64,000 nt of DNA from an uncultured bacterium (GCA_902762495.1 CACWOL010000001.1:5548-69547); one strand, 5' to 3'. Counted from the first letter of the stretch, positions 1-64,000 are shown. Made by a program: numbers and translations. Notes: generated by a model not told the origin, from the letters alone.

Positions 1-281
1 ACGATGTCCGACTCGTCGCTTTTGGCGGTCAGCATGATGATCGGGGTCATCCGCGTGTCGGGCGAAGACTTCAGGCGTCGGCACACGCTCAGGCCGTCCA
101 TGCCGGGCAGCATGAGGTCCAGCAGGATCAGGTCCGGCATATAACGCGTGGCGAGCGCAAGGCCGTCCTCACCGTTGGACGCCTCCAGAATGGAGTCGAA
201 TCCGGCGGACTGCAAGGTCAGCTTCAGCAACTCGCGGATCGGTTCCTCGTCGTCTATGATCAGGATCGTTTTGTTGGTCAT
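1..281 (-). CDS. Response regulator receiver domain (OmpR/PhoB-like); C-terminal part lies outside the window
   Basis: Own translation of the minus strand from ATG at 281-279: MTNKTILIIDDEEPIRELLKLTLQSAGFDSILEASNGEDGLALATRYMPDLILLDLMLPGMDGLSVCRRLK..IIMLTAKSDESD. It has an acidic pocket (DDEE) and a phospho-acceptor Asp in LLDLMLPGMDG. It is absent from the ORF track because it is truncated. Confidence 0.85.
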   Translation of the reverse strand, partial: MTNKTILIIDDEEPIRELLKLTLQSAGFDSILEASNGEDGLALATRYMPDLILLDLMLPGMDGLSVCRRLKSSPDTRMTPIIMLTAKSDESDI

Positions 282-331
282 ACTTGTTTCCCCGTCCTTT
301 CGTTTTACTATATCATGTCGGTGTGCTTATT

Positions 332-2011
332 TCAACCGACGTCCGGCAGTTTCCCGTAGAAATCTCCGGCGCGCTCCGCGATGTTGAAGATATGCCGTTC
401 GGTCTTGCGTATCTTTTCCAGCAGCTCCATGAAGAGCACGCCGTTTTTGGTGATGCATTTCCCCTCGTACAGGCGGTTCATGTGCGTGAGTTCTGCCTCG
501 TCCAGCATTTTCTGCATTTCGGCATGGGCGGCATGTGCCGTTTCCGGATTCTGCGAATGGTTTTCCTTCAGGAGATCGATCGCATTTTCCGTCAGGGTCT
601 CCAGGTGTCCGTGAATGCGTTCCAGTTCAAGTTCGGCGTCCTCGCTGAACTGGACCTTGTCCGCCTTGATCCGCTTCATGAGGTCGCAGAGTTCCATGGC
701 GTAATCCCCGATCTTCTCGGCGTCGTTGGTGCAGTGGATGAGCACGGGGATCTGTCTGCTTTCACGCGGCGACAGCGGCTTCAGCATGAGCGCGGTGAGA
801 TAGTCCGCGATGTCGCGCTGGCGGGCGTCGATCTCCTCCTCCCTCTGAGGCAGAGATTTGACCCGTTCCTGATTGCGTTCGTCGTTGTGTGCGTAGATTT
901 TCAGGGCAGTGTCCGTCATCTTCCATGCCCGTTTCAACATCTTTCTCAGCTCGGCGGCGGTCTGCGACAACGCGATCGCGGGCGTATTCAGCAGGTGCGG
1001 CTCGAGCTTGATGTAACGGACGTCGACGGCTTTGACCGGGATGATGGCTTCGCAAATCCTCGGCAGGACCGACATGAACGGGATCAGCAGCAGAGTCGTG
1101 CCGACGTTGAAGAGCGTGTGCGCATTCGCGATCTGGCGTTCCAGCGACGCGCCGACGCCCGAAACCGTCCGAATCAGACGGAAAAACGCCGGTTCGCCGC
1201 CCCACGGGATGAGGAAGGAGACGACCGCGATCAGCACGCCGATGACATTGAAGAGCGTGTGGAGCAGCGCCGCCTGACGCGCCACGCGGTTCGTGGTCAG
1301 CGCCGCCAGCTGGGCAGTGACCGTAGTGCCGATGTTGGTTCCGAGCAGGATCCCGACCGCGGTGTACAGGTCCATGATTCCGCCCGCGCTGAGCGCGATC
1401 ACGATGCCGATGCAGGCCAGACTGCTTTGAACGATCATGGTGGCGACCAGACCGATCCCGATCGCGCCGAACAGCGCTCCCGGCGGGATGATCCCGTTGG
1501 GGCCCGGCGTGCAGTCGAACCGCTGGAACGCGGAGACGAACGCGGGGTGATCCGCCAGTTGTTTCAGCTCGCCGCTCATGATCTCCATGCCGAAGAACAG
1601 CAGTCCCAGCCCAAGGAGCGTCTCGCCCAGCTGCACGACCTTTTCATTCCTGAAAAACGTCATCCCCAGCCCGAGGATGATGGACGGCATGATGATGACG
1701 CCGATCTTGAATGCCACGAGCTGTGCCGTGATCGTCGTTCCGATGTTCGCGCCGAAAATGATCCCGACGGATTGCTGAAGCGTCAGGAGTCCGGCGTTGA
1801 TGAAGCCGATCACCATGACGGTTGTGACGCTGGACGACTGAAAGACCGAGGTCACGACAGTCCCGGACAGGATCCCGGCAAGTCGGTTTGACGAGAAAAA
1901 GCGCAGCACCGTCCGCATCTTTTCTCCGGCCGCCTTCTGCAGGCCCCGGCTCATCAGCTTCATGCCGAACAGAAACAGCGCCAGCCCGCCCAAAGCATTT
2001 ACGAAAAGCAT
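332..2011 (-). CDS. Na+/phosphate cotransporter family protein with C-terminal PhoU-like domains
   Basis: 559-aa ORF. The N-terminus LFLFGMKLMSRGLQKAAGEKMR..VFQSSSVTTVMVIGFINAGLLTLQQSVGIIFGANIGTT and a second GTNIGTTVTAQL repeat are typical of the NptA/YjbB family. The C-terminal helical region resembles PhoU. It sits next to the response regulator. Confidence 0.85.
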   Translation of the reverse strand: MLFVNALGGLALFLFGMKLMSRGLQKAAGEKMRTVLRFFSSNRLAGILSGTVVTSVFQSSSVTTVMVIGFINAGLLTLQQSVGIIFGANIGTTITAQLVAFKIGVIIMPSIILGLGMTFFRNEKVVQLGETLLGLGLLFFGMEIMSGELKQLADHPAFVSAFQRFDCTPGPNGIIPPGALFGAIGIGLVATMIVQSSLACIGIVIALSAGGIMDLYTAVGILLGTNIGTTVTAQLAALTTNRVARQAALLHTLFNVIGVLIAVVSFLIPWGGEPAFFRLIRTVSGVGASLERQIANAHTLFNVGTTLLLIPFMSVLPRICEAIIPVKAVDVRYIKLEPHLLNTPAIALSQTAAELRKMLKRAWKMTDTALKIYAHNDERNQERVKSLPQREEEIDARQRDIADYLTALMLKPLSPRESRQIPVLIHCTNDAEKIGDYAMELCDLMKRIKADKVQFSEDAELELERIHGHLETLTENAIDLLKENHSQNPETAHAAHAEMQKMLDEAELTHMNRLYEGKCITKNGVLFMELLEKIRKTERHIFNIAERAGDFYGKLPDVG

Positions 2012-2623
2012 AGTTCTCCTTTTGTTCGTTGATCTATGCTGTTACTATACATGCACATTATGAAACCACGGTTAAGACTTTGTTAGTTTTCGGTTAGGAC
2101 TTGCTGTTGACAGCGTGCAATCATTTTGTCTTTTTCCGTTTCGGGTTGATTTGAGCAACCTCAAACTAACCACAATGAAAGAGATATCTTTTGCTTTTTT
2201 TTGCGTCATTTCGGGAAAAAGAGCAAAAAGTGTATCTTTTTTTTATTTTTTTTCCGTTTTCGGCTTTTTTTTTTAAAAATCGGGGTTATGTTTACGGTAA
2301 GGGTTTTTGCCATTCGGCAGGAACGTTCACATATCAACTTTGGAATTTGCTGCGAAAACGAGGCTGCGCTCCTGAAAAAAGCGCCGCCCGAAACAACCGC
2401 CGCTCTGCGGATCGAACGGGAAATATGACTTGGAGTTTGGACAAATCGAGGCTGAAGGCAGGCCGGAACGCATCATCGGCGGTCCGCTGCCGCCGCTGCC
2501 GCATTTGATACCGGGATGCCGGGCGGTTCTTCGTCCGGTCCGGGTTCCTTTTCCTCATGTTCCCGCCTCGCCCCGAGCGCAGATGCCATTCGTTTTCGCC
2601 GCTTCGCAGAAACGCAGTGGTTC

Positions 2624-3274
2624 ATGTACGACGAACAGACAGTCGATCATGCAGGGCAGACCTGCGGCACGTCCCCGGTGACGGCCGCGACATTGCATGA
2701 CCTGAAAAAGGCCGTCCGGCGCGAAAAGATCGCGCTGCGCCGCGCCATGCCGCCCGAGGCTCGCTCGGCGGCGGATGCGGCGATCAACGACCGGCTTCTG
2801 GACATCGTCCGGACGGAAAAACCGTCCGGGCTCGTCGCATACGTCAGCGACGGCACGGAACCCGATCTCGCTCCGGTCATGCGGTACGCGCTTCAGGCGG
2901 GCATCACGCTCTGCCTGCCGCGTTTCGAGCAGTCGGGCGCATATTCCATCGTGACAGTACGTTCCCTGGACTTTCCGGTGTCCCACTGGGGTATCCCGGA
3001 ACCGTCCGCCGATGCCCCGGCGGCTCCTCCGGAACTGCTTGCGGAAGCCCTTTGGCTGGTACCCGGCGTGGCGTTCGATCCCGCCTGCCGCCGTCTCGGA
3101 CGCGGCAAAGGCGTTTACGACCGTCTGCTTGCCCGGGGGACCGGAAAAACCATCGGTATCTTTTATGAACTCCAGAGATGCGCGGAACTGCCCTGCGAGC
3201 CCACGGATCAGCCCGTCGGCCGCGTCGTCACCGAATCCGGCGTCTTTGGCTGCAAAAACAATGTCAGGAGTTAA
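2624..3274 (+). CDS. 5-formyltetrahydrofolate cyclo-ligase
   Basis: In ORF 2516-3274 I chose the internal ATG at 2624. Motifs: LR..A..AI..RL, LCLPRF, GIPEP, VPGVAFDPACRRLGRGKGVYDRLL (the G-x-G-x-G-Y-YDR-like signature). The start is uncertain. Confidence 0.75.
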   Translation: MYDEQTVDHAGQTCGTSPVTAATLHDLKKAVRREKIALRRAMPPEARSAADAAINDRLLDIVRTEKPSGLVAYVSDGTEPDLAPVMRYALQAGITLCLPRFEQSGAYSIVTVRSLDFPVSHWGIPEPSADAPAAPPELLAEALWLVPGVAFDPACRRLGRGKGVYDRLLARGTGKTIGIFYELQRCAELPCEPTDQPVGRVVTESGVFGCKNNVRS

Positions 3275-3279
3275 TTCAC

Positions 3280-4890
3280 ATGTTTTCCAATGTCATCATC
3301 GCCGCCGCCCTTACATGGACGGATTATCTGGAAATGATCGGCGGCTGCATTATCGGCATCGCCATCGTGGAGATCATCGTCACCATCCTTTCCAAGAAGG
3401 GCAAGACCAAAGCGTCCCGTGATGCCGCGAAAGTCAGGGAGGACGCCGAGCGCGAAGCCTCCCAGATCCTCCGCGAAGCCCGCGTCACCGCAAAAAGCGA
3501 AGCCCTGAAGATCAAGGACGACGCCCTCAAGATCAAGGACGAAGTCGATAACGAAATCAAGGAACGCCGCCGCGAGATCACGCAGCAGGAAAAACGCCTC
3601 ACGCAGAAAGAGGAAAACCTCGACCGCAAGAACGATTCCCTGGACGCGAAGATCAAGAACGCCGAGCGCAAGGAAGCCGAACTCGTACAGCAGCGCGAAC
3701 GCCTCGTCCAGAAGGAGGAGGAGCTCAAGAACACGATCGACCGCCAGATCAACGAACTGGAACGCATCGCCGAGCTCGACCGCGAGACCGCCCGCGGCAT
3801 GATCCTCGAAAAACTCAAGGGCGAGGTCGAAAACGAATCCGGCCTGCTCATCCGCAACATCGTCGAGGACGCCCGCCAGCGCGCCGAACGCGAATCCCAG
3901 AAGCTCCTCGCCTACGCCATCCAGCGTTACGCGGGCGACTGCACCTACGAACGCACCACAGCCACCATCCCGCTGCCCAACGACGAGATGAAGGGGCGCA
4001 TCATCGGCCGCGAAGGCCGCAACATCCGCGCGCTCGAGGCGGCGACCGGCGTCAACATCCTCATCGACGACACCCCGGAAGCCGTCGTCATCAGCTGCTT
4101 CGACCCCGTCCGCAAGGAAGTCGCGCGCCGCATGATGGAAAAACTCATCGGCGACGGACGCATCCACCCGACCCGCATCGAGGAGCTCGTGAAGAAGATG
4201 CGCAAGGAAGTCGACGAGGAGATCTTCAGCGCCGGCGAGCAGGCCGTGCTGGACTGCGGGCTCCAGGGCGTCGCGAAACCGCTCATCACGCTCATCGGCA
4301 CGCTCCAGTTCCGCTACAGCTTCTCCCAGAACGTGCTCAAGCACTGCATCGAGACCTCGGCATTCATGGGCGCGATCGCCGCCGAACTCGGCCTGGACGA
4401 GCAGCGCGCGCGCCGCATCGGCCTCTTCCACGACATCGGAAAGGCCGTCGACCACGAGATCGAGGGGACGCACGCCCAGATCGGCGCCGACCTGCTCCGC
4501 AAATACGGCGAGAACAAGGACGTCGTCAACGCCGTCGCCGCGCACCACGGCGAGGTCGAGGCGACCAGCATCTACGCCATCCTCGCCAACGCCTGCGACG
4601 CCCTCAGCGCGTCGCGTCCCGGCGCACGCAGCGAGACCACCGAACTCTACCTCAAACGCCTCGAACAGCTCGAATCCATCGCCAAGGATTTCCCCGGCGT
4701 GGACACCTGCTACGCGCTCCAGGCGGGCCGCGAGGTCCGCGTGGTCGTCGAGCCGGAGAAAATCAACGAGGCACAGGCGCAGGTCATCGCACGCGACATC
4801 TGCAACCGCATCGAAAAGGAAATGACCTATCCCGGCCAGATCAAGGTCACGATCATCCGCGAGACGCGCTCCGTGGAATACGCCAAGTAA
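3280..4890 (+). CDS. rny: Ribonuclease Y
   Basis: Start ATG at 3280 is preceded by AGGAG at 3266-3270. It has an N-terminal TM helix, a long charged coiled coil, a KH domain (GRIIGREGRNIRALE) and an HD domain (LFHDIGKAVDHE..AAHHGE). Confidence 0.93.
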   Translation: MFSNVIIAAALTWTDYLEMIGGCIIGIAIVEIIVTILSKKGKTKASRDAAKVREDAEREASQILREARVTAKSEALKIKDDALKIKDEVDNEIKERRREITQQEKRLTQKEENLDRKNDSLDAKIKNAERKEAELVQQRERLVQKEEELKNTIDRQINELERIAELDRETARGMILEKLKGEVENESGLLIRNIVEDARQRAERESQKLLAYAIQRYAGDCTYERTTATIPLPNDEMKGRIIGREGRNIRALEAATGVNILIDDTPEAVVISCFDPVRKEVARRMMEKLIGDGRIHPTRIEELVKKMRKEVDEEIFSAGEQAVLDCGLQGVAKPLITLIGTLQFRYSFSQNVLKHCIETSAFMGAIAAELGLDEQRARRIGLFHDIGKAVDHEIEGTHAQIGADLLRKYGENKDVVNAVAAHHGEVEATSIYAILANACDALSASRPGARSETTELYLKRLEQLESIAKDFPGVDTCYALQAGREVRVVVEPEKINEAQAQVIARDICNRIEKEMTYPGQIKVTIIRETRSVEYAK

Positions 4891-4896
4891 CGCAGT

Positions 4897-5712
4897 ATGG
4901 ACACCTTCGCACAGGCACGAGCGGCATTCGACCGGCACATCGCGAAATTCCGCGACGCGTCCGGCACGCTTCCGTTCGCACTCGAAGCCAAGTTCAACCA
5001 CACCGGCGAAGTCTGCGAGATCACGGAGAAGATCGTGGCGGGAGAAGCTCATTTTTCCCCGCATGACGCGCTTATCTTCCGCCTCTGCGCGCTCTTCCAC
5101 GACATCTCGCGTTTCGAGCAGTACGACAAGTTCAAGACGTTCCTCGACCGCCAGTCGTTCGACCACGGCGACCGCAGCGCCGCCCTGATCGACGAACTCG
5201 GCCTCGTGCCGGAACTCCCCGCCGAAGACCGTGCCTGCGTCATCGACGCCGTCCGCGTACACAACAAGTTCGCGATCCCGGCGGATTTCCCGTCCGCGCG
5301 CCTCGCCGCCGCGAAGATGGTCCGCGACGCCGACAAGCTCGCCATCCTGCGCCTCATCATCCGCTTCTTCAACGGCGACTATTCCGATCCGACCATCCGT
5401 CTGGACCTGCCCGACACGCCCGGCTGGACTCCGGCCATCCTCGAAACCGCGCTGAGCGGGAAATGCGTAGTCTACACCGACATGAAGAGCATCAACGACT
5501 TCAAACTCGGGCTCTTCGCGTGGTCCTGCGACCTCAACTATCCCGCGTCCGCCGCGCTCGCGCTCGACGAGGACCTCTTCGGGCGCGTCCGTGCCCTGCT
5601 CCCCGAATCGGACAAGATCGACGCTCTGCTCGTTTCTGCCCGGACCCGCCTCAATACGCTCCGCAACTCCACCCGTCCCTCCGACAGAATCCCTGACCGA
5701 TGCCGCTCCTGA
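4897..5712 (+). CDS. HD-domain phosphohydrolase-like protein
   Basis: 271-aa ORF with [14 protein letters not shown] (an HD motif) and later VRVHNK / RDADKLAI. Its specific function is unknown. Confidence 0.65.
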
Positions 5713-6683
5713 CCGCCTCCCACCTGAAGAAATACTACCCCGTCGCGCGCGGCTTCTTCGGCAAGCCCGACTACGTGCGCGCCGTGGACGACGTTTCATT
5801 CACGCTGGAACAGGGCGAGACGCTCGGCCTGGTCGGCGAATCCGGCTGCGGTAAGTCCACGCTCGCGCGGCTCCTGCTCCGACTGGAGGACCCGACCGAA
5901 GGCTCCATCCAGCTCGACGGCCTGGAAATGACCGGGATCCGAGGCGAAGCGCTCCGCAGGATGCGCGGGAAGTTCCAGATGATCTTCCAGGACCCGTACG
6001 GCTCGCTGAACCCGCGCATGAGCATCTTCTCCATCCTGGAGGAGGCGCTGAAGCTCCACACGAAACTCGACGCCGCAGGACGCGACAAACGCATCCGCGA
6101 ACTCCTGAAGCTCGTCGGGCTCAACCCCGACTATGCCATGCGCCATCCGCACCAGTTCAGCGGCGGCCAGCGCCAGCGCATCGGCATCGCGCGCGCCCTC
6201 GCCGTCAATCCGGCCTTTATCATCGCCGACGAACCCGTCTCCGCGCTCGACGTCAGCGTCCAGGCGCAGATCGTGAATCTCCTGCAGGACATCCAGAAAC
6301 AGACCGGCGTCGCGTTCCTCTTCATCGCGCACGACCTCGCCGTCGTGGAACACATCTGCCACCGCATCATGGTCATGTATCTGGGACGCATCATGGAGAT
6401 CGGGCCGTCCGACGACGTCTGTTCCAAACCGCTCCATCCGTATACCCTCGCGCTGCTTTCCAGCGTCCCGCAGATCGACCAGTCGCGCCGCCGCGACCGC
6501 ATCATCTTGAAAGGCGACGTCCCATCTCCGCTGAATCCGCCGTCCGGATGCCGTTTTCACACCCGATGCCCTTTCGCACAGCCGCGCTGCGCCACAGAAA
6601 CTCCAGCGCTTCAGGAAGTCTCTCCGGGCCGTTTCTGCGCCTGCCACACACCGGGCATCTTCAAGAAACCGGAGACCGCATGA
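5700..6683 (+). CDS. ABC transporter ATP-binding protein, oligopeptide/dipeptide (OppF/DppF) type
   Basis: Walker [10 protein letters not shown], signature [15 protein letters not shown], Walker [14 protein letters not shown]-terminal oligopeptide-type CRFHTRCP motif. It overlaps the preceding gene by 13 nt. No permease gene is adjacent. Confidence 0.9.
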
Positions 6684-6871
6684 CGGAATACGACTTGTTG
6701 ACGATCAACGACATGACAGAACGACGAAAAGATTTGACGGTTTGACGGACGATTGATTTCATCATAGTTTTTGCGACAATCCTTCACACATCAAACGACA
6801 TCATAAAAACGACAAAGAACAAGTGTCATTCTGACACAAATAAAGCATTATAAAAACACCGAATCCGCGCC

Positions 6872-7645
6872 ATGAACCAGCCTGTTTCCATCATCCTGCC
6901 GAACTACAAGACTCCGGAACTGACGCGCCTCTGCCTGCGTTCTCTCCGCAAATATACGCCGCACGACGCGATCCGCATCATCGCCGTCGACAACGCGTCC
7001 GGCGACGAATCGGCGGAATACCTGCGGTCGCTCGGCTGGATCCGGCTGATCGAACGCACCCCCGCGGACATCGCCGGCATGGCGCCCGCGCTGATGCACA
7101 CCACCGCCATGGACCTGGCGCTGAACGAGGTCGACACGCCGTTCGTCCTGTCGTTCCACACCGACACCATCGTGTACAGCACGGACTGGCTGGAATTCCT
7201 GCTCGGACGCATCAACCGGAGTGAAAAGATCGCGGGCGTAGGCAGCTGGAAACTCGAATTCGTGCCGCCGCTGAAACGATTCGGCAAGGGGATCGAGGAC
7301 GGTTTGAAACAGCTCCTCGGCAAAAAGAAACCGGAATACCGGTTTCTGCGGAGCCATTGCGCGCTGTATCGCACCGAGCTGCTGAAACGGCACACGCGCG
7401 GATTCGGCGACGGCGAATGCGCCGGCAGTTCTATCCACAGATGCCTGACCGCCGCCGGGTACGACATGGAGTTCATCCCGCCGGAAGTCCTCATCAAGTA
7501 CATGGACCACCTGAACCACGCCACGATGATCCTGAACCCGGCGATCGGCTCCCGCAAGACCGCCGCCCCGAAGGCGCGCCAGTCGCTCGAATCCCGTCTG
7601 GAACGCTACCGCGCCATCCTCGCCGATGACTCCCTCGACAAATAA
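6872..7645 (+). CDS. Glycosyltransferase family 2
   Basis: N-terminus VSIILPNYKTPELTRLCLRSL..IIAVDNASGDES is a typical GT2 (GT-A fold) DxD-type start. Confidence 0.8.
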   Translation: MNQPVSIILPNYKTPELTRLCLRSLRKYTPHDAIRIIAVDNASGDESAEYLRSLGWIRLIERTPADIAGMAPALMHTTAMDLALNEVDTPFVLSFHTDTIVYSTDWLEFLLGRINRSEKIAGVGSWKLEFVPPLKRFGKGIEDGLKQLLGKKKPEYRFLRSHCALYRTELLKRHTRGFGDGECAGSSIHRCLTAAGYDMEFIPPEVLIKYMDHLNHATMILNPAIGSRKTAAPKARQSLESRLERYRAILADDSLDK

Positions 7646-7780
7646 CGATGCGCGCAAAACAGACTGACGCGGAGACAGTTATGGATCTGGATGCTTTACG
7701 AAACGATTGCGCCCGTGCAGAAACGCCGCTATGCCCAGCTGGTGAAGGACGAACTATAACCTTTTCCATGTGAACAAACG

Positions 7781-8308
7781 ATGACAACAGACGAGAAAAC
7801 GGAAAAGACTTGGCGGCGGATCATCATTTGGGCATCCGTCCTGGCGTTCATCGTCGTGATTATAATCCCGCTCCCGTTCCTCATCGACGAGCCCGTCTGC
7901 GTCCAAACCTATCTCAATACCAGGACATTCGAATACGAGTCGTATGTCCGGGTCGGCCCCCTCGTGTTCGAACAGGACAGCGCATCCTTCTTTCAAGGCG
8001 ATCTCGAACCGTACCGGAACGCAGTCCGGCAGGAACGTCTCCCGGAATACTGGATCTGCATCTACATGCAATCCTACACCCTGCTGGGCAGCCCGATCTT
8101 CCACGAGGTCAGAGGTGGCAAATACCCGACGAAACTGCGGTTCTTCCTCATGGAGCATTATCAGGAGATGATGGACCCGGACTACAAGGAGACCGAGGAG
8201 GAATTCTCCGCCCGCTTCACCGATTACATCCTGTCCCTGAATGACGACGAATTTTTTAAACGCGTCCTGCTCCCCGCGGACACCGATCTCCGCGCCCGGT
8301 CCTTCTAA
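7781..8308 (+). CDS. Hypothetical membrane-anchored protein
   Basis: 175-aa ORF with one N-terminal hydrophobic helix (IIIWASVLAFIVVIIIPLPFLI). Codon usage is consistent with its neighbours. I recognise no family. Confidence 0.5.
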   Translation: MTTDEKTEKTWRRIIIWASVLAFIVVIIIPLPFLIDEPVCVQTYLNTRTFEYESYVRVGPLVFEQDSASFFQGDLEPYRNAVRQERLPEYWICIYMQSYTLLGSPIFHEVRGGKYPTKLRFFLMEHYQEMMDPDYKETEEEFSARFTDYILSLNDDEFFKRVLLPADTDLRARSF

Positions 8309-8396
8309 AAAAAAAGCAACACATTGTATATGATGAGATTGTGTAGAAAGTTTTGTATCTAAAGGAATTTTTTTAAAGAATTATTTCTTTTTCGAT

Positions 8397-8424
8397 TTGA
8401 CTTTTCAGTTAAGCGTGCTATAGT
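8397..8424 (+). promoter_or_regulatory. Sigma-70-like promoter of the XRE-ImmA gene
   Basis: TTGACT (8397-8402), 16-nt spacer, TATAGT (8419-8424) preceded by GTGC. GGAGG RBS at 8456-8460 and ATG at 8468. Confidence 0.6.
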
Positions 8425-8467
8425 ATTTTCGTGGAATGTTTTATCACCGTTAACGCGGAGGTACAGA

Positions 8468-9514
8468 ATGGATCAGAATCACTTTAACCCAGCATTGCTA
8501 AAACTCGCAAGAGAAGAGCGTGGTTTTTCCCAAAAGAAACTCGCTCAGGAGCTCTGTATTCAGCAGTCGTCTGTTTGCAAGTATGAAGCAGGTGTCTTGA
8601 TCCCTTCTGACGACACCATTAGGTCTATATCTAAACTATTTGGCTACCAAAGCACATTCTTTTTTCAAGACGATCTCCCCGTCTATTCCGGGTTAATATT
8701 TCATCGCAAACGTACATCTCTGAGTGCCAAGAAACGAATGAGTATTGAAGCTGAAGCACGACTTCGGGCAATCGATGTTCTGCATTTGTTTAAATGGAAA
8801 GGTATGAAGTCCAATATCATTCCACGGGAAAATAGAAAACCGGAAGAAATGGCTCAGGCCCTTCGCGAGCATTGGAACGTAAATGATGGTCCCATCGAGA
8901 ATCTGACAAAACTCCTCGAGGACAACAAAATCGTAATACTCTCCTTCAAATTTGACGCAGAGGAACTGGACGGTTTTGTTCTCAACGTTGATAACATCGT
9001 TTGTATCGCTATGAATAATGATGGGGGCTTTTCCCCGGATCGGCAGAGATTTACGATGTGCCATGAGTTGGCTCACGCTCTTTTGCATCAGAACGTGTTT
9101 CCCGATAAAACAATAGAAGGTGAAGCGGACAGATTCGCGGCAGAGTTCCTCGCCCCCCGAAAAGCAATCGAATCCGACTTGGTTTGGCCCATGACCTTTG
9201 AACAGCTTAAACAGCTTAAAGGCAAGTGGAAGATTTCTATGGCAAGTTTAATTTACAGAGCACATAAACTTGGAACAATTTCAGATGCAATCTATCGCCG
9301 AATCATGATGTATATGTCTTCTCATGGGTTTCGCAAACATGAACCGGAATGCGGACTTGTTCCTGAAACACCAACTTTGCTGAACAACATGATTCAAGAG
9401 TTTCTCGCCGAAACGCAGGATGCTTTATCCGAGTTAAAGCTGTCGGAATGGCGTTTCAATGAAAGATACAAACAATCAGGAGGGCTGTCAGAAATGTCAG
9501 TTGGAAAAGCATAA
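8468..9514 (+). CDS. XRE-family HTH fused to an ImmA/IrrE-type zinc metallopeptidase domain
   Basis: The N-terminus LLKLAREERGFSQKKLAQELCIQQSSVCKYEAG is a Cro/C1-type HTH. The central MCHELAHALLH (HExxH) plus EADRFAAEFLAPR is typical of ImmA/IrrE (COG2856-like). It lies in the AT-rich island. Confidence 0.85.
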   Translation: MDQNHFNPALLKLAREERGFSQKKLAQELCIQQSSVCKYEAGVLIPSDDTIRSISKLFGYQSTFFFQDDLPVYSGLIFHRKRTSLSAKKRMSIEAEARLRAIDVLHLFKWKGMKSNIIPRENRKPEEMAQALREHWNVNDGPIENLTKLLEDNKIVILSFKFDAEELDGFVLNVDNIVCIAMNNDGGFSPDRQRFTMCHELAHALLHQNVFPDKTIEGEADRFAAEFLAPRKAIESDLVWPMTFEQLKQLKGKWKISMASLIYRAHKLGTISDAIYRRIMMYMSSHGFRKHEPECGLVPETPTLLNNMIQEFLAETQDALSELKLSEWRFNERYKQSGGLSEMSVGKA

Positions 9515-9877
9515 AAAAGATAGCGAAATTCAAAAAAGAGAACCTCGCTATCCATAAAGAATGGGTGTGGACCCCAGTCTTTAAAGATAGCATATGAAAA
9601 CTGTTTTTTCAAGTTTTTTGGGTTCTTTTTCTTGAATTTCGCTTCAAAAACGGTCTGTTTTCGGAGTTTTTCTCCCAAAACACAGGTTCTCTTCGACTAC
9701 CAAAAGCACGAAGAGAGTATCGCAAGGGGAATCGCCCTCTGCATGTATGCCCCCAACATATAAGGATACTTTGGGCATACACGGACACATAAAAGAGGGC
9801 GAAACACCTTAATTCCGAACCTTGCGGATTCGTCCGCTGGATGGTAGAACATTCTCTACCAGAAAGAGATTTTTCTC

Positions 9878-10270
9878 ATGAATAATGAAAGATTTATTGT
9901 CCTCGAACACGTCAAGAAAGGCGACATCATCTTTGTTGAAGCCTGCTCACAATGTGCCTCAAAGGCCAAAATCACCCTAGAAGGCGTAAGCCCCACCGTT
10001 GAGCTTGTCAAAAGCACGAACAACTGCAACTTGACAAGACTCGAGGGCGGGTATTCCGCCGAAAAGACTGATGATGGTCCAGTTCAGCTGAAGATCTCCA
10101 TAGACAATGGCTCTAAGATGAAAGTCATCAAGAACGGAACCATTCTCTCCGATATCGAAGGCAAAGAAAAAGGAATACAGTATGTGTTTAACATTGAAGA
10201 TCACGAGAATCTCGACAATGACTTCAATGACTACTTTATTTCTGTCGTCACCTGGCACAAGAAAAACTAA
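9878..10270 (+). CDS. Hypothetical small protein (130 aa), family unknown
   Basis: ORF in the AT-rich island, followed directly by a strong hairpin terminator. The sequence is rich in beta-strand-like alternation and I recognise no motif. Confidence 0.5.
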   Translation: MNNERFIVLEHVKKGDIIFVEACSQCASKAKITLEGVSPTVELVKSTNNCNLTRLEGGYSAEKTDDGPVQLKISIDNGSKMKVIKNGTILSDIEGKEKGIQYVFNIEDHENLDNDFNDYFISVVTWHKKN

Positions 10271-10277
10271 ATGCAAC

Positions 10278-10313
10278 AGCCGGTGGTCCCGGGAGGAACC
10301 ACCGGCTTTTTTT
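10278..10313. terminator. Intrinsic terminator, probably bidirectional (convergent genes)
   Basis: Perfect 10-bp stem AGCCGGTGGT / ACCACCGGCT (10278-10287 and 10298-10307) followed by a T-run at 10307-10313. It lies between the stop at 10270 (+) and the stop at 10328 (-). Confidence 0.8.
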
Positions 10314-10327
10314 AAGGCTACTCGACC

Positions 10328-11029
10328 TCAGCCAAAGGCAAAGAGGTCTGACTCGGGAGATTCTTCCCCTTCACCATGTCCCTCGCCCGAGTGCGTATGA
10401 TTAGCGTATGTATGCCATGTGGGTTCATAACTGCTGTCAGCCTGATTTCCCCACGACACCCAATTCTCGCGCACCCCGCGGGCAAACATTTCCAAGAACG
10501 GCCCCGCACTGCATGCCTCAATGATCGGATAGATTTCATCGGGCTTGCGGGAATGCTCACGTTTCACGCTTCGCACCAAATTAACCTGGCTTCTTGCCGG
10601 AGGAAGTGTCCGGTAGCTGTCGCCTTTCACCCCAAACAAGAGGATTTCCGTGACATTGCGGAAATAGAACCCGACGCCCCGTCCATCCGGATAACCGTCC
10701 TTCCGGACTTTTTCCCAAATGATGTTCGATTTGTACTGGAAGCCCCAGGACCTCAGAACATCCAAGCCTTCGGGCAAAAGAGCGTTGGGAACCCAAAGAT
10801 ACAAATGACAGACAGAATCCGTCACGAAATCAACAGGAATTCTTTTGATGTCGTCCAAAGACATCGTAGAGTAACGGTTCAGGCGTTTATGTTCGGGCGC
10901 AACCTTTCCCGTACGGTTATTGAACTGCCAGGGAGGATCAGCCAACACAGTTCTGAACTTATGCCCCTGACAGGTGTTTAAGAAGCTCTGACAGGTGTTT
11001 TCAAAAGAATAATCGTTTTCCATCGGCAT
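10328..11029 (-). CDS. MT-A70-family N6-adenine DNA methyltransferase
   Basis: VLADPPWQF (catalytic DPPW), HLYLWVPNALLPEGL, WGFQY..IIWEK, EILLFGVKG, REHSRKPDE, LEMFARG..W..WGN. This is the typical MT-A70 motif order. Confidence 0.88.
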   Translation of the reverse strand: MPMENDYSFENTCQSFLNTCQGHKFRTVLADPPWQFNNRTGKVAPEHKRLNRYSTMSLDDIKRIPVDFVTDSVCHLYLWVPNALLPEGLDVLRSWGFQYKSNIIWEKVRKDGYPDGRGVGFYFRNVTEILLFGVKGDSYRTLPPARSQVNLVRSVKREHSRKPDEIYPIIEACSAGPFLEMFARGVRENWVSWGNQADSSYEPTWHTYANHTHSGEGHGEGEESPESDLFAFG

Positions 11030-11042
11030 AGTCGATCACCTC

Positions 11043-11693
11043 CTATTTCTGAATGCAGGCAGGCGTGATTCCGATCGCCAGAATCGGGCATCCCCCATGT
11101 CTGCGGGAATCCAATCGCGGAAGAAGCTTTCCCATCCAAGTTGTACTGGCTCCATACTTGGCTTTGACTCCCAATTCATCGAATATCTGATTCAAAGATT
11201 CCGCTCTCGTAATAATCACTCCTGCGCTGATAATGTCACATTCGTAATAGGTCCGCATTGCAAACAGGTCCCGGTCAAAAGTCTGGTCTTTACTGTTCCA
11301 CTCGAAGTCAACAGCAACACGGTTTTTCACGAAGTCGATATTATGACCGTCAATATAGTTTGAAATCGTTTTTTCATCAAACGGAATATCTGAGAAAGCA
11401 CCTTTTCTGCCCTTGCGAGGGTAGAACTTGATAATCAAATCTCCGGATATTCTGATCTCTTCCCAGCCTCGCGGCTCTAAAGAAACAGCCAGTTTCGGCG
11501 GAATTGAAGACTCGTTCCCTCCAGCTGTGGTAATGTCGGCAATCGTTATCTGAAAACTCTTCAGGGCTTGGCAGACCTCATCCCACTCAGCCGGGAATGA
11601 TTGAGACAAAATCTCGGCGGCATGATTGTAATTGAAGCACTCGTATTTTTCCAGGATCTCCGCCGGAATCCATTTTTCCAAGGTCTGCGCCAT
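11043..11693 (-). CDS. Putative type II restriction endonuclease (BglII/BamHI-like)
   Basis: 216-aa ORF 13 nt upstream of the methylase on the same strand. The segment IDFVKNRVAVDFEWNSKDQTFDRDL resembles the acidic catalytic core of BglII/BamHI-type enzymes (from memory). The assignment rests on context plus this motif. Confidence 0.6.
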   Translation of the reverse strand: MAQTLEKWIPAEILEKYECFNYNHAAEILSQSFPAEWDEVCQALKSFQITIADITTAGGNESSIPPKLAVSLEPRGWEEIRISGDLIIKFYPRKGRKGAFSDIPFDEKTISNYIDGHNIDFVKNRVAVDFEWNSKDQTFDRDLFAMRTYYECDIISAGVIITRAESLNQIFDELGVKAKYGASTTWMGKLLPRLDSRRHGGCPILAIGITPACIQK

Positions 11694-11775
11694 ATTTCCC
11701 CCAATCTTACGTTATTGATACAGTCAAAAAATAAAACCATGCTTTCGCATGATAATATGTACTTTCTTGAATCCA

Positions 11776-11813
11776 CCCGGGATGGATTTGAGGTCCATTC
11801 CGGGTAGTTTTTT
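11776..11813 (+). terminator. Orphan terminator-like hairpin with T-run on the plus strand
   Basis: Arms CCCGGGATGGA (11776-11786) and TCCATTCCGGG (11794-11804) with one mismatch and a 7-nt loop, then TAG + TTTTTT (11808-13). No plus-strand CDS ends nearby. Confidence 0.4.
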
Positions 11814-11822
11814 GCTCGCGCG

Positions 11823-11860
11823 GCGCAATCTGTCAGGTTCGAGTCCTGACAGAGTTGCGC
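11823..11860. other. Long hairpin whose apex mimics a tRNA T-arm (not a tRNA gene)
   Basis: GCGCAATCTGTCAGG-TTCGAGT-CCTGACAGAGTTGCGC, a stem of about 15 bp with one bulge. The apex TCAGG-TTCGAGT-CCTGA equals the canonical T-stem/loop. It lies 15 nt downstream of the hydA stop and at the GC-content transition. Confidence 0.5.
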
Positions 11861-11874
11861 TTTGTTACGCCGCC

Positions 11875-13617
11875 TCAGAATTTCTTTCGGGCGGTGTAGG
11901 AGGTGTGGAGGAGCTTGTGGGCCAAGTGGCTGCCGGGCTCGCCGAGGTATTCTTCGTAGAGCTTCTGGATGGACTTGTTCTGGTGGGACTTGCGGATCGG
12001 GTGATTCAGGTCGTCCTGATAGAGCGCTTCCATACGCTTGCGGATGATCTCGGTGTTACCGTGGTGGTAGGGCTGGCCGCCGCCGTCGATGCAGCCGCCG
12101 GGGCACGCCATGATCTCGATGGCGTGGTACTTGGCTTCGCCGGCTTTGATCTTCTCGAGGAGCTTGCGGGCGTTGCCGAGGCCGGAGCAGATCGCGGCTT
12201 TGAGCTTGATGCCGCCGACGTCGACTTCGGCTTCCTTGATGCCTTCGAGGCCGCGGACAGGCGTGTAGTCGATCTCCTGAACGTCCTTGCCGGAGAGGAT
12301 GTCGGCCGCGGTACGGAGCGCGGCTTCGAGCACGCCGCCGGACGTACCGAAGATGGTGGCCGCGCCGGTACCTTCTCCGAGCGGAGAATCGTATTCGGAA
12401 TCCTCGAGCTTGTCGAACTGGATGCCGGCTTCGTGGAACATCTCGGCGAGTTCACGGGTGGTGAGGACGATATCAACGTCGCGGACGCCGTCGCGGGTGA
12501 ACTCGGGACGGGCGGCCTCGTACTTCTTGGCGAGGCAGGGCATGACGGAGACGACGATGAGGTCTTCCGGCTTGATGCCGGTCTTCTCGCAGTAGTAGCT
12601 CTTGGCGATCGCGCCGAACATCTGCTGCGGGGACTTGGCCGTGGAGGGCATATAGGTAAGTTCGGGGAACTGGTGTTCGAGGAACTTGACCCAGCCGGGG
12701 CAGCAGCTGGTGAGGATCGGGAGATTCTCGTTCTTCTTGATGCGTTCGATCAGCTCGGTGCCCTCTTCCATGATGGTGAGGTCGGCGGAGAAGTTGGTGT
12801 CGAACACCTTGTCCGCGCCGAGCATCTTCAGGGCGGTGACCATCTTGCCGGTGCTGATGGAGCCGGGTTCCATGCCGAAGGCCTCGCCGATGGCGACACG
12901 GACGGCCGGAGCGGTCTGGAAGACGACGGTCTTGGACTTATCGTTGAGGGCACGCCAGACGTCGTACTTGTAGTTGATCTCGGTGAGAGCACCGACAGGG
13001 CAGGCCTGAACGCACTGGCCGCAGAAGACGCACTGGGTGTCGGCGAGCTTCTTGAGGCCAGCGGGAGCGACGACGGCGTTGAATCCGCGGCCGACGCCGG
13101 AGAGGACGCCGACGGTCTGGATGTTGTTGCAGGCGTTTTCGCAGCGGCGGCACATGATGCATTTGTCAAGGTCGCGGCGGATGGCGGCGCTGCTCTCGTC
13201 GAGCTCGTACGTGGACTGCTCGCCGCTGTACTGCAGGTTGTGGACGCCGAGCTCTTCGGCGATCTTCTGGAGTTCGCAGTTCAGGCTCTTCGGGCAGGTG
13301 AGGCAATCTTTCGGGTGGTCCGAAAGGAGCAGGTCGAGGATGGCGCGGCGCGCGTTGATGGCGCGGAGCGTGTTGGTGTGGACGACCATGCCTTCCATGA
13401 CGGGCGTGCAGCAGGCGGGGGCCAGGTTGGGGCGCTTTTCGACCTCGACGACGCAGATACGGCAGGAACCGCATCTGTGCTCGACGTGGAACGCATCCAT
13501 CTTGAAATGGCAGAGAGTCGGGATTTTGATATCGAGTTTTTCCGCGGCTTCGAGGATGGTGGAACCGGCCTCGACGGCTACGGGCTTGTTGTTGATGGTA
13601 AGATTGACTGTGCTCAT
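11875..13617 (-). CDS. hydA: [FeFe] hydrogenase catalytic subunit, HydABC (bifurcating) type
   Basis: Start chosen at ATG 13617 (MSTVNLTINNKPV). It has an N-terminal 2Fe-2S ferredoxin-like domain and several Cys clusters. All three H-cluster motifs are present: LTSCCPGWV, VMPCLAKKYEA, EIMACPGGCIDGGGQP. Confidence 0.92.
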   Translation of the reverse strand: MSTVNLTINNKPVAVEAGSTILEAAEKLDIKIPTLCHFKMDAFHVEHRCGSCRICVVEVEKRPNLAPACCTPVMEGMVVHTNTLRAINARRAILDLLLSDHPKDCLTCPKSLNCELQKIAEELGVHNLQYSGEQSTYELDESSAAIRRDLDKCIMCRRCENACNNIQTVGVLSGVGRGFNAVVAPAGLKKLADTQCVFCGQCVQACPVGALTEINYKYDVWRALNDKSKTVVFQTAPAVRVAIGEAFGMEPGSISTGKMVTALKMLGADKVFDTNFSADLTIMEEGTELIERIKKNENLPILTSCCPGWVKFLEHQFPELTYMPSTAKSPQQMFGAIAKSYYCEKTGIKPEDLIVVSVMPCLAKKYEAARPEFTRDGVRDVDIVLTTRELAEMFHEAGIQFDKLEDSEYDSPLGEGTGAATIFGTSGGVLEAALRTAADILSGKDVQEIDYTPVRGLEGIKEAEVDVGGIKLKAAICSGLGNARKLLEKIKAGEAKYHAIEIMACPGGCIDGGGQPYHHGNTEIIRKRMEALYQDDLNHPIRKSHQNKSIQKLYEEYLGEPGSHLAHKLLHTSYTARKKF

Positions 13618-13639
13618 AGTAGTGTAATGCTCCTCTCGG

Positions 13640-15481
13640 TCAGATCTTGGCGATGGCATGGAACTTGCAGGCGCCGAAGCACGCGCCGCACTTGATGCAC
13701 TTGGCCTGGTTGATGACATGTTTCATCTTCTTCTCGCCGGAAATCGCGCCGACCGGGCAGCGCTTGGCGCAGAGACCGCAACCGACGCACTTGTCGGTCA
13801 CGTTGAACTGGATGAGGTTGGCGCAGACGCCGGCGGGGCAGCGGTGGTCCTTCACGTGGGCGAGATATTCGTCTTCGAAGTTCGCGAGCGTGGAGAGAAC
13901 CGGGTTCGGGGCGGTCTGGCCGAGGCCGCAGAGGGCGGTGTCCTTGATGGTGGCGGAGAGCGTTTTGAGCTTCTCGAGGATTTCCATGTTGCCTTCGCCG
14001 GAGGTGATCTTGTTCAGGAGCTCGAGCATGCGGCGGTTGCCGACGCGGCACGGGGTGCACTTGCCGCAGGATTCGTCGGCGGTGAAGTCGAGGAAGAACT
14101 TGGCGATGTTGACCATGCAGTCGTCCTCGTCCATGACGATCATGCCGCCGGATCCCATCATGGAACCGATGGATTTGAGGGCTTCGTAGTCGATTTGGAG
14201 ATCAAGGTTTTTCTTGGTGATGCAGCCGCCGGACGGACCGCCGGTCTGCACGGCCTTGAATTCGCGGCCGTCCTTGATGCCGCCGCCGATCTCGTAGATG
14301 ATCTGACGGAGCGTCATGCCCATCGGGACTTCGGCGAGGCCGACCTTGGAGATCTTGCCGGCGAGGGCGAAGACCTTCGTGCCGGGGGAACCGGCGGTGC
14401 CAAGGCCCTTGAACCAGTCGGCGCCCTTGCGGATGATGGCCGCGATGCAGGCGTAGGTCTCGACGTTGTTGACGACGGTCGGGCGCTTCCAGAGGCCCTG
14501 GATGGCCGGGAACGGGGGCTTGAACGTGGGTTCGCCGCGCTGGCCTTCGATGGAGTGGATGAGGGCGGTTTCCTCGCCGCAGACGAACGCGCCCGCGCCG
14601 AACTTGATCTCAAGTTTGAAATCGAAGCCGCTGCCGAAGATGTTCTTGCCGAGGAAGCCCTTTTCCTCGGCCTGGGCGATGGCGTTTTCGAGGCGCTTCA
14701 CCGCGAGCGGGTATTCCGCGCGGATGTAGATGACGCCGTTGTGCGCGCCGATCGCGTAGCCGCCGATTGCCATAGCTTCGAGGACGGCGTTCGGGTCGCC
14801 TTCGAGCACGGCACGGTCCATGAATGCGCCCGGGTCGCCTTCGTCGGCGTTGCAGATGATAAACTTCTCGCCTTCGGGCTGGGCGGCCGCGAAGGACCAT
14901 TTCTTGCCGGTGGGGAAGCCCGCGCCGCCGCGGCCGCGGAGGTTGGAGGCGGAGATCACGTCGATGACTTCCTGGGGCTTCATGGAGGTGACGACCTTCG
15001 CGAGGGCGGAATAGCCGCCTTCGGCGACGTACTGATCAATGTCTTCGGGATTGATGCGGCCGGTGTTGCGGAGGACGATGCGCGCCTGGAGTTCGCCTTC
15101 GGCGGGGGATTCGTCTTCGGGATAGTACCAGCAGCGGTCGATGGTGTGGGTGCCGGTGGCCGGAGCTTCGAGGCCGGCCTGCATGATGGCGGGGATCTGG
15201 TGCGGGGTCACGTCGCCGTAGATGATGCGCTTGCCCTTGTCGTCGGTGAGCATGATGACGGGCTCGGCGTAGCAGAGGCCCATGCAGCCGACTTCGATGA
15301 CGTCGAACGCGCCGTCGAGCTTGTGCTCGGCGATGTAGTCGTTGATGGCCTTCAGGACTTCGCCGGTACCGGCGGCGATGCCGCACGTTCCCATGGAAAC
15401 GAGCAGTTTGACGGGCGCGTGCTTGCGCGCCTTGAGGGCGGCCGCGTATTCAGCGAGCGCCGCAGGAGAGTCAATTCTCAT
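13640..15481 (-). CDS. hydB: NuoF-like flavoprotein subunit of hydrogenase (HydB)
   Basis: N-terminal thioredoxin-like 2Fe-2S region, LRGRGGAGFPTGKKWSF (FMN/NADH site), SLBB/4Fe-4S region and a C-terminal 2x[4Fe-4S] (CVGCGLCAKRCP, CIKCGACFGACK). Confidence 0.92.
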   Translation of the reverse strand: MRIDSPAALAEYAAALKARKHAPVKLLVSMGTCGIAAGTGEVLKAINDYIAEHKLDGAFDVIEVGCMGLCYAEPVIMLTDDKGKRIIYGDVTPHQIPAIMQAGLEAPATGTHTIDRCWYYPEDESPAEGELQARIVLRNTGRINPEDIDQYVAEGGYSALAKVVTSMKPQEVIDVISASNLRGRGGAGFPTGKKWSFAAAQPEGEKFIICNADEGDPGAFMDRAVLEGDPNAVLEAMAIGGYAIGAHNGVIYIRAEYPLAVKRLENAIAQAEEKGFLGKNIFGSGFDFKLEIKFGAGAFVCGEETALIHSIEGQRGEPTFKPPFPAIQGLWKRPTVVNNVETYACIAAIIRKGADWFKGLGTAGSPGTKVFALAGKISKVGLAEVPMGMTLRQIIYEIGGGIKDGREFKAVQTGGPSGGCITKKNLDLQIDYEALKSIGSMMGSGGMIVMDEDDCMVNIAKFFLDFTADESCGKCTPCRVGNRRMLELLNKITSGEGNMEILEKLKTLSATIKDTALCGLGQTAPNPVLSTLANFEDEYLAHVKDHRCPAGVCANLIQFNVTDKCVGCGLCAKRCPVGAISGEKKMKHVINQAKCIKCGACFGACKFHAIAKI

Positions 15482-15520
15482 ATCGGGTAATCTCCAAGAT
15501 TAGTCGGTGGATGGGGTCGA

Positions 15521-16066
15521 TCAGTCTTTGCAGTCGTCCAGGAGGCCCTGGACCTTTTCCGGGGTCATGTGGCCGTAGACTTTGCCGTTGACCATGACGA
15601 CGGGCGCCATGCTGCATGCGCCGAGGCAGCGGAGGACGCCGAGGAAGTACTTTCCGTCGGCCGTGGTCTCGCCTTCGGAGACGCCGAGCTTGCGCTTGAG
15701 TTCGTCGACGACCTGTGCCGCGCCCTTGACGAAGCAGGCGGTGCCGGTGCAGACGTTGATGGCGTAGCGGCCGATCGGCTTGTCCGTGAAGAAGCTGTAG
15801 AAGCTGATCACGCCGTAGACTTCCGCGAGGGAGATTCCGAGACGTTCGGCGACGAACGACTGGACCTCGACGGGGAGATAGCCGAAGAGGGATTGAGCTT
15901 TGTGAAGCGTCTGGATCAGGAATCCGCGCTTACGGGTGGGGTTGTCCGCCAGGGGCAGACTCTTGATGTAGGCGTCCAGCGCCTCCATCTGGGAGGATTT
16001 GCGGGAGGACATCTCGCAAACTCCGTTCACGCAATGCATTTCACCCATGTTTGAATGAGCCTCCAA
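15521..16066 (-). CDS. hydC: NuoE-like [2Fe-2S] subunit of hydrogenase (HydC)
   Basis: VCTGTACFVKG and CLGACSMAPV Cys motifs are typical of NuoE/HydC. It is the first gene of the hydCBA order. Confidence 0.88.
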   Translation of the reverse strand: MEAHSNMGEMHCVNGVCEMSSRKSSQMEALDAYIKSLPLADNPTRKRGFLIQTLHKAQSLFGYLPVEVQSFVAERLGISLAEVYGVISFYSFFTDKPIGRYAINVCTGTACFVKGAAQVVDELKRKLGVSEGETTADGKYFLGVLRCLGACSMAPVVMVNGKVYGHMTPEKVQGLLDDCKD

Positions 16067-16295
16067 TGTAGAGAGTTAGGGATATGGTTTAAGGTTGTGA
16101 AAAGGGTCTCTGAAAAAATGTTCCGTAATATACTCCACGGATAAGAAAAAAACAAGTCTGATTCGATAAAAAAATATTGAATTCTTCGCCTTTTTTATTT
16201 AATATTTAAAATGCGACGGCCCCGGCGTACGCGTTTTTTTCACGTTGCCGGAGCCGGGTGCGGAAATACGGAGTTTTATGCCGTGTTCCGCCGTG

Positions 16296-16904
16296 TCACT
16301 GGAGCTCGTTCAGGAAGGTCGCGCTCAGGTTGTGGATGGCTTGGATCGTACCGCCGAGCGCCTGCCGTTCGTCCTCGTTCATGTCCGGGACGACTTCCTG
16401 TTCGATGGCATAGATGTTCTGCAGGGAAGATTGAGCGCGCATAACGGCGTCGGCGCGCTGCTGTTCGTTCATCCCAGCGGCAAGCTGGCCCGCGTTGGCG
16501 GTAACGGCGTTGAGGATGACGTTCACGATGCCGAGCGCGAACTTGGTCTTGTTCCTGTCCTCCTCGGACTGTTCGCGGTAGGTGTCAAGAGCCTGCCAGG
16601 CGGATTCGACGGCTTCCTCCGGCGTCTGCTCGTGAAGTTCCTTACGCTGCTCGCCTTCTCCGTTCGCATTGTTGTTCTGCTGAACGGGCGCCATACCGGA
16701 GAACGTGGAACCGATGTCGACTTTGCGGCGGACTCTCGGGCCATGACGGCGTTCGGGCGCGGGCGGTTCGACCTCGGCCACGGTCTCTTCCTCCGCGGGC
16801 GGGGGCGTACTTGTGTTCTGGAGGATCTTGATCGTGGCAACCGTCAGGAACGCGGCGAGGATGACGCCGCAGACGGCGACGATGACGACATTTCGTTTTT
16901 CCAT
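16296..16904 (-). CDS. Hypothetical membrane-anchored protein, paralog B
   Basis: 202 aa with an N-terminal TM helix, a Pro/Glu-rich linker and a helical C-terminal domain that aligns with the neighbouring ORF (for example NAGQLAAGMNEQQRAD vs NAGQFIQQMSPEQRDR). Confidence 0.6.
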   Translation of the reverse strand: MEKRNVVIVAVCGVILAAFLTVATIKILQNTSTPPPAEEETVAEVEPPAPERRHGPRVRRKVDIGSTFSGMAPVQQNNNANGEGEQRKELHEQTPEEAVESAWQALDTYREQSEEDRNKTKFALGIVNVILNAVTANAGQLAAGMNEQQRADAVMRAQSSLQNIYAIEQEVVPDMNEDERQALGGTIQAIHNLSATFLNELQ

Positions 16905-16930
16905 GGGGACTGTTTCCCTTTTTCGTCAGC

Positions 16931-17524
16931 TCAGAAGATCGCGGAGTTCAGCAGGGATTCGTTGAGGTTTCGCATGGACTGGAACACGCCGCCGAACACC
17001 TGTGCCTCTTCGGGCGTTATGTCATACATCATCTCCTCCTGCACGGCGGAGAGAAGTTCAAGCGAGGTCCCGGCGGAGTTGACGAGGCGGTCGCGCTGTT
17101 CCGGGCTCATCTGCTGGATGAACTGGCCGGCGTTCTGCGAGATGCCGTTCATGAACCCCGCGGCGATGTTCATGACCATGGCCATCTGCTGTTTTTCCTG
17201 CGGAGAGGCTTCGCGGTAGGAGGCGAGGATATCCCTGGCGGCGTCGACGGCTTCCTCGCGGGTGGGCATGTTCTGTCCCTGCATCGGGTTCATGGTGTTG
17301 ATGCTGGAGTTGAGGTCGCGTCTCTGACGCTGGCGGCGCGGCTGCGGAGCGGGTTCCTCGACGACGGGTTCGGGTTCTTCGACGACGGGTTCCTCGACGA
17401 CCACGACCGGGGTCGGCGCGACTTTGTCCTTGTGATTCTTCAGCAGGATGAATCCGCCGACGACGAGAGCGGCGGCCAGGATGAGGACGACGGGCAGGAT
17501 GACGGTATTCTTGTTCATGATCAA
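16931..17524 (-). CDS. Hypothetical membrane-anchored protein, paralog A
   Basis: 197 aa with the same architecture as 16296-16904. The C-termini align (VFGGVFQSMRNLNESLLN vs ALGGTIQAIHNLSATFLN). Confidence 0.6.
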   Translation of the reverse strand: MIMNKNTVILPVVLILAAALVVGGFILLKNHKDKVAPTPVVVVEEPVVEEPEPVVEEPAPQPRRQRQRRDLNSSINTMNPMQGQNMPTREEAVDAARDILASYREASPQEKQQMAMVMNIAAGFMNGISQNAGQFIQQMSPEQRDRLVNSAGTSLELLSAVQEEMMYDITPEEAQVFGGVFQSMRNLNESLLNSAIF

Positions 17525-17557
17525 ATTCCTTTTACGTTTTTTTTGTTATGCTACACT

Positions 17558-17586
17558 ACTAAACCACGTTTCCCGCGCATTGTCAA
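17558..17586 (-). promoter_or_regulatory. Candidate promoter for 16931-17524
   Basis: Minus strand reads TTGACA (17586-17581), 17-nt spacer, TTTAGT (17563-17558). A T9-CG-A6 palindrome lies just upstream at 17597-17615. Confidence 0.4.
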
Positions 17587-17684
17587 GCAGAAATATCTTT
17601 TTTTTTCGAAAAAAGATCTTTTTGACTGTGCGAAACGGAGAGGAATCCTCGTGCAGTTGATTGATTGTCGGAAATGTTTTGTGT

Positions 17685-18551
17685 TCAGGCGAGTTCGGCG
17701 GGATCGGCTTCCAGGGAAGGCTCCACGCCCTCGCTTGCCTTGATGTACTGGCCGCAGAGGTAGCAGTTGCAGAAGAGATAGCAGAAGCACAGCGCGAGCA
17801 GCGAGAAGATGATGCAGACCGAGAGCAGGATCCACGCGATGAGCGGCGGGCACTGGCTGGAGATGGCCCTGAAGATCGCATTGGAGCCGAAAACGAGGCA
17901 GAAAACCCAGTAAACGATCACCAGCATGCCGACGATCCCGAGCAGGAATTCCTTCCAGATCTTCAGCAGGAGCAGGACGGAGCGCCAGAGCATCTTGAAT
18001 GGATTGACGGTCTTGTCACGAGTCAGCACGGGGATCACGATGCACATGGAGACGACCCACATGATGTTCACCGGGGTGATCAGCAGGGACCAGGTCACCA
18101 GACTCCAGAAGTGGGAGGCGGCGGTGCGCCAGCCGCGTTTGAACTCGGCTTTCTGCCCGTTCCATACGCGGATAATCTCACTGTCCAGCGTGAGCAGCAG
18201 GAAATTCGAAATGAAAGTGCCGAAGAACTGGATGGTCAGTGCGACAGCAAGCAATATGACCTTGTGCTCCTGTTGATTGTAAAACGCGTTGAATTCCTCA
18301 TGCGTACGGCACGGCTGCCCCATCAGAGCAGGATAGAGAAAGAAGCTGCCGAGGAACAGTCCGATGTAGAACACCTGGAGCAGGAGGTTCACGGAGGCCA
18401 GGTTGAGCAGTACGGAGTCGCGGACGGAGATCATGAGTGCGTTTTTCAGCATTCTGCTAACTGAGGAGACTGTAGATTCGGGCTTGACGGGCGCGGGCAC
18501 GTCGGCGATCAAAGTATCGGAAGAAATCATGGAAGGAGACCTTTCATTCAT
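17685..18551 (-). CDS. Polytopic membrane protein, unknown function
   Basis: 288 aa with several hydrophobic segments. Its start overlaps the stop of the GntR gene by 4 nt, implying co-transcription. Confidence 0.6.
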   Translation of the reverse strand: MNERSPSMISSDTLIADVPAPVKPESTVSSVSRMLKNALMISVRDSVLLNLASVNLLLQVFYIGLFLGSFFLYPALMGQPCRTHEEFNAFYNQQEHKVILLAVALTIQFFGTFISNFLLLTLDSEIIRVWNGQKAEFKRGWRTAASHFWSLVTWSLLITPVNIMWVVSMCIVIPVLTRDKTVNPFKMLWRSVLLLLKIWKEFLLGIVGMLVIVYWVFCLVFGSNAIFRAISSQCPPLIAWILLSVCIIFSLLALCFCYLFCNCYLCGQYIKASEGVEPSLEADPAELA

Positions 18552-18955
18552 TTGTTGTTTTTCGTGGTGGCGGCGTGTTTCGCGGCCAGGTAGTCGGTAA
18601 CGTCCTGTTCCGAAATGCCGAACATCCCGGCGGACGTGACCAGCGAGGAGAACAGGGTATCAAGATGGTACTGTTTTTCCTCGTCGGTGAGCGTGTGGCG
18701 GGCGTCGTCGCGCTCGGCGACGAAACATCCCATGCCGCGGCGCGTTTCAATCAGTCCGGCAAGTTCGAGTTCGCGGTACGCTTTTGCGACCGTGTTCGGG
18801 TTCACATTCAGTTCGGCGGTTACGTCGCGGATCGACGGGATCTTTTCCCCCGGGGAAAGCGCCCCGGAGAGGATCTTCCCGGAGAGCAGCTGGACGATCT
18901 GCCGGTAGATCGGGACCCCCGATGAAAAATTCAAGGTCAATTCGGAAACATTCAT
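18548..18955 (-). CDS. GntR-family (YtrA-like short) transcriptional regulator
   Basis: PIYRQIVQLLSGKILSGALSPGEKIPSIRDVTAELNVNPNTVAKAYRELELAGLIETRRGMGCFV is a typical GntR winged HTH. The short 135-aa length fits the YtrA subfamily. Confidence 0.88.
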   Translation of the reverse strand: MNVSELTLNFSSGVPIYRQIVQLLSGKILSGALSPGEKIPSIRDVTAELNVNPNTVAKAYRELELAGLIETRRGMGCFVAERDDARHTLTDEEKQYHLDTLFSSLVTSAGMFGISEQDVTDYLAAKHAATTKNNK

Positions 18956-19200
18956 GGTTCGGAAAAACCTCCATTGGTGTCAAGGTGTATTTGTTTCGCG
19001 GTGTACTATTAAAATAGCACACCAAAACACCAATGTCAAACCGAATGTTTCACTTTTTCCGAAAAAAGTTGTTTTTGAGCTCAAAAAAATCATCCTTGCC
19101 CGAGGAGCGGGAACAGATGAGGAGACAGAAGGAAAGTCCTCAGCTTTTTCCCTGATGAACGAAAGTGACTGCAAACAGAGATCAGGCCGGATCCTCTCCA

Positions 19201-19250
19201 AGTTTCAGTTAAATAGTATTCGATTTAACTGAAACTTGCGGGTACGCCTA
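19201..19250 (-). repeat. Copy 3 (reverse orientation) of the GC-box plus AT-hairpin repeat element
   Basis: AGTTTCAGTTAAA (19201-13), 10-nt loop, TTTAACTGAAACT (19224-36), flanked by TGCGGGTACGCC. The arms are the same as at 40534-40568 and 40722-40757. Confidence 0.7.
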
Positions 19251-19328
19251 CATGTACATGTGTGCGTGTGTGCGGAAAAGACACCGTTTGACCGGAGTCA
19301 AACGCTTTTGAATTCAACGGAGTTCGGA

Positions 19329-19814
19329 TTACCGCTTTTCCTCGTCGGTCCATTCGGAGTACGGATGGCGGACGAGGCGGGAATTGCGGAATCTGGATTC
19401 GTGCGACACCTCGCGTCCAAGCCAGGGAGGAGCCGGGAACTCGCGGTCGGGGGAATCAAGTTCGATCTCCGCCACGATCAGCCCTTCGTTCTGCCCGGCG
19501 AACTCGTCGACCTCCCACGTGAACCCGCCGAACGGCACATACCAGCGGCGTTTGATGATGACAGGCTTGGCGCAGAAGCTGGAAAGGAACGCGACCGCGT
19601 CCGCTACGGGGATAGGGTATTCAAACTCGGCGCGGGAGATGCCGCTGACCGGGCCCTTGATCGTGAGGCGTGCTTTGTCGCCCGCGATGCGTGCGCGGAC
19701 GGTCACGCCGTCGCCGGTGGGGAAATACCCCTGCTGGAATTCTTTGAACGAGGATGCGGAATCTTTCCAGGAAAGGTCTTTGACGAGGAATTTGCGTTCG
19801 ATTTCAACGGCCAT
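19329..19814 (-). CDS. CYTH-domain protein (triphosphate tunnel metalloenzyme family)
   Basis: Start chosen at ATG 19814. MAVEIERKFLV carries the ExExK signature; also TIKGP, RAEFEYPI, WEVDEF and AEIEL. Confidence 0.85.
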   Translation of the reverse strand: MAVEIERKFLVKDLSWKDSASSFKEFQQGYFPTGDGVTVRARIAGDKARLTIKGPVSGISRAEFEYPIPVADAVAFLSSFCAKPVIIKRRWYVPFGGFTWEVDEFAGQNEGLIVAEIELDSPDREFPAPPWLGREVSHESRFRNSRLVRHPYSEWTDEEKR

Positions 19815-19863
19815 GGGGAGAGGCTTTCTGCGGGAATGAAGGAAAAACGGTTGCGGTCTACGT

Positions 19864-20820
19864 TCAGAATACGGGAAGTTTGGGTTTGGGACGGTAGGTC
19901 TTCGGCGGCATGGCGGAAATCTTGCCCGCGATGATGTCCGCGACGGCTTCGCCCTGGTCCTTCGAGGCGAGCCAGAGGCCGGTAATCGCACCGTTCAGTT
20001 CGGCGCAGTCGCCGACGGCATAGACATCCGGCGCGGAGGTCCGGAGCGCGGCGTCCACGACGATCCCGCGGTTGCAGGCGAGCCCGGCGTTCTTCGCGAG
20101 TTCGAGGTTGGCTCGAATCCCGGCGGAAACGAGCACGAGCGAGGCGGGAACGGCCGTGCCGTCCTTGAGGAAGAGCCGGGCGGAAGCGGCGTCGAAACGG
20201 TCGACCACGGCGCCGGTATAAACTTTGAAACCGGCGTTCGTGAAGTTGGAGAGCAGCACGGCGGATTCCTCCTCGTTCATCTGAAGCGGGAGCAGGCGCG
20301 GCGCGGTCTCGATGATTGAAACGGACAAGCCGCGTTTGTGGAGCGACCAGGCGGCTTCCAGTCCGAGCAGGCCGCCGCCGATGACCGCTGCGGTTTTCCC
20401 CGGCTCGCAGAGCGCGACCAGGGCGTCGGCGTCCGGGAGCTCGCGGAGGACATGCACACGCGGGCTGGCGGAGAGGCCCGGAATCGGCGGCACGAACGCA
20501 TGCGCGCCGACTGCCAGCACGAGGATGTCCCAGGCATATTCCCCGGCGACGGTCGTGAGCTTATGCGAGGCGGGGTCAATGGCCGTTACGGGTTCGCCGA
20601 GGTGAAGATCCGCGCCCCAGTCCGCCATCTGTTCGGGCGAGGAGAGGATGAGCTTTTCACGGGGGAGCGTGCCCGCGAGGTATTCGGGGAGGCGCATTTT
20701 CGCATAGAACCCGACGGGCGCGGCGTCGAAAAGCAGGATTTCGGCTTCGGGGAGATTGAGGCGAAGGCGCTTCACGGCGTAGGAACCGGCGGCTCCGGCT
20801 CCGCAGACAGCTATTTTCAT
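19864..20820 (-). CDS. FAD/NAD(P)-dependent pyridine nucleotide-disulfide oxidoreductase family protein
   Basis: MKIAVCGAGAAGSYA (first Rossmann GxGxxG), AAVIGGGLLGLEAA (second), AVGDCAE near the C-terminus. Confidence 0.8.
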   Translation of the reverse strand: MKIAVCGAGAAGSYAVKRLRLNLPEAEILLFDAAPVGFYAKMRLPEYLAGTLPREKLILSSPEQMADWGADLHLGEPVTAIDPASHKLTTVAGEYAWDILVLAVGAHAFVPPIPGLSASPRVHVLRELPDADALVALCEPGKTAAVIGGGLLGLEAAWSLHKRGLSVSIIETAPRLLPLQMNEEESAVLLSNFTNAGFKVYTGAVVDRFDAASARLFLKDGTAVPASLVLVSAGIRANLELAKNAGLACNRGIVVDAALRTSAPDVYAVGDCAELNGAITGLWLASKDQGEAVADIIAGKISAMPPKTYRPKPKLPVF

Positions 20821-21025
20821 ACGTTCCTCACGACAGGTTGGGTTGCAAGCTCATTTTGAGGCGGGGATCACGGATAAACGAGGGCGTTTTGCAACGTCAG
20901 CGGCATCCTTTGCATCAATATAGCATATCAAACCGTTTTTTTCAAAGACTGCGGAATGAAAAAACAAAAAATGATCGCAAAAGGGGCGGCGACCAAGTGG
21001 AGGAACGAGCGCTCTCAGCAGGAAA

Positions 21026-21934
21026 TCAGCCGCGCTTTTTTGCGATGATGCGGTCTTTGAACCGGAGATCCAGGGAACGCTCGTTCTCGTGATTCCGGAC
21101 GGAGGACTCCAGTTTGGGGAGAAGCCGCCCGAAGATGTCGTCGCGGAGCTGTTCCTCGCGGACCCGGAGCGGGATCAGGACGGAGAAGGCGTCCGGGTCG
21201 TTCCTGTAAAGCAGGTCGAACTGGATGAAATCCTGGGAGATGTAGATGAACTTCGGATGCACGTTGGTGAACTCCAGCCGCGTGAGGCGGAGGAAATCCA
21301 GCACGGTGCGGATGGAGGAATCGCTGAGGATTTCGCCGCGCTTGAATGGATCGGCTTCATGCGAGGCGCGGACGGCCGACGGTTTGCAGGAAAGCGCCGG
21401 GAGCGAACCGGAAACGTCGTAGTAGGAAGACTTGTCGAGGACGGTCGCGGAATCATCGATGTAGAAATTCGCGCCGAGATTCGCGACAGGGATGCGCTCG
21501 TGCAGCTCGAAGATCAGCTGGTCGGGCAGAACGCGCCAGATGTCTGCACGTTCGAGTTCAGGGATCTCCGAACGGAGTTTCGCAGCCATCGCGGCGAGAT
21601 CATATTCCTCCTTGCCAGAAAACATCGGGGTGCCGCCGAGGCGGATGCGGAGGATCGAAAGAATGCGGTCCAAACGCGCCTGGCGTTCGTCCGGATCGGC
21701 AGGACTCCAGTAACCGGAGTTTCCGGCGAGGCGGATGCTGTTCACAACGAGGCGCGAATTATTCGGGAAAAGCGCGAGGTAGGTAAGCCACAGGAGGACG
21801 AACACGATCAGAGGGATGCACACGGCGAGGGACAGCCCGATCCATAACTTGGCCTTTTTGGAGAGGCCCGGACGGGGCGCTTTGTCATTGTTCAGTTCAT
21901 CAGGGACTGGAGAGGAATGTTTCACTGGCTTCAC
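21026..21934 (-). CDS. FtsQ/DivIB-like cell-division protein (POTRA domain); start uncertain
   Basis: TM helix LWIGLSLAVCIPLIVFVLLWL followed by a POTRA-like VNSIRLAGNS..ERADIWRVLPDQLIFELHERIPVA. The ORF extends to 22039, but a -10-like box at 21966-21980 suggests a GTG start near 21934 or 21925. Confidence 0.6.
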   Translation of the reverse strand: MKPVKHSSPVPDELNNDKAPRPGLSKKAKLWIGLSLAVCIPLIVFVLLWLTYLALFPNNSRLVVNSIRLAGNSGYWSPADPDERQARLDRILSILRIRLGGTPMFSGKEEYDLAAMAAKLRSEIPELERADIWRVLPDQLIFELHERIPVANLGANFYIDDSATVLDKSSYYDVSGSLPALSCKPSAVRASHEADPFKRGEILSDSSIRTVLDFLRLTRLEFTNVHPKFIYISQDFIQFDLLYRNDPDAFSVLIPLRVREEQLRDDIFGRLLPKLESSVRNHENERSLDLRFKDRIIAKKRG

Positions 21935-22244
21935 CGGAAAACAGAGGGTTTCAACGAATTCTGTTATAATAATATAGCGCTCGTATGGAAAAATGCGAAT
22001 ACAAAAAGGGGAAATCCGTTTTTTTCTGAAAGGATACACGGATTTATCAGCTCAACAGAGACCATGCCTTGCGCACACACGAGCTTGAGGAGGATGTGTA
22101 CGCCATAAAAACATGGAAACGGCTTGAACTAAACGAATATTGTATTATATTATTTTTTACAGTTGGGTTCGGAGACGGCACGCCATATTGCCGGCGACGA
22201 ACGCAAGCGAAGGATCAGGCAGCATCGGGGGAGAACACTCCAGC

Positions 22245-23933
22245 ATGAAAAAGACAACGGCAACCGGAAAAGACAGCGGACTGAGAATCCGTCGGTGGGT
22301 GTCGTTCCACATGACGCGCCTCATCGACGAGTGGTCGCTCAACGCGATCTTCTTTCTGGTCTTCCTGAAGCTGCTGCAGCTGTGCAAACTGCTTGGCGCG
22401 AAACCGACCGAAAACGGCTGGCGGAAAGCCACCGGGATCTTCCTGAAAGGCGACATCTCGAAATTCATGCTCGGCATCTTCCGCGTGACCCCGTACCCGG
22501 CCGATACGCCGCCGCAGAACATGGACGAAGCGAAAGAACGTTTTCTCTCGCGGTTCGCTGAGTTCCTCCGGGCGCACGGGGAACTTCACTGGGCGATCAT
22601 GCAGAAGACATTTCGCGTGCATCGCCGCCGCCTGACGGAAACCGATCTGCTGGAGGTGGAATTCCGTCCGGACGGCACGCTGGAAAACGCCCGGATCGTG
22701 CTCGACCCGCGGTATCCGCCGTCGGCGCTGTCGGAAAAAGAAATCGACATGCTCCTTTCGCTCCTCGTGCGGACGCACAACCGTCTGAACGGCGGAACCG
22801 ATCCGACGCGCGCCCGGAAACTGTACCGGATCGTCAAGCGCCGCGTGCTGTATCTGAACGCGGCCAACCTCGCGAAACGCATGGAGGCCGTGCGTCTGCT
22901 CCGGCGCATGATGAACGCATCCTGCGTGACGTTCCTGCCGCTTCCCGAACAAGGGACCGAGGCGGAAATCCATGCGGAACGCCTGAAAACGCCGGACGTG
23001 ACGATGTTCCGGCATCCGGGCTGGGGCCTGCTGAACGTCTTCGTGCGCATCCATCCGCGGCTCGGCGAGGCGGACCTGTGGATCCAGTACCATCATGTCC
23101 CGGTGGATGGAATGGCGATGCAGGAGGTCCTGACCGAACTGAAAACGGAATGGGGCGAGGCGGGAAAGATGAGCTTCCCCGCGCCGGGAAGCCCCGCGGC
23201 CGAGGTCGAAATCCAGGAAACGCCGCACAAGGGGCTGTTCCGCGCCCGGGCGTTCTTCCGGTTCGACGGCCTGCTGGAGTTGAGGCGGCGGATCAATCTG
23301 GCCTATGCGGCGGAAATGCGCGGTCCGGCGACGATCGCCGGCATGATCCTCTGGGGGCTGGCCAAATCGCCTCAGCTGCATGACGCGAAGATGCTCTTCC
23401 CCGTCGACGTGGAACCGGGCCAGACGGCGGAAGGAAAGCCCCCGCAGAGGTTCGAACGAGAGCTGAGTCTGGTGTTCATCCGCCCGTCCGACTACATGAC
23501 GCCCCTCGAAAAAATGGGCGGGTTCGTGCTATTCCAGCGGGAATTCAACCGTCGGTTGAAGAAGACGCGCTACCGCTGCAGCGAGACGTACGAGATGCTC
23601 GAACTGCTTTCCATGATCCATCCCCTCTTCTACTACTACGCCAAATATCTCATGCCGAGGGAATTCCACGACGTCGTCGGAACGTTCGGCCTGTCCGTGC
23701 TGCGCCATGCGGAAGTCTTCATCGCGCCCGTGACCGAGCTGCAGATACGCGGATTCCTGGCGTTCGGACGGATGGACATGCCGTGCGAAGGCGGCGGGAC
23801 GGCGGGCTGCGTGAGCATCTGCGGCACACGGGAGCAGATCGAGGCGTATCTGACCGCATTGGAGCGGATTTCAGGCGATTATCAGAGCTTGCTGGGCAAG
23901 CAGAAACAAATAACGGAAGGTGAAACACCATGA
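22245..23933 (+). CDS. Putative acyltransferase with HHxxxDG motif
   Basis: Start chosen at ATG 22245 (MKKTTATGKD). IQYHHVPVDGMAMQ matches the HHxxxDG catalytic motif of the CAT, condensation and WS/DGAT-type acyltransferases. I do not recognise the rest. Confidence 0.55.
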   Translation: MKKTTATGKDSGLRIRRWVSFHMTRLIDEWSLNAIFFLVFLKLLQLCKLLGAKPTENGWRKATGIFLKGDISKFMLGIFRVTPYPADTPPQNMDEAKERFLSRFAEFLRAHGELHWAIMQKTFRVHRRRLTETDLLEVEFRPDGTLENARIVLDPRYPPSALSEKEIDMLLSLLVRTHNRLNGGTDPTRARKLYRIVKRRVLYLNAANLAKRMEAVRLLRRMMNASCVTFLPLPEQGTEAEIHAERLKTPDVTMFRHPGWGLLNVFVRIHPRLGEADLWIQYHHVPVDGMAMQEVLTELKTEWGEAGKMSFPAPGSPAAEVEIQETPHKGLFRARAFFRFDGLLELRRRINLAYAAEMRGPATIAGMILWGLAKSPQLHDAKMLFPVDVEPGQTAEGKPPQRFERELSLVFIRPSDYMTPLEKMGGFVLFQREFNRRLKKTRYRCSETYEMLELLSMIHPLFYYYAKYLMPREFHDVVGTFGLSVLRHAEVFIAPVTELQIRGFLAFGRMDMPCEGGGTAGCVSICGTREQIEAYLTALERISGDYQSLLGKQKQITEGETP

Positions 23934-25432
23934 AACGAGCACGTTTTTTCGGAATGATCCTGACTGTGGCGGCGGGATTGCTTGTTATGCTTGTACTGAA
24001 CGCATGCCAGCCGGACGCAGTCGGCTCGTACCAGTCGGCGCTGACGCCCACGGAAACGATCTTCAGCCAGGCGACGAAACGCTCTTTGGCGTATGAGGGC
24101 GTTCGCCGGAATCCCGTGATCCTGATCCATGGCCTGCTCGGGGCGCGCCTGGAGGATCCGGCGACCGGAAAAGAATTCTGGGGGACGTTTTCGCCGACGC
24201 TGCCGGGCCGCGACAATTTGAAACTGCTGTCCGTGCCGATGAGCTGGGGAAAACCTCTTCGCGAGCTCTCCAACAACACGCGGCCGTCGTTTCTGCTGGA
24301 CTCCGTTTCGGTCAGCCTGATCGGGCTTCAGTTCTCCATGTCCGCCTACGGGCCGCTGGTCGACACGATCAAGCAGGCAGGCTACGTGCAGGAAGGCTCG
24401 AAGGAACACCTGGAGGACGAACGCTGCCCGACGTTCTTCGTGTTTTACTACGACTGGCGGCGGAGCATCGCGGAGAACGCTATCGAACTTGGGAAATTCA
24501 TCCGCGCCAAACAGGCCATGTTGAACGAAGAATACCGGGTGCGCTACGGCGCTTCGCCGGATCCCGTCCGGTTCGACCTCATGGGACACAGCATGGGCGG
24601 GCTGATCGCACGGTATTACATGCGGTACGGGGAAATGCCCCTGCCCGACGAAGGCGCACCGGATCCGGCCGTCACCTGGGCCGGCGCGAAAAACGTCGGC
24701 AAGCTCATCCAGATCGGAACGCCGAACAGCGGATACCTCGACACCGTGGTCGAGCTGGTGAACGGCCTGCGGCTTCAGCCGGGCGCGCCGCTCTACCCCG
24801 CCGCCGTGATCGGGACCTTCCCGTCCTACTACGAGATGATGCCGTTCCCCCAGTTCGCCGCCGTGCGGGAAATGATCCCCGGCAAGACGGAAGAGGAATC
24901 CATCGCCCGCGGAAAGGCGGTCGACCTGTACGACCTGAACACATGGATCAAATACGAATGGGGTCTCGCGAACCCCGACTGCGACGCCGAGCTGGAATGG
25001 CTGCTGCCGGACGTGAAGACGGCGGCGGAACGCCGCTACGTCGCGCTGGAACACCTTCAGAAATGCCTGAATTCGGCGAAGCGCATCGCGTCCATGCTCT
25101 CTACGCCCGATCCGAAGGATTCCGACGTCTTCCAAATGGTCTTCATCGGGGACTCCGTGCCGACATCGTCGCTCGCGCTGGTCGATGAAAAAGGCGATCT
25201 GCGCGTGGTGCGGTACGATTCCGGCGACGGCAAGGTGTCCGCCGTAAGCGCGCGGGCCGATCTGCGGAATCCCGACGCACCGGGCGCCTGGGGGCCGCGG
25301 ATGGAATCGCCTGTCAGATGGAAAGGCGTCATCCACGTAAGCGGAGCGCACATGGGGATAACGGTCGCGCCGGACTTCCTGCACAACATGCGGTTCTATC
25401 TGGTGCAGTTCCCCGATCCGGACGAGGAATAA
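23930..25432 (+). CDS. Lipoprotein alpha/beta-hydrolase, LCAT/lipase-like
   Basis: Signal peptide with lipobox (LVLNAC) and the GHSMGGLIARYY nucleophile elbow. The VILIHGLLG / YDWR layout resembles lecithin:cholesterol acyltransferase-type lipases. There is a 4-nt ATGA overlap with the upstream gene. Confidence 0.7.
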   Translation: MKRARFFGMILTVAAGLLVMLVLNACQPDAVGSYQSALTPTETIFSQATKRSLAYEGVRRNPVILIHGLLGARLEDPATGKEFWGTFSPTLPGRDNLKLLSVPMSWGKPLRELSNNTRPSFLLDSVSVSLIGLQFSMSAYGPLVDTIKQAGYVQEGSKEHLEDERCPTFFVFYYDWRRSIAENAIELGKFIRAKQAMLNEEYRVRYGASPDPVRFDLMGHSMGGLIARYYMRYGEMPLPDEGAPDPAVTWAGAKNVGKLIQIGTPNSGYLDTVVELVNGLRLQPGAPLYPAAVIGTFPSYYEMMPFPQFAAVREMIPGKTEEESIARGKAVDLYDLNTWIKYEWGLANPDCDAELEWLLPDVKTAAERRYVALEHLQKCLNSAKRIASMLSTPDPKDSDVFQMVFIGDSVPTSSLALVDEKGDLRVVRYDSGDGKVSAVSARADLRNPDAPGAWGPRMESPVRWKGVIHVSGAHMGITVAPDFLHNMRFYLVQFPDPDEE

Positions 25433-25439
25433 TCCGGTA

Positions 25440-25688
25440 TTAAAAGCGCTTACTCTGACGGAAGAAGCACATCTCGTGGCAGCGAGGACAGCGGACGATG
25501 TGTTCGCGGTCGTCGCGGGCCAGGAACGTGAGGTTGCATTTGCCGCAGAGATAGAGGCGGTCCTTCACGACGGAATCGCTTGTGTTCTTGCGCTTGCGGA
25601 GCTCGTCGCAAATCCACAGCAGCGCGATCACGAAAAACCACGTGGCGAAGTACCACACGAAAATACGGTCAAGCGGGATCGGGATCAT
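25440..25688 (-). CDS. Small membrane protein with C-terminal zinc-ribbon
   Basis: Start chosen at ATG 25688, which makes a 4-nt overlap with the upstream gene. One TM helix (FVWYFATWFFVIALLWI), then CGKC..x17..CPRC. Confidence 0.55.
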   Translation of the reverse strand: MIPIPLDRIFVWYFATWFFVIALLWICDELRKRKNTSDSVVKDRLYLCGKCNLTFLARDDREHIVRCPRCHEMCFFRQSKRF

Positions 25689-26479
25689 CGGACGGACGCC
25701 TCCTTCCGCAAAGCTTCGGCGGACCAGACGACCCGGCAGAACCCGCCGTTTTTCAGTCCGGCGGGACATTCTGACGAATTCAGCAGCGTATCAAGCCAGG
25801 CGCGCGCCGAAAGATCAAGTTCGGCGATGCCGCAGGACTTCTCCAGCACAGCTTCAAAGGGAAGATCGGGCAGGACCGGTGTTTTGACCAGAAAAACGGA
25901 TTGTTCCGAGGGGCGCTGCCGCTGCAAGGTGCGTTCCTCCGATGCGCCGAGCCGGAACAGGGGAAAAACCACGCCGGATGCCGTGTCCGCCGCCCAATAC
26001 GGATACGCGGGAGCCGCGACGGCCACAGCCTCGGAATCATAATCAGGAACATCCGGGAGAAGCGGACGGCTGACAGCCGCCAGGGAAATCTGAGGCGCAG
26101 CCGGTACCGGGGATAGCTTTTGGGGAAGCGGAAGCTCGAACGAAGCTTCTGGCCCGGTTTCCGCCTGGGCCGTCCGGAAAAAAGAAAAACCGAATTCCTC
26201 CTGCGGGTGAAGGAACGAGACCGGATCGTACGTGTCGACCATCTTCAAAAAGTCCGGGTCGGAATCCGTAACGAGGGGGGAAACGTACAGCGTAGTCCGG
26301 TCGGCGCGCGGGAGGGAGTCTCCCGCCGGTTCCGGCTTCAGCGGCGTAAAGACCGTCAGCAGGGCCAGATGGATCAGGACGGCCGCCGCGCCCACGGCCA
26401 GAAGCATGGGGCGGCTAAGACGTTCCTTCGGCGGGGACTCGTCGACAGGAAGCATGAATTGTCCGGGGGCATCCGTCAT
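25685..26479 (-). CDS. Hypothetical membrane-anchored protein in the TonB position of an ExbBD operon
   Basis: N-terminal TM helix (MLLAVGAAAVLIHLALLTVF) and a Pro-containing linker. It is translationally coupled (ATGA) to exbD upstream. I cannot see a canonical TonB C-terminal signature. Confidence 0.5.
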   Translation of the reverse strand: MTDAPGQFMLPVDESPPKERLSRPMLLAVGAAAVLIHLALLTVFTPLKPEPAGDSLPRADRTTLYVSPLVTDSDPDFLKMVDTYDPVSFLHPQEEFGFSFFRTAQAETGPEASFELPLPQKLSPVPAAPQISLAAVSRPLLPDVPDYDSEAVAVAAPAYPYWAADTASGVVFPLFRLGASEERTLQRQRPSEQSVFLVKTPVLPDLPFEAVLEKSCGIAELDLSARAWLDTLLNSSECPAGLKNGGFCRVVWSAEALRKEASVR

Positions 26480-26946
26480 GATTCGGGCTCGGTGAAACTG
26501 GTCGTCCTGCCGCGCGCCGAGCCGGAGGACATGAAGAGCGCGTTGACGTTCAGCTCCTCGGCGACGGACAGGACTTTGGCGACGACGGTGAGCGGCGCAT
26601 GGACGTCGCAGCGGATGATGATGCGTTCCTTGTCCGGCTGGAATCCGCGCGCGTTAAGCGACTCGGAAAGCTGGCGCTTGAGTTCGTCCGCATCAGAGAC
26701 GGCGGCATCGTTGAAGTAGATGCGGCTGTCCTTGTCGATGGTCACGACGTAACTGCGCGAGGTGTAGATGAGCCTGCCGCCGGACCTGGGGAGATCGACC
26801 TCGACGCCACGGAGCGGGACGAAGTTCGAGCTGAGCATGAAGAACACCAGCAGGATGAAAAAGACGCAGAAATACAGGACCAGACTCGGCAGGCCGCTGA
26901 ATATCCTGAGTTTTGTCTTGACCTGGATCGGGGCTTCACTCGGCAT
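26476..26946 (-). CDS. exbD: ExbD/TolR-family biopolymer transport protein
   Basis: Start chosen at ATG 26946. TM helix, then VDLPRS..VVTIDKDSRIYFND..RIIIRCDVHAPLTVVAKVLSVAEE, a typical ExbD/TolR layout. Confidence 0.82.
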   Translation of the reverse strand: MPSEAPIQVKTKLRIFSGLPSLVLYFCVFFILLVFFMLSSNFVPLRGVEVDLPRSGGRLIYTSRSYVVTIDKDSRIYFNDAAVSDADELKRQLSESLNARGFQPDKERIIIRCDVHAPLTVVAKVLSVAEELNVNALFMSSGSARGRTTSFTEPES

Positions 26947-27580
26947 GGTCGGAATCGCTCTCTCTTTTGTGGTGGCGGAAGAAATACATGATCTCGGCGG
27001 ACGCCTTCTCCATGTCCGTGCAGAAATCCTGCACACGGGAGACCAGGTAGTTGTAGGCGATGTGGCACGGGACGGCGACGGAGAGTCCGGCCGCCGTGCA
27101 GAGGAGCGCCTTGTAGACGCCCTTGGAGAGTTCGGGCAGGGTCGCCACGGCGGCGTCCGGATTGGCGGTGATGGCCTGGAAGGAATCCACGAGGCCGAGC
27201 ACGGTGCCGAGGAGGCCGAGCAGCGGCATCACGTAGGCGAGGGTGGCGAGGATGTTGAGGCGGGATTCCAGACGCGGCACTTCGATCAGCGTCTGCGTGG
27301 CGAGGGCGTCGCGGATGTCATCGCCTTCATTGTAGGCGCGGATGGCGCTGGCGAGGACGCGCGGAACCGGACCGGGCGAATTGTCGCACAGCGTGATGGC
27401 TTCGATCATGCCATCGCGCCGGAGCACGTTGGTGAGACCGGTGACGATCTCGTTGACGTCCATCTGGGCGCGGTAGAACTCGAACCATTTCAAAATGAAA
27501 ATGAACGCGGCGATCAGGGCGCAGATGGCGATCAGCGCGAGGACGGGACCGCCCTGCTGAAGCATGGAAAGGTATTTCAT
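26936..27580 (-). CDS. exbB: MotA/TolQ/ExbB proton-channel protein
   Basis: 214 aa with the conserved C-terminal half LATLAYVMPLLGLLGTVLGLVDSFQAI. Confidence 0.88.
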   Translation of the reverse strand: MKYLSMLQQGGPVLALIAICALIAAFIFILKWFEFYRAQMDVNEIVTGLTNVLRRDGMIEAITLCDNSPGPVPRVLASAIRAYNEGDDIRDALATQTLIEVPRLESRLNILATLAYVMPLLGLLGTVLGLVDSFQAITANPDAAVATLPELSKGVYKALLCTAAGLSVAVPCHIAYNYLVSRVQDFCTDMEKASAEIMYFFRHHKRESDSDHAE

Positions 27581-30394
27581 GATTTGGTTGACTCCGGACT
27601 GGTGGTTGTATTGGAAGACGCCGGGACCGGCGGCTGGTATTGTTTCTTGCGAAGCGCGCGGATCCGCTGGCGGATCGAAGCAGAATCGACCGTGCCGGTC
27701 TGTTCCAGCCAGCGAAGCGCCGCGACCGCGGATTCCACGTTGGAGACGGTCGGATCCTTGTGGGCAAGGGATTCCAGCGCATCGACCGCGCGGAAGATCC
27801 AGAACGCCTCGACGGGCCTGGACGCGGCGTCCTGCGCCGGAACCAGATAGATTGTCTTGTTGAAGAGCTCGAACGCCTCCTTTTCGTCGCCCGCCTTCCA
27901 GAGGGACTGACCCGCCTTGTAATAAGCCATGGCCTCATATTCGGGACGCAGGTCCTTGAGCTTCAGGAGAGCCTGATACCGTTCGGCGGCCAGACGGCAC
28001 GCGTCGGCGGACGGGAAGACGACTTCCGGGGCGGCCTGCTTTGCTTCACCGCCGGGTTTGACGTCCTCGCCGGACTTGGCCGTTGCGGCGGTCTGCGATG
28101 CGGATGTGGGCTTCGCGGCCGTCTGCGAGGCCGCGGAGGCCGTTTCCTTCGGCCTGGTCTCGGACGCCGAACCCGTTGCCAGCGCGTAGATGCAGTCCGC
28201 GGCGGCCCCGAGGGCGGCCTGTTCCAGCATCGTGCCCGGGACGGCTTTCGCCGCGGCCTCGTATTCCGTGCGAGCCTTCGAGAAATCGTTGAAGGCGCGG
28301 GCGATATCGCCGCGGAGGTAATGGACGTCGCCCTTCAAGGCGGCATCGGGAGAAAGCGCGTCGATGGAATCCAGGACGGAAAGCGCGGACACGAGGTCGT
28401 CGCGCTGGTAGGCGATCAATGCCTTTTCGTAAGAGGCACGGGCACGGATCTTCGGGTATTTCTCCTGGTTCAGGAGCTGGTCGACCGTGCTTTCCGCATG
28501 CTGGACCGACCCGATGCCGCGGTAGTGTTCCGCAAGACGCAGCAGGGCGGCGCCGGCGTATTCGGATTCGGGATCGTCTTCGATAAAACGCCAGGATTCG
28601 CGTTCCGCGCCGACTTCATCACCGGACGCATACAGCGCATGGATCAGCCAGTAGCGGCCCAATTCCGCGACCGGGAGCGAACCGTAATCCTGCCGGAGCC
28701 TGCGGAGGCTTTCCACGGCCTTGCCGGGCTCTCCGAGGCGGATCTGCAGGCGTCCGGCTGTGTAGAGGGCGGCACCGCGGCGTTCCTGCGTTCCGGCCGT
28801 CTTCGGAGCGGCTTTTTCATAGTCCAGATAACTCTGCGCCGCGGCGGCGGCATCGCCGGTCTTGTCCTGCGCGACGGCCAGAAGATAAACGGCTTCCGGA
28901 TCAAGGTGTTCCGGATCCGCCTTGCGGAGCGCGGCGGCGGCATCCAGCAAATCGGCGTAAAGGTTGGCCTCCAGCGAACAGCGCATGGCGTTCAGCATGG
29001 CCTCGGAACGGAGTTCGGCGGAGGAATCGCCGATGGCACGGTAGAGCTTCGCGGCCTCGGCGGGTTTGCCCTCGCGCCACGTGATCTCGGCCAAGTCCAT
29101 TTTACGGGCGGTCTTCTTCGCCGGGACCGTATCGAACGCCCCGACGAACTTGCGGGCGGACGGGAACGCCTTTTCCGCCAGCATCATGTCGAGGAGCTTG
29201 CGGTAGACGGTTTCACGTTCGGCGGCGGGGACGGCAGTGTCGGAAATGCAGGTAAGGCAGATGTCCAGCGCATCGTCCGGGCGGTCGGCCTGAAAGAGGA
29301 CCGACGCGATCTGAAGCTTGAAGTCGGGGGAAAGTTTGGAGTCCTTGAAGAGCGAAAGCATGCGCGAAGCCAGGTCGGCCGCGGTCTTCCGGTCCTTGAG
29401 CCGCTGGAACACGCCGATCAGGCGCGTCATGGCGTCGAACGCGTCCTCCCGGACGGAGGCAAAGGAATACGCGAGGTGGAACGCCTCGGCGGCGCGGACA
29501 TAATCCTCGCGTTTGGAGAACTCCTCGCCGATGCGGCATGCCGCGAGGAAGAAGAAATTGTCCTTGCGCGGCATGGAGATGGCTTTGATTCCGCTCCAGT
29601 CGTCCGCGATGGCCTCGGCGCCCTTCTCCGAAAGTTTCAGGTAGAACGACAGAAGCTTGAGCGCATCGACGTCGCGTTTGTTTTCGGCCTCGGGAAGGGT
29701 TTTAAGAATGGCGTAGGCTTCCTCGTACTTGCCGAGGGCGGCCAGGGACAACGCCTGACGTTCCGACGCCCTGCGCCCGAACGCGGTCTTGTTGCCCGCG
29801 ATCTCGCCGTAATATTTCGCGGCGGCGGCATTGTCGCCTTTGAGCTCGGCGACGAACGCCGTGCAGGAAAGAGCGCGAAGATAGCTCGGGTCAAGCTTCT
29901 CAAGTTCGGAAATCAGTTTCTGGAGTATCTTGTCCGCATCGTCGGCACGGCGCTGGAGCAGGTATATCTCCGCCTGCCACAGGCTGACGGAATTCGCGTT
30001 CAGCTGGGGAAACGCGGCACGGTACTCGTCCAGGAGCTTGTTCGCGGAATCGGCGAGATTCGCAAGGATCAGGGCATCCAGCTCGCGGGCGTATGCGTCC
30101 TTGCGCGCTTCGGCGTCGCCGTTCTGTTCCGCCTTCGAGCGGTACTGCCGGTAGAAGCTCGCCGCCGTGCCGTATTCGCCAGCGGCACGCGCCCGGTCGC
30201 CGGATTCCATGTCCGGATACGAGGGCTTCCGGGTCTCGACGGCGGCCGCGGCAGGCATGTCCTGCGCGGAAGCCTGCGTCATACCGGAGAACAGGAGCGT
30301 CCCGGCGGCCGTGCAGACAAAAAGCGTCCTCCCGGCACGGATGCCGGGAAGAGATCCCGCCGAAACCGAGGTCCGGCGGCCGTATGGGAAACGA

Positions 30395-30402
<8 letters not shown>
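27577..30402 (-). CDS. Large secreted TPR-repeat protein
   Basis: The ORF reaches 30504, but that would overlap recA by 110 nt. I chose ATG 30402 ([10 protein letters not shown]..signal-like [20 protein letters not shown]). Long arrays of A/L/Y-rich TPR-like helices follow. There is a 4-nt overlap with exbB. Confidence 0.7.
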
Positions 30403-31492
<1,090 letters not shown>

Positions 31493-31522
31493 GGCTGGTG
31501 GATTCCTTTCGGTGTGAAGATG

Positions 31523-34411
<2,889 letters not shown>

Positions 34412-34547
34412 TTATCTACGAGAAAAGCCTTCACGAGAAAATTAAATCATTAACATTTTAGATAATATCTTTTTGTTTCCTGTTTGACTTTTGAGAAACC
34501 ATGGATATATTATTTGAATAATTGCTTACATTCAATAAACAACATCA

Positions 34548-34982
34548 ATGGAGACAAAAATGCCAAAGCGAAACAAACCAGAAACTCAGATTGTCGGCAA
34601 TACTGGTATGTACTATGTTTGCTATCAACTCTCGCTCATGGGATGGAATGTTATGCCTACTGCTCGAAATGCAAGAGGTGTTGATGTAATTGCATATAAT
34701 CTCGACAGCGGTAAATATCGTAGCATTCAAGTAAAAACTCTATCCTATCGGAATCAAATTCCGCTCGGCAGAAGTATTAACAAAATTCTAGCTGATTATT
34801 GGATTATAGTTGTTTTGTCTGATTCTGAGGCTCCATCTGTTTATATTCTCAGTCAAAAAGAAATGGAATCGATTCAAATATATCAGAGAACTAATAAGAA
34901 AGGAGAGGTTTCTTTTTGGTTGCTGACTTCAGCATATGAGGGACCTGAATACAAAAACAGATGGGATAAAATACAACCGTAA
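34548..34982 (+). CDS. Small PD-(D/E)xK-like (Hjc/restriction-endonuclease-fold) protein
   Basis: 144-aa ORF in an AT-rich islet. GNTGMYYVCYQL..ARGVDVIAYN..YRSIQVKT fits the D..(E/Q)xK core of small nuclease-fold proteins. This is motif-level inference only. Confidence 0.5.
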   Translation: METKMPKRNKPETQIVGNTGMYYVCYQLSLMGWNVMPTARNARGVDVIAYNLDSGKYRSIQVKTLSYRNQIPLGRSINKILADYWIIVVLSDSEAPSVYILSQKEMESIQIYQRTNKKGEVSFWLLTSAYEGPEYKNRWDKIQP

Positions 34983-35003
34983 TTGTCTGCATATGCCGAC
35001 CGT

Positions 35004-35042
35004 TAAAAAAACGCGGGTCCAGAGATGAGTCCGGACCCGCGC
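35004..35042 (-). terminator. Intrinsic terminator of the nuoE/nuoF/gltD-like operon
   Basis: Stem GCGGGTCC (35013-20) / GGACCCGC (35033-40). On the minus strand it is followed by a T-run (the plus-strand A-run at 35005-35011). It lies just downstream of the stop at 35071. Confidence 0.7.
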
Positions 35043-35070
35043 GGAATATCAGCGCAATGTGCTGTGACGC

Positions 35071-37107
35071 TTACTCTTTCTTCTTCCAGTCGAGCGCACC
35101 GGTGGGACATTCCCTGACGCACGCGCCGCAATCGACGCAGTAGTCCGGGAGACCCTGTCCGAAGGTCGTGTCGACCATGGTGTGGAATCCGCGTTTCATC
35201 ATGCCGAGAAGGGACTTATTGATGACTTCGGAGCAGACTTTCACGCAGGTGCCGCAGCGGATGCACTTCTGCTTGTCGTGAATGATGTACTTGTGGCGGA
35301 CGTCGACGGCGGAGATGGGCTTGGCGCCCTTGTAGGCGTCAGGGTTCACGCCATAGGCGGTCGAATGCTTCTTCAGCAGGCAGTCGTGCTTGCCGGTGCA
35401 GCTGCATTCGATGCAGCGGTCGGCTTCGCCGGAGACCTGTTCGGCCGTGAACGTCGGATACAGCTCGTGGAACGTGGTCTTGCGTTCTTCCATCGGGATG
35501 TATTCCGGCTGGATGCGTTCGGCGTCGGAGACCTGACGGATGTAGACGAGGTCTTCCTTCGCGAGGGAACGCCAATGGCCGCGGGAAACGTTGAATTCGT
35601 ACGGCGCCTTGTGCGGGACGCCGTTGAGGAAGTCGACGACGGAGAGCGCGGCCTTGCGGCCGGCGGCGAGGGCTTCCACGACGGTGGCGGGACCGGACAC
35701 GCAGTCGCCCGCGGCGAAGACTTTCTTCCTGCCGGAGCAGGTGAAATCGTCGGCGGAGATCTCGAAGCCGCGTTTGGATGCGGCGAAGCCTTCGGGCACG
35801 ACGGTGCGCTGGCCGATGGCGGAGATCACGGTGTCGGCCTGGAGCTTGAACTCGGAGCCGGGGATCAGGACCGGGGAACGGCGTCCGGAGGCGTCGGGTT
35901 CGCCGAGTTGCATGCGGGCGCAGGAGAGCGAGAGGGAGCCGTCGGCGTTCTTCGTGAGGGCGGCGGGCGCGGTGAGGAATTCGAACTTGACGCCTTCCTC
36001 CATGGCCTCGTCGACTTCGACGGCCTGCGCGGGCATTTCGTTGCGCGTACGGCGGTACACGATGGTCACATCGCCGCCGAGACGGAGCGCGGTACGGGCG
36101 CAATCGATGGCGGTGTTGCCGCCGCCGACCACGATGGTGCGTCCGGGATTCGGGCAGTCCTTCCAGTTCTTTCCGGCGATGTCGCCGAGCCACTGGATGC
36201 CCTTCTGCGCGGCTTCCTCGCCGTCGATGCGCATGGAGCTGGAGGCCCAGGAGCCGACCGCGAGGATCACGGCGTCGAAATCCTGTTCGAGCTGTTCGAT
36301 TGTGAAATCCTTGCCCATGGTCTGGCCGGTGCGGATCTCAATGCCGCCCATCTTGCCGAAGTGCGCGAGCTCTTTGCGGAGCGTGTCCTTCGGGAGACGG
36401 AATTCCGGGATGCCGTAGCGGAGCATGCCGCCCGCTTCGGGCATCTGTTCGAAGAGGAACGAGGAAACGCCCTGGAGGCGGAGGTAGTACGCGGCGGAGA
36501 GGCCCGCGGGGCCCGCGCCGACGATGGCGACGCGCTTGCCGTTGAGGGCGGGCAGGTCCTCCATGTAGGTGTCGTAGTACATGTCGGCGGAGAGGCGCTT
36601 CACGTCGTTGATGGAGACGGGCTTGCCTCCGATGTTGCGGCGGCAGTCGCGTTCGCAGAAACGGGGGCAGACGCGGCCGACGGACATCGGCAGCGGGATG
36701 CGCTGCTTGATGATCTCGAGGGCCTTTTTGAAATCGCCGTTGCGGCCGGCGCGGACGTATTCCTCAACAGTTGCATGCGCGGGGCAGGCGAGCGTACAAG
36801 GTGCTTCGCAGTCGCCGGTGTGCTCGGAAACGAGCAGGGAAAGGGCGGTGCGGCGCATGTCCTTCACTTCGTCGGAGGAGGCGTCGATCTCCTGTCCGGG
36901 GGCCGGGCACGCGGAGCAGGAGGGGAGGAACTTTCCGGTCTTGCAGTCCTTCACGACGCAGACGAAACAGCTGGTCGTCTTGGAGATTTTCTGGTTGTAG
37001 CAGAGCGTGGGGATCTCCACGCCGATGCGGGCGGCAGCCTGGAGGATGGTCTCGCCCGGCTGTGCGGCGACCTCGCGGCCGTCGATTTTGAAGATGATAT
37101 CAGACAT
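35071..37107 (-). CDS. GltD/NfnB-like NAD(P)H oxidoreductase fused to an N-terminal 2Fe-2S ferredoxin-like domain and C-terminal 4Fe-4S clusters (StnC-like)
   Basis: Start ATG 37107 (MSDIIFKIDGREV). CYNQ..SCFVCVV, GDCEAPCTLACPA, VAIVGAGPAGLSAAYYL, VVGGGNTAIDCARTA, AAGDCVSG and the C-terminal CIRCGTCVKVCS and CVDCGACVRECP. Confidence 0.8.
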   Translation of the reverse strand: MSDIIFKIDGREVAAQPGETILQAAARIGVEIPTLCYNQKISKTTSCFVCVVKDCKTGKFLPSCSACPAPGQEIDASSDEVKDMRRTALSLLVSEHTGDCEAPCTLACPAHATVEEYVRAGRNGDFKKALEIIKQRIPLPMSVGRVCPRFCERDCRRNIGGKPVSINDVKRLSADMYYDTYMEDLPALNGKRVAIVGAGPAGLSAAYYLRLQGVSSFLFEQMPEAGGMLRYGIPEFRLPKDTLRKELAHFGKMGGIEIRTGQTMGKDFTIEQLEQDFDAVILAVGSWASSSMRIDGEEAAQKGIQWLGDIAGKNWKDCPNPGRTIVVGGGNTAIDCARTALRLGGDVTIVYRRTRNEMPAQAVEVDEAMEEGVKFEFLTAPAALTKNADGSLSLSCARMQLGEPDASGRRSPVLIPGSEFKLQADTVISAIGQRTVVPEGFAASKRGFEISADDFTCSGRKKVFAAGDCVSGPATVVEALAAGRKAALSVVDFLNGVPHKAPYEFNVSRGHWRSLAKEDLVYIRQVSDAERIQPEYIPMEERKTTFHELYPTFTAEQVSGEADRCIECSCTGKHDCLLKKHSTAYGVNPDAYKGAKPISAVDVRHKYIIHDKQKCIRCGTCVKVCSEVINKSLLGMMKRGFHTMVDTTFGQGLPDYCVDCGACVRECPTGALDWKKKE

Positions 37108-37117
37108 GGGTTTTACC

Positions 37118-38851
37118 TCAGGCATTGGCGGATTGTTTGCGGACGCGGGAGACGGCCTTCTTCGGGCAGACTTCGATGCAGGAGTTGCACTTGGTGCACT
37201 TGGCGTTGTCGACGGAGAAGTTGTTCGCCGGGTCGATCGCGCCAACCGGGCAGGTCTTCACGCAGAGCTTGCATTTGATGCACTTGGCCGGGTCGATGGC
37301 GACGTCGACGAGCGCGGGGCAGGCGAGCGCTTCGCAGACGTGGTCCTGGACATGCGCGAGGTATTCGTTCTTGAAGTAGCGCAGCGTGGAGAGCGCGGGG
37401 TTCGGGGCCGTCTGGCCGAGGCCGCAGAGCGCGCCCTTCTTGATCTTCGGGGCGATGTCCTCCAGGAACGCGATGTCGTCCATGGAGCCCTTGCCGGAGG
37501 TGATGCGTTCGAGCGCTTCGTACATGCGCGTGGTGCCGACGCGGCAGAACGTGCACTTGCCGCAGGATTCGCGGCGGGTGAAGTTCAGGAAGTAGCGCGC
37601 GGTCTCGACCATGCAGCGGTTGTTTCCGATCACGATGAGGCCGCCGGAGCCCATGATGGCGCCGAGCTTGCCGAGGGAATCGTAGTCGATCTTCACGCCG
37701 AATTCGGAGGCCGGGATGCAGCCGCCGGAGGGACCGCCTGTCTGGACGGCCTTCACGGTGCCGGGCTCGGCTCCGCCGATGTCGTACACGATCTCGCCAA
37801 GCGTGATACCCATGGGGACCTCGACGAGGCCCGGGGTCTTCACGTCGCCGGCGAGGGCGAAGATCTTGGTGCCCTTGCTCTTTTCCGTACCGATGGCGGC
37901 GTAGGCGTCCGCGCCGATCTGGAAGATGACCGGGATGTTCGCGAACGTCTCGACGTTGTTGATGGCGGTCGGCAGGGTGTTCCAGCCGCTGTCCGTGGGG
38001 AACGGCGGGCGGAAACGCGGGGTGCCGCGCTTGCCTTCGAGCGAGTGGATCATGGCGGTCTCTTCGCCGCAGACGAACGCGCCCGCGCCTTCCTTGATGG
38101 TAATCTCGAGCGGGGCTTCGCGGCCCGGGAGCTTGTTGAGTCCGGCCTTCTTCATCTCCTCGATGGCGATCGTGAGGTGCTTGATGGCGAGGGGATATTC
38201 GGCGCGGCAGTAGATGAAGAGGCGGGTCGCGCCGGTGGCGTACGCGCCGATGAGCATGCCTTCGAGGACCTGGTAGGGAACGCTTTCCATCATGGAGCGG
38301 TCCATGAACGCGCCCGGGTCGCCTTCGTCGGCGTTGCAGATCTGAACTTTGTCCGGGACTTTCTTCGCCGCGAGGAAGCTCCACTTCATGCCGGTGGGAA
38401 ATCCTGCGCCGCCGCGTCCGCGGAGGCCGGACGCCTTGACCGCATCGACGACCTGTTCGGGCGTCATGGTCAGGACTTTTTCGAGAGCGGAGAACCCGCC
38501 GTTGGCCTTGTATTCGTCGAGGGAAACGGGATTGATGTGCCCGGCGAGACGGGTCACAAGGAGTTTTTCGAGCTTGGAGCGCTTTTCCGGGAAGACGAAC
38601 CGGCCTTCTTCGCTTTGGGCGAGAATGGCGGCGGCGGCCTCGTCGGTGCCCTTCACGCGGCCGTAGAAGATGCTGGAGCCGTCGGTAAGTTCGAGTTCGA
38701 CGATCGGTTCGGCGTAGCAGTGGCCCATGCAGCCGGTTTCGCTGACGGGGATACTGCCGGCCTGCTTGCGGATGGCTTCGAGTACGGCGCCCGCTCCGGC
38801 GGCCAGACCGCAGGAGGCGGTCCCGACTTTGATGCGTTTGATGTCTGCCAT
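37118..38851 (-). CDS. NuoF-like NADH/FMN-binding flavoprotein (second copy)
   Basis: LRGRGGAGFPTGMKWSF, CGKCTFCRVG, C-terminal CIKCKLCVKTCP and CTKCNSCIEVCP. It is a paralog of hydB at 13640-15481. Confidence 0.9.
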   Translation of the reverse strand: MADIKRIKVGTASCGLAAGAGAVLEAIRKQAGSIPVSETGCMGHCYAEPIVELELTDGSSIFYGRVKGTDEAAAAILAQSEEGRFVFPEKRSKLEKLLVTRLAGHINPVSLDEYKANGGFSALEKVLTMTPEQVVDAVKASGLRGRGGAGFPTGMKWSFLAAKKVPDKVQICNADEGDPGAFMDRSMMESVPYQVLEGMLIGAYATGATRLFIYCRAEYPLAIKHLTIAIEEMKKAGLNKLPGREAPLEITIKEGAGAFVCGEETAMIHSLEGKRGTPRFRPPFPTDSGWNTLPTAINNVETFANIPVIFQIGADAYAAIGTEKSKGTKIFALAGDVKTPGLVEVPMGITLGEIVYDIGGAEPGTVKAVQTGGPSGGCIPASEFGVKIDYDSLGKLGAIMGSGGLIVIGNNRCMVETARYFLNFTRRESCGKCTFCRVGTTRMYEALERITSGKGSMDDIAFLEDIAPKIKKGALCGLGQTAPNPALSTLRYFKNEYLAHVQDHVCEALACPALVDVAIDPAKCIKCKLCVKTCPVGAIDPANNFSVDNAKCTKCNSCIEVCPKKAVSRVRKQSANA

Positions 38852-38857
38852 GGCGGA

Positions 38858-39313
38858 TCAGCCTTTCGCTTTGTACTCGTTGAGTATCTTGGTCAGGCTC
38901 TTGCGGTCGAGCTTGCCATAGACGCGTCCGTTGATGGAGAGGACGGGGGCGAGGGAGCAGCAGCCGAGGCACGCGACGGTCTCGATGGAGAAGAGGCCGT
39001 CTTCCGTGGTCTCGCCGTCGCCGATGCCGAGTTCGGCGGAGACCCAGGCGCGGATCTGCGTGGAGCCCTTGATATGGCAGGCGGTGCCGTCGCAGACGCT
39101 GAGTTTGTACTTGCCGGGTTTGGTGCGTTTGAACTGGGCGTAGAATGTGAGGACGCCCTCGACTTCAGCGGCCGGAATGCCGAAATGCTCGGCGGCCGCC
39201 AGGATGCCGTCGTTCGAGACGTATCCTTCGCGGGTCTGGATGAGCTGGAGCCCCTTAATCAGGTTGCCCTTGTCGGGCTCCACTTCTCCGAGGTAGGAAA
39301 AAGCACTGTTCAT
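38858..39313 (-). CDS. NuoE-like [2Fe-2S] protein (second copy)
   Basis: VCDGTACHIKG and CLGCCSLAPV motifs. It lies 6 nt upstream of the NuoF-like gene. Confidence 0.88.
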   Translation of the reverse strand: MNSAFSYLGEVEPDKGNLIKGLQLIQTREGYVSNDGILAAAEHFGIPAAEVEGVLTFYAQFKRTKPGKYKLSVCDGTACHIKGSTQIRAWVSAELGIGDGETTEDGLFSIETVACLGCCSLAPVLSINGRVYGKLDRKSLTKILNEYKAKG

Positions 39314-39434
39314 GATTTCCCCTGTGGGTGTGTTGATGGGTGGGTAGAATGTGCAGGTTGTTTGCTTTTATGCGCAAACTATAATATAGCACATTTTCCC
39401 GAATAAACAAGCCGGAAAGAAATTATTGAGGTCT

Positions 39435-40265
39435 TTATCTTTCCAAAAAATGGGGATTGGTCGGTACGGCGGAGGGAACGTCCTCCGATTCTTCCTCTTC
39501 GGCGGCGGGATCCCGCCAAAAGGGATCGTACAGGGAATCGTCGGGGGACAGATAGCCGACACGATCCTCCCAGCCGGACGAATCCGCGGGACGCGGCGTG
39601 AAAGACTGCCAGGACGCCGCATGACCGTCCACGAACGCTACTGTGCAGGCTTTGGAATGCCGGAAGTCGGCGTAACCGCCCCTGCCCGAGGACGGATTGT
39701 ACAGATATGCGGTCGGCGCGGGGCGTCCGTCGGTTCCGGTCAGAAAACACGCGGCGTCGGCGAGCAGGACCAGCCGCGACGGCGTTTTGACGGTCTGGAT
39801 GCGACAGGGACGGAAGTTCGGCGGCGACGCGGACGGCCCGCTGAAGGAGAGCTGGTAGTTCATACCGTATCCGGCGTAACGCGCGGTCCAGGCGAGATTG
39901 GAGTAGAGGGCGGATTTCGCGGCGGGACACTCGAAGACGCGCCCCTTCGCCGCACCGGAATCCGGCACGAGGCGCGAGAGGATGCCAGGCCCTCGGTGAT
40001 CGGCGGAGGATTCCCAGCTCGCAAACGAAGAATCCCACGCGGGGCAGAAATACCCGCCGCTCGCATCGACATAAAGGAGATGCATCAAAGTGACTTCGCG
40101 GATGTTGCCGAGGCAGAGCGCCAGACGGGCTCGGTCCCGCGACGACGACAGCGCAGGCAGGAGCAGTCCGGCCAGGATCGCAATGATCGCGATCACGACC
40201 AGAAGCTCGACCAGGGTAAAGCGGCGCACGGCGGCTCCGGAAAATATACGGACTTGCTGTTTCAT
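39435..40265 (-). CDS. Prepilin-type N-terminal cleavage/methylation domain protein with H-X9-DG C-terminal motif
   Basis: RRFTLVELLVVIAIIAILAGLLLPAL (a class III signal) and, near the C-terminus, RHSKACTVAFVDGH, which is H, 9 residues, then DG. It also has FECP. The alternative frame 39379-40290 is rejected. Confidence 0.85.
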   Translation of the reverse strand: MKQQVRIFSGAAVRRFTLVELLVVIAIIAILAGLLLPALSSSRDRARLALCLGNIREVTLMHLLYVDASGGYFCPAWDSSFASWESSADHRGPGILSRLVPDSGAAKGRVFECPAAKSALYSNLAWTARYAGYGMNYQLSFSGPSASPPNFRPCRIQTVKTPSRLVLLADAACFLTGTDGRPAPTAYLYNPSSGRGGYADFRHSKACTVAFVDGHAASWQSFTPRPADSSGWEDRVGYLSPDDSLYDPFWRDPAAEEEESEDVPSAVPTNPHFLER

Positions 40266-40515
40266 TTTTCTCTTTGCGTAACGGGCACAAATGCCGGAGG
40301 CTGATCCGGCGCGGGAAAATTCGGAAAGGCGGGGATCCGGCTCGCCGACGTTGAATTCAGCTCACGGTTGCTCGACAGTTCGTGATTCGCACACGATTCA
40401 CCCGGTCCTTTCCACGGACAGTGAAAAATACCATACACCCGAAAAGGAGAAAATGCAAGCGGAAAGCCGTATTCACAGCAGAGCGGATCATCAACGCAAA
40501 AAGAGAAAAAAGTCT

Positions 40516-40569
40516 TTCCCGCGCATACGCGCTAGTTTCAGTTAAACTAACCTCTTTTAACTGAAACTA
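40516..40569 (+). repeat. Copy 1 of the GC-box plus AT-hairpin repeat element
   Basis: TTTCCCGCGCATACGCGCT followed by AGTTTCAGTTAAA (40534-46), 8-nt loop, TTTTAACTGAAACT (40555-68). Confidence 0.8.
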
Positions 40570-40703
40570 GATATTCTTTCGAAATACAGCTTTTTGAGGG
40601 ATAACATTCCCCTGACGCTAACCGGAAACAGCCATGGGATCCATGTAGGGCATGAGAGAAAAACTGTTTTCGATGTGTTCTGCTCAGTTCGCGGATGGTG
40701 ATG

Positions 40704-40758
40704 TTTCCCGCGCATACGCGCTAGTTTCAGTTAAAACTAACTTCTTTTAACTGAAACT
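40704..40758 (+). repeat. Copy 2 of the GC-box plus AT-hairpin repeat element (direct repeat of copy 1, 188 nt downstream)
   Basis: The same TTTCCCGCGCATACGCGCT + AGTTTCAGTTAAAA..TTTTAACTGAAACT. The similarity to copy 1 continues more weakly for about 40 nt (..CTTTTGAGGAT..). Confidence 0.8.
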
Positions 40759-40942
40759 AATGTTATTTTTCAGAAAAAACCTTTTGAGGATGAACTGTAT
40801 CCACCCTTGACACTACACAGACAACAGTCTGAATGCCTTGCTGTTTTACGGGATGTTCCGTGCAGACACTTCGGGATTCCAGTTTTCCGATGGATTTTTC
40901 CGGATTTTTTAATTTTTCTTCAATCTTTTATCATTTTTTCGG

Positions 40943-40970
40943 TTGAAATCGCGGAAAATGCGTGTATTTT
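40943..40970 (+). promoter_or_regulatory. Candidate promoter of the atypical hydrogenase-like operon
   Basis: TTGAAA (40943-48), 16-nt spacer, TATTTT (40965-70) preceded by GTG. The layout matches the gyrB candidate promoter. Confidence 0.45.
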
Positions 40971-41060
40971 CCTGTATCGGCTATTCTTTCACACGGACAG
41001 GACACGCAAGCCGCCCGCACCTGTTTCCGGCCCGGCCCGCGGAGAAAAGGAACTGCACAC

Positions 41061-41336
41061 ATGAGCGACGACACGAAAATCGAAGTGGAAATCTTCTGCG
41101 GCATGACCTGCTATATGCTGGGGAATGCCCGAATTCTGAACATCGGAGCGCATTTGCCTGAAAAATGGCTTCCGAACATCGAACTGATGGTGTCGCCCTG
41201 TCCCGTGGACTGCGGGTGTCTGGACCTCGCGAAGGCCCCGTTCGCCCGCATCAACGGCCAGCTTATCCAGAACGCCACGCTTGAGTCCGTCTGCGCGGCC
41301 ATCACCGAGATCATGAACCGGCAGGAGGAGGCATGA
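41061..41336 (+). CDS. Small thioredoxin-like [2Fe-2S] ferredoxin-like protein
   Basis: Start ATG 41061 after GGAGAAAAGG. The 91-aa protein carries FCGMTC and SPCPVDCGC cysteines and a ..INGQLI.. tail reminiscent of NuoE-type domains. It overlaps the next gene by 4 nt. Confidence 0.6.
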   Translation: MSDDTKIEVEIFCGMTCYMLGNARILNIGAHLPEKWLPNIELMVSPCPVDCGCLDLAKAPFARINGQLIQNATLESVCAAITEIMNRQEEA

Positions 41337-42739
41337 ACATGGAGTATTCCAACAGTCCCGAACGCCAGCGCCGCGAACTCATGATCCGGCTCGCCTGCGA
41401 GTTTCAGAAAGGTACGCTCGCGGATACGATCGACAAGCTCCCCTGCTACGTGAAGCCGGCCGGTTCCAACCCGCTCCACTGCTGCCTGGCGCATGATCGC
41501 GAGGTGCTCCGCTGCCGCATCATGGCGCTTCTCGGATTCGATGCGCAGGACGAGGAGGACGACAGCCGGTTCCCGCACGAATATCTTGAACTCGTTTCCG
41601 CGGATTCCGAACGTCCAGAACGCCCGATTACTGTCGCCCGTACGGCGTGTTCCAGCTGCGCCGACGCGAAGATCGAGGTCGTCCAGAGCCTCTGCCGCAA
41701 CTGTTTCGCGCAGACCTGCATCCACGTCTGCCCGAACAACGCCATCAACATCATGCGCGGCAAGGCGTTCATCAATCAGGATTCCTGCGCCCAGTGCGGC
41801 AAATGCCTCATCGACGTCTGCCTTTACAACGCCATCAAGCGCTTTCCGATCCCCTGCGAGGCCGCCTGCCCGGTCGGCGCGATCAAGAAGAATGAACAGG
41901 GGTTCGCCGAGATCGACTTCAAAAAATGCACGTTCTGCGGAAAATGCTTCCGCGCCTGCCCCTACGGCGCCGTCATGCAGCGGTCCGAGCTCATGCCCGT
42001 ACTAAAACTCCTGACCGAAGGCCGTCAGGCCGTCGCCCTCGTCGCACCGTCCACGCTCAACCAGTTCCCCGGCGGACGCGAAAAGCTGTTCAAATCCCTG
42101 AAAAAGGTCGGCTTCTCGGAGATCCTCGAGGTCGCAGAAGCCGCCGAAATCGCGGCGGGTATGGCCGCGGAGGAATTCATCCGCAAGATGAAGCTCGGCG
42201 GCAAGCTCGTCGCCGACGCCAGCTGTCCCGCATTCGTCGAGCTTGTGCGGCGGCATCTTCCCGCCATGCGGCCCTATCTCTCGTCCACGCCGAGCGCCAT
42301 GGCGATCGCCGGACAGAAAGCACGCGAGCTTTTCCCCGACGCCGTGAACGTCTTCATCGGCCCCTGCATCGCCAAACGCTACGAATCGCTGTCCTGCCCG
42401 GGCGTGGACCGCGTGATCACGATTGAAGAGCTCGGCGCGATCCTGATCGCGCTCGGCGGAGCCGAGCTGGAACCGCAGGACTACATCCCGCAGGACCAGG
42501 ATGAAATGGAACACGATTTCTCGCGCACCTGCGCCGCCACGGGGGCCATGCTGGCCGCCGCGCTCGAATCCGAACCGGCGCTTGAGCTTCAGGAAAAGTT
42601 CATCGACGGCATCAACGCCCAGACGCTGAAGCTGCTTCACCTCTTCCTGTTCGGCAGGTCGCACGCCAACTTCATCGAGGTGCTCGGATGCAGCGGCGGC
42701 TGCCAGAACGGTCCCTGCTCCCTCGCAATTCCCAACTGA
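41333..42739 (+). CDS. [FeFe]-hydrogenase-like protein (H-domain with 4Fe-4S ferredoxin domains), atypical L1 motif
   Basis: Ferredoxin motifs CAQCGKCLIDVC..CEAACPVGA and CTFCGKCFRACP. H-cluster-like motifs are DASCPAF (L1 variant), GPCIAKRYE (L2) and EVLGCSGGCQNGP (L3). Confidence 0.8.
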   Translation: MNMEYSNSPERQRRELMIRLACEFQKGTLADTIDKLPCYVKPAGSNPLHCCLAHDREVLRCRIMALLGFDAQDEEDDSRFPHEYLELVSADSERPERPITVARTACSSCADAKIEVVQSLCRNCFAQTCIHVCPNNAINIMRGKAFINQDSCAQCGKCLIDVCLYNAIKRFPIPCEAACPVGAIKKNEQGFAEIDFKKCTFCGKCFRACPYGAVMQRSELMPVLKLLTEGRQAVALVAPSTLNQFPGGREKLFKSLKKVGFSEILEVAEAAEIAAGMAAEEFIRKMKLGGKLVADASCPAFVELVRRHLPAMRPYLSSTPSAMAIAGQKARELFPDAVNVFIGPCIAKRYESLSCPGVDRVITIEELGAILIALGGAELEPQDYIPQDQDEMEHDFSRTCAATGAMLAAALESEPALELQEKFIDGINAQTLKLLHLFLFGRSHANFIEVLGCSGGCQNGPCSLAIPN

Positions 42740-42757
42740 TTCTTACGGGGGTACATC

Positions 42758-43288
42758 ATGAAATCCGCTTTTTTCCGTTTTCTCCTCGGCTTCTGCGTAT
42801 GCTGCGCGGTCCTGTTCCTTGTTTCTGCCGTACTCCGCGCAGCCGATCCCGCGCCGAAGACCGACGACGCCGGATGGATCCTCCCCGGAACGAACGCGGG
42901 GACAGGCTGGCATCTCCGGCTGAAGGACGCCCGCGCCGAAGCTGCGAAGGACGGAAAACCTATCCTGATCCTGTTCTCCGGGCCGGACTGGAGTTCCGCC
43001 AGCAAAAAGTTCGAGACCTCGATTTTCCGTTCGAAGGAATACGCGTCGATACGTCCGGCTCTGGTCGGCCTGTACGTCCAGCACTTCGTGAACACCGCCG
43101 CGCCGGAGGAACAGGTCTCCGCGAACCAGTCCCTGCGGAAGGCGCTCAGCGTCCCGGCTGTCTATCCATGCACGGTCGTCCTGGCTTCCGACGGCAAGAA
43201 GGTCCTCGGCATCATCCCCGGCGCTCCGGACAAGAAAGAGTATCTTCAGCATATCTCCAAGCTCACGGGAATCTCTCTTTCCGAGTAA
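42758..43288 (+). CDS. Secreted thioredoxin-fold protein lacking the CxxC motif
   Basis: Signal peptide, then GKPILILFSGPDWSSASKKF where thioredoxin-like proteins normally carry W-C-x-x-C. PAVYPCTVVL..DGK is typical of the fold. Confidence 0.6.
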   Translation: MKSAFFRFLLGFCVCCAVLFLVSAVLRAADPAPKTDDAGWILPGTNAGTGWHLRLKDARAEAAKDGKPILILFSGPDWSSASKKFETSIFRSKEYASIRPALVGLYVQHFVNTAAPEEQVSANQSLRKALSVPAVYPCTVVLASDGKKVLGIIPGAPDKKEYLQHISKLTGISLSE

Positions 43289-43440
43289 GTCCCGCAAGCC
43301 AGAAAGATCCGTTTCTTTCCATGCGGACGTCGCCGATCCGCATGGTGGGTTATCTTTTTTTCTTCCGTCTCTTGACATGGTTTTCGTTCCGTGTTATATT
43401 TTATGGATATTCTTTCGATAATCCGGGCCGCAGACATCCG

Positions 43441-44235
43441 ATGAACGATAGCAAGAGCCCGGAACAACCTGCAAATCAGGAGCAGACAATGAAACATCAG
43501 ATTTGCCGCATTGTCCTTGCGGCAGCGGCGGTGACCGCCGGCGTGTTCCTCTCGGCATGCGGTCTCTTCCTCGATACCTCGGACAGCGTGTTCGACGACG
43601 CCGAGGACGCCATCGCGACCGACCGGATCGCATCCGATATCGAAAGCGCGGAGTTCTCATACGAATTCGGAGATGAAAAGATCGCCATGATCCGGTTCCA
43701 GACGCCGGGCAAGGTGCGCATCGACGTGCTGGACGATGCACGTTCGGCCGTGTTCTGCCTGAACGGTTCGTCCGGCTGGATGTATGTGCGCGGCGAGGTA
43801 ATCGACATGACCGCCGACGACATCGCGGAAATGCACGCCGCCCTGCTTCAGGCGATCCCGTTCCATGTGAATTTCCAGGACATCTTCACCGACGCCAAGC
43901 TTCATGAGGAGTCCGAGGACGCCTGCGGCGAGGAATGCGACGTAATCTCCGCGGTCTTCCGCCGCGCCCGGGACATCCAGGTCAAGTTCTGGATCGGAAA
44001 GAAATCCGACCTGCTCCGCCAGTTCGAGGTCGCCAGGGAGGACGGCGTCCTCACGACGCAGTATTTCAACTACCGCAAATACGGCAACGTGACGCTTCCC
44101 TCGCTGACGTTCAACTTCTCGCCGGACGGAGCTACGAGGCTCAAGCTGATCTCGTTCGAATCGAACATCGATATCCCCGCCTATGTATTCCGGAAACCTG
44201 AAAAGCTGAGCGCCTTGGAAGGAGGCATGAAATGA
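43441..44235 (+). CDS. Lipoprotein, possibly LolA/outer-membrane-lipoprotein-sorting fold
   Basis: I chose the ATG at 43441 in ORF 42688-44235 (alternative 43489). Lipobox FLSAC. The fold suggestion is weak and based only on size and beta-rich composition. Confidence 0.5.
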   Translation: MNDSKSPEQPANQEQTMKHQICRIVLAAAAVTAGVFLSACGLFLDTSDSVFDDAEDAIATDRIASDIESAEFSYEFGDEKIAMIRFQTPGKVRIDVLDDARSAVFCLNGSSGWMYVRGEVIDMTADDIAEMHAALLQAIPFHVNFQDIFTDAKLHEESEDACGEECDVISAVFRRARDIQVKFWIGKKSDLLRQFEVAREDGVLTTQYFNYRKYGNVTLPSLTFNFSPDGATRLKLISFESNIDIPAYVFRKPEKLSALEGGMK

Positions 44236-44942
44236 ACCACACCACACGTTTTGCGATTCTGACGGCAGTTCTTTTGGCCGGCGCGGCCGTATACGCCGCG
44301 GATGAAAACTCGGACAAGGAAAAACATACCGTCACGCTGAGGGACGGAAAAGTCCTCGAGGACGCCTACATCCTCGACAAGAAGCCGAACGGGATCACGC
44401 TCGCCTACAAGGACGGCTGCAAGTTCATCAAGTTCTCCGACATGCCGCGCAAATACCAGCAGGCGTTCGGCTACGATCCGATCAAATCCGCCCGCTACGA
44501 AAAAAAGCTGGACGAACAGAAGAAAATCCTCGCCAAGGAAGAAGCCGAACAGAAGGCCAAGGCGGAAAAGCGCAAGGAAAGCGAGGACAAGCATTATAAG
44601 AACGGTCGGATCAACACACAGCAGCAGACCGTGCGCAAGCTCGAGCTCCAGCTCGACGAAGCGAAAAAGCGCCTTGAAACGACGGAAAAGACCCTCAGCC
44701 AGGACCGCGATTCCCTGGGCATGTCCTCCGTCGGGACCCAGCAGGTCAGCGTCGAATCCCTGTGGGGGTACGGCGGCCGCATCCGGAGCAGCACGCGCAA
44801 CGCCGCCGTCACGAACAAGCTCATGAAGGAAGTCGACACACTGAGCACGACGAGGGATCGGCAGGCGCAGGACGTAATCGACCTTCAGCTGAAGCTCGAG
44901 GCCGCGCAGAGAACGCTCGACATGCTTCTGCAAAACAACTAA
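44232..44942 (+). CDS. Secreted coiled-coil protein, unknown function
   Basis: Signal peptide (AILTAVLLAGAAVYA) and a charged K/E-rich heptad-like central region. There is a 4-nt ATGA overlap with the upstream lipoprotein gene. Confidence 0.55.
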   Translation: MNHTTRFAILTAVLLAGAAVYAADENSDKEKHTVTLRDGKVLEDAYILDKKPNGITLAYKDGCKFIKFSDMPRKYQQAFGYDPIKSARYEKKLDEQKKILAKEEAEQKAKAEKRKESEDKHYKNGRINTQQQTVRKLELQLDEAKKRLETTEKTLSQDRDSLGMSSVGTQQVSVESLWGYGGRIRSSTRNAAVTNKLMKEVDTLSTTRDRQAQDVIDLQLKLEAAQRTLDMLLQNN

Positions 44943-44970
44943 GAAGCGTCGTCCAAGGCGGTTTCCCCTT

Positions 44971-45018
44971 AAAAAAACAGGCATGCCCGGCTAAATATTT
45001 GGCCGGACATGCTTTTTT
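44971..45018. terminator. Bidirectional intrinsic terminator between convergent genes
   Basis: A-run 44971-77, stem GCATGCCCGGC (44981-91) / GCCGGACATGC (45002-12) with one mismatch, T-run 45013-18. Confidence 0.75.
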
Positions 45019-45046
45019 CTGTCTGCGGGATATGGAACCGGGAGTG

Positions 45047-46159
45047 TTACAGCGACTCGCGGACTCCGGGGACCTTGCTCATCTTCAGGACGGAGATGGA
45101 CGGCGTTTCCGGCACGATCAGGGCGTCCAGTTCCGTTTCGTCCACGTGGACGGTCTGGGACACGGGTTCCTCCGCGGGTTGGACCACGCCGGGAGTCGCG
45201 GCGGCAGGATCGCGTCCGGGAACGACCGGTTCGGAAGTCCTGACGTAACTGGCGATCACAAGGACGACGAGCCAGATCAGGGCAACTGCAACGATCCCGA
45301 CGGCGACGAATACGGCGATGGTGATGTTGCGGATGCGTTTGTTCTCGCCCTCGTTCACCAGCGCGCCCTCGTTCACGGACTCCAGAAGCTTTTCCGAAAG
45401 TTCCTCGGGATCCTGCGGCGTTTCCTCGTGCAATTTATCAAGCAGGAGGCCGCTGTCGGCTTTGGGGAGATCATAGACTTCGATAAGCTTGCGGACGTAG
45501 GCGGAGACATAGACGGGCGGCAGTTTCTGCAGAAGCTCGCCGGATTCCAGTTCAAAGAGATATTCCGTACGGATGCGCGTATGCAGCGCGACCTCCTCCA
45601 CGGACATCCCGCGTGCATTGCGGATCGCCATCAGCATCTGTCCCAGCGACAGCGACGGCTGAAGCGCATGAGGAAGGGGTTTATGCTGTGCAGCGGAGAC
45701 CGATGCGGAAGACGACGGCGGAAACGCCGCACGTCCGGCGCGCGGAGATACGATGCCGGGCCGAGCGGGAGAGGGCTGTTTCCGGGGCGGAGGCGGAGGC
45801 GCAACGACCGAAGAAACGTCCTCTGAACGATTATTCATCACCGGGATATCCTGTTCCGCCGGTTTCTCCGTCGCGGGTTCCGGCACGACAGGTTCCGCCG
45901 ACGCAGGTTCCGGCACAGCGGATTCTTGTACGGATGTATCGTTCACGGGAACATTTTCGATCGCGACATTCTCCGGTTCAGGCTGTTCCGTCACAACGTT
46001 GTCCTGTGGAACAGAGTAATGTTCCGCCGGGATATCGCCAAGACCGGCATTTTCACCGGTTTCCGGTTCCGCCGGAGATTCTCCCATGGGGAGGAGCTGA
46101 TCGGAAAAGAGATTCAGTTCCTGTTCGTTCTTTGCTGCGGGATCTTCTGGATCAGTCAT
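45047..46159 (-). CDS. RodZ-like cytoskeleton protein (HTH, TM helix, C-terminal domain)
   Basis: LGQMLMAIRNARGMSVEEVALHTRIRTEYLFELESG (HTH), a TM helix (ITIAVFVAVGIVAVALIWLVVLVI) and a short C-terminal beta domain. It lies next to ftsK. Confidence 0.65.
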   Translation of the reverse strand: MTDPEDPAAKNEQELNLFSDQLLPMGESPAEPETGENAGLGDIPAEHYSVPQDNVVTEQPEPENVAIENVPVNDTSVQESAVPEPASAEPVVPEPATEKPAEQDIPVMNNRSEDVSSVVAPPPPPRKQPSPARPGIVSPRAGRAAFPPSSSASVSAAQHKPLPHALQPSLSLGQMLMAIRNARGMSVEEVALHTRIRTEYLFELESGELLQKLPPVYVSAYVRKLIEVYDLPKADSGLLLDKLHEETPQDPEELSEKLLESVNEGALVNEGENKRIRNITIAVFVAVGIVAVALIWLVVLVIASYVRTSEPVVPGRDPAAATPGVVQPAEEPVSQTVHVDETELDALIVPETPSISVLKMSKVPGVRESL

Positions 46160-46170
46160 GTTGCGATACC

Positions 46171-49155
46171 TCAGTCATTGGGCGTTTCCAGTCCGTCCGT
46201 GATCAGGATGGAACGTTTCTGCCCGCCGGGAAGCGGAGCGCTGATCACGTGGCGCTGTTCGAGTTTATCAATAATATCGGCGGCCTTGTTGTAGCCGATG
46301 CCGAGTCTGCGCTGAAGATAGGACGTGCTGACCTGCTGCTCGTTGATGATGATCTCGAGCGCACGGACCATGATGGGCGGGTCGGTCGGTTCCAGATACT
46401 TATCCGCGGCGGCCTTGATGATGTCGGAATTCGCCATGCCGTCGATCTCGTCGTAGTCGTCCATTTCGTCGTCGTAGCCGCCGCTGTCACGGGAACCACC
46501 CCTGGAGGCCTTCCCCTTGCCGCGGCGGCCCTTGGCATCTTCCTCTTCTTCCTCTTCGTCAGCACATGCGAAGATGCCTTCGTCGAACGTCTGCGGACGC
46601 TGCGCCGCGACTTCCTCGATGACCTTGGCGATCTCGTTGTCGGAAACATACGCGCCCTGAATACGTTCGAGGACGGCCGCGCCGGGCGGATTGAACAGCA
46701 TGTCGCCGTTGCCGAGCAGTTTTTCCGCGCCAACCGCGTCCAGGATCACGCGGCTGTCCATGCCGTTGCTGACGCGGAACGCGATCTTGGTGGGGATGTT
46801 CGCCTTGATGAGGCCGGTGACGACCTCCTTGCGGGGCGACTGCGTGGCGATGACCAGATGGACACCAGCGGCGCGGCCCTTCTGCGCGATGCGGCAGATG
46901 CTGGTCTCCACGTCGTTCTTCGCATCCGTCATCATGATATCGGCGAGCTCGTCGATGATGATGATCAGGATGGGGAGCTTCGGCGGGACGACCATGCCGT
47001 AGTCGTCGATGACCGGCTGCGGATCCGGCGGGCGGGAATTGAACGCGGCCAGGTTCTTCGCCTTGACCTTCGCGAGGACCATGTAGCGGCGTTCCATTTC
47101 GTTGACGCCCCAGCGGAGCGCCAGCGGCACCTTCTTCGGGTCGTTCACCACCGGGGTGATGAGGTGCGGGATCGGACGGTACATTTCCAGCTCCACGACC
47201 TTCGGGTCGACCATGATGAGCTTCAGCTCGTCCGGCGAGAACCGGAAAAGCAGGCTCATGATGAGGGTGTTCATGCAGACGGACTTGCCGGAGCCGGTGG
47301 AACCGGCGATCAGCAGGTGCGGCGCCTTGGACAGGTCGGTCAGGTAGACGGAGCCCGCAATGTCGCGTCCGAGCAGGATCGGGATCGCGGCATGGGAGTC
47401 GCGCCATGTGGCGGATTCCAGCAGCGGACGCAGGAAGACCGTGCTGGAGGCCTTGTTCGGGACTTCGATGCCGACGGCGTCCTTGCCGGGTATCGGCGCA
47501 CGGATGCGGATGCTCTGCGCCTCCATCGCCATGGCGATGTTGTTCTGGATGCTGGTGACCTTCTCCACGCGGACGCCGGGGTTCAGCGCGATCTCGAACT
47601 GCGTGACGCGCGGCCCGACGGTGATGTTCGACACATAGCCGTTCACGCCGAAGCTTTCCAGCGTCTTTTCCAGGCTCAGGCTCGCATCGCGGATGTATGC
47701 CTGGTCCTCCTCGGCGATCGCGTCGCCGTGGCGCTCCAGCAGCATCGGGCTCGGCAGATGGTATTCCTCGTAGACCGGCGGGGGCGGCGGAGGTTCATTC
47801 GCGGGGGCGGGCGGAGGCGGCGCGCTGTCGAATTTCTTTTTGTTTTCGGCGAAGGTCTGAACGGGGATCACATGCAGCGCGGGCTTGGGCTCAACGGCAG
47901 GGGCAGGGGGTTCCTCCTCGACGCTTGCTTCCAGTTCGATGTCGTTGTCTTTTGCGGCCGCGGGCGCCTCCGGTTCGTCGTAAGATTCGGTCTCCTGCGG
48001 CTGGGGTGCAGGGGCAGGAGCAGGCTGGACAGGAACAGGTTGAGGCACGGGAGCAGGCTGAACAGGCGCCGGAGCTGCGGCCGCAGGACGCGGACGCGGC
48101 GTGACGACAAGCTCGTCCGGATCGCGGATGACCGTACTCGGCGCGGGCTGGACATTTCTGCGGTTCTGCGGCGGCGCGACGACCTCGTTCGGGTCACGGA
48201 TCACGGCGCCGGTTCTCTGCATGGTCTGTGCCGGAGGCCGAACCGGCGGCGCGATGATGTCGCCGTCCTCGTTCTCGTCTTCCGCATGGTCAGGCTTCGC
48301 AGGCGCAGTGCGGAGGCCGAGGAACTTTCCGATGGCGTTTTTGAGCCCGGACGGTTTCTCTTCGGGTTCTTCCTCCGGAACTTCATTTTCCGGTTCATCG
48401 TCGCCGTACTGGTGAATTTCCGGCACGTCGGAAGCAGGCGGAGTCCAGGCCTCGCCCTCGGGCGTGTAGATGCGGCCGGGACGTCCGGCTGAAACGGGCT
48501 GGACCTCCTGGCCTTCTTCTTCCGCCGCATTCTCCGGCTTCGGATCGGCCTTGAATGCGATCTTGAGGAGCGGGAGCCAGTCGCGGATGAACAGGAACAC
48601 AAGCGCGGGGAGCAGGAACGCCAGCGCGACGAGGATCGTGCCGACGTCGCCGATGTAGCGCCGGATCAGTCCGGCATCCAGCTGCAAGCTCGCCTGAGGC
48701 GCGGCCAGGGACGCCCCGACCACGCCGCCGGACAGCGCCAGCAGGGACTGTTCCATGCGGCCGATGCCCAGACGATCCGTCTCCGCGATGAACTGCTGCG
48801 GCCACATGGCGAACAGCATGGATGCACCGAGCAGGGCAGCGGGCAGCGCCCACCACAGCGTGCCTTTGCGAGGGAGACCTGGGATGAAGCGCCGGAGCAG
48901 CAGCAGGAACACGATCAGCAGAATGGGATAGGTTGCCAGTCCGAACGTGTAGAACATGATCCGGGCGGTATGCGCCCCGAGGAATCCGATCCAGTTATGA
49001 TAAATCGCAGGTCCGCCGATTCCGCCTTCCAGCAGGGCAAGGTCCGTTCTGTCGTGTGATAAAATCGCGCAGGCGAACAGCAGGAACAATGCGGTCCGGA
49101 GGTAGTTTCCGAAATTCCACACGCTGCGTTCTTCCATACCCTGATCCAAATCCAT
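46171..49155 (-). CDS. ftsK: DNA translocase FtsK/SpoIIIE
   Basis: N-terminal polytopic membrane domain, a long Pro-rich linker, a motor with IAGSTGSGKSVCMNT (Walker A) and IIIIDELADIMM (Walker B), and a C-terminal gamma-like wHTH (ISTSYLQRRLGIGYNKAADII). Confidence 0.95.
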   Translation of the reverse strand: MDLDQGMEERSVWNFGNYLRTALFLLFACAILSHDRTDLALLEGGIGGPAIYHNWIGFLGAHTARIMFYTFGLATYPILLIVFLLLLRRFIPGLPRKGTLWWALPAALLGASMLFAMWPQQFIAETDRLGIGRMEQSLLALSGGVVGASLAAPQASLQLDAGLIRRYIGDVGTILVALAFLLPALVFLFIRDWLPLLKIAFKADPKPENAAEEEGQEVQPVSAGRPGRIYTPEGEAWTPPASDVPEIHQYGDDEPENEVPEEEPEEKPSGLKNAIGKFLGLRTAPAKPDHAEDENEDGDIIAPPVRPPAQTMQRTGAVIRDPNEVVAPPQNRRNVQPAPSTVIRDPDELVVTPRPRPAAAAPAPVQPAPVPQPVPVQPAPAPAPQPQETESYDEPEAPAAAKDNDIELEASVEEEPPAPAVEPKPALHVIPVQTFAENKKKFDSAPPPPAPANEPPPPPPVYEEYHLPSPMLLERHGDAIAEEDQAYIRDASLSLEKTLESFGVNGYVSNITVGPRVTQFEIALNPGVRVEKVTSIQNNIAMAMEAQSIRIRAPIPGKDAVGIEVPNKASSTVFLRPLLESATWRDSHAAIPILLGRDIAGSVYLTDLSKAPHLLIAGSTGSGKSVCMNTLIMSLLFRFSPDELKLIMVDPKVVELEMYRPIPHLITPVVNDPKKVPLALRWGVNEMERRYMVLAKVKAKNLAAFNSRPPDPQPVIDDYGMVVPPKLPILIIIIDELADIMMTDAKNDVETSICRIAQKGRAAGVHLVIATQSPRKEVVTGLIKANIPTKIAFRVSNGMDSRVILDAVGAEKLLGNGDMLFNPPGAAVLERIQGAYVSDNEIAKVIEEVAAQRPQTFDEGIFACADEEEEEEDAKGRRGKGKASRGGSRDSGGYDDEMDDYDEIDGMANSDIIKAAADKYLEPTDPPIMVRALEIIINEQQVSTSYLQRRLGIGYNKAADIIDKLEQRHVISAPLPGGQKRSILITDGLETPND

Positions 49156-49408
49156 TCCGATCCTTCTCCGTCGTTGCGTTAAAGCTTAATAGAATAAAAT
49201 AGCACAAATCCTGATTTATGAAAGCCGGAAACAGCCGATTTCCCCGTTTTTTTCAAAAAAAATCGCAGAAATGCCGTCCCGAGACTTGCGATGTCAAAAA
49301 AAACCGCCGGAACATCGTTTTTTTCGAAAAAAACAATTCGTTTTTAGCCGGTTTTATGCTATATTATAGCATTGCATTTTCCCAACCCAAACTAAGGAGC
49401 AGCTCGCT

Positions 49409-50902
49409 ATGGGCGGTTTTTTCGGCGTTGTCTCTAACGGTGACTGCGTGGACGACCTTTTCTACGGGGTCGATTACCATTCGCATCTGGGCACGGTCCG
49501 CGGCGGCATGGCCGTCACCAATCCCTACGGTTCCATCATCCGTTCCATCCACGACATCTCCAACGAGATGTTCCGGTCCAAGTTCGGGCCCGAACTCGAG
49601 ACATTCCGCGGCGCGAAGTGCGGCATCGGCGTCATCAGCGACATGGACGACCAGCCGCTTCTGATCGCATCCCACCTCGGCATGTACAGCATCGTGACCG
49701 TCGGCAAGCTCAACAACATCGAGGAGCTGACCCGGCAGGCCATCGAGGAGCACCATATCCACTTCGCCGAACACAGCAACGGCGAGCACAACCCGACCGA
49801 AGTCGTCGCCTCGCTCATCAACACGCAGAAGACCATCGAGGACGGCATCGCCTACGCCATGCACCGCATCAAGGGCTCCTGCTCCATGCTCGTCATGGCG
49901 GACGGCAAGATCTACGCCGCCCGCGACCGCTACGGCCGCACGCCCGTCTCCATCGCGAAACGGGCCGGCGCGATGGCCGTCTCCATGGAGACCTCCGCGT
50001 ACCCGAACCTCGACTACGAGTTCGTGCGCGACCTCGGCCCCGCCGAGATCGTGCTGATCGACGCCGAATCCGTCACACAGCTGAAGGCCCCCGAGGAAAC
50101 CATGCAGATCTGCTCGTTCCTGTGGGTCTACTTCGGCTATCCCTCCTCCGACTACGAGGGCCGCAACACCGAGACCGTCCGTTATGAGAACGGCGCGCGC
50201 ATTGCCGCACACGATGCCGTCGAGGTCGATTCCGTCTGCGGCGTGCCCGATTCCGGCGTCGCGCACGCCATCGGCTACTCAAACAAGAAGGGCCGCCCCT
50301 ATCTGCGCGCCCTCGTCAAATACACGCCCACCTGGCTCCGCAGCTTCATGCCCCAGGTACAGTCCCACCGCAACCTCATCGCGAAGATGAAACTGCTCCC
50401 CGTGCAGGACCAGATCGAGGGGAAACGCCTGCTCTTCTGCGACGACTCCATCGTCCGCGGCACCCAGTTCCGCGACGTCACGCGCCGTCTGCTCGAACGC
50501 GGCGCAAAGGAAGTGCACCTGCGCTCCGCCTCCCCTCCGCTCGCGTTCCCCTGCCTCTTCCTCAACTTCTCGCGTTCGCGTTCCGTGATGGACCTCGCCG
50601 CGCGCCGCATCATCGCCGAGCTCGAAGGCGGCGAACCCACGCCGGAGATCCTGCGCGAATACATCACCGCCGGGACGCCACGTTACGAGCGCATGGTCGA
50701 GAAGATCCGCCAGAAACTCGGCCTCACGACCCTGAAATACCAGACCATCGACCAGCTCGTCGAGGCCATCGGGCTCCCGAAGTGCAAGCTCTGCACGTTC
50801 TGTTTCGACGGCTGCGACCCGACCGGCTGCGCGAAGTGGATCGGCTGCGCCTGCCCCTCGGACGAGCCCGCCGCCGAACCGAAAGACCCGAAAAAGAAAT
50901 AA
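49409..50902 (+). CDS. Amidophosphoribosyltransferase-like protein (class II GATase fold plus PRTase) lacking the N-terminal Cys nucleophile
   Basis: AAGGAG RBS at 49393-98. The protein starts MGGFFGVVS (canonical PurF starts MCG). The PRTase loop is LLFCDDSIVRGTQ. It has a Cys-rich C-terminus CKLCTFCFDGCDPTGCAKWIGCAC. Confidence 0.75.
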   Translation: MGGFFGVVSNGDCVDDLFYGVDYHSHLGTVRGGMAVTNPYGSIIRSIHDISNEMFRSKFGPELETFRGAKCGIGVISDMDDQPLLIASHLGMYSIVTVGKLNNIEELTRQAIEEHHIHFAEHSNGEHNPTEVVASLINTQKTIEDGIAYAMHRIKGSCSMLVMADGKIYAARDRYGRTPVSIAKRAGAMAVSMETSAYPNLDYEFVRDLGPAEIVLIDAESVTQLKAPEETMQICSFLWVYFGYPSSDYEGRNTETVRYENGARIAAHDAVEVDSVCGVPDSGVAHAIGYSNKKGRPYLRALVKYTPTWLRSFMPQVQSHRNLIAKMKLLPVQDQIEGKRLLFCDDSIVRGTQFRDVTRRLLERGAKEVHLRSASPPLAFPCLFLNFSRSRSVMDLAARRIIAELEGGEPTPEILREYITAGTPRYERMVEKIRQKLGLTTLKYQTIDQLVEAIGLPKCKLCTFCFDGCDPTGCAKWIGCACPSDEPAAEPKDPKKK

Positions 50903-50983
50903 CCCAGAGAACTAACTCCGCCTCAATTCAACAATCAATCATTACGCACAAATACGCCCGCATTCAAGGAAAGGAGCACCGTT

Positions 50984-53065
50984 ATGAGATCGAAATCCTG
51001 GAACCGTTTTCTGGCCGCATTCATGATCGTTTTTGCGCTGCTCCTGGGCGCCTGCCAGAGTACCGAGCCGGAGGAAGCGCCCGCCGACGAAACGGCGATT
51101 GCGGAACCCACCGGTCCCTGGCCGACCGCGCGCCTGATCGGCGAGCTCTCCGGGCATGACCCGATTGAAGGCTTCAACCGGAGCATGTTCGAGGTCGACT
51201 GCGTGATCATGGACTACATCGCGCGCCCGCTGGGCTGGATCTGGTCCAGCGTTCTGCCGCGCCCCGTGATCCAGTGCATCGAAAACGCCTGCCACAACCT
51301 CGCGTTCCCCGGCCGCCTCGTTTCCTCGCTCGGCAGCGCCGAGTTCGAATGCGCGGGCGTCGAGACGGGGCGTTTCCTGCTGAACTCCACCGTCGGCATC
51401 GCCGGGCTCTTCGACCCCGCCGAATACTGGTTCCACCTCTACAAGACCGACGCCGATTTCGGGCGCATGTTCGCCACCTGGGGAATCGGCCCGGGCTGCC
51501 GCCTCATCATCCCCGGCAGCCGGCACATCAACATCCGCGACGACGTCGGCAGCATCTTCGACTATCTGCTTGACATCCGCACCTACCTGCCCTACTCCAG
51601 CTGGGCGTACGTCAACAACGTCGTGGCGATGCATCCGCAGTTCATAAACGTGATCAAGGGGTCCGCCGACCCGTACCGCACCTACGTGATGATGCAGCTC
51701 CTGAACCGCGAACTCCAGCTCGACAAGTGGTACTACGACTACGCGAAGGACGTCTACCACAACCGCCTGCCCGAGCTCCCGCCCGATCAGGGCACCACGA
51801 TGCCGGAAAGCCTCCACGGCCGCCGCAAGGTCCTGAAGGACTACCATTCGCTCGGACCCGTGATCGACACCCTCCGCGCGATCTACTTCGTACCGCAGAA
51901 GGACCACGACTGGTGGTACGCGCGCCTCTCCATCTTCAACTCCGACTTCGAGGACAAGATCCACACGCGCAAGGTCACGGTCGGCATCGACCCCGAACGC
52001 TCCCGCCTCAGATACGGGTTCTTCGAAGCGCCAAAGCCGAAGGACGAGAACGAAGTACGGCCTGAAAAGCTCGCCATCGTCATCCCCGGCATCGGCAGCA
52101 TCTACAACAGCCAGACCGCCCTCGCCACCGCCGAGGAGTTCTACAACGCCGGATACAGCGTCGTGCTCGTCGACAACGGATTCAACTGGCGCTTCATGAC
52201 CGCCACCGACGGCAAGCTGCCCGGATACACCCCGCACGACGCCGCCAAGATGCGCACCGTGCTGCAGAAGATCCTCGCCGATCTCCGCGAAGACGGCAAG
52301 ATCAAGGACCCGCGGATCGTCCTCACCGGCTGGTCCATGGGCGGCATCGAGCTCTGCCACATCGCCGCCATGGAGGAGAAGGAAAACACCCTCGGCATCA
52401 GCCGTTATCTCCCCATCAACCCGCCCGCCGACCTGATCACGGCGCTGCAGACCGCCGATTCCTATGCCGCCGTGACGAAGGACTGGACCTTCGACGAGGC
52501 CGTGGAAAAGGTCTCCTCCGGGGCCGGACTCCAGTACGTCCTCACGAAAGAGGTGATCCCGCCGCTCGATCCCGAAAAGCCGGAGACGTTCACGCGTCCG
52601 CCGCTCGTCGGCGACGACGTTGCCAAGTTCTTCGTGGCGTTCTCCATCCAGAGCTGCCTCACCGAAGACCTGGAGAAGACCCAGCGCGAGGGCAAGTATC
52701 CCCTCCCGATCTCCGCCCCCTGCACCATGTTCAACCGCGAGGACTTCTACCGCGAGGTCGGCGACATCGGGTTCATGGAGTACATCACGCGCTTCCTCTT
52801 CCCCCAGATGGGCAAGGATATCAGCGAACTCGACAAGCTCGCCGCCGAATCCGGACTCCGCGCCGTCGAATCCACGCTCAAAAACAACAAGTCCGTCCGC
52901 ATGATCCATTCCTGGGACGACATCCTCATCAACGATGCCGACCGCAAGTTCCTCGACGAGACACTCGGCGACCGCATCACCTGGTTCTCCAACGGCGGCC
53001 ACTGCGGCCAGTTCTACACCAAAGCCTTCCGCGAAGAGCTCCTCTCCCGCGCCGAAGAGGAGTAA
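50984..53065 (+). CDS. Fusion lipoprotein: MlaA/VacJ-like domain plus C-terminal alpha/beta-hydrolase domain
   Basis: Lipobox LLLGAC. GFNRSMFEVD..LNSTVGIAGLFDPA is MlaA/VacJ-like. The C-terminal half has the LTGWSMGG nucleophile elbow and later SWDD..GGHCG (candidate Asp/His). Confidence 0.7.
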   Translation: MRSKSWNRFLAAFMIVFALLLGACQSTEPEEAPADETAIAEPTGPWPTARLIGELSGHDPIEGFNRSMFEVDCVIMDYIARPLGWIWSSVLPRPVIQCIENACHNLAFPGRLVSSLGSAEFECAGVETGRFLLNSTVGIAGLFDPAEYWFHLYKTDADFGRMFATWGIGPGCRLIIPGSRHINIRDDVGSIFDYLLDIRTYLPYSSWAYVNNVVAMHPQFINVIKGSADPYRTYVMMQLLNRELQLDKWYYDYAKDVYHNRLPELPPDQGTTMPESLHGRRKVLKDYHSLGPVIDTLRAIYFVPQKDHDWWYARLSIFNSDFEDKIHTRKVTVGIDPERSRLRYGFFEAPKPKDENEVRPEKLAIVIPGIGSIYNSQTALATAEEFYNAGYSVVLVDNGFNWRFMTATDGKLPGYTPHDAAKMRTVLQKILADLREDGKIKDPRIVLTGWSMGGIELCHIAAMEEKENTLGISRYLPINPPADLITALQTADSYAAVTKDWTFDEAVEKVSSGAGLQYVLTKEVIPPLDPEKPETFTRPPLVGDDVAKFFVAFSIQSCLTEDLEKTQREGKYPLPISAPCTMFNREDFYREVGDIGFMEYITRFLFPQMGKDISELDKLAAESGLRAVESTLKNNKSVRMIHSWDDILINDADRKFLDETLGDRITWFSNGGHCGQFYTKAFREELLSRAEEE

Positions 53066-53091
53066 GTTCTTTCGCGTTCCGCCCGGTTAGT

Positions 53092-53116
53092 GGTTGTTTC
53101 CAAAATGGAAATAACC
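53092..53116. promoter_or_regulatory. Palindrome 1 upstream of the paralog array
   Basis: GGTTGTTTCCA-AAA-TGGAAATAACC, with 11-nt arms and one mismatch. Confidence 0.6.
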
Positions 53117-53138
53117 ACTTTCAAGGCATCATAGCCCC

Positions 53139-53163
53139 AACTGTTTCCAAAATGGAAATAGTT
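53139..53163. promoter_or_regulatory. Palindrome 2 upstream of the paralog array
   Basis: AACTGTTTCCA-AAA-TGGAAATAGTT. It shares the 19-nt core TGTTTCCAAAATGGAAATA with palindrome 1, lies 47 nt from it and ends 14 nt before the ATG at 53177. Confidence 0.6.
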
Positions 53164-53176
53164 CATCAGAAAGGAA

Positions 53177-53779
53177 ATGACGATGGATTGGAAACAGCAG
53201 TTCAAAGTTCATGATCTCAGCTTCCGGGAGACCATTATCATTCTCCTGGTGGTCGCGGTTTGTGAGGTTATCCTGATGTTTATCTTCCCCTGGCGGGGGC
53301 CGGTTTGGAATGCAGTCACTCGCTGCGGGATCAACCAAAGGTCGATCTACAGAATCATGAGCAGGGTTCCCGACGGGGACGAATTCGAGCTGCCGCCCGA
53401 ATGGACCGTCGCCGACCTGATCCGGGAGGCGGTCAGGAAAGACCGTCAATCGCCCCACCCCATGGAGGAAAATTATTTTATCTGCCGGAATATCAGTAAA
53501 GTACGCGAATGCGATTTTCCCTATGACCTTCGGCCCTATCTGGTGTTTCCGGTGCCCGCCTCGGTCGTGTTCGACGAATCGCTTCAGAAGCCCGTTCCGA
53601 TCCTCATGTGCTGGCCGGGCGCGCATGACGGCAAACACTGCTCGATGGTCCTCTACTCCGATGGAACAACGAACCCCCTGACCCCGGAAGAAGCGGAAAA
53701 GCTCGTTGCCGAGTATTCGCCCGTGCCGCTGGAGATAGAATTTGAAACCGGGCCGGAAGAGGACAGGGAATCGCAATAA
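53177..53779 (+). CDS. Paralog 1 of a tandem five-member family (membrane-anchored, function unknown)
   Basis: MTMDWKQQF.., TM helix, PPEWTVADLIREAV, RPYLVFPVPASVVFDESL, PVPILMCWPGAHDG, VLYSDGT..LTPEEAEKLVAEYSPVP. Confidence 0.65.
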   Translation: MTMDWKQQFKVHDLSFRETIIILLVVAVCEVILMFIFPWRGPVWNAVTRCGINQRSIYRIMSRVPDGDEFELPPEWTVADLIREAVRKDRQSPHPMEENYFICRNISKVRECDFPYDLRPYLVFPVPASVVFDESLQKPVPILMCWPGAHDGKHCSMVLYSDGTTNPLTPEEAEKLVAEYSPVPLEIEFETGPEEDRESQ

Positions 53780-53825
53780 TCGGATATTTTGTCTAATATG
53801 CTGTCAATGAAAGGAATCTAATGCT

Positions 53826-54098
53826 ATGACACAGTACGGAGCGATCAAAGTCTTTGAACACAAACGGATCCGTTCCTCCTGGGACGAGGAAACCGAAACA
53901 TGGTATTACTCCATCGTCGATGTGGTCGGCATTCTGACCGATCAGCCGGACGCCCGGCACGCCTCCAACTATTGGAAAGTTCTCAAAAACCGTTTAGCCA
54001 AAGAGGGTTGTGAGTTGGTTACAAATTGTAACCAACTGAAAATGCCCGGTGCCGACGGTAAACTTTACAAGACCGACGTCGCGGGAGGTCCGTCATGA
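53826..54098 (+). CDS. Bro-N/antirepressor-like N-terminal domain, apparently truncated (90 aa)
   Basis: IKVFEHKRIRSSWDEETETWYYSIVDVVGILTDQPDARHASNYWKVLKNRL..NCNQLKMPGADGKLYKTDVA matches the N-terminal part of Bro-N family proteins I remember from phage and Bacteroidota. It ends abruptly where paralog 2 begins (ATGA overlap). Confidence 0.6.
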   Translation: MTQYGAIKVFEHKRIRSSWDEETETWYYSIVDVVGILTDQPDARHASNYWKVLKNRLAKEGCELVTNCNQLKMPGADGKLYKTDVAGGPS

Positions 54099-54781
54099 AA
54101 AACGTTTTACTCATCTTTCTGGTGATTCTGCTTGTACTCATCGGGGGATGTATCTTTCTGGAACCGTATCAGCATCACGCGATCCATGCGCGGCTCTACG
54201 CCACGGATTGTATAGGGTCGCTCGGGCACATAGGTCATATCCTGTATTATCTGGCGAGGCCCGATGAAGAACCGGTACTGCTGAACGCAAGCGTGATCGT
54301 CGTATCGGCTGACGGGGAAAGGGTTTCGGAACCGTGGTCGTGGCGGCGGGAAGGGGACATCCCCCCGGAGATTACACAGGACACCACGATTCTTGATTTG
54401 ATTCAGGAAGCTGTGCGCCGGGGGGATCTAGGCAGTGAAAGGCTTTGTTGCCCGTACAGCAAGCGTCCCTATCTGGTATTCCCCGTGCCCGCTTCGGTCC
54501 TGCTTCAGCCCGAGGATCCGCAGCACCGGATCCCGATTGTCATGGATTGCCCGGATTCCCACATGGAGACCGATTTCAGGGTGAAGCTCTTCATGGCGCG
54601 GGATTCGCACACCGGGAAGAAATACCACCTCACGGCGCGCGTTCTGTACGCGGACGGCGGTGTCGGAACGATCAGCATGGAGGAGGCCGAACAGCTCGTT
54701 TCGAATTATTCGCCCGTGCCGTTCGAGCTGAAACCGGAAACAACCGACGGAACCGGCGTCCGGTCCGGCGACGGCGAGTAA
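54095..54781 (+). CDS. Paralog 2 of the tandem family
   Basis: TM helix, TTILDLIQEAV, CCPYSKRPYLVFPVPASVLL, RIPIVMDCPDSH, VLYADGG..ISMEEAEQLVSNYSPVP. Confidence 0.65.
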   Translation: MKNVLLIFLVILLVLIGGCIFLEPYQHHAIHARLYATDCIGSLGHIGHILYYLARPDEEPVLLNASVIVVSADGERVSEPWSWRREGDIPPEITQDTTILDLIQEAVRRGDLGSERLCCPYSKRPYLVFPVPASVLLQPEDPQHRIPIVMDCPDSHMETDFRVKLFMARDSHTGKKYHLTARVLYADGGVGTISMEEAEQLVSNYSPVPFELKPETTDGTGVRSGDGE

Positions 54782-54858
54782 ATCGCCGCCCGGAATCATC
54801 TGTTTGAACATACTTTTTTTCGCTTTTTTGTTTTTTCCTATTGGTTTTTCCGGCGGCC

Positions 54859-54870
54859 TGTGGTATAATA
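54859..54870 (+). promoter_or_regulatory. Extended -10 promoter element inside the paralog array
   Basis: TGTGGTATAATA, which is TGn + TATAAT, about 165 nt upstream of the ATG at 55034. Confidence 0.5.
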
Positions 54871-55033
54871 GTTAGAGAAGCTTTTATTTGACGGGCAATC
54901 GCAACAACAAGTCCTGAGGGCGAATGACAACGGAAAAGAAAACGTGGAAAAAGATTTGGAACGCGCGCGTTCAAAATCCGTCATGGACGCGTTTCCGCAT
55001 CGCGCTTCGGGGTGATCCGAAGGGCATGATCCG

Positions 55034-55687
55034 ATGAAAACAGCGGACAAAATGGTGCGGACCATGCCGTTCTGGAAGTCATGTTCGACGGTCCTGTGGA
55101 TCTTCCTGATCCTGTGTATCGTGTCCACGGTCCTGCATAATTGCGGGCATGACGCATGGGGGAATACATGGGGGCTGTTCCATAAATGCACGGACAACCT
55201 CAAATGTATTTTCTGGACCGCCTGCGAGGCGGCGAAATGCTACGACGGAACCGGGGAGGAACAGCAGGAGCTCCCGCCCGGGATGACGTTTTACGACCTG
55301 ATCCGGGAACCGGATCCGGCGGCATTGTTCGGCTCGGAAGAAGACCGGTTTGTCTGCCCGAAAGACGGACAGCCGTACCTGGTGTTTCCTGTCTCCGCCG
55401 CCGAAGTCCTCGATTATTTCCAATACGAGGCAATGCTCCGCGACGGAGCGAAGCCGGAACGCGAGCTCCGGGCGTTCCCGCTCGCCATGTGCCCCTGTAC
55501 CCATTCCAAACTCGGTGAAAGAAACGATCCGCAATACGTTCTGATCCTGTATTCGGACGGTACGATCAAGCCCAAAACGCCCGAGGAAGCCGAAGCGATC
55601 GCCGCGGGACAGTCGCTCCGCCCGATCGGTCCCTCAAAACCAAAGGACAAATGGAAATGGCTGAAAGACCTGACAAAGATCCGGTAA
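55034..55687 (+). CDS. Paralog 3 of the tandem family (most divergent)
   Basis: TM helix, PPGMTFYDLIRE, FVCPKDGQPYLVFPVSAAEVL, FPLAMCPCTH, LILYSDGT..KTPEEAEAIAAGQS. The start is uncertain because several in-frame ATGs are available. Confidence 0.6.
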   Translation: MKTADKMVRTMPFWKSCSTVLWIFLILCIVSTVLHNCGHDAWGNTWGLFHKCTDNLKCIFWTACEAAKCYDGTGEEQQELPPGMTFYDLIREPDPAALFGSEEDRFVCPKDGQPYLVFPVSAAEVLDYFQYEAMLRDGAKPERELRAFPLAMCPCTHSKLGERNDPQYVLILYSDGTIKPKTPEEAEAIAAGQSLRPIGPSKPKDKWKWLKDLTKIR

Positions 55688-56340
55688 GCCCTGCGAAACA
55701 GGGGGAAAGCGGCACCGTCCGGGCGTATCATCTGATATGGTTCATTGTGATCGCGGCGGCGATCTTCGTGCTGATGGGGATACTTCTGCCGCCATTGGGG
55801 CCGGTGAGACCCGGCCCGGTTGCCACTGACTGCCGATCCGGTCTTTTTGCCGGGTGGAAAGAATTGAGATACGATCTGCCGGAGCAGTACAAGGACAAGA
55901 CTGGGAATCCGCCGCCGGAGTGGACCGTCCCGGACCTGATCCGCGCGGTAAACAAGTCGTGGAATAGAAGCCGTCCGCTTTTCTCATCCTGCCCCGTGTG
56001 CTTCCTCCCGGAAGACAAAGGCGGGCGGAAGCAGGGGTATCTGGTGTTTCCCGCGCCCGCCTCGGTCGTGTTGTTCGACGATTCGCTCCGTCCGCCCGTC
56101 CCGATCGTCATGGACCTGCCCGGCACACACGGCGATTTCTACGGCACGAACGTCCTTTTCTCCGACGGGACCGTGATTTCGCTGACCACGGAAGAGGCGG
56201 AAAAACTCGCCGCCGAACAGTCGCCCGTGCCGATCGAGGAGGTCTACCGGAACGATCAGGAGGCGGAACAACATCTTTCCGCACAGTCGCCGGAGCAGAC
56301 CGGCACGGATTCCGGTATTCAACCCGAGGAGGGCAAATGA
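55651..56340 (+). CDS. Paralog 4 of the tandem family
   Basis: TM helix, PPEWTVPDLIRAV, GYLVFPAPASVVLFDDSL, PVPIVMDLPGTHGDFYGTNVLFSDGT, LTTEEAEKLAAEQSPVP. It overlaps paralog 3 by 37 nt if the first ATG is used. Confidence 0.62.
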   Translation: MEMAERPDKDPVSPAKQGESGTVRAYHLIWFIVIAAAIFVLMGILLPPLGPVRPGPVATDCRSGLFAGWKELRYDLPEQYKDKTGNPPPEWTVPDLIRAVNKSWNRSRPLFSSCPVCFLPEDKGGRKQGYLVFPAPASVVLFDDSLRPPVPIVMDLPGTHGDFYGTNVLFSDGTVISLTTEEAEKLAAEQSPVPIEEVYRNDQEAEQHLSAQSPEQTGTDSGIQPEEGK

Positions 56341-56945
56341 TCATGGATTGGAAGAAGCAGTTCGACATCCACAAAGAATCAAGCGGCATTATAATAATAT
56401 GCGTCATCCTCCTGATCGCGGTGCTCGTGGATTTTCTTTTCTCCCCAATATGCTCAAAAAGTGCGGCCCTTTCCCGCCATTGTATCGCAAATCTGAACGT
56501 TATCCCCAAATACATGTATTACACGGCGGAAGAAATGGAACCGGAAGACCTGGCGAAAATGACGGTCGCCGACCTGTTTCAGGAGTCGATCCGCAAATGG
56601 AAGATGAAGAAAGATCAGGTCGTCTGCCCCATTGACGGTCGGCCGTATGATATCTTCCCTCTGTCCGCCGCCGAGTTTGTCCGGGGTTTCGAATCCGGGG
56701 ATCATCCGGTCCCAGTCGTCATGTGCCGCGGCACGCATGTGAAAGATGTAAGGGGATGGTCCGGCTGGTACAAAACATACTACGGAACGCCGGTCGTTTA
56801 TATGGACGGGCTCAGAGAATTGAGCCGGGAAGAGGCGGAGAAACTCGTTTCGGAGTTATCACCAAAACCGATAGAGTTTCCGACACAACAGGCCGCCGGA
56901 CCGGACGACTCATCATCCGGTCATCCGTCCGATTCGACACCTTGA
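56337..56945 (+). CDS. Paralog 5 of the tandem family
   Basis: In ORF 55998-56945 I chose ATG 56337 (MIMDWKKQF, parallel to paralog 1 MTMDWKQQF), which makes an ATGA overlap with paralog 4. MTVADLFQESI, VVCPIDGRPYDIFPLSAAEFV, PVPVVMCRGTH, LSREEAEKLVSELSPKP. Confidence 0.62.
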   Translation: MIMDWKKQFDIHKESSGIIIICVILLIAVLVDFLFSPICSKSAALSRHCIANLNVIPKYMYYTAEEMEPEDLAKMTVADLFQESIRKWKMKKDQVVCPIDGRPYDIFPLSAAEFVRGFESGDHPVPVVMCRGTHVKDVRGWSGWYKTYYGTPVVYMDGLRELSREEAEKLVSELSPKPIEFPTQQAAGPDDSSSGHPSDSTP

Positions 56946-57123
56946 CCATTATTTATAATTATTTCTACATCAAATCATTGACAGAATGACGGACGGTTTG
57001 ACGATTGTTCCGTCATTTCCGCCGGACAATCGAAAACCGGCGTTTCATGGCAGAAGAAAAAGGAAGGTTATTATATCTTGTTATCTTCTCTGTTTGTTTT
57101 CTTGCTACTCCCCGCCTGGACAC

Positions 57124-57160
57124 GAAAATCGCCGGGGAATCCGATGGGATTCGCCCGGCG
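57124..57160 (-). terminator. Candidate terminator of the serpin gene
   Basis: Imperfect hairpin GCCGGGGAATC..GATTCGCCCGGC (57131-57160). On the minus strand it is followed by ATTTTC. Confidence 0.4.
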
Positions 57161-57194
57161 CAGAATGGAGAAGTGTTCGAATCCGGTCCGGTCT

Positions 57195-58424
57195 TTATTT
57201 CGCAGTCGGATCGTTGACGCGGCCCGCGAAGAGGACGAGTCCGGTCTGGTTGTCGCGGATGAGGACCATGAACGGACGGTCGGCGCGGAACTGGTGGACG
57301 GGGTCGGGCATGCCGATGGAGGTGATCCTCGCCATGCCGATGGCGGTGGCGGCGGCGGCCTTCGTGGAGACTTCGTCCATCTTCAGAGCGGTCTTGTGCA
57401 CCACGTTTTCGATCTTGAGCGCTTCCTCGGTGTCGATGCCGGAGAAGTCGGCGAAATTGGAGAACGGGGTCTTCATGCCGAGGCCCTGGAGGGTCTTGTT
57501 GAGATCGAGCTTGCAGGTCAGGTCGGTCTTCGGCAGCCAGACGCGCGTTTCGCCGCCCTGACGGCTTCCGAGCCAGGCGTCAAGCTTGTCGCCGATGGAG
57601 GCGGCCATCTTCGCCAGCGCGGCTTCGCCGTGGTCGGTCCCGCCGTCGATCGGCATGAGCGCGACGAGTTCGAAGCGGCGGTTTTCGTAGGGCAGGACGA
57701 TGGCGTGGACGTTGTCCTGAGGCGCCGCGCAGTAGGCGATGCCTTTGCTCTTCTGGTACATCATCTGGACTTCCTTCTCCGCGCCGCCGAACTGCGTGAA
57801 GACCATCGGCTTCGTGTCGTCCTTCGGGAACGGGTTCGCCCATTTCGCCTCGAAGTACAGCGTGTTCAGCAGGACCATGGAGGAATCCTTGCTGAAGAAA
57901 TCGGGCGTGAGGAGGTCCTTGATCATGTTTTTCGTGCGGGCTTCGACGTAGGCGTTGATCTTCGCGGCGACCTTTGCGGACTGGCCGAAATCCTCCTTGT
58001 AGAACGCACCGCCGTAATACTTTTTGATCATTTCGGTGAATTCGGGCAGCACATTCTGGTCCGTGTCGGTCCAGACGGAGTTGGAGACCAGGACTTCGGT
58101 CTTTTCCGCCTCGGCGTACTGTTTCGTGACGGAGTCGAAGAACGCGCCGCAGGTCGCGGGATCGGCGGGCAGGCCGAGCACCTTGCGGATCTCGTCGGCG
58201 GTCGTGCCCTTCGCGCCGCAGTAGACCATGCCGAACGCGCCGTCGATGCTGAACGGCGAGATGAACATGTTTTTCTTCGCGTCCGCCTTGCAGACGGTAT
58301 CGAAGAGCTTGAAGCCCTGACGGTTCAGTTCGGCGGCGACCTTCTGGTCGGCGGCTTCGTCGGCGAACGCGGGCAGCGCGACGCTCATGGCACACAGGGC
58401 GGCGTGAAACAGTGTTTTTTTCAT
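57195..58424 (-). CDS. Serpin-family protease inhibitor with signal peptide
   Basis: Signal peptide MKKTLFHAALCAMSVALPAFA. NMFISPFSIDGAFGMVYCGAKGTTADEI, an Ala-rich hinge DEVSTKAAAATAIG, and the C-terminal FRADRPFMVLIRDNQTGLVLFAGRVNDP. Confidence 0.9.
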   Translation of the reverse strand: MKKTLFHAALCAMSVALPAFADEAADQKVAAELNRQGFKLFDTVCKADAKKNMFISPFSIDGAFGMVYCGAKGTTADEIRKVLGLPADPATCGAFFDSVTKQYAEAEKTEVLVSNSVWTDTDQNVLPEFTEMIKKYYGGAFYKEDFGQSAKVAAKINAYVEARTKNMIKDLLTPDFFSKDSSMVLLNTLYFEAKWANPFPKDDTKPMVFTQFGGAEKEVQMMYQKSKGIAYCAAPQDNVHAIVLPYENRRFELVALMPIDGGTDHGEAALAKMAASIGDKLDAWLGSRQGGETRVWLPKTDLTCKLDLNKTLQGLGMKTPFSNFADFSGIDTEEALKIENVVHKTALKMDEVSTKAAAATAIGMARITSIGMPDPVHQFRADRPFMVLIRDNQTGLVLFAGRVNDPTAK

Positions 58425-58635
58425 GGTTTTGCTCCTTGTATGGGGGGGTTCAGATCGTTTTCTATGAATTAGACGGTCGAAACGCGGAAATCTTAGCGGA
58501 GAATCGCGTTTTTTTCAAAAAAACATCGGATTCTTTTATGTATTGCTGGCGTTTTTCCTTGATTTCATACCTTTTTATGCTATTGTAACTGCATGAACGA
58601 CAATCCGCAACCGGAAAAACGGAGCCTCAACGGAC

Positions 58636-59025
58636 ATGGAACACGGCAACACACCTGACGACGGGATCGCCTCGGAACAGGCATCCGGCCCCGTGGCGGC
58701 ATTTCAGGATAAAATGGAAACCTGGACCGACAGGGTCGGCTATGGCGCATATCGCGGCCTGATCTGCGGACTCTTCACGGCGTGGGGGCTTGCCGCTGTG
58801 CAGGTGGTTTTCGGGATCATACAAGTCGTACTCACGCATTCTTACGGCAAACAGGACACTGTCACACTCGGCGAGGCTCTTGTAAATATATTTTTCCTCG
58901 TGGTCGGGTGGTCCATTTTCTTTCCGCCGGTCGGAGTGATCGTCGGAGCGTTCCTGGGGGCCGTGGGGATCATCCGGAAGAAAAAACCTGCGAATGAACC
59001 GCCCCCGTCCGAACCGGAGCCGTGA
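58636..59025 (+). CDS. Small membrane protein, unknown function
   Basis: 129 aa with about three hydrophobic segments. I recognise no family. Confidence 0.45.
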   Translation: MEHGNTPDDGIASEQASGPVAAFQDKMETWTDRVGYGAYRGLICGLFTAWGLAAVQVVFGIIQVVLTHSYGKQDTVTLGEALVNIFFLVVGWSIFFPPVGVIVGAFLGAVGIIRKKKPANEPPPSEPEP

Positions 59026-59032
59026 GCCAGTT

Positions 59033-59413
59033 TTATTCCGGCTTGAAGACCTTGGAATCGAGCGACCGGATGCTCCGGAAATGCTTCTGATTGGCGCTGC
59101 ACAACGTAAGGGAATGCTCGCAGGCTGTCGCAAAGACCAGCGCGTCGGCGAGCTGGATGCCGGAGCGCAGCGCGTGTTCCTCAATGAAGATCACGGCGCG
59201 GTGCGAGATCGCCTCCGTGATCGGCAGGACGGTGAAATCCAGCGCGTTCAGGAACTGCTTGATCAGGCTCTGTTCTTGTCTGCTCCGCGCGCCCTGCATC
59301 AGCTCCATGTAGTTGACCGCGGAGATGAAGCGGTTTTCGTCGTCATCGATCTCCTTCGCCGCCTTCTTCGAGCCGCGAAGCGCCCAGATCAGGACATCCG
59401 TATCGAACAGCAT
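59033..59413 (-). CDS. vapC: PIN-domain toxin (VapC-like)
   Basis: Start chosen at ATG 59413 (MLFDTDVLIWAL..). Acidic residues fall in PIN positions (DTD, ..MEL.., ..ADALV..). Confidence 0.8.
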   Translation of the reverse strand: MLFDTDVLIWALRGSKKAAKEIDDDENRFISAVNYMELMQGARSRQEQSLIKQFLNALDFTVLPITEAISHRAVIFIEEHALRSGIQLADALVFATACEHSLTLCSANQKHFRSIRSLDSKVFKPE

Positions 59414-59658
59414 CAGCGGAACCTCGGTCTGCGGATCGTTTCCACGTAGGCGGCAGGATCGGCCATATCGGGGCGGTCGCTCCACATGCCGAACGCGGCA
59501 AGATCGGCGGTTTTGACCTTCGACTTTTTCGTTTGGACAAGGGGGACGATGACGGCGCGGCGTTTCCCGCGATGCGTGAGCGTGACCGTTTCGTGGCGGT
59601 CGATGGCCGTCATGACCTCGCGCATTCTTTTTCTGAGATCCAGGACACTTGCTTCCAT
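59413..59658 (-). CDS. Phd/YefM-like antitoxin
   Basis: Only the last 81 codons of track ORF 59413-61011 are used: MEASVLDLRKRMREVMTAIDRHETVTLTHRGKRRAVIVP. AGGAGG lies 6 nt upstream of ATG 59658. The stop shares one nucleotide with the vapC ATG (TGATG). Confidence 0.75.
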   Translation of the reverse strand: MEASVLDLRKRMREVMTAIDRHETVTLTHRGKRRAVIVPLVQTKKSKVKTADLAAFGMWSDRPDMADPAAYVETIRRPRFR

Positions 59659-59753
59659 GGTTCGCCTCCTTTGAAAGTGTACACTTGTACTATACACTTC
59701 TTTTGCGAAAATGCAAGCGGAAATCTGTATTTTTGTTCGGGATGAGCGGGAAA

Positions 59754-61553
59754 TCAATACGTCAGCTCGTTCATGGAGAACGGCTTGAACGACTTGATTT
59801 TCCGTTCGCGCGCGGCGGGATCGACGGAGAGGTATTTCCAGCGGTTGAACGCGAAATCGTGCGGCATGTAGCCGGAGAGCCATTCGTGCGCCATCACGAA
59901 GCACATGGTGTGCGTCTCGAAGATCCAGGGGCATTCCCCCTGCAGGAACCGGATCATTTCGCGCGATTTCGCGGCGTACTCGGCGGGATCGGAGATCGCG
60001 AGGAATTCGCGGTACATGGCGTCGTACTCCGCCGAACGGTAGTTCACGCGGTTGCAGCCGCCGGCGTTCTCGCCGTAGAAGAGCTGGAGGAAGTTTTCGG
60101 CATCGGGATAGTCGGCGGTCCAGGAGTAGCGGAAGAGCTGGATGCTGCCTGCGCGGAGTTTCTGCACGAAACGCGGCCAGGTGTTGAACTCCGGCTGGAT
60201 CTCGATCCCGATCTCCGCCATGTCGTTCGCCATCAGCTCGGCGGTCTGGCGGTAGAACGTGTCGCTGCCGGTCTGGTCGAACGTGATCACGAGCGCGCGC
60301 CCGGTCTTCGGGTCGATGCCGTCCTTGTAACCGGCGAGTTCGAGCTCGCGTTTCGCAGCGGCGATGTCGCGGTGTCCGAGCTCGGGATGGGGTTCCGTAA
60401 CCGCGCCTGAGACGCCCGGCGGGACCGGCCCGTAGGCGGCGGAGAAACGGCTCCCGGAGTGTTCGATGCGGCGTTCGCGGTCGAACGCGAGCGTGATGGC
60501 GCGCCGGAGGTGCGGATTGCCGCCGAGGAGAGGATCGGTGAAATTGAAGCCGATGTAGTTGGTCTCGAGCTGGGGACGGGAGAGCAGGCGGATGCCGCGT
60601 CCGCGCAGCGCGGGCGACAGCTGCAGATCCTTGTTCACGACCGCCTCGAAACATTCGCTGTCCGGCACATACAGGTCCAGGCGGCCCTGCAGGAACATCA
60701 GCCACGAGGCGAGGGGCTGTTTCACGAGGTAGCAGGAGATGCGGTCGGCGGCGGGCAGCGTGCTGCCGTCGGATTCCGCGTGGTAGCCGTCGTAGCGCGC
60801 CATTTCGATGATGTAGTCCTTCTCCCAGCGGGTCAGGCGGAACGGCCCGGATCCCTGCGGATGGTCCGCGAAGTCGTCGCCGTAATGCTCCAGCGCGCGA
60901 CGGGAGACAACGGCGGTGTACGGCAGGGCGAGGGCGTACAGGAACCTCGGATCGGCTTTTTCCAGATGAATGACGAGCGTATGGTCGTCCTTGATCTCCA
61001 GTCCCTCGCACAAATCATCGTAGGGCGAAAGATCGCCTTCGGCGGCGGCTTCCGTGCGTTTCTGGAACGCGTCAAGCCCGCGGATGCGGTCGCGGATCAG
61101 CCAGAATCCGGGCGAACGCAGCCGCGTGTCGGCGAGGCGCAGGATGGAAAACGCGACGTCGCGCGCGGTGATCTTCCGGGCGGATTCGTCTTCGTCCGCG
61201 AAGACTTCGCCGTCCTGGAAAAAGAGGTCGTCGCGGAGCGTGCAGGTGTAGGCCGTGCCGTCGGCCGAGACTTCCGGCATGGCGGTCAGCATGCACGGTT
61301 CGAGCTGGTATTCGCCCTCGGCGTAACGGTATTGCAGGAGCGTGTCGTAGAACGCGCCGCAGACGTACTGGCTGGTGGTGTCGGCGGCGAGCGCGGGATC
61401 GAGCGTGTTGATCTGCTTGCCGAGGCTCATCACCACGCGTTTTTCCGTGGCGGCGTCCCTGTCCCCGTCTCCGCAGGCGCAGAGGACCAGGAAGAGTGGA
61501 CAAAGCAGGGCCGCGTACAGGAAACGTTGAATTGAGGAGAAAATAACGTTCAT
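59754..61553 (-). CDS. ABC transporter substrate-binding lipoprotein, family 5 (peptide/nickel type)
   Basis: Lipobox VLCAC. LDPALAADTTSQYVCGAFYDTLLQY and the overall size of about 600 aa are typical of OppA/DppA-type SBPs. Confidence 0.85.
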   Translation of the reverse strand: MNVIFSSIQRFLYAALLCPLFLVLCACGDGDRDAATEKRVVMSLGKQINTLDPALAADTTSQYVCGAFYDTLLQYRYAEGEYQLEPCMLTAMPEVSADGTAYTCTLRDDLFFQDGEVFADEDESARKITARDVAFSILRLADTRLRSPGFWLIRDRIRGLDAFQKRTEAAAEGDLSPYDDLCEGLEIKDDHTLVIHLEKADPRFLYALALPYTAVVSRRALEHYGDDFADHPQGSGPFRLTRWEKDYIIEMARYDGYHAESDGSTLPAADRISCYLVKQPLASWLMFLQGRLDLYVPDSECFEAVVNKDLQLSPALRGRGIRLLSRPQLETNYIGFNFTDPLLGGNPHLRRAITLAFDRERRIEHSGSRFSAAYGPVPPGVSGAVTEPHPELGHRDIAAAKRELELAGYKDGIDPKTGRALVITFDQTGSDTFYRQTAELMANDMAEIGIEIQPEFNTWPRFVQKLRAGSIQLFRYSWTADYPDAENFLQLFYGENAGGCNRVNYRSAEYDAMYREFLAISDPAEYAAKSREMIRFLQGECPWIFETHTMCFVMAHEWLSGYMPHDFAFNRWKYLSVDPAARERKIKSFKPFSMNELTY

Positions 61554-62068
61554 TCTTCGTCCACACCTCCCCCTTCTTCGCGCATCCAGCGGTCCGCCGC
61601 ATTGATGGCGTCTTCATATGAAAAACCGCGCCCAACGAGACAGCGCACGGCTTTCGCCTTGCGTTTGCGCACGTCGGGTTCGCGGCGGAACTGCGCGGCT
61701 TTCCGGTGAAGCACGGTGAACGCGTTGTCGCCGTCTTCGGACTGCCCGGAATCAACGGGTTCCGCGTCTTCGTCCTTCCCGTTCAAAGTCTGCTCGATGA
61801 TCTCCTGCGGGATGCCGCGTTTGCGGAGCGCCATGCGGATGCGTGCCGGACCGTATCCGCGCGAACGGTAGGACCGCGCGACGTCCTCGGCAAGGAAATC
61901 GTCGTGGAGCGCGCCCATGCGCTTGACAGCAAGCACGGCCTCGTCGATCTCGGCGGGCGAAAAGAGCTTTTTCGCAGCGAGTTTCGAGTGGAGTTCGGCG
62001 GTGGAGACGAGGCGTTTCGCAAGGATTTCCACTGCAACGACGAGCGCGGTTTTCTTTTCGGGGGGCAT
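61550..62068 (-). CDS. recX: Regulatory protein RecX
   Basis: Repeated three-helix pattern: RLVSTAELHSKL..K..S...I.EAV......G.L.D..FA......R.RGYGP.RI...L..RGI. It is not adjacent to recA. Confidence 0.75.
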   Translation of the reverse strand: MPPEKKTALVVAVEILAKRLVSTAELHSKLAAKKLFSPAEIDEAVLAVKRMGALHDDFLAEDVARSYRSRGYGPARIRMALRKRGIPQEIIEQTLNGKDEDAEPVDSGQSEDGDNAFTVLHRKAAQFRREPDVRKRKAKAVRCLVGRGFSYEDAINAADRWMREEGGGVDEE

Positions 62069-62125
62069 GTCCGGGTTCTTTCTATGTTGATTCAGGGAAA
62101 AAGATACACCGGAATCATGCGAAAA

Positions 62126-63451
62126 TCAACCCGGTTCGTTGATTATTTCGGCAAAAAGCGCGCCGACCGGGAGGAATCGCAGGAACTTCACGCGCAGAAG
62201 CTTGCGCGCGATGTCCGATTCGCTGCTCACGATGGTGCGGACGTAGTTCCCGGACCAGCCGTCCCAGAGTTCCTTCTTGTTGCAGTTGGTCTCGATCAGG
62301 ACGGCGCCAGTCGTGCCGACGAGGCTCTTCGCGAACTTCTGCGCGCATTCCTCCTTCAGCGCCTTGAGCTGTTCGATGCGGTCCGCGACCACGGTCTTCT
62401 GCACCTTGTCCGACATGTCCGCGGCCGGGGTGCCGGAACGTGGCGAATACGGGAAGACGTGGATGTTCGCGAAGTCCGTTTTGCGGAGGAACTTGAGCGA
62501 TTCGGCGAAATCCGCGTCGGTTTCGCCGGGGAACCCGACGATGATGTCCGTGCCGAGGTGGAGATTTGGGATCGCCTCGCGGGCGTACGCGGCATATTCG
62601 GCGAATTTCGCGGTGCCGCAGTGGCGATTCATGGCCTTCAGTATCCTGTCGCAACCGCTCTGGAGCGGCAGATGCAGGAACTCGCAGACCTTCGCCGCGT
62701 TCCGTTTCATGGCGTCGACGATGGGGAAGAGTTCGTCGCAGGGTTCAGTGGAGCTCAGGCGGATGCGGAAATCGCCGGGGATCTCGCACAGACGGTCGAT
62801 CAGCTCCGGCATCCCGACCTTGCCCGCCTTGTAATGGCAGGTGTTCACGCCGGTCAGCACGATCTCGTGGAACCCGTCGTCGACGGCCTTCCTGAACTCG
62901 GCGGTGATTTCCTTCAGGTCGCGCGAACGTTCCGGACCGCGCGCGGTCGGGACGATGCAGTAGGAACAGCTGTTGTTGCAGCCTTCCTGCACCTTGATGA
63001 ACGCGCGGGACCGGAACGGGAACACGCCCTGCGCCTGTTCGGCGAAGATACCCTTCGCGAGCTTCGGCGCGGCGGGCACATCGCGTTTTTCCAGCAGTGC
63101 GAGGTATTGGGGCAGGATCGTCTCGATGTCCTTCTTCTGCTCGTTGGTGAGCACAAGGTCGATGTCCTGGTTCTGTTCCAGCTCGTCCTTGCTCACGTCC
63201 GCGGCGCATCCGGTGAAGACGATGAACGACTGCGGGTTTTCCGCTCGGATCGAACGGAGCGCCTGCTTGCTTTTCTTGTAGGCCGTCTCGGTGACCGTGC
63301 AGGAGTTGACGAGGATGAGGTTCGGACTGCTGGACGCGTCCGGGGAAACGATCTGGAATCCGAGGCGGATGAGTCTGTCGTTCAGGAGCGCGCTGTCGGC
63401 CTGGTTGAGCCGGCAGCCAAGTGTTATGACCGCTGCAGTGATCGGTTTCAT
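62126..63451 (-). CDS. Radical-SAM methylthiotransferase of the MiaB/MtaB family
   Basis: N-terminal UPF0004 TLGCRLNQADS, radical SAM EGCNNSCSYCIVPTARG (CxxxCxxC), C-terminal TRAM-like region. I cannot distinguish MtaB from MiaB by eye. Confidence 0.85.
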   Translation of the reverse strand: MKPITAAVITLGCRLNQADSALLNDRLIRLGFQIVSPDASSSPNLILVNSCTVTETAYKKSKQALRSIRAENPQSFIVFTGCAADVSKDELEQNQDIDLVLTNEQKKDIETILPQYLALLEKRDVPAAPKLAKGIFAEQAQGVFPFRSRAFIKVQEGCNNSCSYCIVPTARGPERSRDLKEITAEFRKAVDDGFHEIVLTGVNTCHYKAGKVGMPELIDRLCEIPGDFRIRLSSTEPCDELFPIVDAMKRNAAKVCEFLHLPLQSGCDRILKAMNRHCGTAKFAEYAAYAREAIPNLHLGTDIIVGFPGETDADFAESLKFLRKTDFANIHVFPYSPRSGTPAADMSDKVQKTVVADRIEQLKALKEECAQKFAKSLVGTTGAVLIETNCNKKELWDGWSGNYVRTIVSSESDIARKLLRVKFLRFLPVGALFAEIINEPG

Positions 63452-63538
63452 GTTATGTTGCGATAGATAATTGACTGGGAAAAAGAAGCCCTGCCGGGGT
63501 TGCGGCCCGGCGGTTTGAGCAAGGTGTGAGGGTTCGGA

Positions 63539-64000
63539 TCAGGAACGGATCTGGCCCGTGCCGTAAATCTTGTACTTGTAGGAGGTGAGTTCGGGGAGGC
63601 CCATCGGACCGCGCGCATGGAACTTGTCCGTGCTGATGCCCATTTCCGCGCCCATGCCGAACTCGCCGCCGTCGGTAAACCGCGTGGAGGCGTTCCAGTA
63701 CACGGCCGCGGAGTCGACGTTATCCAGGAAGAACTGCGCGTTCGCCTCGTCGGTCGTGAGGATGCTGTCGCTGTGGCCGGAGCCGTAGCGGTTGATGTGG
63801 TCGACGGCTTTCTTCACGCCGTCCACGATGCCGACCGTGACGTCGAGCGAACCGTATTCCTTCGGCCAGTCCTCCTCGGTGGCGGGGACGACCGCGACGG
63901 GCGCGGCGAGCTTCGTGAAGGCTTCGTCTCCGTGCATGGTCACGCCGAGCTGAGCAAGCCTCGCGGCGAGTTTCGGGGCAAATTCGGGCGCGATCGAGGC
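63539..64000 (-). CDS. proA: Gamma-glutamyl phosphate reductase, C-terminal part (gene continues beyond the window)
   Basis: HINRYGSGHSDSI, NASTRFTDGGEFGMGAEMGISTDKFHARGPMGL. Confidence 0.9.
   Translation of the reverse strand, partial: ASIAPEFAPKLAARLAQLGVTMHGDEAFTKLAAPVAVVPATEEDWPKEYGSLDVTVGIVDGVKKAVDHINRYGSGHSDSILTTDEANAQFFLDNVDSAAVYWNASTRFTDGGEFGMGAEMGISTDKFHARGPMGLPELTSYKYKIYGTGQIRS

Follow-up and report, generated by a model that had tools for sequence, protein, structure and literature searches.

For CapH/CapP systems, Lau et al. 2022 (10.1101/2022.04.27.489752) reported that CapP, a protease activated by ssDNA, cleaves the CapH repressor. The same report describes CapH-CapP fusions, as well as CapH/CapP-like pairs that adjoin DUF2188 operons; in the published systems it presents, the regulator genes lie upstream of the operon that they control, in divergent orientation. 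In RosmerTA systems, the RmrT partners of RmrA are reported to be very diverse and often of unknown family, with a variable gene order (PMC10440598; Millman et al. 2022).

Here, we describe a genomic island from a rumen Lentisphaerae in which an XRE-M78 regulator occurs with a small protein of predicted lectin fold, a pairing that has not been described before. With a probability of roughly 0.5, we interpret this island as composite defence-type cargo at an insertion hotspot, made up of a restriction-modification (R-M) pair (module A) and a switch governing the lectin-fold protein (module B).

Structure and insertion site of the island

The window, i.e., the whole stretch of 64,000 nucleotides analysed, contained an insert of ~3.47 kb (~8303-11770) that was low in GC, with a GC content of 0.40-0.53 across positions 8200-11799 versus 0.58-0.68 in the flanks (400-nt windows). 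Both this island and its four genes had been proposed in the initial annotation from sequence alone, and the gene positions were confirmed by ORF and Pfam analyses. The features of the locus were the following (coordinates, strand, description):

7781..8308, plus strand: left flank, 175-aa predicted membrane protein, whose final codons were changed by the insertion
8303..11770, no strand: low-GC accessory island (GC profile, empty-site comparison, single copy in the genome)
8397..8424, plus strand: sigma-70-like promoter, TTGACT-16-TATAGT (10/12 matches, upstream TG), assigned to the XRE-M78 gene
8468..9514, plus strand: fusion of an XRE helix-turn-helix (HTH) domain and an M78 (ImmA/IrrE) metallopeptidase, 348 aa (Pfam, PADLOC, AF2/Foldseek)
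9519..9645, no strand: conserved long hairpin of ~125 nt, arms GATAGCGAAA / TTTCGC(TATC), directly after the regulator stop codon
9646..9877, no strand: non-conserved part of the spacer, the slot of the DUF2188 gene in L002 and G233
9878..10270, plus strand: 130-aa PA-IIL/LecB-fold lectin-like protein, putative cargo or effector (AF2, Foldseek, structure alignment)
10278..10307, no strand: hairpin rich in GC that separates the convergent lectin and methyltransferase genes (13 pairs, 9 of them G-C)
10328..11029, minus strand: MT-A70-family DNA methyltransferase with a DPPW motif, 233 aa (Pfam, PADLOC, PDB)
11043..11693, minus strand: BglII/BstYI-family type II restriction endonuclease, 216 aa (Pfam)
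11775..11805, plus strand: intrinsic terminator belonging to the 175-aa gene, now displaced, at the right-hand border of the insertion site
11875..13719, minus strand: right flank, [FeFe]-hydrogenase HydA, core gene (Pfam)

The exact edges of the insert could be placed at ~8303-11770 because the same site was empty in two congeners (G048 and G045), in which the 175-aa gene was separated by ~47-50 nt from the hairpin located here at 11775-11805. The insertion point lay between the 175-aa gene and its own terminator, which is now displaced; in empty sites, this hairpin was found directly 3' of the gene, and it was duplicated around a HigBA insert in G046. The site carried other cargo in further congeners, namely HigB/HigA in G046 and an FRG/PDC-S15 gene in G043. 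It is a recurrent cargo hotspot, in line with the defence island initially suggested. The four-gene island was present in 3 of the 16 genomes of the genus. Of the two flanks described as core-like, only the right one was found to be so: hydA is a core gene, and positions 11900-14300 shared 94.7-98.0% nucleotide identity across congeners, whereas the 175-aa gene was present in 7/16 genus genomes and hence is not core. No mobility genes were observed in the island, as already annotated, no tRNA genes were called within the window, and a search for direct repeats flanking the island found none.

The endonuclease matched Endonuc-BglII over the full Pfam profile (2.1e-44, positions 1-163/163) and its relatives at E ≤ 1e-10 numbered at least 7,897, among them proteins that NCBI names BglII/BstYI family; the endonuclease gave no match to PADLOC endonuclease models and no sequence match in the PDB. 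The methyltransferase matched MT-A70 (Pfam, 5.7e-31), MTase_II (PADLOC, 1.5e-87), and the MT-A70 structure 7f4r (PDB, 2.5e-21), with which the DPPW motif was aligned. The endonuclease gene was upstream of the methyltransferase gene in one operon, with 13 nt between its stop codon and the methyltransferase start. The observed/expected ratio of AGATCT was 0.48, but with a rank of 9th among the 64 hexamer palindromes this value is not diagnostic of the recognition site; that of GATC was 1.02. Module A is predicted to be an ordinary type II R-M pair. BglII itself is paired with an N4-cytosine methyltransferase and a C-protein.

The two modules differed strongly in their divergence among the genomes G000, G044, and G037. 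The block containing the R-M pair (10436-11785) was 94-100% identical, i.e., more tightly conserved than the core flank, and the endonuclease gene shared 99.5-99.8% nucleotide identity across three species; the block containing the regulator and lectin genes (8436-10435) was 45-90% identical. Accordingly, dS was 0-0.007 for the endonuclease, 0.6-1.1 for the regulator, and above 1.1 for the lectin, versus 0.09-0.15 for hydA. The regulator copies of the island shared 72-86% amino-acid identity (~25% diverged). The regulator and the lectin diverged in parallel, with dN/dS values (0.13-0.16 and 0.07-0.15, respectively; 0.07-0.16 overall) indicating purifying selection. Overall, the two modules have separate histories and the island is a mosaic.

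The XRE-M78 regulator and the structured spacer

The 348-aa fusion contained HTH_3 (1e-10) and Peptidase_M78 (8.8e-16) domains according to Pfam, the latter with the motif HELAH; the HExxH residues H199, E200, and H203 varied little or not at all among 31 sequences. In PADLOC, it matched 14 RmrA models, the best being PDLC03949 (E 2e-62, profile positions 2-312/363), as well as capP (2.4e-17, covering only positions 4-157/242 of the profile) and capH (9.6e-07). A match to the NCBIfam spr1629 repressor/antitoxin model (4e-30) was under the cutoff of that model. In Foldseek, the AF2 model (pLDDT 89.8) matched CapP (7t5t, E 3.4e-04), IrrE (3dti/3dte), and PprI (8sln), and its HTH matched the N-terminal part of CapH (7t5u, TMt 0.82) and ImmR (7t8i, TMt 0.84). 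By sequence, the fusion is thus an RmrA-family protein; its fold is predicted to be CapH+CapP/IrrE-like. The GAF domain of CapP was absent, as judged from the AF2 model and the capP profile, with residues 244-334 forming helices only. The promoter proposed for this gene was recovered, and inspection by eye showed extended -10 elements of the TGCTATA type in front of the L002 and G233 regulators as well.

The hairpin-rich non-coding stretch reported after the regulator corresponds to a spacer of 363 nt, which was strongly structured (z -6.6 and -8.7) and in which no separate promoter was called. In the related loci L001 and L002, its hairpin at 9519-9645 was 85-89% conserved, compared with ~75% for the flanking genes, and 4 of the 48 pairs of this hairpin showed compensatory changes. 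This hairpin, which had a terminator-like reading on the minus strand, is a candidate operator, attenuator, or terminator. A similar palindrome was found 3' of the M78 gene of G233, but the similarity was weak (blastn E 0.044). In the remainder of the spacer, no remnant of DUF2188 was detectable (best E 0.28). The terminator attributed to the 130-aa gene was identified as the 13-bp, terminator-like hairpin at 10278-10307, which has T-runs on either side and is likely a bidirectional terminator.

The lectin-fold protein and its genomic contexts

The 130-aa protein had been annotated as belonging to no recognisable family. This held for Pfam, in which the protein itself had no match above threshold, but not at the level of the predicted fold. 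The AF2 model (pLDDT 91.2) had a Foldseek match with an E of 2.5e-06 and a TM of 0.69. In structure alignments with VIA-align, it matched thrombocorticin (Z 14.0, rmsd 2.5, 121 aligned residues) and LecB, a lectin of P. aeruginosa (Z 10.8-11.4); the first unrelated fold came at Z 6.7. The model thus points to a PA-IIL/LecB-type lectin fold. In current Pfam, PF07472 gave no match at E ≤ 1 in 17 members of the lectin family, and DUF4114 was weakly matched in 12 of the 17; the precomputed PF07472 tags of P0008 and P0015 are considered as leads only, and so are Atlas clusters with PF07472 in 32-49% of their members.

In PA-IIL lectins, the residues of the E-D-x-x-D-x-D-x-N-D loop bind Ca2+, and the carboxylate of the C-terminal Gly completes the Ca2+ site of the neighbouring subunit. 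The family sequence EDSTDNDFND aligned with EDSTDNDYND of LecB, and the loop residues E107, D108, D113, D115, N117, and D118 were nearly invariant in 42 sequences. In the clade of the window, this loop carried a two-residue insertion (EDHENLDNDFND) and the protein ended in ...WHKKN, whereas most distant members end in Gly. No signal peptide was evident by eye. Neither the 130-aa protein, which matched 0 PADLOC families at E ≤ 0.01 (RmrT included), nor the G233 lectin had a PADLOC match. To our knowledge, no toxic or antiviral activity of this fold is known in bacteria.

A cassette with the order XRE, M78, DUF2188, lectin was found in G233, a genome from another family of the order, at a different locus adjoining tRNA genes and without the R-M pair. 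Here, XRE and M78 were encoded by split genes (HTH_31 2.2e-10, M78 8.1e-14, DUF2188 1.3e-17). The lectin was 60% identical to that of the window; the M78 protein shared only 25% identity with the peptidase domain of the fusion, which makes the orthology of the two regulators uncertain. Since the cassette occurs without R-M genes, it supports a functional link between regulator and lectin and disfavours control of the R-M pair, which strengthens the earlier suggestion, also favoured by the unequal divergence of the modules, that regulator and small protein form a separate module. Relatives pair the lectin-fold protein with a DUF2188 protein: in L002, the DUF2188 gene is located 8 nt upstream of the lectin gene. 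DUF2188 matched the PADLOC candidate PDC-S16 (4.6e-27). Regulator and lectin genes were on the same strand in the window, L001, L002, and G233.

The co-occurrence expected for the two genes was thus observed in two independent genomic contexts only, the genus island and G233. In G606, from a third lineage, the gene for another close relative of the lectin was located in a low-GC patch and immediately followed a type I R-M operon; the 7.3 kb of sequence available there contained no XRE or M78 domain. Among more distant lectin relatives, such domains were found in 0 of the 92 neighbouring ORFs from 27 locus clusters; the neighbours were DUF6765, fimbrillin-like, BspA-LRR, and glycosyltransferase genes, suggestive of a role related to the cell surface or to glycans.

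Interpretation and relation to known systems

The proposal that the fusion substitutes for a C-protein as controller of the R-M pair, so that expression of the endonuclease is delayed or tuned, appears highly improbable. It is consistent with the lack of a C-protein gene in the island, with the superposition of the HTH on C.BclI, C.Kpn2I, and C.AhdI, which is no closer than on any XRE HTH, and with a weak match of the G233 HTH to the PADLOC 'Control_protein' model (4.8e-05). However, besides the absence of R-M genes from the G233 cassette, the R-M block is nearly identical where the regulator is diverged, and the regulator gene, which does not precede or diverge from the endonuclease gene, lies ~2.2 kb from the promoter of the latter, beyond two convergent transcription units. 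Moreover, the exact ATAGCGAAA half-site occurred once in the window, at 9520. A RosmerTA-type toxin-antitoxin pair, in which the lectin would be a new RmrT toxin, neutralised post-translationally through direct binding by the RmrA-like fusion and freed on phage infection to arrest the cell, is also quite unlikely. The near-full-length RmrA matches, the spr1629 match, the known diversity of RmrT partners, and the shared strand and parallel divergence of the two genes favour such a pair. Against it, the lectin matches no RmrT model, and its wider family lacks antitoxin-like neighbours, which is unexpected for a toxin; in G606, the 7.3 kb of available sequence around the lectin gene contains no XRE/M78; other RmrA-like genes of the phylum have partners that overlap or are less than about 60 nt away, whereas here the 363-nt spacer, or the DUF2188 gene in L002, intervenes.

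It is somewhat more plausible, though still doubtful, that the two genes have no functional link, the fusion being an orphan regulator or what remains of a system since lost, and the lectin an independent cargo, e.g., a carbohydrate-binding or adhesion factor. The surface- and glycan-related contexts of distant relatives, the G606 lectin without regulator, the long spacer with its terminator-like hairpin on the minus strand, and the loss of DUF2188 from the window copy would all fit. What argues against this is the recurrence of the cassette order at another locus with a regulator of only 25% identity, which looks like a retained functional type and not hitch-hiking; moreover, both genes are under purifying selection despite their deep divergence, and the lectin has no signal peptide evident by eye. 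Overall, the defence island and the separate module of the initial annotation were retained, and R-M control and the absence of a recognisable family at fold level were not.

In the favoured reading, that of a composite island with two functionally separate modules, of which module B is a CapH/CapP- or RosmerTA-like stress switch, the HTH domain of the fusion would keep the cargo silent or neutralised; an infection or DNA-damage signal would activate the metallopeptidase, which would cleave the HTH part, and the lectin-fold protein would then be made or released and might act on its target through Ca2+/carbohydrate-type binding. Several observations weigh against this reading, namely the mere two contexts that join XRE/M78 to the lectin, the G606 lectin and the distant relatives without XRE/M78 (0/92), the absence of DUF2188 from the window, the structured spacer between the two genes where other RmrA-like genes have close partners, the low identity of the G233 M78 protein, the lack of a GAF domain, and the fact that regulator and presumed target share one strand, in contrast to the CapH/CapP systems published in Lau et al. 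2022. The lack of any known toxic or antiviral activity of the lectin fold in bacteria also counts against it. That a cytoplasmic lectin-fold protein serves as an anti-phage effector or sensor, switched on by a DNA-damage- or infection-sensing XRE-M78 protease, is a tentative and rather unlikely proposal. If true, CapH/CapP- or RosmerTA-like systems would gain an effector class of a new kind, with DUF2188 (PDC-S16) as a frequent companion, which would act by Ca2+/carbohydrate-type recognition of, e.g., glycosylated phage DNA or proteins, or envelope precursors.

Compared with known systems, module A resembles BglII/BstYI type II R-M systems, a very widespread family, in its full-length Endonuc-BglII domain and its adjacent methyltransferase in R-then-M order, but differs in the MT-A70 family of the methyltransferase and in having no C-protein. 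The putative sugar-binding protein differs from PA-IIL lectins in its identity (10-19%), KKN end, loop insertion, and location in a defence-type island, and shares with them (LecB, RS-IIL, CV-IIL, BclA/BC2L, thrombocorticin) a predicted nine-stranded beta-sandwich of ~115-130 aa (Z 9-14), the acidic E-D...D-x-D-x-N-D loop, and the lack of a signal peptide. Unlike RosmerTA (RmrT/RmrA; Millman et al. 2022; Ernits et al. 2023, PMC10440598), module B has no known RmrT, a 363-nt spacer, and a lectin-fold partner whose wider family occurs without RmrA; like RosmerTA, in which partners are reported as diverse, it has a strong RmrA match. Relative to CapH/CapP, the fusion lacks the C-terminal GAF domain and is co-directional with its presumed target, the window copy lacks DUF2188, and a lectin-fold cargo is not mentioned in the available portions of Lau et al. 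2022. As in CapH/CapP, and in ImmR/ImmA and DdrO/IrrE, an XRE HTH is combined with an M78 zinc peptidase, of which fused forms are reported; DUF2188 is associated in the relatives L002 and G233, and the predicted folds match CapP, IrrE, PprI, and the N-terminal part of CapH.

Low-GC island and its insertion site

The composition profile of the window revealed a GC trough of 0.40-0.53 at about 8200-11800, versus 0.58-0.68 on either side. This bore out the low-GC island described in the initial annotation, and its four ORFs were found where they had been placed:

8468-9514, + strand: XRE-M78 gene, 348 aa, with HTH_3 and Peptidase_M78 domains and an HELAH motif (hereafter the regulator)
9878-10270, + strand: gene of the 130-aa protein, with a predicted lectin fold (hereafter the lectin)
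10328-11029, - strand: MT-A70 methyltransferase gene (5.7e-31), beginning 13 nt past the end of the endonuclease gene
11043-11693, - strand: Endonuc-BglII endonuclease gene (E 2.1e-44, whole profile length)

A strong promoter-like site (TTGACT-16-TATAGT, with a preceding TG) was observed upstream of the regulator gene, and a GC-rich hairpin (10278-10307) lies between the convergent lectin and methyltransferase genes. An Rfam scan of 7500-12500 returned no family at E ≤ 1, and no convincing direct repeats flanked the island.

Relatives are rumen Lentisphaerae MAGs; all compared genomes were MAGs, one of which (G037) is 69% complete. To define boundaries, the genus was searched for the 175-aa gene of the left flank, present in 7 of the 16 genus genomes, and the DNA downstream of it was compared. 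In two genomes, G048 and G045, the hairpin found at 11775-11805 in the window lies about 50 nt or less past this gene; insertion of the island (about 8303-11770) therefore separated the gene from its own terminator. The comparison with sister genomes that had been proposed thus yielded both empty sites and boundaries, and showed that the island is not universal: the four genes together were found in 3 of the 16 genus genomes, namely that of the window (G000), G044 (locus L001) and G037 (locus L002), and in none of 44 genomes from other genera of the family. The right junction was the same in all three, and the left one varied, the 175-aa gene being truncated in L001 and absent from L002.

Other inserts occupied the same site in two further genomes. 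The one in G046 is 0.75 kb long and encodes HigB and HigA (Pfam matches to HTH_3 and, at 2.7e-15, to HigB-like toxin), and that of G043 is a 2.4-kb low-GC insert (locus L017, 277-2675) encoding a zinc-ribbon/TM/Sel1-repeat protein of 394 aa and an FRG-domain protein of 360 aa, which matched the PADLOC candidate PDC-S15 (2.6e-33). Identity to G000 over the core region 11900-14300 was 98.0% for G045 (empty), 97.7% for G044 (island), 96.5% for G046 (HigBA), 96.4% for G048 (empty) and 94.7% for G037 (island); carriage of the island at this locus therefore does not track relatedness. With four alternative states at one intergenic site, the locus is a compact natural defence hotspot in uncultured rumen Lentisphaerae.

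A copy of the terminator hairpin flanks the HigB/HigA insert (6875-7679 of its locus, L015) on each side, the two copies sharing 96% identity over 28 nt, and there are hints that the terminator hairpin of the 175-aa gene is itself the target of recombination or insertion. The hairpin at 11815-11860 was considered as a tRNA 3' fragment or att site and rejected, since an ARAGORN search of the window was negative for tRNAs and the hairpin also occurs at empty sites. The neighbouring hydA ORF (11875-13719, - strand, 614 aa) carries an Arg/Ser/Ala-rich N-terminal extension of about 34 residues, which is missing from the L002 ORF (593 aa, first residues MSTVNLTIN); the true hydA start is probably an internal ATG.

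Separate histories of the two modules

The three islands were compared gene by gene and with a 150-nt sliding window, which revealed a sharp break in identity near 10436.

Nucleotide identity and dS among the three species carrying the island
Endonuclease gene: 99.5-99.8%; dS 0-0.007
Block 10436-11785: 94-100%
hydA: 94-98%; dS 0.09-0.15
Regulator gene: 75-86%; dS 0.6-1.1
Lectin gene: 71-77%; dS >1.1

The restriction-modification block was thus more similar among species than the neighbouring core gene hydA, core genes there differing by 2-6%. From these identities we infer that the block was recently exchanged or homogenised between species, by transfer or gene conversion, and its movement between them appears to postdate the divergence of the core genes. 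The regulator and lectin genes shared a common pattern of pairwise divergence, with dN/dS of 0.07-0.16 in both, and look like an old block of recombining alleles maintained by purifying selection. The evolution of the restriction-modification pair is independent of that of the other island genes. The break itself falls within the 3' end of the methyltransferase gene: over 10293-10435, the window shares only 71-73% identity with L001 and L002.

The endonuclease belongs to a very large, conserved family with no fewer than 7,897 members at E ≤ 1e-10, those listed being 67-90% identical and some bearing the NCBI name "BglII/BstYI family type II restriction endonuclease". The methyltransferase has a DPPW motif and matched PADLOC MTase_II (1.5e-87), and the pair is therefore an ordinary type II restriction-modification system. 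Palindrome avoidance was rejected as non-diagnostic of its recognition site, because the depletion of AGATCT (0.48) ranked only 9 of 64 hexamer palindromes. In the G000 genome, observed/expected ratios showed strong depletion of CTAG (0.16), moderate depletion of GGCC (0.67) and values of 0.3-0.5 for many palindromic hexamers; avoidance is therefore general rather than tied to one system.

The 130-aa protein and the XRE-M78 regulator

The 130-aa protein had been described as an orphan of no recognisable family. Pfam indeed gave nothing above threshold for its family, with weak DUF4114 matches in 12 of 17 members, but the fold is recognisable. The suggested structure prediction produced a confident AlphaFold model (pLDDT 91.2, nine strands), for which the best Foldseek match was thrombocorticin (E 2.5e-06, TM 0.69), followed by LecB, CV-IIL, RS-IIL and BclA. 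With VIA-align, Z was 14.0 for thrombocorticin (rmsd 2.5 over 121 residues) and 10.8-11.4 for LecB, against 6.7 for the best-scoring unrelated fold. As modelled, the protein has a lectin fold, specifically of the PA-IIL type. Homologs formed 17 close clusters (70-100% identity) and, by profile search at E ≤ 1e-3, 59 representative clusters with lengths mainly of 125-134 aa; none was found on phage, plasmid or viral contigs. Feature neighbours of the lectin in the ESM Atlas were clusters with PF07472 on 32-49% of their members.

In a weak sequence alignment (E 0.38), the LecB loop EDSTDNDYND aligned with EDSTDNDFND of the 130-aa family, and these acidic positions were almost invariant in an alignment of 42 sequences of the family. 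The loop is the one that binds Ca2+ in LecB-type lectins. In the clade of the window it is longer by two inserted residues, and the proteins have KKN at the C terminus, where most distant relatives retain Gly.

XRE-M78 switches (ImmR/ImmA, DdrO/IrrE, CapH/CapP, RmrA) are known to control the induction of mobile elements, regulons responding to DNA damage and a number of defence systems, and the catalogue of their cargos is still growing. With PADLOC models used as profiles alone, without the system-level rules, the fusion gave nearly end-to-end matches to 14 RmrA models (best 2e-62) and also matched capP (2.4e-17) and capH (9.6e-07); the NCBIfam spr1629 repressor/antitoxin model scored 4e-30, under its cutoff. 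In the predicted structure (pLDDT 89.8), the peptidase domain resembled CapP (7t5t), IrrE (3dti/3dte) and ssDNA-bound PprI (8sln), and the HTH part resembled CapH-N (7t5u) and ImmR (7t8i). Unlike CapP and IrrE, the regulator would lack a GAF domain, because its C-terminal 90 residues were modelled as helical.

The 363-nt spacer between regulator and lectin contains a hairpin of about 125 nt (9519-9645), seeded by the motif GATAGCGAAA...CGCTATC. Folding of the two strands gave z-scores of -6.6 (plus) and -8.7 (minus), and compensatory changes affected 4 pairs across 3 sequences; in L001 and L002 the hairpin was conserved at 85-89%, above the flanking genes. A MITE was rejected, as the hairpin is single-copy in the genome. 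On the minus strand a U-run follows it, giving a terminator-like or small-RNA-like appearance, and a promoter-like site was observed on that strand at 9612-9584. The spacer also holds a candidate 43-aa ORF with a TTG start (9632-9763, + strand); a loosely similar frame was seen in L001, and conservation of this region does not extend to L002.

Association of the regulator with the lectin

By HMM survey, the lectin family was detected in 3 of 401 sampled genomes of the phylum, 4 of 251 of the order and 5 of 351 of the class. In L002, a DUF2188 gene (Pfam 2e-20), a full-length match to the PADLOC candidate PDC-S16 (4.6e-27), lies 8 nt upstream of the lectin gene. This gene was absent from the window and L001, and a pseudogene of it in either spacer was rejected (best E 0.28-0.57). 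Among the genomes with a hit, G233, from another family of the order, carries the same cassette elsewhere in the genome, next to tRNA-Met/Gly/Gly. Its first two genes, 2 nt apart, encode a separate XRE protein (121 aa) and an M78 peptidase (179 aa); about 210 nt of spacer precede DUF2188 (65% identical to that of L002), and the lectin follows about 16 nt further on. The spacer opens with a palindrome, AATAGCGAAA...TTTCGCTATT, weakly similar (E 0.044) to that seeding the window hairpin. The G233 lectin was 60% identical to that of the window and the peptidase only 25%; thus the same functional type of regulator was kept beside a much better conserved cargo. No restriction-modification genes were found at the G233 cassette, which, together with the independence of that pair, leaves the proposal that the XRE-M78 protein controls restriction-modification in place of a C-protein unsupported.

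Three independent contexts were examined in all for the closer lectin tier, and one of them did not contain the pairing. In G606, from another order, a 41% identical lectin lies 277 nt past a complete HsdR-HsdM-HsdS operon in a patch of 33-39% GC (locus L114, 432-6404), and no XRE, M78 or DUF2188 was found in the 7.3 kb of available sequence. Upstream of this lectin-like gene the DNA is AT-rich and contains a TGTCACATGTGACA palindrome; downstream of it, on the opposite strand, lies a Fic-like C-terminal fragment. From a metagenome scan with a 12-sequence alignment (A4), sampling distant members alone, 102 relatives were recovered and 80 loci retained. tblastn with the window regulator, methyltransferase and endonuclease and the L002 DUF2188 detected none of these at any of the 80 loci. 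After dereplication at 80% identity (27 clusters; up to two ORFs per side of each representative), none of the 92 neighbouring ORFs gave a domain match to XRE or to M78 at E ≤ 1e-4. In 7 of the 27 clusters the gene directly downstream encodes DUF6765, fimbrillin-like and/or BspA-LRR genes flanked four others, and further neighbours included glycosyltransferases, a jacalin lectin and a DUF4114 protein. About 10 clusters have an unannotated same-strand ORF (229-257 aa) abutting the lectin upstream, and several of these lie within arrays of fimbrillin (Mfa-like)/BspA-LRR genes. With DUF6765 and this ORF, the distant PA-IIL-like proteins have their own conserved partners. A predicted regulator-lectin complex, run without controls, scored 0.00 (mark 0.32), a value that counts neither for nor against the pairing.

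Co-occurrence of the two genes, proposed as a check in the initial annotation, was therefore found in the genus islands and the G233 cassette, and not in G606 or the distant tier. We put the probability that the XRE-M78/lectin pairing is functional at about one half. Control of the lectin by transcription is favoured over direct neutralisation, because the spacer is long and structured and the regulator is split in G233.

RmrA-like genes were found elsewhere in the phylum in 13 of 401 genomes, where their partners overlap them or lie at most about 60 nt away, in contrast to the long spacer of the window. At these loci (L100-L108), some coupled partners were PemK/MazF-like by eye, PIN-like partners of 164-166 aa matched PADLOC PDC-S70 (1.8e-11), and several had no family match.

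Our literature searches, with Burroughs & Aravind 2020 (DUF2188) outside their coverage, found no paper joining PA-IIL-type lectins to such modules, and nothing on PDC-S16. In RosmerTA, RmrA is described as an antitoxin combining an HTH with an ImmA protease, and its toxin partners are very diverse, with variable gene order (Millman et al. 2022; Ernits et al. 2023, PMC10440598). The preprint of Lau et al. 2022 (10.1101/2022.04.27.489752) describes CapP as cleaving the CapH repressor when activated by ssDNA or DNA damage, reports CapH-CapP fusions in 15 systems, and mentions DUF2188 operons accompanied by CapH/CapP-like pairs, referring to Burroughs & Aravind 2020 for DUF2188. The description that fits the pairing best is a switch resembling CapH/CapP or RosmerTA whose cargo has a lectin fold, DUF2188 being optional. 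If true, this would give the widespread and unstudied stand-alone PA-IIL-like proteins of about 130 aa a testable role, and would add a carbohydrate-recognition protein to the known cargos of XRE-M78 switches.
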